From contig DATEGN010000024.1 of assembly GCA_035280125.1 (NCBI GenBank), positions 1 to 26,480 of the forward strand: a stretch of DNA of 26,480 nt, in the 5' to 3' direction. The notes beneath the pieces are model-generated. The model was not told the DNA's origin and did no database searches. It saw nothing but the letters and a program-made list of their open reading frames with translations. Each line of letters opens with the position of its first letter. Positions within the stretch are counted from its first letter, which is position 1. Source of the DNA: Gemmatimonadaceae bacterium. GTDB taxonomy: Bacteria > Gemmatimonadota > Gemmatimonadetes > Gemmatimonadales > Gemmatimonadaceae. Position numbers and translations under genes: made by a program. Shown here piece after piece: positions 1 to 26,480 of the stretch.

Positions 1-253
1 TGTTCACCGACTGAACGCGCGTACCCGGCTCCATGTGCGTGCCGGTGTACATCGCCATGGTGCGCGCGAACAGAGAATCGGTGGGTGGCGGTGGACCGCT
101 GCGCTCTCCCTCGGCAATGACGGCTTGCACGGGCGTTCCTCGCGTGATCGAAAGCAATCCAACGAACGCGAGATAGCACACCACGATTCCGACGATCACA
201 ATGCCTAAGCGCTCGATGCGCTCGGCGAAGCTGTAGCTCCGTTCTGGTGGCAT
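1..253 (-). CDS. Probable cardiolipin synthase / phospholipase D family protein, N-terminal part only (runs off the left edge)
   Basis: Translated by hand: ATG at 253, open for 84 codons to the window edge (MPPERSYSFAERIERLGIVIVGIVVCYLAFVGLLSITRGTP...DSLFARTMAMYTGTHMEPGTRVQSVN). One N-terminal TM helix, then a segment resembling the region just before the first PLD domain of Cls-type proteins. No HKD motif lies inside the window. Confidence 0.5.
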   Translation of the reverse strand, partial: MPPERSYSFAERIERLGIVIVGIVVCYLAFVGLLSITRGTPVQAVIAEGERSGPPPPTDSLFARTMAMYTGTHMEPGTRVQSVN

Positions 254-283
254 TCGAGCCCTCTGTTACACATACTCTGTGCC

Positions 284-1000
284 ATGCCTGGAACTGAGTT
301 TCGTGGCCCGGTGCTGCTCACCGGGGTTGGACGAGAGGGTCAGGTTGGAGAGACAGTTGCCCGCACGTTGGCCGAGCGAGGCGCAACGTTGCTGCTCGTC
401 GATCGCAATCCCGATCAGTCACGCGACCGCGCGAACACTCTGACGAAAGCTGGCCTGAAGGCTTTCCCGTTCGGGTGCGATCTCGCTGACCAAGGCTCGG
501 TCGCTGAGCTGGCGAACCGCATCCGCGGCGAGCACGGCGATCGTCTTGGCGCTCTGGTGCACGCCGCTGGTGGTTTTGCCATGAGCGGTCCGGTGGCCGA
601 CAGCGATGTCGACGTGTGGCATCGGATGATGAGCATCAATCTCACGACGGCGTTTCTCGTGACTCGTGCTTTTCTTCCGTTCGTTCGGGCGGCACGAGGT
701 GCCATTGTTTACTTCGCTTCGGAAGCGGCACTCCCAGGTGCGAAGGTCGGAAACATCGCTGCGTATGCGGCGGCGAAGAGCGGTGTCGTCACGCTCATGC
801 GTTCCGTTGCTCAAGAGGAACGCGATACAGGTGTGAGAGCGAATGCGCTCGCACCAACGTCGATTCGTACCAACGCGAACGTGAAGGCAATGGGTGAGAA
901 CGTTCGCTATGTCGAGCGCGATGAAGTGGCGCACGCAGTCGCATATCTGTGCAGTGATGACGCAAGCGCGATAACCGGCCAGCTGGTTGCACTGTCGTAA
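284..1000 (+). CDS. Short-chain dehydrogenase/reductase (SDR) family oxidoreductase
   Basis: N-terminal Gly-rich TGVGREGQVG, acidic residue after beta2 (LVD), HAAGG (NAG-like), catalytic YAAAK (YxxxK), and RANALAP. 238 aa. Confidence 0.93.
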   Translation: MPGTEFRGPVLLTGVGREGQVGETVARTLAERGATLLLVDRNPDQSRDRANTLTKAGLKAFPFGCDLADQGSVAELANRIRGEHGDRLGALVHAAGGFAMSGPVADSDVDVWHRMMSINLTTAFLVTRAFLPFVRAARGAIVYFASEAALPGAKVGNIAAYAAAKSGVVTLMRSVAQEERDTGVRANALAPTSIRTNANVKAMGENVRYVERDEVAHAVAYLCSDDASAITGQLVALS

Positions 1001-1054
1001 GGCTGGCGTGCGACTGCCTTGCCCGTCGCCCAGCGCCACTTCACTTTCCCAGCC

Positions 1055-1906
1055 ATGAGCCTCGCCGCGCGGCGACGCGTCACGGCGCGCGTCGTTCTGC
1101 TCGATCGGTCGTTAGAGCGGCTTCCGCTTTTCCGACTCAGCGATTCCACGGACGATTCCGCCATCAGCTGCGCGGCGGACGACGGCGGACGTTGGCGCGT
1201 GCTTCCGAGTCCCGGTGATCGGCTTCCTGGTACGTTCGACCAGGACGTCTACGTCGAGCTGATGCATCGCTTCCATGAGGCCGGCGAGCCTGAGGACGGC
1301 GCGATCACCTTCACCTTACATGCATTCCTCCGTTCGATGGGACGTCAGGTCGATGGGCGCACGTACGAGCAGCTGCGCGGAGCGTTGACCCGTCTCGAGC
1401 GCACAACGCTCGAATCGACTGGCAGCTACTACAGCTCCACAGCAGGCAGAACGATCGAGGCGCGCTTTTCGATCCTGAGCTCGGTTGTGATCGAGCGACG
1501 TCGTATTGCGGATCGTGATCAGCTCGCTCTTTTCGAGGGCGCGACGACTGGAGAGCCCGGCGTCGCACGCGTTGTCGTCGCACCCCCAATTCGTGAGAAT
1601 CTCGCCGGCCGGTTCACGTCCTCGCTTTCCGTCACGAGATATCTCGACCTCGCATCACCAGTGGCGCGCCGACTCTACCGTTTACTCGAGGTTGCCCGAG
1701 CCGATGGCGTGCTTACTTGGCGAGTCTCTCTGGATCGCCTGAAGGAGCTCCTGCCCCTTGTACAGCGATATCCGTCACACTTGCAACGAGTGCTTCAACC
1801 GGCCCATGAAATGCTAGAATCGGCCGGTGTAGTGCGGAGCGCGTCCGTTCGGCAGCAGCAGCGTGAGTGGTTCGTCGATTACGTCTTGGCGGCGCGAGGC
1901 GTCTAA
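1055..1906 (+). CDS. Plasmid-type replication initiator protein A-like (RPA/TrfA/Rep_3 winged-helix superfamily)
   Basis: Motifs ERLPLFRLS, LPGTFDQDVYVEL, TYEQLRGALTRLERTT and YLDLASPVARRLYRLL follow the pattern of RepA/RPA initiators. ATG at 1055 gives 283 aa; an alternative TTG start is at 1019. Confidence 0.72.
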   Translation: MSLAARRRVTARVVLLDRSLERLPLFRLSDSTDDSAISCAADDGGRWRVLPSPGDRLPGTFDQDVYVELMHRFHEAGEPEDGAITFTLHAFLRSMGRQVDGRTYEQLRGALTRLERTTLESTGSYYSSTAGRTIEARFSILSSVVIERRRIADRDQLALFEGATTGEPGVARVVVAPPIRENLAGRFTSSLSVTRYLDLASPVARRLYRLLEVARADGVLTWRVSLDRLKELLPLVQRYPSHLQRVLQPAHEMLESAGVVRSASVRQQQREWFVDYVLAARGV

Positions 1907-1958
1907 TTGGTTGGAGCTTGGCGCGAACAGGCTTCCTCGCGGCGGGTATGACGAGATC

Positions 1959-2153
1959 ATGGCCACGAAGCTCGAACGAACAATTCGGCGAGAAATTACA
2001 ATCGACGGCGAACAGTACACTGTTGCGATCTCGCCTGATGGACTGCGACTGACGAAGAAGCGATTTCGCTCCGGCGTAGAGATGTCGTGGAAGGCAATCT
2101 GGACTCAGGGCGACCACAGGGACGAGCCGCCCGTCGAAAGTGAGCACGGCTGA
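1959..2153 (+). CDS. Small hypothetical protein (64 aa)
   Basis: MATKLERTIRREITIDGEQYTVAISPDGLRLTKKRFRSGVEMSWKAIW has a beta-strand-like pattern. It has a purine-rich GAG upstream and fills the gap between two genes on the same strand. Confidence 0.75.
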   Translation: MATKLERTIRREITIDGEQYTVAISPDGLRLTKKRFRSGVEMSWKAIWTQGDHRDEPPVESEHG

Positions 2154-2179
2154 CCCCGCTCGCTTTGGTCCGCTATAAA
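2150..2179 (+). promoter_or_regulatory. Possible sigma70-type promoter for the S41 protease gene
   Basis: CTGACC (2150-2155), an 18-bp spacer, then TATAAA (2174-2179), about 30 bp before ATG 2209. Confidence 0.3.
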
Positions 2180-2208
2180 TTTCTTCGTCCCCAAGCCGGG
2201 CACTCTTG

Positions 2209-3834
2209 ATGTCACGGATGATCCGTTCCCGCAAATTTCTTCTAGCCAGCGTCGTCGGTCTGCCGCTCGTCGCTGGCGGATTCGTGCTGCAGTCGCGCGT
2301 CACGCGTGGCGGGCAAGCTCTCCTCGATCAAGTTCTGCAGCTCGTCAGCGACCGCTACGTCGATACGCTGGACGCCGGTCAGCTCTACGAGAAGGCATCC
2401 AGGGGCTTGGTAAAGGAGCTCAACGATCCTTACAGCGAGCTCTTGTCACCGAAGGAGCTGAAGGCCTTCACAACCAATACCGGCGGTCACTACGCCGGCA
2501 TCGGCATGCAGATCGAGCCGCAGCAAGGTCAGATCGTGATCAGCAAGGTCTTCCCGAACACGCCAGCTGAGGCAGGCGGCGTTCGCGAGGGCGACCGAAT
2601 CGTGCAGATCGATACCATTCACGTCGTCAACTGGACGACACAACAAGCGCAGGATGCGCTAATGGGCCCGGCCGGAACAAAGGTCGTCGTCAAGTTCGCT
2701 CGTCCGGCCGTGACTTCTCCCATCGAAGTACACTTTACGCGCGCGGTCATCCACGTTCCTGCCGTTCGATACCAGATCACCTTCGGCGCGAATGGCGAGA
2801 AAGTCGGCTACATCCCACTCGATCGCTTCAATGAAACGGCAGCGCAGGAAGTCCAGGACGCCGTACGCGCACTGCAGAAGCAGAACGTGCGCGGGATCGT
2901 CCTCGACTTCCGTGGAAATCCCGGCGGCATTCTCGATCAGAGCCTCGTCATCAGCAACCTGTTCCTAAAGGACGGACAGGAGATTGCTTCGATTCGCGCT
3001 CGGAATGGGGACACGCAGCCGTACGTGGCCCATGGCAACGCTGCGGTGCCGGCCACGCCGCTCATCGTGCTCACCGACGAGTACACAGCCTCGGCGTCCG
3101 AAATCGTTGCTGGCGCGCTTCAGGACCACGACCGCGCACTGATCGTCGGTCAGACCAGCTTCGGTAAGGGTCTGGTGCAGTCGGTCTTCAATCTCGACGG
3201 CGGCTATGCGCTGAAGCTGACGACGGCGAAGTGGTATACGCCGAGCGGACGTTCAATTCAGAAAGAGCGCAAGTTCGAGAATGGTCATTTTGTAGAGCAG
3301 GAGCCGGATACCACGGCGGAGACCGAGAGTGTCAAGAAGAATCGGCCGGCGTACAAGTCGGACGCGGGCCGGCTCATCTACGGCGGCGGCGGCATCACGC
3401 CTGACGTCATCGTTCCCGATGACACGCTGACGTCCGCGGAGCAGCGCTTGGCCAAATCGCTCGCGGCCAAGCAGCAGGATTTCTACACGACCTACTACGA
3501 CTACTCGCTCGAGCTCTCGAAGACGGCGAACAAGGACTTCATGGTTCAGCCGCAGTGGCGAGAAGAGTTGCTTCGTCGGCTGCAGGCGAAGGGCGTGACG
3601 ATCGATCGCAAGGACTACGACGCGTCGGCGCGGTATGTCGATCGCCTGCTCGAGCAGCGCGTGGCGCGGTTCGCCTTTGGGGATTCGGCCGCGAAGCGAC
3701 GTGATCTCCCGTACGACGCGCCCCTCCGCAAGGCAATCGACTTGCTCGATAAGGGTACCACGCAAAAGGAGTTGTTCGCGCTCGCCTCAGCTGAAGCGGC
3801 ACGCATGCCTTCGGTCCAGGCGAAGCGGCGCTAG
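2209..3834 (+). CDS. ctpA: S41 family C-terminal processing peptidase (CtpA/Prc-like) with PDZ domain
   Basis: N-terminal TM/signal, LNDPYS, YAGIGM (PDZ entry), LDFRGNPGG, catalytic TASASEI, SFGKGLVQ and LTTAKWYTPSGRSIQ. Confidence 0.95.
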   Translation: MSRMIRSRKFLLASVVGLPLVAGGFVLQSRVTRGGQALLDQVLQLVSDRYVDTLDAGQLYEKASRGLVKELNDPYSELLSPKELKAFTTNTGGHYAGIGMQIEPQQGQIVISKVFPNTPAEAGGVREGDRIVQIDTIHVVNWTTQQAQDALMGPAGTKVVVKFARPAVTSPIEVHFTRAVIHVPAVRYQITFGANGEKVGYIPLDRFNETAAQEVQDAVRALQKQNVRGIVLDFRGNPGGILDQSLVISNLFLKDGQEIASIRARNGDTQPYVAHGNAAVPATPLIVLTDEYTASASEIVAGALQDHDRALIVGQTSFGKGLVQSVFNLDGGYALKLTTAKWYTPSGRSIQKERKFENGHFVEQEPDTTAETESVKKNRPAYKSDAGRLIYGGGGITPDVIVPDDTLTSAEQRLAKSLAAKQQDFYTTYYDYSLELSKTANKDFMVQPQWREELLRRLQAKGVTIDRKDYDASARYVDRLLEQRVARFAFGDSAAKRRDLPYDAPLRKAIDLLDKGTTQKELFALASAEAARMPSVQAKRR

Positions 3835-3860
3835 ATGAGCACCTGATCTAGATTCGGGGC

Positions 3861-4922
3861 ATGCATCCACGCCTGCCCCAGCAGAGATCGATAAGGGCCG
3901 CCGCCCTCACCGGGTCGGCGGCCTTTGTTTTGTTCATCGGCGGCGCCGCTCGCTCGAAACCTAACGAACCGAACGAGCCGCATCTTCGCAATATCCGACA
4001 GCTCACCTTCGGTGGTCAGAACGCCGAGGCGTACTTCAGCCAGGACGGAACGCATCTGATCTTTCAGTCGACGCGAGAGGGTCGGAGCTGCGATCAGCAG
4101 TTCATCATGAACGTCGACGGCACGAACGTTCGACGTATTTCTACAGGGAGTGGAAAGACGACCTGTGGATTTTTCTTCGCAGGTGACCAGCGCGTCTTCT
4201 TCGCGTCGACCCATGCGGTCGACACGGCCTGCCCGCCGCGTCCGGATCCATCCAAAGGTTACGTGTGGGGTCTCGACCCGTACGACATCTACACCGAAAA
4301 TGCCGACGGCTCGAATCTCCAGCGCCTGACGCGGTATGGCGTCTACACAGCCGAGGGCACGCTTTCCCCCGATGGAAAGACGATTGTCTTCACATCGCTG
4401 AAGGATGGAGATCTCGACATTTACACCATGAGCACGGACGGCTCGAACGTCAGGCGTTTGACGAACACGCCAGGCTACGATGGTGGGCCGTTCTTCTCGC
4501 CTGATGGAAAGCACATCGTTTATCGTGCGTGGCACCCCACGGATACGGCGCTGGCGAACTACCGCGAGCTTCTCAGCCAGCGCCTGGTGCGCCCGAATCG
4601 GATGGAGATCTGGACCATGGACGCGGACGGCGCGAACCAGCATCAGATCACGAGTCTGGGCGGCGCAAACTTCGCACCGTATTACACGCCCGACGGTAAG
4701 CGGATCATTTTTTCCTCCAATTACAAGAACCCCCACAGCCGGAATTTTGACCTCTATCTCGTGAACATCGATGGTACGGGGCTCGAGCAGGTGACAAACC
4801 ATCCCGAGTTCGATGGTTTCCCGATGTTCAGTCCCGACGGCAAGAAGCTCGTCTGGGCGGCGAATCGAAGTGGCGCTTCGGTCGACCAGTTGAACATTTA
4901 CAGCGCGGATTGGCAGCCCTAG
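3861..4922 (+). CDS. Secreted TolB-like PD40 (WD40-like) beta-propeller protein
   Basis: Signal-like N-terminus and repeated FS(P/Q)DG-type blades (YFSQDG, TLSPDG, FFSPDG, YYTPDG, MFSPDG). No TolB N-terminal alpha/beta domain. Confidence 0.9.
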   Translation: MHPRLPQQRSIRAAALTGSAAFVLFIGGAARSKPNEPNEPHLRNIRQLTFGGQNAEAYFSQDGTHLIFQSTREGRSCDQQFIMNVDGTNVRRISTGSGKTTCGFFFAGDQRVFFASTHAVDTACPPRPDPSKGYVWGLDPYDIYTENADGSNLQRLTRYGVYTAEGTLSPDGKTIVFTSLKDGDLDIYTMSTDGSNVRRLTNTPGYDGGPFFSPDGKHIVYRAWHPTDTALANYRELLSQRLVRPNRMEIWTMDADGANQHQITSLGGANFAPYYTPDGKRIIFSSNYKNPHSRNFDLYLVNIDGTGLEQVTNHPEFDGFPMFSPDGKKLVWAANRSGASVDQLNIYSADWQP

Positions 4923-4989
4923 CCGTTAGGCAGAGCGGTTAGTTCGCGCCGGCAATGTTATTGGTGGGCAACACGTCGAGGATTGCTCG

Positions 4990-6141
4990 TCAGGATGCGA
5001 CGGCGTGCATCCGATCCGCGCTGTCGAGATTCTCCGCGAGATGCCGCGAGCTTCGAGTTCCGACCAATGCGCAAGTGACCCCAGGAAGAGATCGCACGAA
5101 CGCGATGGCACGCTGCGCGTCGGTCTTCTGACCCGGAAACAGCTCTCGGACCGACGGCGGCAGATCCTTCGCGAGCTGCGCCTGCATGAGGGATGCGCTG
5201 GCAACCACAGTCAGGCCAAGCGATTTGGCTGCCTCCAGTGCAGGCACGAGCGTCCGCTTTTTTCCGATTTCCTGCGTCGGTTCACGGAACGCCTCCGGCA
5301 TCGCAAGATTGACCGGCATCTGCACTGCGCGGAAATGATGGCCCTCACCCGCGACCTCACGCGCGATGGCCAGCAAGTCCTCTAAGGACTGGTGTGTCTT
5401 CGAGCTGGGTAATACGCGAAGGGCTTGCCAGGTGGCGCATCCGTACGCGCGGATCTCACCTCGAGTCACCGAATCCTCGAGCACCATGAATGCAGCGCGT
5501 AATCGCTCGCGCAATGACGCCGGTGTCACCGCAGCGAGCTGCTGCTCGGGATTGTGCAGGTAATAGAGGTCGATGATCTCCACGCCGAGGTTTCTTCGGC
5601 TGCGCTCGATCGAATACCGGATGAACCCGGGAGAGATCGAATGGCCACCGGCGACGATGTCGTCGGGCGTCAGTATCTGTGGGTCGAAGAACTCGCGCTT
5701 GAGATATGCTCGATACTCCTCGCGCGACTCCGGAGGTTTGTCCTCGAGCGGGAGAAAGCCGCCTTTTGTGCAAACGACCAGCGCCTCACGCGGTGTCCCT
5801 TGCTGAAGTAAACGCTGAATCGCGGCACCTACCGCCCGCTCCGAACGCTGGCAGCGATAGTTGACCGCCGTGTCGATGAGATTCACGCCGGATCCAATTG
5901 CCGTTGCGACGGCATCCTCGTAGTTCGCGTCGTCCTCCTCGCTGCATTCGCCGAGGTAAGTACCGATGCCAATCGAGGAGATCAGATCGCCGCCTGCGGC
6001 CCGTCGATAGAAGTCCGGCGCGTAGCGTTCCGCAAAGCGCGCGGCGTACGCCTCCGTCGCAGTGACGGCAGCTCCGTCGCCATTGCTTTGCGTCGCCTCG
6101 TACATCGGCGACTCGGCACCCGCCGCAGCTTTCTTTCGCAT
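4990..6141 (-). CDS. Aldo/keto reductase family protein
   Basis: SIGIGT, GVNLIDTAVNY (Asp, Tyr), CTKGG (Lys), IDLYYLHNPE (His), VQMPVN and LVGTRS. The AKR catalytic tetrad is present. GGATAAGG lies upstream. Confidence 0.92.
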   Translation of the reverse strand: MRKKAAAGAESPMYEATQSNGDGAAVTATEAYAARFAERYAPDFYRRAAGGDLISSIGIGTYLGECSEEDDANYEDAVATAIGSGVNLIDTAVNYRCQRSERAVGAAIQRLLQQGTPREALVVCTKGGFLPLEDKPPESREEYRAYLKREFFDPQILTPDDIVAGGHSISPGFIRYSIERSRRNLGVEIIDLYYLHNPEQQLAAVTPASLRERLRAAFMVLEDSVTRGEIRAYGCATWQALRVLPSSKTHQSLEDLLAIAREVAGEGHHFRAVQMPVNLAMPEAFREPTQEIGKKRTLVPALEAAKSLGLTVVASASLMQAQLAKDLPPSVRELFPGQKTDAQRAIAFVRSLPGVTCALVGTRSSRHLAENLDSADRMHAVAS

Positions 6142-6430
6142 TCGCTCGCACCTTATCCCTTGCCTGAAAGCGAGGCAAGACCTGGTCTGTCACGTCTTAA
6201 ACACCTCGCAGACAGGCATCACGTTTCCGAGACCCACCGCAACTCGTCCCTGAGCTCGGTGGGCCGCTGATCGATATCTTCGGTAGTGTGACTGGGACCA
6301 CAGCGTTAGATTTGCTCACTCTTGGGCGCGTTCCAGGGATTCCTGTGACGCGAGCAGATCTCCTTCCGTAGCAGATCGCGAGAGCAATGACGCCGCGCGA
6401 TCTAGGGTTTACCAGCACGTGGAGTTTCGG

Positions 6431-7222
6431 ATGCCAGGGTTCGGGGAGTTGGCCGCTCGATGGTGGATGCCAATCGTATTCATCGTCATCGCTGGCCACA
6501 TAACCAACGTCTGCGTAACGCTTTTCCTCCATCGAGCGCAGACACATCGAGGCGTGCGGCTCCATTACATCGCAGCCCTTCCCATGCGACTCTGGCTCTG
6601 GCTCACCACGGCCATCGTCACGAAAGAATGGGTCGCCTGCCACCGCAAGCATCACGCGTTCGCTGATCGAGAGGGCGATCCGCACAGCCCCCTCCTCGAG
6701 GGGCTCAGAAACATCCTCCTCAAGGGCGCCTTCTACTATCGCAAGGCCGTGCGCCAGCCGGGCATCCTCGAGAAATATGGCAAGGGCACACCTAACGACT
6801 GGCTCGAGCGCCACCTGCTCACGCGTCTCAATTGGCTCGGCATCCTGGTGATGCTGGTCATCGACATCTATCTGTTCGGCTTCTTCGTTGGGCCGCTCGT
6901 GTGGGGTGTTCAGATGCTCTGGATCCCCTTCTGGGCCGCCGGCGTCGTGAACGGGATCGGTCACGCACTGGGCTACCGAAACTTCCAGGTGAAGGACGAG
7001 AGCCGGAACATCACCCCGATCGCCATTTGGCTCGGCGGCGAGGAGCTGCATAACAATCACCATGCGGATCCGAAGTCAGCTCGATTCGCCGCCAAGTGGT
7101 ACGAGTTCGATATCGGCTGGATCTACATCCGGCTGCTCCAGTTCGTCCGATTAGCGAAGGTGGAGTATGCCCGAGGATCGGCGACACGAAATACACAGCC
7201 GGAGCTCGAGACGGCGGGCTGA
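6431..7222 (+). CDS. Membrane fatty-acid (acyl-CoA, delta-9 type) desaturase
   Basis: Three His boxes (HRAQTH, HRKHH, HNNHH), WYEFDIGW, and hydrophobic TM stretches. GGAG at 6421-6424 favours ATG 6431 over GTG 6419. Confidence 0.93.
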   Translation: MPGFGELAARWWMPIVFIVIAGHITNVCVTLFLHRAQTHRGVRLHYIAALPMRLWLWLTTAIVTKEWVACHRKHHAFADREGDPHSPLLEGLRNILLKGAFYYRKAVRQPGILEKYGKGTPNDWLERHLLTRLNWLGILVMLVIDIYLFGFFVGPLVWGVQMLWIPFWAAGVVNGIGHALGYRNFQVKDESRNITPIAIWLGGEELHNNHHADPKSARFAAKWYEFDIGWIYIRLLQFVRLAKVEYARGSATRNTQPELETAG

Positions 7223-7247
7223 CGGAGGGCTGCGTTCAGAACATTGC

Positions 7248-7278
7248 GGGCCGGTCGCTTGCGCGGCCGGCCCTTTTT
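7248..7278 (+). terminator. Intrinsic terminator after the desaturase
   Basis: Stem GGGCCGGTCGC / GCGGCCGGCCC (11 bp, one G-U), 4-nt loop, then TTTTT. Confidence 0.8.
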
Positions 7279-7339
7279 GCGCTCCGAAGACACCTAACTC
7301 CCTCATTAACTTTCCTTGGGAAGACAGCAAGGTGTAGAC

Positions 7340-7618
7340 ATGCCAGATGTGAAGTGCAGCCGCTGCGGACAGCTGAAGCCGGGGTTCGAGCGGCCACCGT
7401 TTCCGGGGGCAATCGGCGCGCGCATTCTCGCTGAGATCTGCCAGGACTGCTGGGGACAATGGACGCGCCAGCAGATGATGCTGATCAATCACTACGGATT
7501 GAATCTGATGGACCCGCAGGCGAGGAGTTTCCTCACGAAGAACATGGAGGCCTTTCTCTTCAAGACCGGTGGCGAGGAGGACGTCGATACGACGAAGAAA
7601 GGCACGATCTCGTGGTGA
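7340..7618 (+). CDS. yggX: Oxidative damage protection / Fe(II)-trafficking protein YggX-like
   Basis: PPFPGAIGARI...W..W...QMMLINHYGLN...R..L...M..FLF matches the YggX pattern. 92 aa, with AAGGTG upstream. Confidence 0.9.
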   Translation: MPDVKCSRCGQLKPGFERPPFPGAIGARILAEICQDCWGQWTRQQMMLINHYGLNLMDPQARSFLTKNMEAFLFKTGGEEDVDTTKKGTISW

Positions 7619-9561
7619 AACATGAGCGGCGCGGGCAAATGGAATGGTCGGGTCGTTCGAACGTCGGTCGGGCCATTCTCGCAGTAGTGGTTACTGCCTG
7701 CGTCTCGACAAATCCGACACCGAGCGCTGCACCCGCACCCGCACCACCACCTCTCCGCAGCGCGGCGCCTCGATACGCAGGATGGTCTGATTCGGTCCTG
7801 GCCTCGCTTTCACTTCGCGACAAAGCCGCGCAGCTCGTTTGGCCAATGGTCTTTGGCGACTTCGCTTCGACCTCCAGCGCCAGCTGGGCACGGACGCAGG
7901 CGTTTCTCACCACGGAACATGTCGGTGGGATCATCATGTCCGTCGGCGGGCCGATGGAGATCGCCGAGAAGATCAATGCAATGCAACGCCTCTCCGCGGT
8001 TCCGCTCCTGGTCGGAGCCGACCTCGAATTCGGTGCCGGTTATCGAGCGCGCGGTGGCTACTTCCTGCCTAACGCGATCGACCTCGGTGGTGCGACGATA
8101 TTCCCACCCGAGATGGGCATCGGCGCGACTCGCGACACGTCGCTGGCGTACGAGCAGGGACGAATAACGGCCGTTGAAGGGCGCGCGCTAGGCATTCACG
8201 TCGCGTTTGCGCCGATCCTGGACGTCAACAACAATCCGGCGAATCCGGTTATCGGCGTCCGCTCCTTCGGCGAAGACCAGCGGCTCGACGCCGCACTCGG
8301 CGCGGCGATGATTCGTGGTCTTCAGGAGCACGGTATGATCGCGACGGGGAAGCATTTCCCCGGTCATGGCGACACGGACCAGAACTCCCACCTGACGCTG
8401 CCGACAATAACGGTCTCGCGAGCGCGTCTCGACTCGGTGGAGCTGGTCCCATTTCGTAATGCGATCGCTGCTGGCATTGGAGCAATAATGACGGCGCATA
8501 TCGCCCTGCCGTCGATACTGGGTGATAGCAGCACGCCCGCAACGCTGTCGCCGCGCATCATGACCGACCTGCTGCGCCATGAGCTTGGGTTCCGCGGTCT
8601 GCTCATCACTGACGCAATGGACATGAATGGCGTGCTCGCGAACCTTCGCCCCGGCCGAAGTGGTCAGGTCATGACGGGAGCCTACGGCACGATTCAGAGC
8701 ATCGGTCTCGCTGAAGCGTGCAAGCGGGCACTCGAAGCGGGCGCGGACGTGTTGCTGATGCCATCGGATGTGCCGGCCGCAATCGACGCCGTAGTCGCCG
8801 GCGTGCAGGAAGGCCGCTTCACCGTTGCTCGCCTGGATTCGTCGGTCCGCCGCCTTCTCGATGCGAAGGAGCAACTCGGCCTGAATCGCAATCGCCTCGT
8901 CGATCTCGATTCCGTCCAAGCAATCGTGGGTGATTCAAACAATCTCAACGTGGCTCGTCGCGCCGCGGAATTGTCGATTACGCTCGCGAAGGACTCGCTG
9001 CATCTGGTACCGCTCGCGCGCGGTTCTGCCAGTGCGCAACGAGTGCTTGCCATAACTCTGGCAACTCGCAGCGATCTCGGTGCGAATGTCACCTTTCTCT
9101 CCGAGATGCGTCGAGGATTGACGAGTGGCGTCCGGTTGCGGACCGAATACTTGAATCCGGACGACGCCGGAACGAACTACGCGCGCCTGCTCGCCGCGTC
9201 AGATTCCACGGATCTCGTTCTACTCTGCTCGTATTTGGCGCCGATTTACAGCTCCGCTTCGGCAGCAGCGGCTGCTCCCGTGCTCGATTTCATGCGAGCG
9301 ATAGCTCGCCGCAACGGGCGCGTCATCCTCGTGAACTTCGGGAACCCCTATTTGTACCAGCAGGTGCCGGGCGTTCCGGCGTACCTGATCGCGTGGGGAG
9401 GCTTTCCCGTCTCACAGCGCGCGGCAGCTCAGGCGCTTCTTGGCGTAAACGCCATAGCCGGTCGGCTTCCGATCAGCATTCCGCCGCTTCTGCCATTTGG
9501 TGCGGGCGAGATGAGGCCCGCGATACCGGCGCCGTCGGCGCCGGCAGTCAGTCGGCCCTAA
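7615..9561 (+). CDS. nagZ: Glycoside hydrolase family 3 beta-N-acetylhexosaminidase (NagZ-like, two-domain), probable lipoprotein
   Basis: GADLEFG, APILDVNNNPANPVIGVRSFG, KHFPGHGDTDQNSH, nucleophile ITDAMDM, C-terminal GH3 domain (FGNPY...GRLPISI), lipobox-like VVTAC. GTG 7615 overlaps the yggX stop (GTGA); an alternative ATG is at 7639. Confidence 0.9.
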   Translation: MKHERRGQMEWSGRSNVGRAILAVVVTACVSTNPTPSAAPAPAPPPLRSAAPRYAGWSDSVLASLSLRDKAAQLVWPMVFGDFASTSSASWARTQAFLTTEHVGGIIMSVGGPMEIAEKINAMQRLSAVPLLVGADLEFGAGYRARGGYFLPNAIDLGGATIFPPEMGIGATRDTSLAYEQGRITAVEGRALGIHVAFAPILDVNNNPANPVIGVRSFGEDQRLDAALGAAMIRGLQEHGMIATGKHFPGHGDTDQNSHLTLPTITVSRARLDSVELVPFRNAIAAGIGAIMTAHIALPSILGDSSTPATLSPRIMTDLLRHELGFRGLLITDAMDMNGVLANLRPGRSGQVMTGAYGTIQSIGLAEACKRALEAGADVLLMPSDVPAAIDAVVAGVQEGRFTVARLDSSVRRLLDAKEQLGLNRNRLVDLDSVQAIVGDSNNLNVARRAAELSITLAKDSLHLVPLARGSASAQRVLAITLATRSDLGANVTFLSEMRRGLTSGVRLRTEYLNPDDAGTNYARLLAASDSTDLVLLCSYLAPIYSSASAAAAAPVLDFMRAIARRNGRVILVNFGNPYLYQQVPGVPAYLIAWGGFPVSQRAAAQALLGVNAIAGRLPISIPPLLPFGAGEMRPAIPAPSAPAVSRP

Positions 9562-9886
9562 CGCGTCGCTGGCGCTTGCCCTGCCACTCGAGTAGTGCTC
9601 GGGCCAGCGCGGCATTGTCTGCGGCCATTCGGTACAGCTCTCCTACCTCGGGAGCGCGATCATCGCCAGCGAATTCGGCCACCAGCGGTGGCACGTGGCC
9701 GCTGCGTCGCTCTTCACTCGCACGGCGCTCGACATAGACGCGGACGCGACTCCGTCCCACTTCGCTCCCATCCTCAGCGGTGTCGTCGTCGGTGCGCATG
9801 ACATCGATCGCAACGTAACCGGCGCCTGGTAGCTCGCGGCGATACACTCGCGTCGGGACCTGAATGCTTTCGGTGGAGATTCCCAT
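9548..9886 (-). CDS. Hypothetical protein (112 aa)
   Basis: Strong GAGGAG before ATG 9886, 14 bp downstream of the LigD-Pol stop. Protein-like sequence (RELPGAGYVAIDV...VYVERR...RRSGHVPP). Confidence 0.72.
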   Translation of the reverse strand: MGISTESIQVPTRVYRRELPGAGYVAIDVMRTDDDTAEDGSEVGRSRVRVYVERRASEERRSGHVPPLVAEFAGDDRAPEVGELYRMAADNAALARALLEWQGKRQRRVRAD

Positions 9887-9900
9887 CGACAACTCCTCGA

Positions 9901-10899
9901 TCATTCTTCTGCAGCCAGCGCGCGATCGATCGCTCGTGACGTATTGCTGCGCTCGAGTGCTTCACCCCACAGATCGCCAACCTCATCGAGACGTCGTGTC
10001 ATCGTGGCGATCGTGAAGTCCTCAATTCGCAACTTTCGGTTCAGATCGTTCCATCGAAGCGGCGCCGACACCGGCGCCCCCGGACGCTCGCGCACAGAGT
10101 ACGCACTGGCGACGCTCTTGCCGCGTGCGTTCTGTTTAGCATCTACATAAATCGTTCCCTTGGGACGTCTTTGCAGACTCCGCTCCACTGTTGCCACGGA
10201 GGGGTGCTTCGCAGCCACGCGCGCCGCGATCGCTTCTGCTAGAGCGGCTGAGCGAGCATAGCTCGTGCGCGGCGGTAGCGGCAAGACGATGTGGAGCCCG
10301 CGAGAGCCCGATGTCTTGAGAGCGGCGTGCAAATTCAGAGCCTCGAGCTCGCCTCGAATTCGTTCCGCGAGCTCTACGACGCGCGCGAACGGAACGCCTT
10401 TGCCAGGATCGAGGTCAATCGTACTGTAGTCAGCGAATTCGATTGTTGGCAAGCGCGACTGCCACGGATGCACGGCAATCGTTCCGAGCTGTACCGTATG
10501 CAGCAGCGTCAGTAAATCGCCACCGATGATTCGCTTCGCCCGCTTGCCGTCCTCCGTCTCAACTTCGGCAACGCGAACGCCTTTCGGATACGTGCCCGCA
10601 TTCTGCTGGAAGAACGACGGTCCGCCAATCCCGTTAGGGTAACGCTTCAGTATCAGAGGGCGGCCTTTGAGAATCGGGAGGAGTACGGAGGCGACGAACG
10701 CGTAATAGCGCATCAGGTCGCCCTTCGTGATCCCGGAGTCCTTGAAGAAGACCTTGTCGAGGCTCGAGACCCGCAGCGATTTGCGCGCGTCGAATTTCAG
10801 TGTGCCCTCACCGGTCTCGCGTTGCAGGCTGTCGAGCTGAACGGTGATCGAGGACTGTTTGCGAGTCGTCTTCACCTGGCGCTTCGAGGTGGCGTTCAT
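9901..10899 (-). CDS. ligD: Stand-alone LigD-type primase-polymerase (NHEJ polymerase domain, AEP superfamily)
   Basis: SSLDKVFF, ITKGDLMRYY, RYPNGI..FFQQ, IDLDPG, KTSGSRGLHI, IYVDAKQNARGKSVASAYSVR and VSAPLRW. No ligase or phosphoesterase domain in the ORF. Confidence 0.93.
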   Translation of the reverse strand: MNATSKRQVKTTRKQSSITVQLDSLQRETGEGTLKFDARKSLRVSSLDKVFFKDSGITKGDLMRYYAFVASVLLPILKGRPLILKRYPNGIGGPSFFQQNAGTYPKGVRVAEVETEDGKRAKRIIGGDLLTLLHTVQLGTIAVHPWQSRLPTIEFADYSTIDLDPGKGVPFARVVELAERIRGELEALNLHAALKTSGSRGLHIVLPLPPRTSYARSAALAEAIAARVAAKHPSVATVERSLQRRPKGTIYVDAKQNARGKSVASAYSVRERPGAPVSAPLRWNDLNRKLRIEDFTIATMTRRLDEVGDLWGEALERSNTSRAIDRALAAEE

Positions 10900-10933
10900 T
10901 CGTCGACCGTTAGGCGATCGTGAGACGACCCCT

Positions 10934-10975
10934 AGAATGATGAACGCCCCGATTTGTCGGGGCGCTCATCGTTCT
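10934..10975 (-). terminator. Long hairpin downstream of cspA (probable terminator or stabiliser)
   Basis: 19-bp arms AGAATGATGAACGCCCCGA / TCGGGGCGCTCATCGTTCT (17/19 Watson-Crick) around a 4-nt loop. No clean U-tract follows. Confidence 0.6.
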
Positions 10976-11004
10976 CGACCGTCGTGCAGAACCTCGGATG
11001 GACG

Positions 11005-11211
11005 TTACGCCTTCGTGACGTCAGAAGCCTGGGGACCCTTCTGCCCTTGGACAATCTCGAACTCGACGTGATCGCCTTCAGCGAGTGACTTGAAGCCGCT
11101 TCCCTGAATGGCGCTGAAGTGGACAAAGACATCCGGCCCACCCTCTCGCGAGATGAAGCCGTAGCCTTTGGCGTCATTGAACCACTTCACCGTACCTTGG
11201 AGACGTGCCAT
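11005..11211 (-). CDS. cspA: Cold-shock protein
   Basis: [15 protein letters not shown] (RNP1) and DVFVHFSAI (RNP2). 68 aa, with GAAGAGG upstream. Confidence 0.98.
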
Positions 11212-11505
11212 TGAACCGTACCTCTTCGAGCTGTGTTCCGATCCTCTTCCTCGCGACTCGAGCGTCCACTCTCACAGCAGGGCCGCGTCCATTGCCACCG
11301 GGACCGGCTCGGGGCTGGACTGAAGGGGCGCGGGGCAAGTTTTGTGCAAGACGCTAACGGCGACCTACGCCTCTCGCAGAATAGAGACTGCGACAGGAGC
11401 GGAAGGTAAACATTAGAAAGCGTCCGGTGAGGAGTCGCCGAGTATTCGGTCGGCGGTGGGTTCGACGAGGCTCCGCGCACTCGGCGCAGCGCGCTCGCGG
11501 GAATT

Positions 11506-11715
11506 TCAGGCAGCCCCGGCGATGTAACGCGCCAAGCGACCACACGTGCGGCAGCGCAGCGTGACCTGGCAACGGGGAGGAGGAGGGAAGTCGTTTGGGG
11601 TGCGTTCGATCTGCCCGGAACAGGAAGGACAACTGAGCGGCGAACCTGTGCGGTCGCTCGCGATCAGGTGAAGGGCCTGTGCCGGATTGAACGTCGCCGG
11701 TCTCGGCTTGCGCAT
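11506..11715 (-). CDS. Small zinc-ribbon-like protein (CPSC...CRTC), 69 aa
   Basis: GAGG before ATG 11715. Two CxxC pairs 21 residues apart (LSCPSCSG, LRCRTCGR). Confidence 0.65.
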   Translation of the reverse strand: MRKPRPATFNPAQALHLIASDRTGSPLSCPSCSGQIERTPNDFPPPPRCQVTLRCRTCGRLARYIAGAA

Positions 11716-11835
11716 ATGTACTACCTCGCGACAGCTAAGCAATCCCGGAATGCCTGGCGCCGGTTCGCCTTGTGAATGCTAACCCCCTAATTCCCTAATC
11801 CCAAGTGCAGTATAAAGATAACACTTCGATGAGGG

Positions 11836-11864
11836 TTTTGGTCACATCGCTCGACTTTTGGTCA
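11836..11864. repeat. Direct repeat TTTTGGTCA x2 with a 20-bp period
   Basis: Exact 9-mers at 11836-11844 and 11856-11864 in an intergenic region. Confidence 0.6.
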
Positions 11865-11909
11865 ATTGCGCGTGAGCCACATGCCCGTATACCCCCTCGA
11901 CCGGTTGCG

Positions 11910-11923
11910 GTGCCCAAGGGCAC
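11910..11923. promoter_or_regulatory. Palindrome GTGCCC-AA-GGGCAC (candidate operator)
   Basis: Perfect 6-2-6 inverted repeat in an intergenic region. Confidence 0.3.
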
Positions 11924-12058
11924 TCACACATCCCGGAGTCCACACCGTGCGTCGCGACTCCTAATGCTTTGTACGTGGCGCACGACGAATGGTTCCCATA
12001 GACGGGACCGGTGCGCGCTTGGGTATGAGACCGGCGAGCGCCCTCGACGGGCGGCGAT

Positions 12059-12098
12059 GGATGAGCCGGTTTGTCGTTAGGCGGGATGAGCGTTTGTC
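12059..12098. repeat. Imperfect direct repeat GGATGAGC(CG)GTTTGTC x2
   Basis: GGATGAGCCGGTTTGTC at 12059-12075 and GGATGAGCGTTTGTC at 12084-12098, directly after the stop of the 73-aa gene. Confidence 0.6.
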
Positions 12099-12318
12099 AG
12101 CCCACGTACACGATGTCGCCGTCTGCGGCGATCCCAAGCTCTTGCTGCGTGCCGCAGACGCCGCAGACTTTCAGTGCTTGCCACGTCACCTTGAGCGTTT
12201 CCTGCTGCGATTTGCTCGCGGGCGTGATCGAGACGCGCTTGTAGCTGTATTCGCCGCAGTGCTCGCAGGCGTGCGCCTTCGCGATGCGTTCGGCACGCTC
12301 ACGTGTGATCTTGGCCAA
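12097..12318 (-). CDS. Small zinc-ribbon-like protein (CEHC...CGVC), 73 aa
   Basis: TTG start with GAGGAG upstream, two CxxC pairs, 26 bp downstream of the SPFH gene. Confidence 0.8.
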   Translation of the reverse strand: MAKITRERAERIAKAHACEHCGEYSYKRVSITPASKSQQETLKVTWQALKVCGVCGTQQELGIAADGDIVYVG

Positions 12319-12344
12319 GCTGTCACTCCTCTGTCCCGCCCGTG

Positions 12345-13469
12345 CTATCGCTCGGTCGGCGGTTCGGGAAGTTGAACCGGCGTATCGGACCCACGAACCG
12401 CGACGGTGGGCCGCGTCGACGGATAACTCGCCGATGAACCCGATACCGGGCCCGAGTTTCTGCGAACCGGCGGCGAGCTTTCGACGTTGGTTCCTGCCCT
12501 GTTCAGCATCTCCCGAAGCGCACCCACTGCACCCATTACGCCGGTCGCTTCTGCTGGAAGGAAAACGGTTGATCCCTTCCCCTCAGCCAACTTCGGCAGT
12601 GCCTCAAAATACTTGAGGCCGAGCAGGTAGACGGCAGCTTGACCGTCCGGAAGAGATTCCGCGACTTTGCGAATCGCTTCTGCTTCAGCATTGGCAAGGG
12701 CCAGTCGTGCCTCCGCCATTCCTTGTGCGCGAAGAATCGCCGCCTCCTTCTCACCTTCGGCTTTGCGGACTTGGGCCTCCCGCTGGCCTTCGGACTCGAG
12801 GATGGCCGCCCGCTTTCCAGCTTCCGCGTTGGTGACCGCCGCGCGACGCTCGCGTTCGGCGCGCATCTGCAGCTCCATTGACTGCTGAATGTCTCGGGGC
12901 GGTTCGATTGCCTGGAGCTCAACGCGAGTGACGTCTACTCCCCAGCTCACTGCCGCTTCCTCTATCACATCTCGCATCCGCTTATTGATCATGTCACGGC
13001 TCGCGAGCGTCTGATCGAGCTCAATGTCGCCGACAATGTTACGCAGCGTCGTTCGCGTCAGCGTTTCCAGCGCGTACGGAAGGTTCTGGATCGAGTAGGT
13101 CGCCTTTTGCGGATCAGCCACTCGGTAGTAGAGCACAGCGTCGATGTCGATTGTGACATTGTCCTTCGTGATCACGGGCTGGCTCGGAAAGTTGAGCACC
13201 TGCTCGCGGAGGTCGATGCGCGATGTCGTTCGTGATGCAATTCTCTTCTGGCCAGAGACGTCGGCTTCGAGAAAGCGCACGTCGATGGACTTGGGACGCT
13301 CGATGAAGGGGATAAGAATGTTGAACCCAGATCGCCCGAGCCGGTGAAAGCGGCCCAATCGCTCGATCACCATGACCTCGGCTTGGCCGATGATCTTGAA
13401 CGAGCTGGTGAAGAGAAAAACTCCGAAGAGCGCGATAATCAGGAGGAACAAGAGGCCGATCGTCGTCAT
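12345..13469 (-). CDS. SPFH/band-7 stomatin-like protein (QmcA-like)
   Basis: N-terminal TM helix, VIERLGRF, QPVITKDNVTIDID, TLRNIVG, WGVDVTRVEL, QMRAERERRA and AEGEKEAAILRAQG. GGAG before ATG 13469. Confidence 0.95.
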   Translation of the reverse strand: MTTIGLLFLLIIALFGVFLFTSSFKIIGQAEVMVIERLGRFHRLGRSGFNILIPFIERPKSIDVRFLEADVSGQKRIASRTTSRIDLREQVLNFPSQPVITKDNVTIDIDAVLYYRVADPQKATYSIQNLPYALETLTRTTLRNIVGDIELDQTLASRDMINKRMRDVIEEAAVSWGVDVTRVELQAIEPPRDIQQSMELQMRAERERRAAVTNAEAGKRAAILESEGQREAQVRKAEGEKEAAILRAQGMAEARLALANAEAEAIRKVAESLPDGQAAVYLLGLKYFEALPKLAEGKGSTVFLPAEATGVMGAVGALREMLNRAGTNVESSPPVRRNSGPVSGSSASYPSTRPTVAVRGSDTPVQLPEPPTER

Positions 13470-13524
13470 AGCTGCTCCAAGTGGACCCGCGATGATTGTA
13501 CGGGTGAAATCGAGACGAGGCAAC

Positions 13525-13540
13525 GAGCGACGTGTCGCTC
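13525..13540. promoter_or_regulatory. Palindrome GAGCGAC-GT-GTCGCTC in the divergent intergenic region
   Basis: Perfect 7-2-7 inverted repeat between the SPFH gene and the basic-protein gene. Confidence 0.35.
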
Positions 13541-13666
13541 AGTCGGCTGACAAATCGGAAAGGTTGTCCAGGTGTGACATTCGTGAGCTTCAGCGCCTTA
13601 CGGATGTGCCTGATTCTTGCTATCGTCGAAATGGTTTTTCTATCAACGACTCCGAGGAGAGCCTCT

Positions 13667-14047
13667 ATGGCGACCAGGGCCAGGAAGTCGCGCGGGAAGT
13701 CTGGCAGGACCGCTTCAACACGAAGCGGTAGCAAGAAGAAATCGAAGAGCACGAAGTCTCGCGGTCGGTCCGCAGCCGCAGCAAGTGCCGCGAGCAACGC
13801 GCGGAGTGCATCCACGGCACGTCCGGCTGCCTCGGCGAAAAGAGGTGCCTCGAGCGCGAAGCGCAGTGCAGCGACGACGTCTTCTCGTAAGGCAGCGACG
13901 CGCAAGTCGTCGAAGGTGCCGGCGCCAATTGCGCGTGTCACACGAGTGGCGCAAGAGGTAGCGAAGGAGGCCGGGTCTGCGGTGGTCGCCGGAATGGAAG
14001 CGATCAAGGACCTGGGCAGCAGCGTCGTAGAGCGCGTGACCGGCTGA
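13667..14047 (+). CDS. Highly basic Lys/Arg/Ser/Ala-rich protein (histone H1-like), 126 aa
   Basis: GAGGAG before ATG 13667 and a terminator after the stop. The first 83 aa contain 25 K/R and no D/E. Confidence 0.75.
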   Translation: MATRARKSRGKSGRTASTRSGSKKKSKSTKSRGRSAAAASAASNARSASTARPAASAKRGASSAKRSAATTSSRKAATRKSSKVPAPIARVTRVAQEVAKEAGSAVVAGMEAIKDLGSSVVERVTG

Positions 14048-14066
14048 TTTGCTCAGATGTGGACAC

Positions 14067-14097
14067 CGAGGGGCGCCTTCAGGGCGCCCTTCGTTTT
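14067..14097 (+). terminator. Intrinsic terminator between convergent genes
   Basis: CGAGGGGCGCC / GGCGCCCTTCG stem (11 bp, one G-U), 5-nt loop, then TTTT. Confidence 0.75.
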
Positions 14098-15028
14098 ACT
14101 GTGCTCTAATCATGCTCGTCGCTCGCGACGCTGGAGTGCAGTGCCCATCAAGCCAGTCGGCGACGAGCTCGAACACGTGGTCTCGTCCGTAGTCGACGGT
14201 GATCACGTGGCCAGCTCCAGTCACCCACACAAGCTTCTTGTCCGCGGCGCCAATGTGATCGAACGCCCGCTGCGCCGCATCGGGTGGAATCCGGTTGTCT
14301 TCCCGCGACTGGATCATCAAGGTCGGGGATTTTATTCGCGGGAGCGCACGAGTGGCTCGAGCGACCGTCGTGCGCAACGCGCGCAACGCGGCCGGAGTGA
14401 AGATGCCGTACGCCAGGCTGCGAGCGGCCTCGTTCTCGTCGCGAATGGACCGCCGAGCTGCCGGATCGAGAGCGCGAACGTATGGCACCGCGAAGGCCCA
14501 CAAAGGTGCGAGGCGAGCGGCTAAAGCGATCCTCGCCGGCATGGCGAGATACGGGGCGAGTAACACGGCGGCTGGAATGGAGTGCTCTTCCGCAAGCAGC
14601 TGCGCCGCGAGTGCGCCGCCCATCGAGAGCCCTGCTATCGATACCCACGTATGCTCGCCACTGAGCTCTCGATAGGCGTCGCGTATCGTTTCCATCCACT
14701 GACCGGCGCGAACATTAGAGAATGCGCGTGGCGTTCGTCCGTGACCGGGCAGCAATGGAGCACGCACGTGATAACCGCGGGCCCACAAGTAATCAGCGAT
14801 GTAGCGAAGCGTCTGGGGCGTGTCGCCACCGCCGTGAATCAGCAGCACTGCTGGTGCGTCTGCGCCGCGTGCGAGCTCGAAATCCCGCGCGCCAACAATG
14901 ATTCCCTCGGTATCAAGCGGCAGTCGCTTGAGTGTATCGCGACCCAACCTCAACGCGGCACGCCGCGTCAGTGCGGCGACGGTCACAAGCACTGCAATCG
15001 CGAAGGTCGAGAGGAGCAAAGCCAGCAT
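14096..15028 (-). CDS. Alpha/beta-hydrolase carboxylesterase with N-terminal membrane anchor
   Basis: LLIHGGG, RAPLLPGHG, nucleophile GLSMGG, Asp in SREDNRI, His in GAGHVI. Confidence 0.92.
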   Translation of the reverse strand: MLALLLSTFAIAVLVTVAALTRRAALRLGRDTLKRLPLDTEGIIVGARDFELARGADAPAVLLIHGGGDTPQTLRYIADYLWARGYHVRAPLLPGHGRTPRAFSNVRAGQWMETIRDAYRELSGEHTWVSIAGLSMGGALAAQLLAEEHSIPAAVLLAPYLAMPARIALAARLAPLWAFAVPYVRALDPAARRSIRDENEAARSLAYGIFTPAALRALRTTVARATRALPRIKSPTLMIQSREDNRIPPDAAQRAFDHIGAADKKLVWVTGAGHVITVDYGRDHVFELVADWLDGHCTPASRATSMIRAQ

Positions 15029-15107
15029 CTTGCGAACGGGCGCCGAGTGGATGACGTGCGCAGGACGAACTCCGTGCGCTCGAAGACACCGCGCGAATTA
15101 TAGACGT

Positions 15108-15142
15108 GAAACAAAACGGGGCGAGGACTTGCGTCCTCGCCC
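15108..15142 (-). terminator. Intrinsic terminator after the Crp/Fnr gene
   Basis: Perfect 10-bp stem GGGCGAGGAC / GTCCTCGCCC (15119-15142), followed on the - strand by GTTTTGTTTC. Confidence 0.85.
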
Positions 15143-15167
15143 TGAGTGACCCCGCTGACGAGATGAT

Positions 15168-15899
15168 CTATTGGAAGGTTTGCTCGGCGCGGTCTCCGAA
15201 GGTTGCGATGAGCAACTCGCTATCGGAGGTCACGTCGACACGCTCTGCCAGTTGCGTGGGCGGCGCGATGATGAGCGTGCTTCCTTTGCGCTCGACGAGC
15301 CCTTCGCCGGTGAGGCGACTCAGAACGAGCGATACGGACTCTCGCGTCGCCCCGACGAGCTCACACAACAGACGATAACGCGCAGTGCACAGCACGATCT
15401 TGCCGTCTTCACGGGTGAACGTCGCGTTATTCGCCATGCGCAGCAGCGTCGACACCATGCGCTGCTCGACACTCAACGTCGTGAGCTCACGAAGCTTGTC
15501 GAGGAGCGCCGCGCGCTCTGCCATCAATTGCGACACGAGTCCCAGTGCGTGTTGCGGCTGCTCACGCACGAACGCTCGAAAGCGCGTTGCGCTCAGGAAG
15601 AGCGTTTCGCTCTCGTCGTCGGCGCGCGCGTCCGTAGCGTACTTCGCGTTCGGAGCTAAACCCTCGGACCCGAAGGACTCACCGGGCGTCGCGATCCATG
15701 GCACGAAGCCGCGGCCCGCACGCACACGACTGCGCAGCACGACGCGCCCTCGGGTGACGACGAATACGCCGTCTGCGGCAGTGCCGCGCTGATAGATTGC
15801 GAAGCCTGCCGGCCATGATGCCCGCGCGGCGTAACCACCGAGTGCCTCGCGTTCCTGCGTAGACAATCGCGCAGGCCCCCCCGTCAACGTCTCACCCAC
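15168..15899 (-). CDS. Crp/Fnr family transcriptional regulator
   Basis: cNMP-binding barrel (IYQRGTAADGVFVVTRGRV...PGESFG), C-helix, SVEQRM, and HTH LCELVGATRESVSLVLSRLTGEGLV. GTG 15899 has GAGGG upstream. Confidence 0.9.
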   Translation of the reverse strand: MGETLTGGPARLSTQEREALGGYAARASWPAGFAIYQRGTAADGVFVVTRGRVVLRSRVRAGRGFVPWIATPGESFGSEGLAPNAKYATDARADDESETLFLSATRFRAFVREQPQHALGLVSQLMAERAALLDKLRELTTLSVEQRMVSTLLRMANNATFTREDGKIVLCTARYRLLCELVGATRESVSLVLSRLTGEGLVERKGSTLIIAPPTQLAERVDVTSDSELLIATFGDRAEQTFQ

Positions 15900-15925
15900 G
15901 ACCACCCTCGCTTCCGGCCGACGGT

Positions 15926-15940
15926 ATTGCAGGTTGCAAT
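15926..15940. promoter_or_regulatory. Inverted repeat ATTGCA-GGT-TGCAAT (candidate operator)
   Basis: Perfect 6-3-6 inverted repeat in the divergent region. TTGACA follows at 15954-15959, but no good -10 is seen. Confidence 0.35.
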
Positions 15941-16082
15941 GTCTGGGCCGCTCTTGACAGGCTGACGTTTCCATCCTGTTTTTGCAGGGTGCGCATACCC
16001 CGCGCATGAGGCCGCACCGACATCGACAATGAAGTCGATGTCCGTCGATTGCGTGTTGCGCGCCGGGAGGATCTCGAAGCTC

Positions 16083-17687
16083 ATGACGTTCGGCGCGCCC
16101 GAGAGCGGAACATCGGACAACGTGCGCATCCCGTCGATTGTCATACTCGGCGCAGATGCGCTTCTTGCGGCGCGTCCGGCAACGCCAATCCAACTCGCGC
16201 ATGCGTGCATGCAGGTTGGCTATCACACCGTCGTGCCGGCGAGTTGGGGAGACGAGCTCATCGCCGCAGCTTCGCTCCGTGCCTTACGACATCACGGACA
16301 TCTTCCCGCAATTCAATGCAGTTGTCCGCACGTTGCCGACCGATTGCTTTCCGCCGGCACAGACCTGCGACCGTTTCTTCTTTCGCTGGTTTCTCCACCA
16401 GTCGCACTCGCGCGTTATTTGAGGGCAGTGCATTCACCTCAGAAGTTGCACATCACGTACGTTGGCCAATGTCCGGGCGCGAAAGACGAATCCATTGACG
16501 CGCGACTCACGCCGGACGATCTGCTCGGAATCTTTGCCGACCATCACGTTGCGATCGAGCAGCAGCCCGACTACTTCGATTCGGTCATTCCTCCAGATCG
16601 TCGTCGTTATCGGTCGCAGCCCGGCGGGCTGCCGATAGCGGAGATGCTCTGGTCGGCCGATGGTAACGGAAGCGTCGCGGCACGATCGCTGGTCGAGATC
16701 TTCGGTGACGAGCTGCCGGTCGAGTTGGCGCAGCATCTTCTCGCGGGAAAACCGGCACTCATCGATGTTGCTCCCGCGTTAGGCTGCGTCTGCAGTGGTG
16801 CCGCCGACAACGTCGATCCGCTGCGCGCGCGCGCGCGCATTAGCGAGCTCGAGCCGCCACGCGCCAGCCATCCGATTCTCGACGAGACCATTGTCGCCGA
16901 AACGGCAGTGTCGGTGCCCGTTGCTGCGCGCAGCGCGATCGACCTGGTTTCCGCGTCAACCGCCCCGGTGGGCGTCGTGGCGGAGCTCAGCGCGCCTAAC
17001 GCGCCAGCTCCATTCGGTGACGAGGAGAGCGCGGGAATTCCAACCCTTTCGCGACGTGAGATCGAATCGGTTCTTTCGGACCATCCCATGCATGGCAGCC
17101 GTCGATACTCGCCGGCACGGGGTGTCGCGCGACTGAGCAGCGTTGGGCTACCGACGGCTCGCGCTGCGGATGGCCGCCAGTTGCCGCGCACCTACGTTGC
17201 GCGCCGACGATCACCAACGCGTCTCAACCGGACGACTCCGCCTGACGCGGCAGCTCCGATTGCATCGACCGCGGAGCTGCCGCGCGCAACCGACGCGTCA
17301 TCACTGGCTGCGCAACACGAGCCGGCGCGATCGGCGGCGCCGACGGTCGATTCACCGGCGACGAACATGGCCGAACCAGTCGCGCCGATCGCCTCGCCCA
17401 TCGAGATGCCACCGACGAGTGTCACGGAGCCCCCCGCGGCGCGCCGGTCAGCGCCGGTGCGGCACGTCGATGAGGAACGCGACAATAATTCCAGATTCGC
17501 CGAGCGAACGGTGGCACTGCCGGTCACACGTCAATCGGACGGACGCCCGCGCGAGGAGATCCTGCCGAAGCAAGCAGGAGACCGGCCTGTTATGCAATTG
17601 CTAACGCTCGGTCTCCTGATCTCCATGATCGTGCTCGTCAGCGTGACGGTCGGCGTTCTTGTTGGCCGTTGGATGACGCAGCGCTGA
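16083..17687 (+). CDS. [FeFe]-hydrogenase large-subunit C-terminal/Nar1-fold domain protein with Pro/Ala-rich linker and C-terminal TM anchor
   Basis: Motifs IQCSCPHV, SPPVALARYL, YVGQCPGAKDE, IDARLT and LGCVCSG occur in the order and spacing of H-domain motifs L1-L3. A low-complexity linker and the hydrophobic C-terminus LLTLGLLISMIVLVSVTVGVLVG follow. GGAGG before ATG 16083; an alternative ATG is at 16029. Confidence 0.7.
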   Translation: MTFGAPESGTSDNVRIPSIVILGADALLAARPATPIQLAHACMQVGYHTVVPASWGDELIAAASLRALRHHGHLPAIQCSCPHVADRLLSAGTDLRPFLLSLVSPPVALARYLRAVHSPQKLHITYVGQCPGAKDESIDARLTPDDLLGIFADHHVAIEQQPDYFDSVIPPDRRRYRSQPGGLPIAEMLWSADGNGSVAARSLVEIFGDELPVELAQHLLAGKPALIDVAPALGCVCSGAADNVDPLRARARISELEPPRASHPILDETIVAETAVSVPVAARSAIDLVSASTAPVGVVAELSAPNAPAPFGDEESAGIPTLSRREIESVLSDHPMHGSRRYSPARGVARLSSVGLPTARAADGRQLPRTYVARRRSPTRLNRTTPPDAAAPIASTAELPRATDASSLAAQHEPARSAAPTVDSPATNMAEPVAPIASPIEMPPTSVTEPPAARRSAPVRHVDEERDNNSRFAERTVALPVTRQSDGRPREEILPKQAGDRPVMQLLTLGLLISMIVLVSVTVGVLVGRWMTQR

Positions 17688-19788
17688 TCGCTCGCCGCGC
17701 CTCGGCGAGCGCGCGTGTCGCCTCATCGAAGCGCGCGGCGAGATCGGCGATTTCGCGCTTTGCGAGCGCCCGGTCACCACGTCGGATCGCCTCGTTCACA
17801 GTTGGAAGAGCCATGTTCGCGTAGCCGTTGTCCTCGTCCGCGACGTAGATGATGTTGCGAAACCAAGGTCGGCTACGCAGTCCCTCCGGCCGCGTCAGTG
17901 CGCGCTCCACTCGCATCAGCGCGCGATTGGTCTCCTCCAGCGCGTCCTTTCCCGCTGTCCCAGCGGCCAAGGCTGCATTGCGGGCGCTCGAGAAGCCGAC
18001 GGCCATCTCCTCCATGTGATCGATCGCTGCACGAAGAGGCTCGGTCGGTGACGTGTCGTCCCATTTTCGCTCGGAAAATGCACGATCGATCCTGGTGAGA
18101 TAATTCCGCATGGTACGCGCGAACTCGACGTAGTCGTAAGGCAGTACGTCGGCGTTGGCGACGCGCAGGACCATTCCAGCGGCGATGCGCGCTGCGGTCG
18201 CATGGTAGAGGAAGCCGGGATCGCCGAATTTCGACATCCAGTTGATGTCGTCGTACTGCGAGTGGTATACGCCGCCTGCGCCTCCAAAACCCCATTCGGC
18301 AATTGGAATTCCCAGGTGATTGTAGAACGGAGCGAAATCTGATCCTCCACCGGGATCGCCCATCGCCGGTTCGAGCGAATCTGCGACCGCAGCGGCTCGT
18401 CTCCACTCCGAGTACACGTCGCCATGACCATTCGGATCGGGTACTTCGCTCGCCACCGAGCGGATTGTCGGACGGAGCGAAGGCGAGCCGCCGCCATTGA
18501 AGCGCGGTCCCTGCGCGGCGACGTCCTGGTTGAAGTAGGCAACGGCGTTCTTCGTTAGGCGCAGCGAGTCGTCCTCGACGTATTCAACGGAGCCGATCAA
18601 GCCCCATTCTTCGGCGTCCCACGTCGCAAAGACAATCGTCCGCTTTGGTCGCATGCCGTTCTTCAATTGTTCTGCGACCGCACGTGCGGCCTCGAGGACA
18701 CTCACCGTTCCGCTCACGTTGTCAGCGGTGCCTGGGCCCCATGCGTCTCGATGCCCCCCGACGATTACCAGCTCCTCCGGAAATTCACTGCCACGGATGA
18801 TGCCGAAGGTATCGTAGATCGGCTTCAGTGCGTGCGCCGCGCGATCGTCGCGTACGACGACTCGTGCTCTCACCGGCCCGGGACCGACGTGATAGCGGAA
18901 CGGGAGGCCACCCTGCCAGGACTGCGGCACGTTGACTCCACGCACGTTTCTCAGCAGTTCGGCCGCGTTGCCGTAGCTCATCGGGACGACAGGAATGCGC
19001 GGAATGTCCATCTTGCTCTCGGGGAGCCGCGGCGCGTTTCGATTGCTCGGGTACGACGGAGTAGATGGATCGCCATCGCTGTTCAAGACACTGCCGCGCT
19101 GGACTCCGCCGGAGGGACGCATCGGTCCTTCAGGATAGACATCGCCGCGCACGAAGCCGTCGTCCTGTGGATCGCTGTAGATGATCAATGCCGCGGCGCC
19201 GTGGCGCTCGGCTTCGCGTGCCTTGATGCCGCGGAACGATCGGCCGTATCGGGCGACGGCGATCTTTCCCTTGACCGAGACGCCGAGCGAGTCGAGCTGC
19301 GCGTAATCCTCGATCAGGCCGTAATTGACGTACACCACCTCGCCCGTGACATCGCCCTGGCCGCTATAGCCGTTCACAGTGAGGTACTGCGCCTGTGAAG
19401 ATGCTGGGTCGTTCGGTACCGCTGGCTCGGCGAGATTGAGGCGAAGCGTGTCGGGAGCTACACGCCACACGCGTACGTCCGTCGCGTGAGGCATCCAGAT
19501 ATCGTAGCTGCGAACCTCGGTCTCGAGCCCCCATGCTTTCATCTGTGAAATCACATAGTCGCGGGTACGCGCCTGCGCAGCCGTGCCGGCCACGTGCACC
19601 TCGCGCGAGAGCGCACGTGAGTGTGCGGCCGCGTTCGTTGGGCTGGGTCGCTGGATAGCATCGGACTCTATTTCGCGCTCTCGGGCAGCCGTGGCCGGCG
19701 CATAGCCGACCAGGTTTTGTTGCGCTCCGAGAACAGACGACGAGATGGCCAGGGCGGCCGCAAGTAGAATCTGTGAGAGTTTGCTCAT
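17638..19788 (-). CDS. M28 family peptidase, glutamate carboxypeptidase II-like (PA domain and TfR-dimerisation domain), secreted
   Basis: Signal peptide, PA domain (YVNYGLIEDY, VKGKIAVARYG), Zn ligands GGHRDAW, ADNVSG, DAEEWG, NQDV and YHSQYD. Confidence 0.95.
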   Translation of the reverse strand: MSKLSQILLAAALAISSSVLGAQQNLVGYAPATAAREREIESDAIQRPSPTNAAAHSRALSREVHVAGTAAQARTRDYVISQMKAWGLETEVRSYDIWMPHATDVRVWRVAPDTLRLNLAEPAVPNDPASSQAQYLTVNGYSGQGDVTGEVVYVNYGLIEDYAQLDSLGVSVKGKIAVARYGRSFRGIKAREAERHGAAALIIYSDPQDDGFVRGDVYPEGPMRPSGGVQRGSVLNSDGDPSTPSYPSNRNAPRLPESKMDIPRIPVVPMSYGNAAELLRNVRGVNVPQSWQGGLPFRYHVGPGPVRARVVVRDDRAAHALKPIYDTFGIIRGSEFPEELVIVGGHRDAWGPGTADNVSGTVSVLEAARAVAEQLKNGMRPKRTIVFATWDAEEWGLIGSVEYVEDDSLRLTKNAVAYFNQDVAAQGPRFNGGGSPSLRPTIRSVASEVPDPNGHGDVYSEWRRAAAVADSLEPAMGDPGGGSDFAPFYNHLGIPIAEWGFGGAGGVYHSQYDDINWMSKFGDPGFLYHATAARIAAGMVLRVANADVLPYDYVEFARTMRNYLTRIDRAFSERKWDDTSPTEPLRAAIDHMEEMAVGFSSARNAALAAGTAGKDALEETNRALMRVERALTRPEGLRSRPWFRNIIYVADEDNGYANMALPTVNEAIRRGDRALAKREIADLAARFDEATRALAEARRAISAASSNGQQERRPSR

Positions 19789-19801
19789 TTGTAGATGGAT
19801 G

Positions 19802-20617
19802 TCATGCCACGGCCGCGCTAATGTTCAGCCGCCAGTAGTCGAGGATCAACGGGGGATCGTCTTGTTCCGCCTGGGCAACAAGCGTATCCAGGAATCGCTT
19901 GCGGAGATTGGGATGCGACAGCTTCGCGAGATACGGCCGTAGCACGACGGCTTCTACGAATGATCGATAGCGATCCGCATCGGGAAAACTCGTCGGTGCA
20001 TGCTCCAGCCAGCAATGCGCGGTGTGAAACCCCGCGCGTCGGAGCCGGACTTCAGTATCCCTCGGGCGCGCGAAGTGCCACGGCTCTCGCCAGCCAGAAA
20101 AACTCGCTTGAAATGCAGCCTCGGCAGCGAGGGCGTCGGCACGGGCATGGATGATAGCCAGGTTGGGTCCCCCACCGCATTGAGCTTCGAGGCGACCACC
20201 CTCGCGGAGGACGGCTCCCAGCTCAGAGAACAATTGATCGTGGTTCTGGATCCAGTGAAAAGTCGCGGTGCTAAAGACGAGATCGAAGGCGGCCTTGAAC
20301 GGTAGTGACGTCAGGTCAGCGCGAACGACGGAGGATATCGCGACGCCGCTCAACGTTTGCGCCGCCGCGCGAGCCATGTTTTCCGAGAGATCACACGCGA
20401 CCACGGATCCGGCGGGAATTCTCGAGGCGAGCTCTTTTGTCAGTCGGCCCGAGCCGCATCCCGCGTCGAGCACTTGCTCATTCCCGGCAAGCGAGACGCG
20501 CTCCAGGACTCGAAGGCCCCAAGCAGATTGCGGATCCGATACCGCGTGATACGCCGCGGCATTCCACTCCCGCGACGACGCCTCGCCGCCAGAGGAAGCG
20601 CCTCGATGATCAGTCAT
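19802..20617 (-). CDS. Class I SAM-dependent methyltransferase (trans-aconitate methyltransferase-like)
   Basis: WNAAAY, motif I VLDAGCGSG, CDLSENM, FDLVFSTATFHW, LREGGRL and LDYWRL. Confidence 0.9.
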   Translation of the reverse strand: MTDHRGASSGGEASSREWNAAAYHAVSDPQSAWGLRVLERVSLAGNEQVLDAGCGSGRLTKELASRIPAGSVVACDLSENMARAAAQTLSGVAISSVVRADLTSLPFKAAFDLVFSTATFHWIQNHDQLFSELGAVLREGGRLEAQCGGGPNLAIIHARADALAAEAAFQASFSGWREPWHFARPRDTEVRLRRAGFHTAHCWLEHAPTSFPDADRYRSFVEAVVLRPYLAKLSHPNLRKRFLDTLVAQAEQDDPPLILDYWRLNISAAVA

Positions 20618-21236
20618 ACTCCTCGAGCGCTTTGCGGATCACCGCGCGCAGCCGGTCCTCTCGTTGGTGATCCGCGGCCAGAGTACCGGCGAGCGCGCTG
20701 AAGTGCCGGACCATTTCAGCTTCGATGAATCGATCGCGATCGCCACGAACACCCAACTGCTCGAGCGAACGTTCCGCCAGCTGCCGCAGCAACGCGCGTG
20801 TCTCTCGATCCAGTGCCTCGAGTGAGGGAGGATCGGGCGGCGGCGGCGCGATCTCGCGCGCCCGCGTCGGCGAGCTCCAGAGCGCGTGGACGGGGGCAAG
20901 GGTAACGACAAAGGAGCCCGGTGTGTGCTCCCGATGGGAGGCGACTACGCCTCGCTGCTTGAGTCGATGAATCAATCCCTCGATGGCGCCCCGAACAACG
21001 GACACGCCGCCGGGACTGTTTTTCCCCCGTCCCGTGACGATCAGGACGTCCGTGGCCTCATCGCGACTCGATGCCTCGACCTGCTTCTGACGCAGCCACG
21101 CTTCGGCGCGCGCGACGGCTTCGGCAGGCGTGGGCAGGCCATCTCGCAAGTTTAGCGTTCGCCCATTGCCGTATTGGACTTCGTCGAATGCCTGACGAAG
21201 TCCGGAGAGCGGCGTTCCACGGCGAGATCGAGCCAT
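20610..21236 (-). CDS. Stand-alone Smr/MutS2-like domain protein with C-terminal helical extension
   Basis: TLNLRDGLPTPAEAVARAEAWL...VLIVTGRGKNSPGG...GSFVVTL follows the Smr fold pattern (LDLxG...IITGKG...G.GxxxV). Confidence 0.7.
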   Translation of the reverse strand: MARSRRGTPLSGLRQAFDEVQYGNGRTLNLRDGLPTPAEAVARAEAWLRQKQVEASSRDEATDVLIVTGRGKNSPGGVSVVRGAIEGLIHRLKQRGVVASHREHTPGSFVVTLAPVHALWSSPTRAREIAPPPPDPPSLEALDRETRALLRQLAERSLEQLGVRGDRDRFIEAEMVRHFSALAGTLAADHQREDRLRAVIRKALEEYD

Positions 21237-21280
21237 GACCTGGCCCGCTCAAGTCTGCTGCTGCGGCTGCATCGCCCACT

Positions 21281-22888
21281 TCATCGCAAGGCGCGTGTCA
21301 AAACATGACCGTCGAGCCGTTCGAGCGGCGGTACGCCGACGACTCTCGCGAGCGTCGGCGCGATATCGACGACGCGCGCGAACTCGTCATAGTGTCCGGG
21401 TCGAATGGCGCTCCCCCAGAAGAGGAGTGGCACGTGCGCATCCTCGTCGTTAGGCGTTCCGTGCGTGGCGATCGTCGTTCCGGCCCAATAGGCGAATGGC
21501 TCGAGGCTGATCACCAGTTCCACCGGGAGCTCGGGTGACAGCATGTGCAGCCAGCGCCGGGCAACCGCATCGCGCACCGTGTCGGCCTCAGCGAGTGTCC
21601 GCACGAATTCCACGCGTCCGATGCCCGGCACCTTGCGCGCGCGCTCCGCGAATTCTCGCAAGACCGAGTCCGCATCGACGTGCGCCTTCGCAAACGCGGC
21701 CCGATCGATCGTTACCATGCCCTCGGAGACCGTGAAGTCCGACGTGTCGAGGCCACGCTTCATGAGCTGTGTCATCGTCTCGTCGTAGAGCGGGTCGAGG
21801 TTTGCATAACGAGCGACGGCGCCCTTCGTGTGAGCCGCGTGAAGCGCCGGGAAGGGCTGAATCCCATGATCCGCCGTGAGCGCGACGACGATGCGTGTCG
21901 AGTCACGAAGCTTGAAGAGCGAATCGAAAAAGACGCCGAGATACCGATCGAGCCGAAGAATCTGGTCGTGAATCTCGCGAGAATCCGGACCGAATGCGTG
22001 TCCGACGGCGTCTGTTGTCGACAACGAGATCGCCAGGAGATCCGTCTGCGGCCCGCGTCCCAGCTTCAGTGCCTCCACGCCGGCGAGCGCGGCTTGGAGA
22101 GTGACCTCATCCATCATTGGATAGGCGGGCAGAGAACGCGCAGCAGCCTCGGAATCGGTGGGGAATGGATGAGGAAATACAACACCACGACCCTGGTTCT
22201 CGAGCGGGACGCTGTCCGGCTCTGGATACGCGCTTTCCGGGAGCAGAAGCGTCCAACGCTGACCCGCAAAGCGCTGCGGAAGTCGCCGCGCGTTAAAACG
22301 CTCGATCCATGACGGCATCGTATCGTGGTAGTAACTGCTCGTCGTGAAGTGGTCCGGCGCGTACCAGAACACCTGCTCGTGGGCACGGCCAAGCGGTAAG
22401 ATGGCGCCACGGTCCTTCCGCGAGATCGAGAGCGCGCGCGAGCGTTGATCCGCGACGCGCAGCCAGTCGATCAGTGTCGTTCCACGAAACCGAAACGGCG
22501 ACGCTCCCGGACCGCCGCCGCCGAGCAGTGGTGCGCGATCGTCCTGCACGCCCGCGCTGTTGGTCGTTATCCCGGTGCTTCGCGGGAAGCGACCCGAGAG
22601 AGTCGCCGAATGGCCGGGTGCCGTCTCGGTGATCGCGTGATCCTGATAAGCATTCTCGAACGCTGCGCCGGAACGATAGAGCCGTGCCAGACCGCCGGTG
22701 AGCTGCTTGTCGAACCGTGGCAGATAGTCGGAGCGCATCTGGTCGATCGTGAGGAACACGACCAGCAACGGCCTCGAGTTGGGTTGTTGCGCACAGGCGG
22801 TACTCGCCATGAGCATCGCGAACAGTGCTATCCACACGCTTCTCGTCAGCAAATGCCTAACACTCGACTCGCGCCTCACGAGCGGCAT
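21281..22888 (-). CDS. Alkaline phosphatase superfamily protein (PafA/PhoK type)
   Basis: TIDQMR, Thr nucleophile TETAPGHS, KDRGAI, TTDAVGH, LTADHG and THG. Signal peptide present. Exact start uncertain. Confidence 0.92.
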   Translation of the reverse strand: MPLVRRESSVRHLLTRSVWIALFAMLMASTACAQQPNSRPLLVVFLTIDQMRSDYLPRFDKQLTGGLARLYRSGAAFENAYQDHAITETAPGHSATLSGRFPRSTGITTNSAGVQDDRAPLLGGGGPGASPFRFRGTTLIDWLRVADQRSRALSISRKDRGAILPLGRAHEQVFWYAPDHFTTSSYYHDTMPSWIERFNARRLPQRFAGQRWTLLLPESAYPEPDSVPLENQGRGVVFPHPFPTDSEAAARSLPAYPMMDEVTLQAALAGVEALKLGRGPQTDLLAISLSTTDAVGHAFGPDSREIHDQILRLDRYLGVFFDSLFKLRDSTRIVVALTADHGIQPFPALHAAHTKGAVARYANLDPLYDETMTQLMKRGLDTSDFTVSEGMVTIDRAAFAKAHVDADSVLREFAERARKVPGIGRVEFVRTLAEADTVRDAVARRWLHMLSPELPVELVISLEPFAYWAGTTIATHGTPNDEDAHVPLLFWGSAIRPGHYDEFARVVDIAPTLARVVGVPPLERLDGHVLTRALR

Positions 22889-23021
22889 CGACGTTTCTCA
22901 GCTCCTGTGACTGGGTGATCAATAAACTCGCGCCGTGGTATCCGCATGACCTAATATGATGCGCGGACGCACGATTGTCGCTGTTCGATCTTCGGTCGGT
23001 GGAGTACGACGTGCCGGCGAC

Positions 23022-23525
23022 TCAGGCGGCGAGCGCGGCGTCGACGCGGAGAATCTTGGCGAAGCAGATCTCGTTGCACGCGAAGCGACGCGCGCAGCCC
23101 AGACAATCCCGGCGAATCTTCTCCGGATATCGCGCACGGTCTACACGCTGGTAGCCAATCGCTTCGAAGAACGCTGGCTGCAGCGTGAGCGCGAACACGT
23201 GCATGACTCCCCGCTTGGCGGCAAGCGCCTCGACGGCGGCGACGATGTCTCGTCCGAGGCCGTTGCCCTGCGCTTCGCGCGCCACGGCAATCGCCGCGAC
23301 TTCCGCGACCGAGGGCGAGTACTCCTTCAGCGCGCCACACGCCAGGATCCGGCCGCGCGAATCGACCGCGACGAGAAAATCATCGATCGCCAGAGCCACC
23401 TGTTCCGGCGTGCGCCGGAGCATCAGATGCTCGGCGGCGAAGATGTTGTTCAGCCGCGAGATCTCCGCCGCCTCCACCTCCCGAGCGGGACGGATGAGCA
23501 GATGCTCATCGTGGCTGGAGGTCAC
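23022..23525 (-). CDS. argA: Short GNAT-type amino-acid N-acetyltransferase (N-acetylglutamate synthase)
   Basis: AEVAAIAV...QGNGLG (GNAT motif A), VFALT..PAFF, and PEKIRRDC..C tail. GTG 23525 overlaps the argD stop, within the arg cluster. Confidence 0.8.
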   Translation of the reverse strand: MTSSHDEHLLIRPAREVEAAEISRLNNIFAAEHLMLRRTPEQVALAIDDFLVAVDSRGRILACGALKEYSPSVAEVAAIAVAREAQGNGLGRDIVAAVEALAAKRGVMHVFALTLQPAFFEAIGYQRVDRARYPEKIRRDCLGCARRFACNEICFAKILRVDAALAA

Positions 23526-24805
23526 AACACCTGCTCCAGAATGTCCAAGCCGAGGGCAAGCTCGTCGCGCGTCGTCACGAGCGGCGGCAACAGCCGCACC
23601 GTGCACTCACCGGCGGTGCAGGTGAGAAGTCCGGCCTCACGCGCAGCGTCCACGACGTGCGACGCCGTGCCCATGATATCGATCCCCCACATGTAGCCAA
23701 TGCCTCGAACCGCCCGCACGCGGCCGGTGCGTCGTCCGATTTCCTCGAGCTGCCGTCCCATCCATACACCGTTTTCGCGAACCGACGCGAGCAGGGATGG
23801 ATCGGAGAGCCGATCCAGCACGTGTAGTGCGACGGAGGAGACGAATGGTCCGCCTCCGAACGTGGTGCCGTGGTCTCCGGGCTTGATCGCCTGCGCGATC
23901 TCATCGGTCACCAGCACGGCGCCCATGGGCAGCCCGCCGGCAATCGGCTTCGCCAGGGTGAGAATGTCTGGCTCGATGCCCAAGCGCTCGTACGCGAACA
24001 GAGCTCCCGTCCGCCCCAGGCCGCACTGGATTTCGTCGAAGATGAGCGCAATGCGGCGTTCCTTCGTGAGCGCACGCAGCTCGCGAACGAAGCCGCCGTC
24101 GAGCACGCGGACGCCGCCCTCACCCTGAACCGGCTCGAGAATGAGTGCGGCTACGGTTTCTCCGTCGAGCGCCGCCGCGAGGTCTTCGAGATTCCTCTCG
24201 GAAATCGAAATACCCGCCGCGAGTGGCCGAAACGGAATTCGATAGGCCGGTCTGTCGGTAGCAGCGAGCGTGGCGAACAGCCGTCCGTGAAAGGACCCGC
24301 GCAATGCGACGATCTCGTGCTTCACTTCACCGACGGTGCGCGCCCAACGACGCGCGAACTTGAACGCCCCCTCGTTCGCCTCAGCGCCCGAGTTGCAGAA
24401 GAAGACCTTATCGGCGAAGGATCGCTCGACGAGCGCTGCCGCCAATCGAGTCGCCGGCGCCGTTTCAAAAAGATTCGAGAGATGAACCAACCCGTCAGCG
24501 GCCGCACGTAGTGCCGCGACAAGACCAGGATCGCTGTAGCCGAGCGCGTTCACGGCGATCCCACTCACGAAATCGAGATGTTTCTTACCCTCGGCGTCAT
24601 ACAGATACACGCCCTCACCGCTCACGAATTCGCCCGGCGCGCGCTTGTACGTGTTCACCACCGGGCTACTGGCGGCGCGGGTGGTTGCGCCATGATCCAC
24701 GGCGGGGACACGGGTGACCGGTAGCTCCGGTGCCAGTATCGGTGCCGTCGCCGGTGCCTCCGGTCGTGGTGTCTTCAGCGTGAGATCAGGTGCGTGTGCC
24801 GTCAT
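23522..24805 (-). CDS. argD: Acetylornithine aminotransferase (class III, PLP)
   Basis: LDFVSGIAVNALG, FFCNSGAEANEGA, SFHGR, EPVQGEGG, DEIQCGLGRTG, LAKPIAGGLPMGA, HGTTFGG. Confidence 0.93.
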   Translation of the reverse strand: MTAHAPDLTLKTPRPEAPATAPILAPELPVTRVPAVDHGATTRAASSPVVNTYKRAPGEFVSGEGVYLYDAEGKKHLDFVSGIAVNALGYSDPGLVAALRAAADGLVHLSNLFETAPATRLAAALVERSFADKVFFCNSGAEANEGAFKFARRWARTVGEVKHEIVALRGSFHGRLFATLAATDRPAYRIPFRPLAAGISISERNLEDLAAALDGETVAALILEPVQGEGGVRVLDGGFVRELRALTKERRIALIFDEIQCGLGRTGALFAYERLGIEPDILTLAKPIAGGLPMGAVLVTDEIAQAIKPGDHGTTFGGGPFVSSVALHVLDRLSDPSLLASVRENGVWMGRQLEEIGRRTGRVRAVRGIGYMWGIDIMGTASHVVDAAREAGLLTCTAGECTVRLLPPLVTTRDELALGLDILEQVL

Positions 24806-24828
24806 GTGCTCTCCGAGAGTTCAAGCTG

Positions 24829-25641
24829 CTACTGCGACGCAGCAGAGGATGCCGTGACTTCGTCGAGGACCCACGTACCTCGACTGGAATCGCTGATCGC
24901 GGCGATGTCACCAATGCGAACGCGCTCGACGCCGCCATCGATCGCCCACAGTGCTGCCTCGAGCTTTGCGCGCATGCCGCCCGCCGCGGTACCTGCCGCG
25001 ATGAGACTTCGCGCAATTGGTGCATGCAGTCGCGAGATCACCGCACCATCCGACATGACGCCGGGGACATCAGCGACCAGCAGAAGCTCTTCCGCCGCGA
25101 GCGCCACGGCCAAGGCCGCGGCAGCGTCATCCCCATTGACGTTCAGGGCCGGAGCAGTGCCTAACGACTTCGGGTCCGCGGAACCCGCGCACGCGTTGCG
25201 ACTCACCGGCGAGATGACCGGCACGTATCCACCGTCGAGCAAGTGCCAGAGCAACTCGACGTTGGCTCGATGCGGTGCCCCGACGTAGCCGAGGCGCGCC
25301 GGGTCTACTGGAGCGGCGGTGAGCAGCGAGGCGTCTTCGCCAGAAATCCCGAGCGCACGAATACCGTTACTCACCAGCGCAGCGACGAGGCGTTTGTTCG
25401 CGCTCCCCGACAGCGCCATGCGCACAACGTCGATGTCCTCGGCGCTCGTGACGCGACGCCCACCAACGAACTGCGCCTCGAGGCCCAAAGCACTCTGAAG
25501 AGTCGTGACCTCGTCGCCGCCCCCATGTACGATGACTAGCGGCGTCGATCCACCATTCCAGAGCTCTGCAATGCCAGCAGGCAACGTGGGATCGCTCTGC
25601 GGGCGCCCACCGATCTTGATGACTCGCGTTCGGCTCGTCAT
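24829..25641 (-). CDS. argB: Acetylglutamate kinase
   Basis: VIKIGG, VHGGG, GRRVT, GISGED, LNVNGD and GGMRAKL. ATG 25641 overlaps the argC stop (ATGA). Confidence 0.93.
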   Translation of the reverse strand: MTSRTRVIKIGGRPQSDPTLPAGIAELWNGGSTPLVIVHGGGDEVTTLQSALGLEAQFVGGRRVTSAEDIDVVRMALSGSANKRLVAALVSNGIRALGISGEDASLLTAAPVDPARLGYVGAPHRANVELLWHLLDGGYVPVISPVSRNACAGSADPKSLGTAPALNVNGDDAAAALAVALAAEELLLVADVPGVMSDGAVISRLHAPIARSLIAAGTAAGGMRAKLEAALWAIDGGVERVRIGDIAAISDSSRGTWVLDEVTASSAASQ

Positions 25642-26480
25642 AGGGGAAGCCCTGCCGCTTCGTCGAGGCCAAGCATCAAATTCGCATTCTGCACCGCCTG
25701 TCCGGCGGCGCCCTTCACGAGGTTGTCGATCGCGGAGAGTACGAGTAGGGTCGGCCGCCGAGTGCCCGCGAGCGGCATTGCCGAAATCCGAACCACGTTG
25801 CGATGGACGACATCCCGCAATGCCGGTGGCTCGGATGCGAGCTCGATGAAGGTCTCGCCGTCGTACGCCTCGCGCCAAGGATCGAGCGCGTCGCCCGCGA
25901 GAGGAGTCCGCAGAGTGACCGTGATCGTCGCAAGAATCCCGCGAGCGACCGGCAGCAAATGCGGCGTGAAAACGAGATCCGCGGGGCAGCCGAGCGCATT
26001 GGTCATCGCCCGCATTTCGTTTACATGTCGATGGACGTTTCCCGACCCATTCGCAAACCCGTACGCTCGATAATCCTCGGACACCTCGCCGAACAACAGC
26101 TCGCGCTTCGGCGAATTGCCGGCGCCGGTCACGCCACTCGCGGCATCGACGACGATCGTCGAATCTTCCGCGATGAGATTTTGCTCGATGAGCGGCGCGA
26201 GCGCGATAAGAATCGCCGTCGGATAGCAACCGGGATTGCTGACGAGAAGAGCGTCGCGGACAGACTCGCGCGTCAGCTCCGTGAGACCGTAAGGAATGCC
26301 TTCACATCCATTGCCGGGCCGGAGATCGGCGGAGAGGTCGACGGCACGCGCGCCAGCTTCCCGCGCACGCGTTATCCAATCCTTGGATGTCCCGTGTGGA
26401 AGCGCGCTGAACACCAGCGCCGCATCAGCGAGCGGCGCTGCGTCTGCCGCGGTAAACCGCACTTGATGTCGGCCAATACG
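25638..26480 (-). CDS. argC: N-acetyl-gamma-glutamyl-phosphate reductase (5' end beyond the window)
   Basis: FSALPHG, VDLSADLR, catalytic VSNPGCYPT, SGVTGAG, HRHVNEM, FTPHLLPVARGI and DNLVKGAAGQAVQN. The frame stays open to 26480. Confidence 0.95.
   Translation of the reverse strand, partial: RIGRHQVRFTAADAAPLADAALVFSALPHGTSKDWITRAREAGARAVDLSADLRPGNGCEGIPYGLTELTRESVRDALLVSNPGCYPTAILIALAPLIEQNLIAEDSTIVVDAASGVTGAGNSPKRELLFGEVSEDYRAYGFANGSGNVHRHVNEMRAMTNALGCPADLVFTPHLLPVARGILATITVTLRTPLAGDALDPWREAYDGETFIELASEPPALRDVVHRNVVRISAMPLAGTRRPTLLVLSAIDNLVKGAAGQAVQNANLMLGLDEAAGLPL

Follow-up and report, generated by a model that had tools for sequence, protein, structure and literature searches.

Introduction

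FNR senses O2 through a [4Fe-4S] cluster that is ligated by three N-terminal cysteines and one cysteine of the beta-roll. FixK, which works with FixLJ in rhizobia, is a Crp/Fnr member without a cofactor of its own, and its activity is set mainly through the amount that this separate sensor system allows. Regulators can also be sequestered at the membrane, as is known for Mlc-PtsG and for membrane anti-sigma factors, and divergent pairs of a regulator gene and its neighbor are frequently regulator-target pairs. Sigma-54 promoters follow the consensus TGGCAC-N5-TTGC, with GG at -24 and GC at -12 placed 10 nt apart. [FeFe] hydrogenases are recognized by their L1 (TSCCPxW), L2 (MPCxxKxxE) and L3 (ExMACxxGCxxGGGQP) motifs and by the HydE, HydF and HydG maturases for the 2Fe subcluster. 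In Nar1/NARFL, an H-domain-like fold binds a [4Fe-4S] cluster without the 2Fe subcluster. HydS proteins, from groups C and D, are putative sensory [FeFe] hydrogenases (PMC13104023).

The window analyzed here is a 26,480-nucleotide stretch of a soil Gemmatimonadaceae genome. It contains, head-to-head, the gene for a Crp/Fnr-type regulator (crp) and the gene for a membrane-anchored, hydrogenase-shaped iron-sulfur protein (the hyd-fold gene). An earlier note on this DNA suggested that the second protein could be the sensor or membrane-sequestering partner of the first, which, if true, would give a Crp/Fnr regulator a new route to sense oxygen. We compared this locus with its counterparts in related genomes and with the systems above.

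Results and Discussion

Organization of the locus and its conserved surroundings

The crp gene (15168 to 15899, minus strand) and the hyd-fold gene (16083 to 17687, plus strand) are divergent and separated by 183 bp, a gap that follows from GTG 15899 as the crp start and ATG 16083 as the hyd-fold start. Pfam matches and start-codon evidence bear out the head-to-head arrangement that had been described. The same layout was seen in all 26 retrieved loci, which represent 24 genera, and this recurrence shows that it is not due to chance. From GTG 15899, which is preceded by a GAGG box, crp encodes 243 residues, as defined by Pfam and by alignments to CRP and to orthologues. An alternative GTG is located at 15905, and homology with the orthologues begins at about residue 12 of the short form. 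The hyd-fold ATG is supported by the homologues, most of which begin with MTFGAPE or MTLA. The sequence CATGACGTTCGG and an upstream GGAGG are conserved at this start; the sequence farther upstream is not.

Both genes belong to a conserved block with the order phosphodiesterase-208aa-M28-[hyd]-[crp]-(ThiF or GHMP kinase)-hydrolase, from which either crp or the hyd-fold gene can be absent. In the window, the alpha/beta-hydrolase gene (14096 to 15028, minus strand) is found downstream of crp and the M28/PA/TFR-dimer peptidase gene (17638 to 19788, minus strand) is convergent with the hyd-fold gene. The M28 gene directly adjoins crp in five genomes without the hyd-fold gene (G077, G036, G047, G074 and G072), and in four others (G114, G029, G140 and G104) the gene next to the hyd-fold gene encodes the hydrolase, ThiF or the GHMP kinase. 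The adjacency of crp and the hyd-fold gene can thus be attributed to the conserved synteny of this block, where either one behaves as an insertion or deletion. Directly after the crp stop, a hairpin resembling an intrinsic terminator (15119 to 15142, minus strand; 10 pairs, 8 of them G-C, followed by a T-run) suggests that crp is monocistronic at this locus.

Distribution of the two genes

We scored 301 genomes from this family: both genes are present in 109, the hyd-fold gene alone in 66, crp alone in 48, and 78 have neither. Counted by genus, the figures are 32, 19, 12 and 14, respectively (p=0.22). At the genome level the association is positive, with a naive odds ratio of 2.7 that is uncorrected for relatedness. 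Well-sampled genera of 7 to 8 genomes carry just one gene of the pair throughout, and in two genera (g18 and g12) crp has been lost while the hyd-fold gene was kept. The crp orthologue is confined to this family in our sample of the phylum, and the hyd-fold family is found in 84 of 151 genomes. The co-occurrence and co-loss that would characterize a dedicated two-gene sensor-regulator system were thus not observed. The earlier note had proposed gene neighborhood and phylogenetic profile as a check of the pairing. The neighborhood agrees with it, with adjacency at 26 loci in 24 genera, but the profiles are largely independent and speak against it.

A Crp/Fnr regulator without recognizable sensing residues

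The minus-strand open reading frame at 15168 to 16226 matches cNMP_binding (PF00027, E=1.2e-10) and HTH_Crp_2 (PF13545, E=5.5e-9), and each match exceeds the gathering score. The product thus has the N-terminal cNMP-binding-like beta-roll and the C-terminal Crp-type helix-turn-helix of the Crp/Fnr family, the same two-domain architecture as E. coli FNR and CRP. Its best match among solved structures is CRP (E about 1e-12), and its recognition helix, GATRESVSLVLSRL (15312 to 15353, minus strand), retains the R-E of the RETVGR helix of CRP.

Unlike E. coli FNR, the crp product has no N-terminal cysteine cluster. Its only two cysteines (in VLCTA and LLCEL) are both beside the helix-turn-helix, as had been noticed before, and an alignment of 13 orthologues revealed that neither is invariant. 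It also differs from E. coli CRP. In the alignment of the two proteins, FGSEGL (15657 to 15674, minus strand) and YATDA (15627 to 15641, minus strand) fall at the cyclic-nucleotide contacts where they had been placed, with G71-E72 opposite G-S and R82-S83 opposite Y-A. The cAMP contacts E72, R82 and S83 are thereby replaced by S, Y and A, which sets the protein apart from the CRP subgroup. The NCBIfam models for FixK, FtrB and CRP all score far under their cut-offs (CRP, 55.9 bits against 266).

The proposal that the regulator can sense neither cAMP nor O2 by itself is supported by these observations. Since the CRP contacts are absent and there is no conserved cysteine for an FNR-type cluster, the regulator probably needs an outside input, as judged from its sequence. 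With a cNMP-like domain, a Crp-type helix-turn-helix, and neither the FNR cysteines nor the cAMP contacts, it is reminiscent of FixK; the sequence supports the absence of a cofactor that marks this class, while the FixK model itself, whose cut-off is 300 bits, scores the protein at 23.

A membrane-tethered protein with an H-domain fold

The hyd-fold protein (534 residues) was characterized by alignment, structure modeling, fold search, composition and comparison of homologues. It comprises an H-like domain (16083 to 16892), a disordered linker rich in Ala, Pro, Arg and Ser, and a C-terminal hydrophobic helix (17589 to 17666), all on the plus strand. PF02906 matches it with E=8e-7 over part of the profile. 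The AlphaFold2 model of residues 1 to 300 (pLDDT 82.6, pTM 0.82) was used for a Foldseek search, which retrieved the H-domains of HydA1 and CpI with E about 4e-9, a probability of 1.00 and a query TM-score of about 0.55. By this model, the domain is a true [FeFe]-hydrogenase H-domain fold. Only the fold search succeeded; a sequence search of the H-like domain against the PDB gave nothing under E=1.

Five cysteines (C79, C81, C130, C235 and C237) are invariant across the homologues. On the plus strand they are found in CSCP (16317 to 16328), QCPGA (16467 to 16481) and GCVCSG (16782 to 16799), at or beside the positions of H-cluster ligands. The L1, L2 and L3 motifs are not intact, reading CSCP, GxCPGAxD and GCxCSG, and the first L3 cysteine of [FeFe] hydrogenases aligns to a proline. 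The TIGR04105 hydrogenase model reaches 21 of the 450 bits set as its cut-off. HydF was not found in this assembly, which is 81% complete (the best score for its model was 71.8 bits, where the cut-off is 325). The module may resemble Nar1/NARFL in its H-domain-like fold and in the placement of its cysteines; it differs from Nar1/NARFL in being bacterial and membrane-tethered and in having no N-terminal ferredoxin-like cysteine motif; sequence similarity between them is marginal. We propose that the module faces the cytoplasm, that it probably binds a [4Fe-4S] cluster on the five invariant cysteines without a 2Fe subcluster, and that the long linker and the single helix would tether it to the membrane. 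The linker contains a conserved short motif, LPRTYVARRR (17181 to 17210, plus strand). Lineages without crp conserve this motif (as LPRAYVARRR) and the invariant cysteines just as well.

The nearest relatives of this protein in the phylum are signaling proteins that combine Fer4, an H-like domain, PF04060 and GGDEF, which makes a sensor-type ancestry of the fold plausible. A search of the literature turned up no hydrogenase-like GGDEF proteins. Like HydS, the hyd-fold protein appears to use the H-domain fold outside catalysis, and its Gemmatimonadota relatives in the neighboring family share with HydS the N-terminal Fer4 clusters, the H-like domain and the C-terminal PF04060 cluster. It differs from HydS in its rewired L1 to L3 motifs and in having the disordered linker and membrane helix instead of Fer4, a C-terminal cluster domain and PAS or GGDEF output. 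It may have descended from, or be sister to, the HydS-like sensors with GGDEF output of neighboring families. An H-domain-like module repeatedly wired to signaling and membrane contexts in Gemmatimonadota bears on the non-catalytic relatives of hydrogenases in aerobic soil bacteria.

Putative back-to-back promoter elements in the intergenic region

A conserved element, CGGCCC-N5-TTGC, is oriented toward crp in the intergenic region. In the window it reads CGGCCCAGACATTGCA (15935 to 15950, minus strand), with GG at 15949-15948 and GC at 15937-15936 (GG-N10-GC). Its conservation and its match to the consensus lead us to infer a sigma-54-type promoter of crp, with a predicted transcription start at about 15924, 19 to 25 nt ahead of the start codon. 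The motif is kept in 37 of 44 crp loci, comprising 25 of the 26 with the hyd-fold gene and 12 of the 18 without it, and in these 37 loci it faces crp at 25 to 100 nt from the start codon. It is absent from all six examined loci with the hyd-fold gene and without crp. The genome encodes rpoN as well as at least 13 activators for sigma-54, none of them on this contig. Half-sites with the N5 spacing are intergenic in 14 of 37 cases in this genome, compared with 69 of 352 where the spacing is wrong, and the intergenic ones share the CGGCAC/CGGCCC form. Since the promoter tracks crp and not its neighbor, the signal for crp most likely arrives via an unlinked enhancer-binding protein, in a FixK-type cascade. 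Such an input would differ from that of FixK itself, where FixJ acts at a sigma-70 promoter. A Crp/Fnr subfamily that is confined to Gemmatimonadaceae and apparently driven by sigma-54 thus offers a testable path to the true sensor.

In the opposite direction, a -35-like hexamer, TTGACA (15954 to 15959, plus strand), is 3 nt away from the -24 GG of the crp promoter element, so that the two promoters would be back-to-back and overlapping. The sequence cT(T/G)GACA occupies a fixed position in nearly all hyd-fold loci and is unconserved in crp-only loci; of the six hyd-only loci, two have CTGGACA ahead of the hyd-fold gene. A consensus scan found no canonical -10 for the hyd-fold gene. Given the 3-nt distance, any coupling between the two genes is probably from promoter to promoter. 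This unusually tight and conserved architecture could make the two neighbors mutually exclusive.

The 5' leader of the hyd-fold gene contains an inverted repeat, ACCGACATCGAC-N6-GTCGATGTCCGT (16016 to 16045), which lies roughly 92 to 121 nt upstream of the transcription start predicted for crp. Within the genus its arms are kept by compensatory A-T to G-C changes while the loop varies; beyond the genus it is unconserved. The repeat is a candidate for either an RNA hairpin or an enhancer (UAS) of the sigma-54 promoter.

Alternative explanations for the gene pair

We lean somewhat toward an explanation in which crp and the hyd-fold gene are separately maintained modules at an inherited shared position, and not a dedicated sensor-regulator pair, with crp under a sigma-54 cascade. 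The effector domain of the regulator would have lost its cyclic-nucleotide contacts and, without cluster-binding cysteines, its amount and hence its activity would most likely be set by an unlinked, signal-sensing enhancer-binding protein acting on the sigma-54-type promoter, as in FixLJ-FixK. The only link suggested is one in cis, through the hexamer beside the -24 element. Any crp enhancer must also fall within the hyd-fold leader, so that transcription complexes would be expected to compete. Against this explanation, the two genes are always adjacent and divergent where both are present, the near-fixed spacing of the promoter elements across 24 genera could mean functional constraint and not ancestry alone, and the genome-level association is positive. 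The cascade would also fail if CGGCCC-N5-TTGC served a different factor as operator or belonged to a non-canonical promoter of the sigma-70 or ECF type. The -24 hexamer is indeed CGGCCC instead of TGGCAC, Gemmatimonadota promoters are little known, and the lack of a consensus sigma-70 promoter in the region may point to unusual promoter logic. The exact GG-N10-GC spacing with TTGC, the constant orientation and distance toward crp, the presence of rpoN with many activators, and the form and spacing preference shared by other intergenic sites nevertheless make such a reading quite unlikely.

We consider a regulator-target pair unlikely, in which the Crp-like protein would bind the shared 183 bp and act as activator or repressor of the hyd-fold gene, perhaps also of its own, without the two proteins ever touching. 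The frequency of such pairs among divergent genes, the preservation of the arrangement in 24 genera, the retained R-E, which makes a CRP-like site conceivable, and the inverted repeat of the hyd-fold leader all favor it. A 5-N(2-8)-5 search of 24 shared regions, which is blind to asymmetric or degenerate Crp sites, revealed no conserved Crp-type palindrome above shuffled controls (no half-site in more than 7 of the 24), and the suggestion that the neighbor is just a target gene was thus not confirmed. The conserved blocks are explained by the sigma-54 element and the -35-like hexamer, and each gene exists without the other in many genera (12 for crp, 19 for the hyd-fold gene). It is highly improbable that the two proteins work as one system, with the membrane-anchored Fe-S domain as the sensor of O2 or redox state and as the partner that binds or sequesters the regulator. 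Such a system would account for a regulator without sensing residues beside a tethered, Fe-S-type protein with invariant cysteines and relatives that are GGDEF sensors; the constant adjacency fits it, membrane sequestration is a known principle, and the topology of the protein (a cytoplasmic N-terminal domain followed by a linker and one membrane helix, in some cases with an outer tail) is like that of membrane anti-sigma factors. The co-occurrence with crp that Mlc-PtsG or anti-sigma systems would lead one to expect is not seen, given the 66 hyd-only and 48 crp-only genomes, the one-partner genera and the within-genus losses of crp. Moreover, the hyd-fold protein keeps its conserved surface features and its linker motif where crp is absent, and crp would have its own signal input through the sigma-54-type promoter. 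These results, together with the genus-level p=0.22 and the syntenic block, leave the proposed sensor or sequestering role unsupported and spare effort on that hypothesis. We likewise consider it very doubtful that, where both genes occur, the tethered protein reversibly captures the regulator according to redox state or O2 while the two back-to-back promoters, one sigma-54 and one sigma-70-like, impose reciprocal synthesis on the two proteins, as an accessory, facultative switch atop the sigma-54 cascade that single-gene lineages would have lost.

Other features of the region

A CRP-like palindrome, TGTCC-N6-GGACA, is perfect in one locus and was rejected, the gap between TGTC and GACA being anywhere between 8 and 12 nt depending on the locus. 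A reading of the conserved intergenic motif as the end of a 108-residue open reading frame (15884 to 16210) was set aside, as the GG-N10-GC match and the tracking of crp account for the motif. A genome search with the crp-upstream motif yielded one exact site and five sites with one mismatch, and no clear regulon. An Rfam scan of the whole window gave no match, and a scan of 15000 to 17800 for consensus sigma-70 promoters retrieved none, its sole find being the terminator after crp. Metatranscriptome contigs, which carry no strand or end information, cover crp (X13 and X19) and the hyd-fold gene (X18), and their breaks at 15932 to 15962 are assembly-graph artefacts of a conserved 30-mer.

Organization of the gene pair

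The Crp/Fnr-type regulator gene (crp) occupies a minus-strand ORF that ends at 15168 and carries the Pfam domains cNMP_binding and HTH_Crp_2. Its short start (GTG 15899 or 15905), preceded by GGAAGCGAGG, is favored because orthologue similarity begins near residue 12. The neighboring hydrogenase-fold gene (hyd) starts on the plus strand at a conserved ATG, 16083. Most of its homologues have MTFGAPE or MTLA as N-terminus, and within the genus the context of this ATG and its SD box are conserved and the upstream sequence is variable. The conserved ATG and the short crp start bear out the 183-bp gap reported between the genes. A strong terminator-like hairpin (15142-15119, minus strand) separates the crp stop from the alpha/beta-hydrolase gene; these two genes, although always neighbors, thus probably belong to separate operons here. 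Between the SPFH and hydrolase genes lies a basic, Ala/Ser/Lys/Arg-rich ORF of 171 residues (13532-14047, plus strand) with no Pfam match; two related genomes conserve its last ~40 residues. Because an alternative minus-strand ORF overlaps it, it is uncertain whether this ORF is a real gene.

The source names of close homologues indicate a soil or rhizosphere Gemmatimonadaceae-type genome, and the DNA of the window is present in rhizosphere and soil metagenomes. Metatranscriptome contigs identical to the window span parts of both genes but, with strand and ends absent, do not themselves prove transcription.

Features of the two proteins

Alignment of the regulator to E. coli CRP confirmed that the cAMP contacts are replaced, G71-E72 by G-S and R82-S83 by Y-A, and that the only two cysteines sit beside the HTH, as had been noticed before; in a set of 13 orthologues, neither cysteine is invariant. 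Conservation of the pocket motif TFGxEGL...YxTDA indicates that the effector domain is constrained, though neither for cAMP nor for an FNR-type cluster. Scores against the curated NCBIfam equivalogs CRP, FtrB, FixK and NtcA are all far below cut-offs. It thus represents an unclassified subfamily, new to the Crp/Fnr family, with FixK-like logic and an inferred sigma-54 input that is unusual.

The PF02906 match of the hydrogenase-fold protein covers part of the profile. Residues 1-300, modelled with AlphaFold2 from 34 homologues (pLDDT 82.6, pTM 0.82), match the H-domains of HydA1 and CpI with E about 4e-9 and probability 1.00. Five cysteines are invariant, namely C79 and C81 (CSCP), C130 (GxCPGA), and C235 and C237 (GCxCSG), and C42 is nearly so. 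In a profile alignment to the Thermotoga hydrogenase, C81 coincides with the TSCCP cysteine that ligates the cluster and C235 with the second cysteine of MACxxGC, and a Pro stands opposite the first L3 Cys. The HydF maturase was not found in the 81%-complete assembly (best score 71.8 bits against a cut-off of 325). We infer that this [FeFe]-hydrogenase H-domain-like (H-like) part is non-catalytic, with predicted [4Fe-4S] binding; as a non-catalytic H-domain protein it is of a new type. From about residue 263 to about 505 the protein is rich in Ala, Pro, Arg and Ser. This disordered linker, not conserved in the rest of its length, contains a short motif, LPRTYVARRR (17181-17210). Homologues from numerous genera, crp-less lineages among them, have it as LPRAYVARRR, or more generally (L/I/V)PRA(Y/F)(V/A)ARR, and it is likely a docking site for some partner. 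A hydrophobic helix follows at residues 503-528, and some homologues extend 130-200 residues beyond it, which points to an N-in, single-pass topology.

Distribution and synteny

Of 151 genomes sampled across the phylum, 84 carry the hydrogenase-fold family and 13 have crp orthologues (E<1e-20), these 13 all from the window's family. Among 301 genomes of that family, hyd is present in 175 and crp in 157: both occur in 109, hyd alone in 66, crp alone in 48 and neither in 78, a naive odds ratio of 2.7 that is uncorrected for relatedness. By genus, the corresponding counts are 32, 19, 12 and 14 (Fisher p=0.22). Genera with only one of the genes are well covered, and most of their genomes are highly complete; they include g90, g92 and g4 (hyd only, 7-8 genomes each) and g5, g96 and g11 (crp only), and in g18 and g12 some genomes keep hyd with crp missing. 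In the smaller, phylum-wide sample, the absences persist even when the thresholds are relaxed strongly, to 1e-5 and 1e-20. The tallies take in five genomes flagged unpublished (G417, G176, G371, G156, G257), none of which supplied a locus. Their removal gives 107/66/45/78 genomes and 31 genera with both genes, since g109 rests on G176 alone.

The two genes are adjacent and divergent in all 26 fetched two-gene loci (24 genera), within a conserved block that runs from a phosphodiesterase/sulfatase-like gene (21281-22888) through a 208-aa gene, an M28 peptidase gene, hyd, crp and a ThiF-rhodanese or GHMP kinase gene to the alpha/beta-hydrolase gene. In crp-only genomes (G077, G036, G047, G074, G072) crp adjoins M28, and in hyd-only genomes hyd adjoins the hydrolase (G114, G029), ThiF (G140) or GHMP kinase (G104) gene. 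The two genes thus vary independently in presence and absence at a single inherited position, and adjacency is uninformative beyond background synteny.

A sigma-54-type element upstream of crp

The sole strongly conserved element of the shared region is CGGCCC-N5-(a)TTGC(r) on the crp strand (15950-15935, with GG at 15949-15948 and GC at 15937-15936). The sigma-54 consensus is TGGCAC-N5-TTGC with invariant GG and GC, and the element agrees with it in spacing and in both dinucleotides. Of 26 crp loci with hyd, 25 have it 25-100 nt ahead of crp, as do 12 of 18 crp loci that lack hyd, and it is absent from six hyd-only loci, which assigns the element to crp. RpoN is encoded in this genome (217.9 bits), along with at least 13 sigma-54 activators, all of them away from the window's contig. 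Half-sites YGGMMC and TTGC occur in this genome 37 times at N5, against 84-96 times at each of N3, N4, N6 and N7; 14 of the 37 are intergenic, against 69/352 for the other spacings pooled, with the crp site itself scored as coding because crude gene calling took the long ORF. Genes appear to avoid sigma-54-like sites. Like the crp site, several of the intergenic N5 sites read CGGCAC...TTGC, and CGGCACCGxxxTTGCG is a possible local consensus.

A -35-like hexamer, cT(T/G)GACA (15954-15959, plus strand, opposite to crp), adjoins the -24 element 2-3 nt away. It stands immediately upstream of the sigma-54-type element only in loci with hyd, and CTGGACA precedes hyd in two of six hyd-only loci. A promoter scan revealed no canonical -10 for hyd, and we tentatively assign the hexamer as its -35. 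No Crp-type palindrome is common to the shared regions compared. The hyd leader harbors a genus-specific inverted repeat (16016-16045; 12-nt arms, 5-6 nt spacer). In eight genomes of the genus its arms stay paired by compensatory A-T to G-C changes; outside the genus they are not conserved. Its position relative to the predicted crp start, about -92 to -121, is usual for sigma-54 enhancers, and the repeat may be such an enhancer or else an RNA hairpin.

Control of crp and signalling relatives of its neighbor

The earlier note proposed that the hydrogenase-fold protein could serve as the separate sensor, or the membrane-sequestering partner, of the regulator in a two-protein switch. Neither the distribution of the genes (109/66/48/78 genomes; genus p=0.22) nor the cis elements support such a switch, which we regard as improbable, and the sigma-54-type element of crp points instead to an unlinked activator. 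The likeliest separate sensor is an unlinked enhancer-binding protein, on whose command the cofactor-less regulator would be made via sigma-54, a logic similar to that of FixLJ-FixK. The linker motif and cysteines of the hydrogenase-fold protein are equally kept with or without crp, and this protein may be a membrane-tethered Fe-S module with a partner of its own. As the -35-like hexamer falls within the sigma-54 holoenzyme footprint and any enhancer would lie in the hyd leader, expression of the two genes may be reciprocal.

The sensor idea finds some background in other families. All 18 fetched loci of the sister family encode Fer4, H-like, PF04060 "FeS" and GGDEF domains, and homologues of that family and of other classes (L043:4379-8509 from G125; L044, L050, L013-L030) combine two Fer4 with H-like, PF04060 and GGDEF. 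The H-site cysteines are lost in these proteins, and none of 12 loci of the window's own family has the Fer4, PF04060 and GGDEF domains. The accessory-cluster layout of these relatives is that described for putative sensory HydS enzymes, although the relatives have GGDEF where HydS has PAS (PMC13104023). A sigma-54 activator gene precedes the GGDEF gene in L043 and L044, and in these and L050 the next gene encodes a conserved protein of ~240 residues that has a DPWGxRR motif but matches no Pfam family. The locus resembles an operon for a HydS-like, redox-sensing diguanylate cyclase, on which a literature search found nothing. The H-like module thus serves in signalling proteins in this phylum, a point that has no bearing on Crp. 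The crp-less genome G084 carries two hyd paralogues, one of which (L053:7411-8064) immediately follows a Thioredoxin_9 gene of the same orientation, and ThiF-rhodanese genes flank hyd loci elsewhere; these neighbors hint at a thiol or sulfur-redox context.
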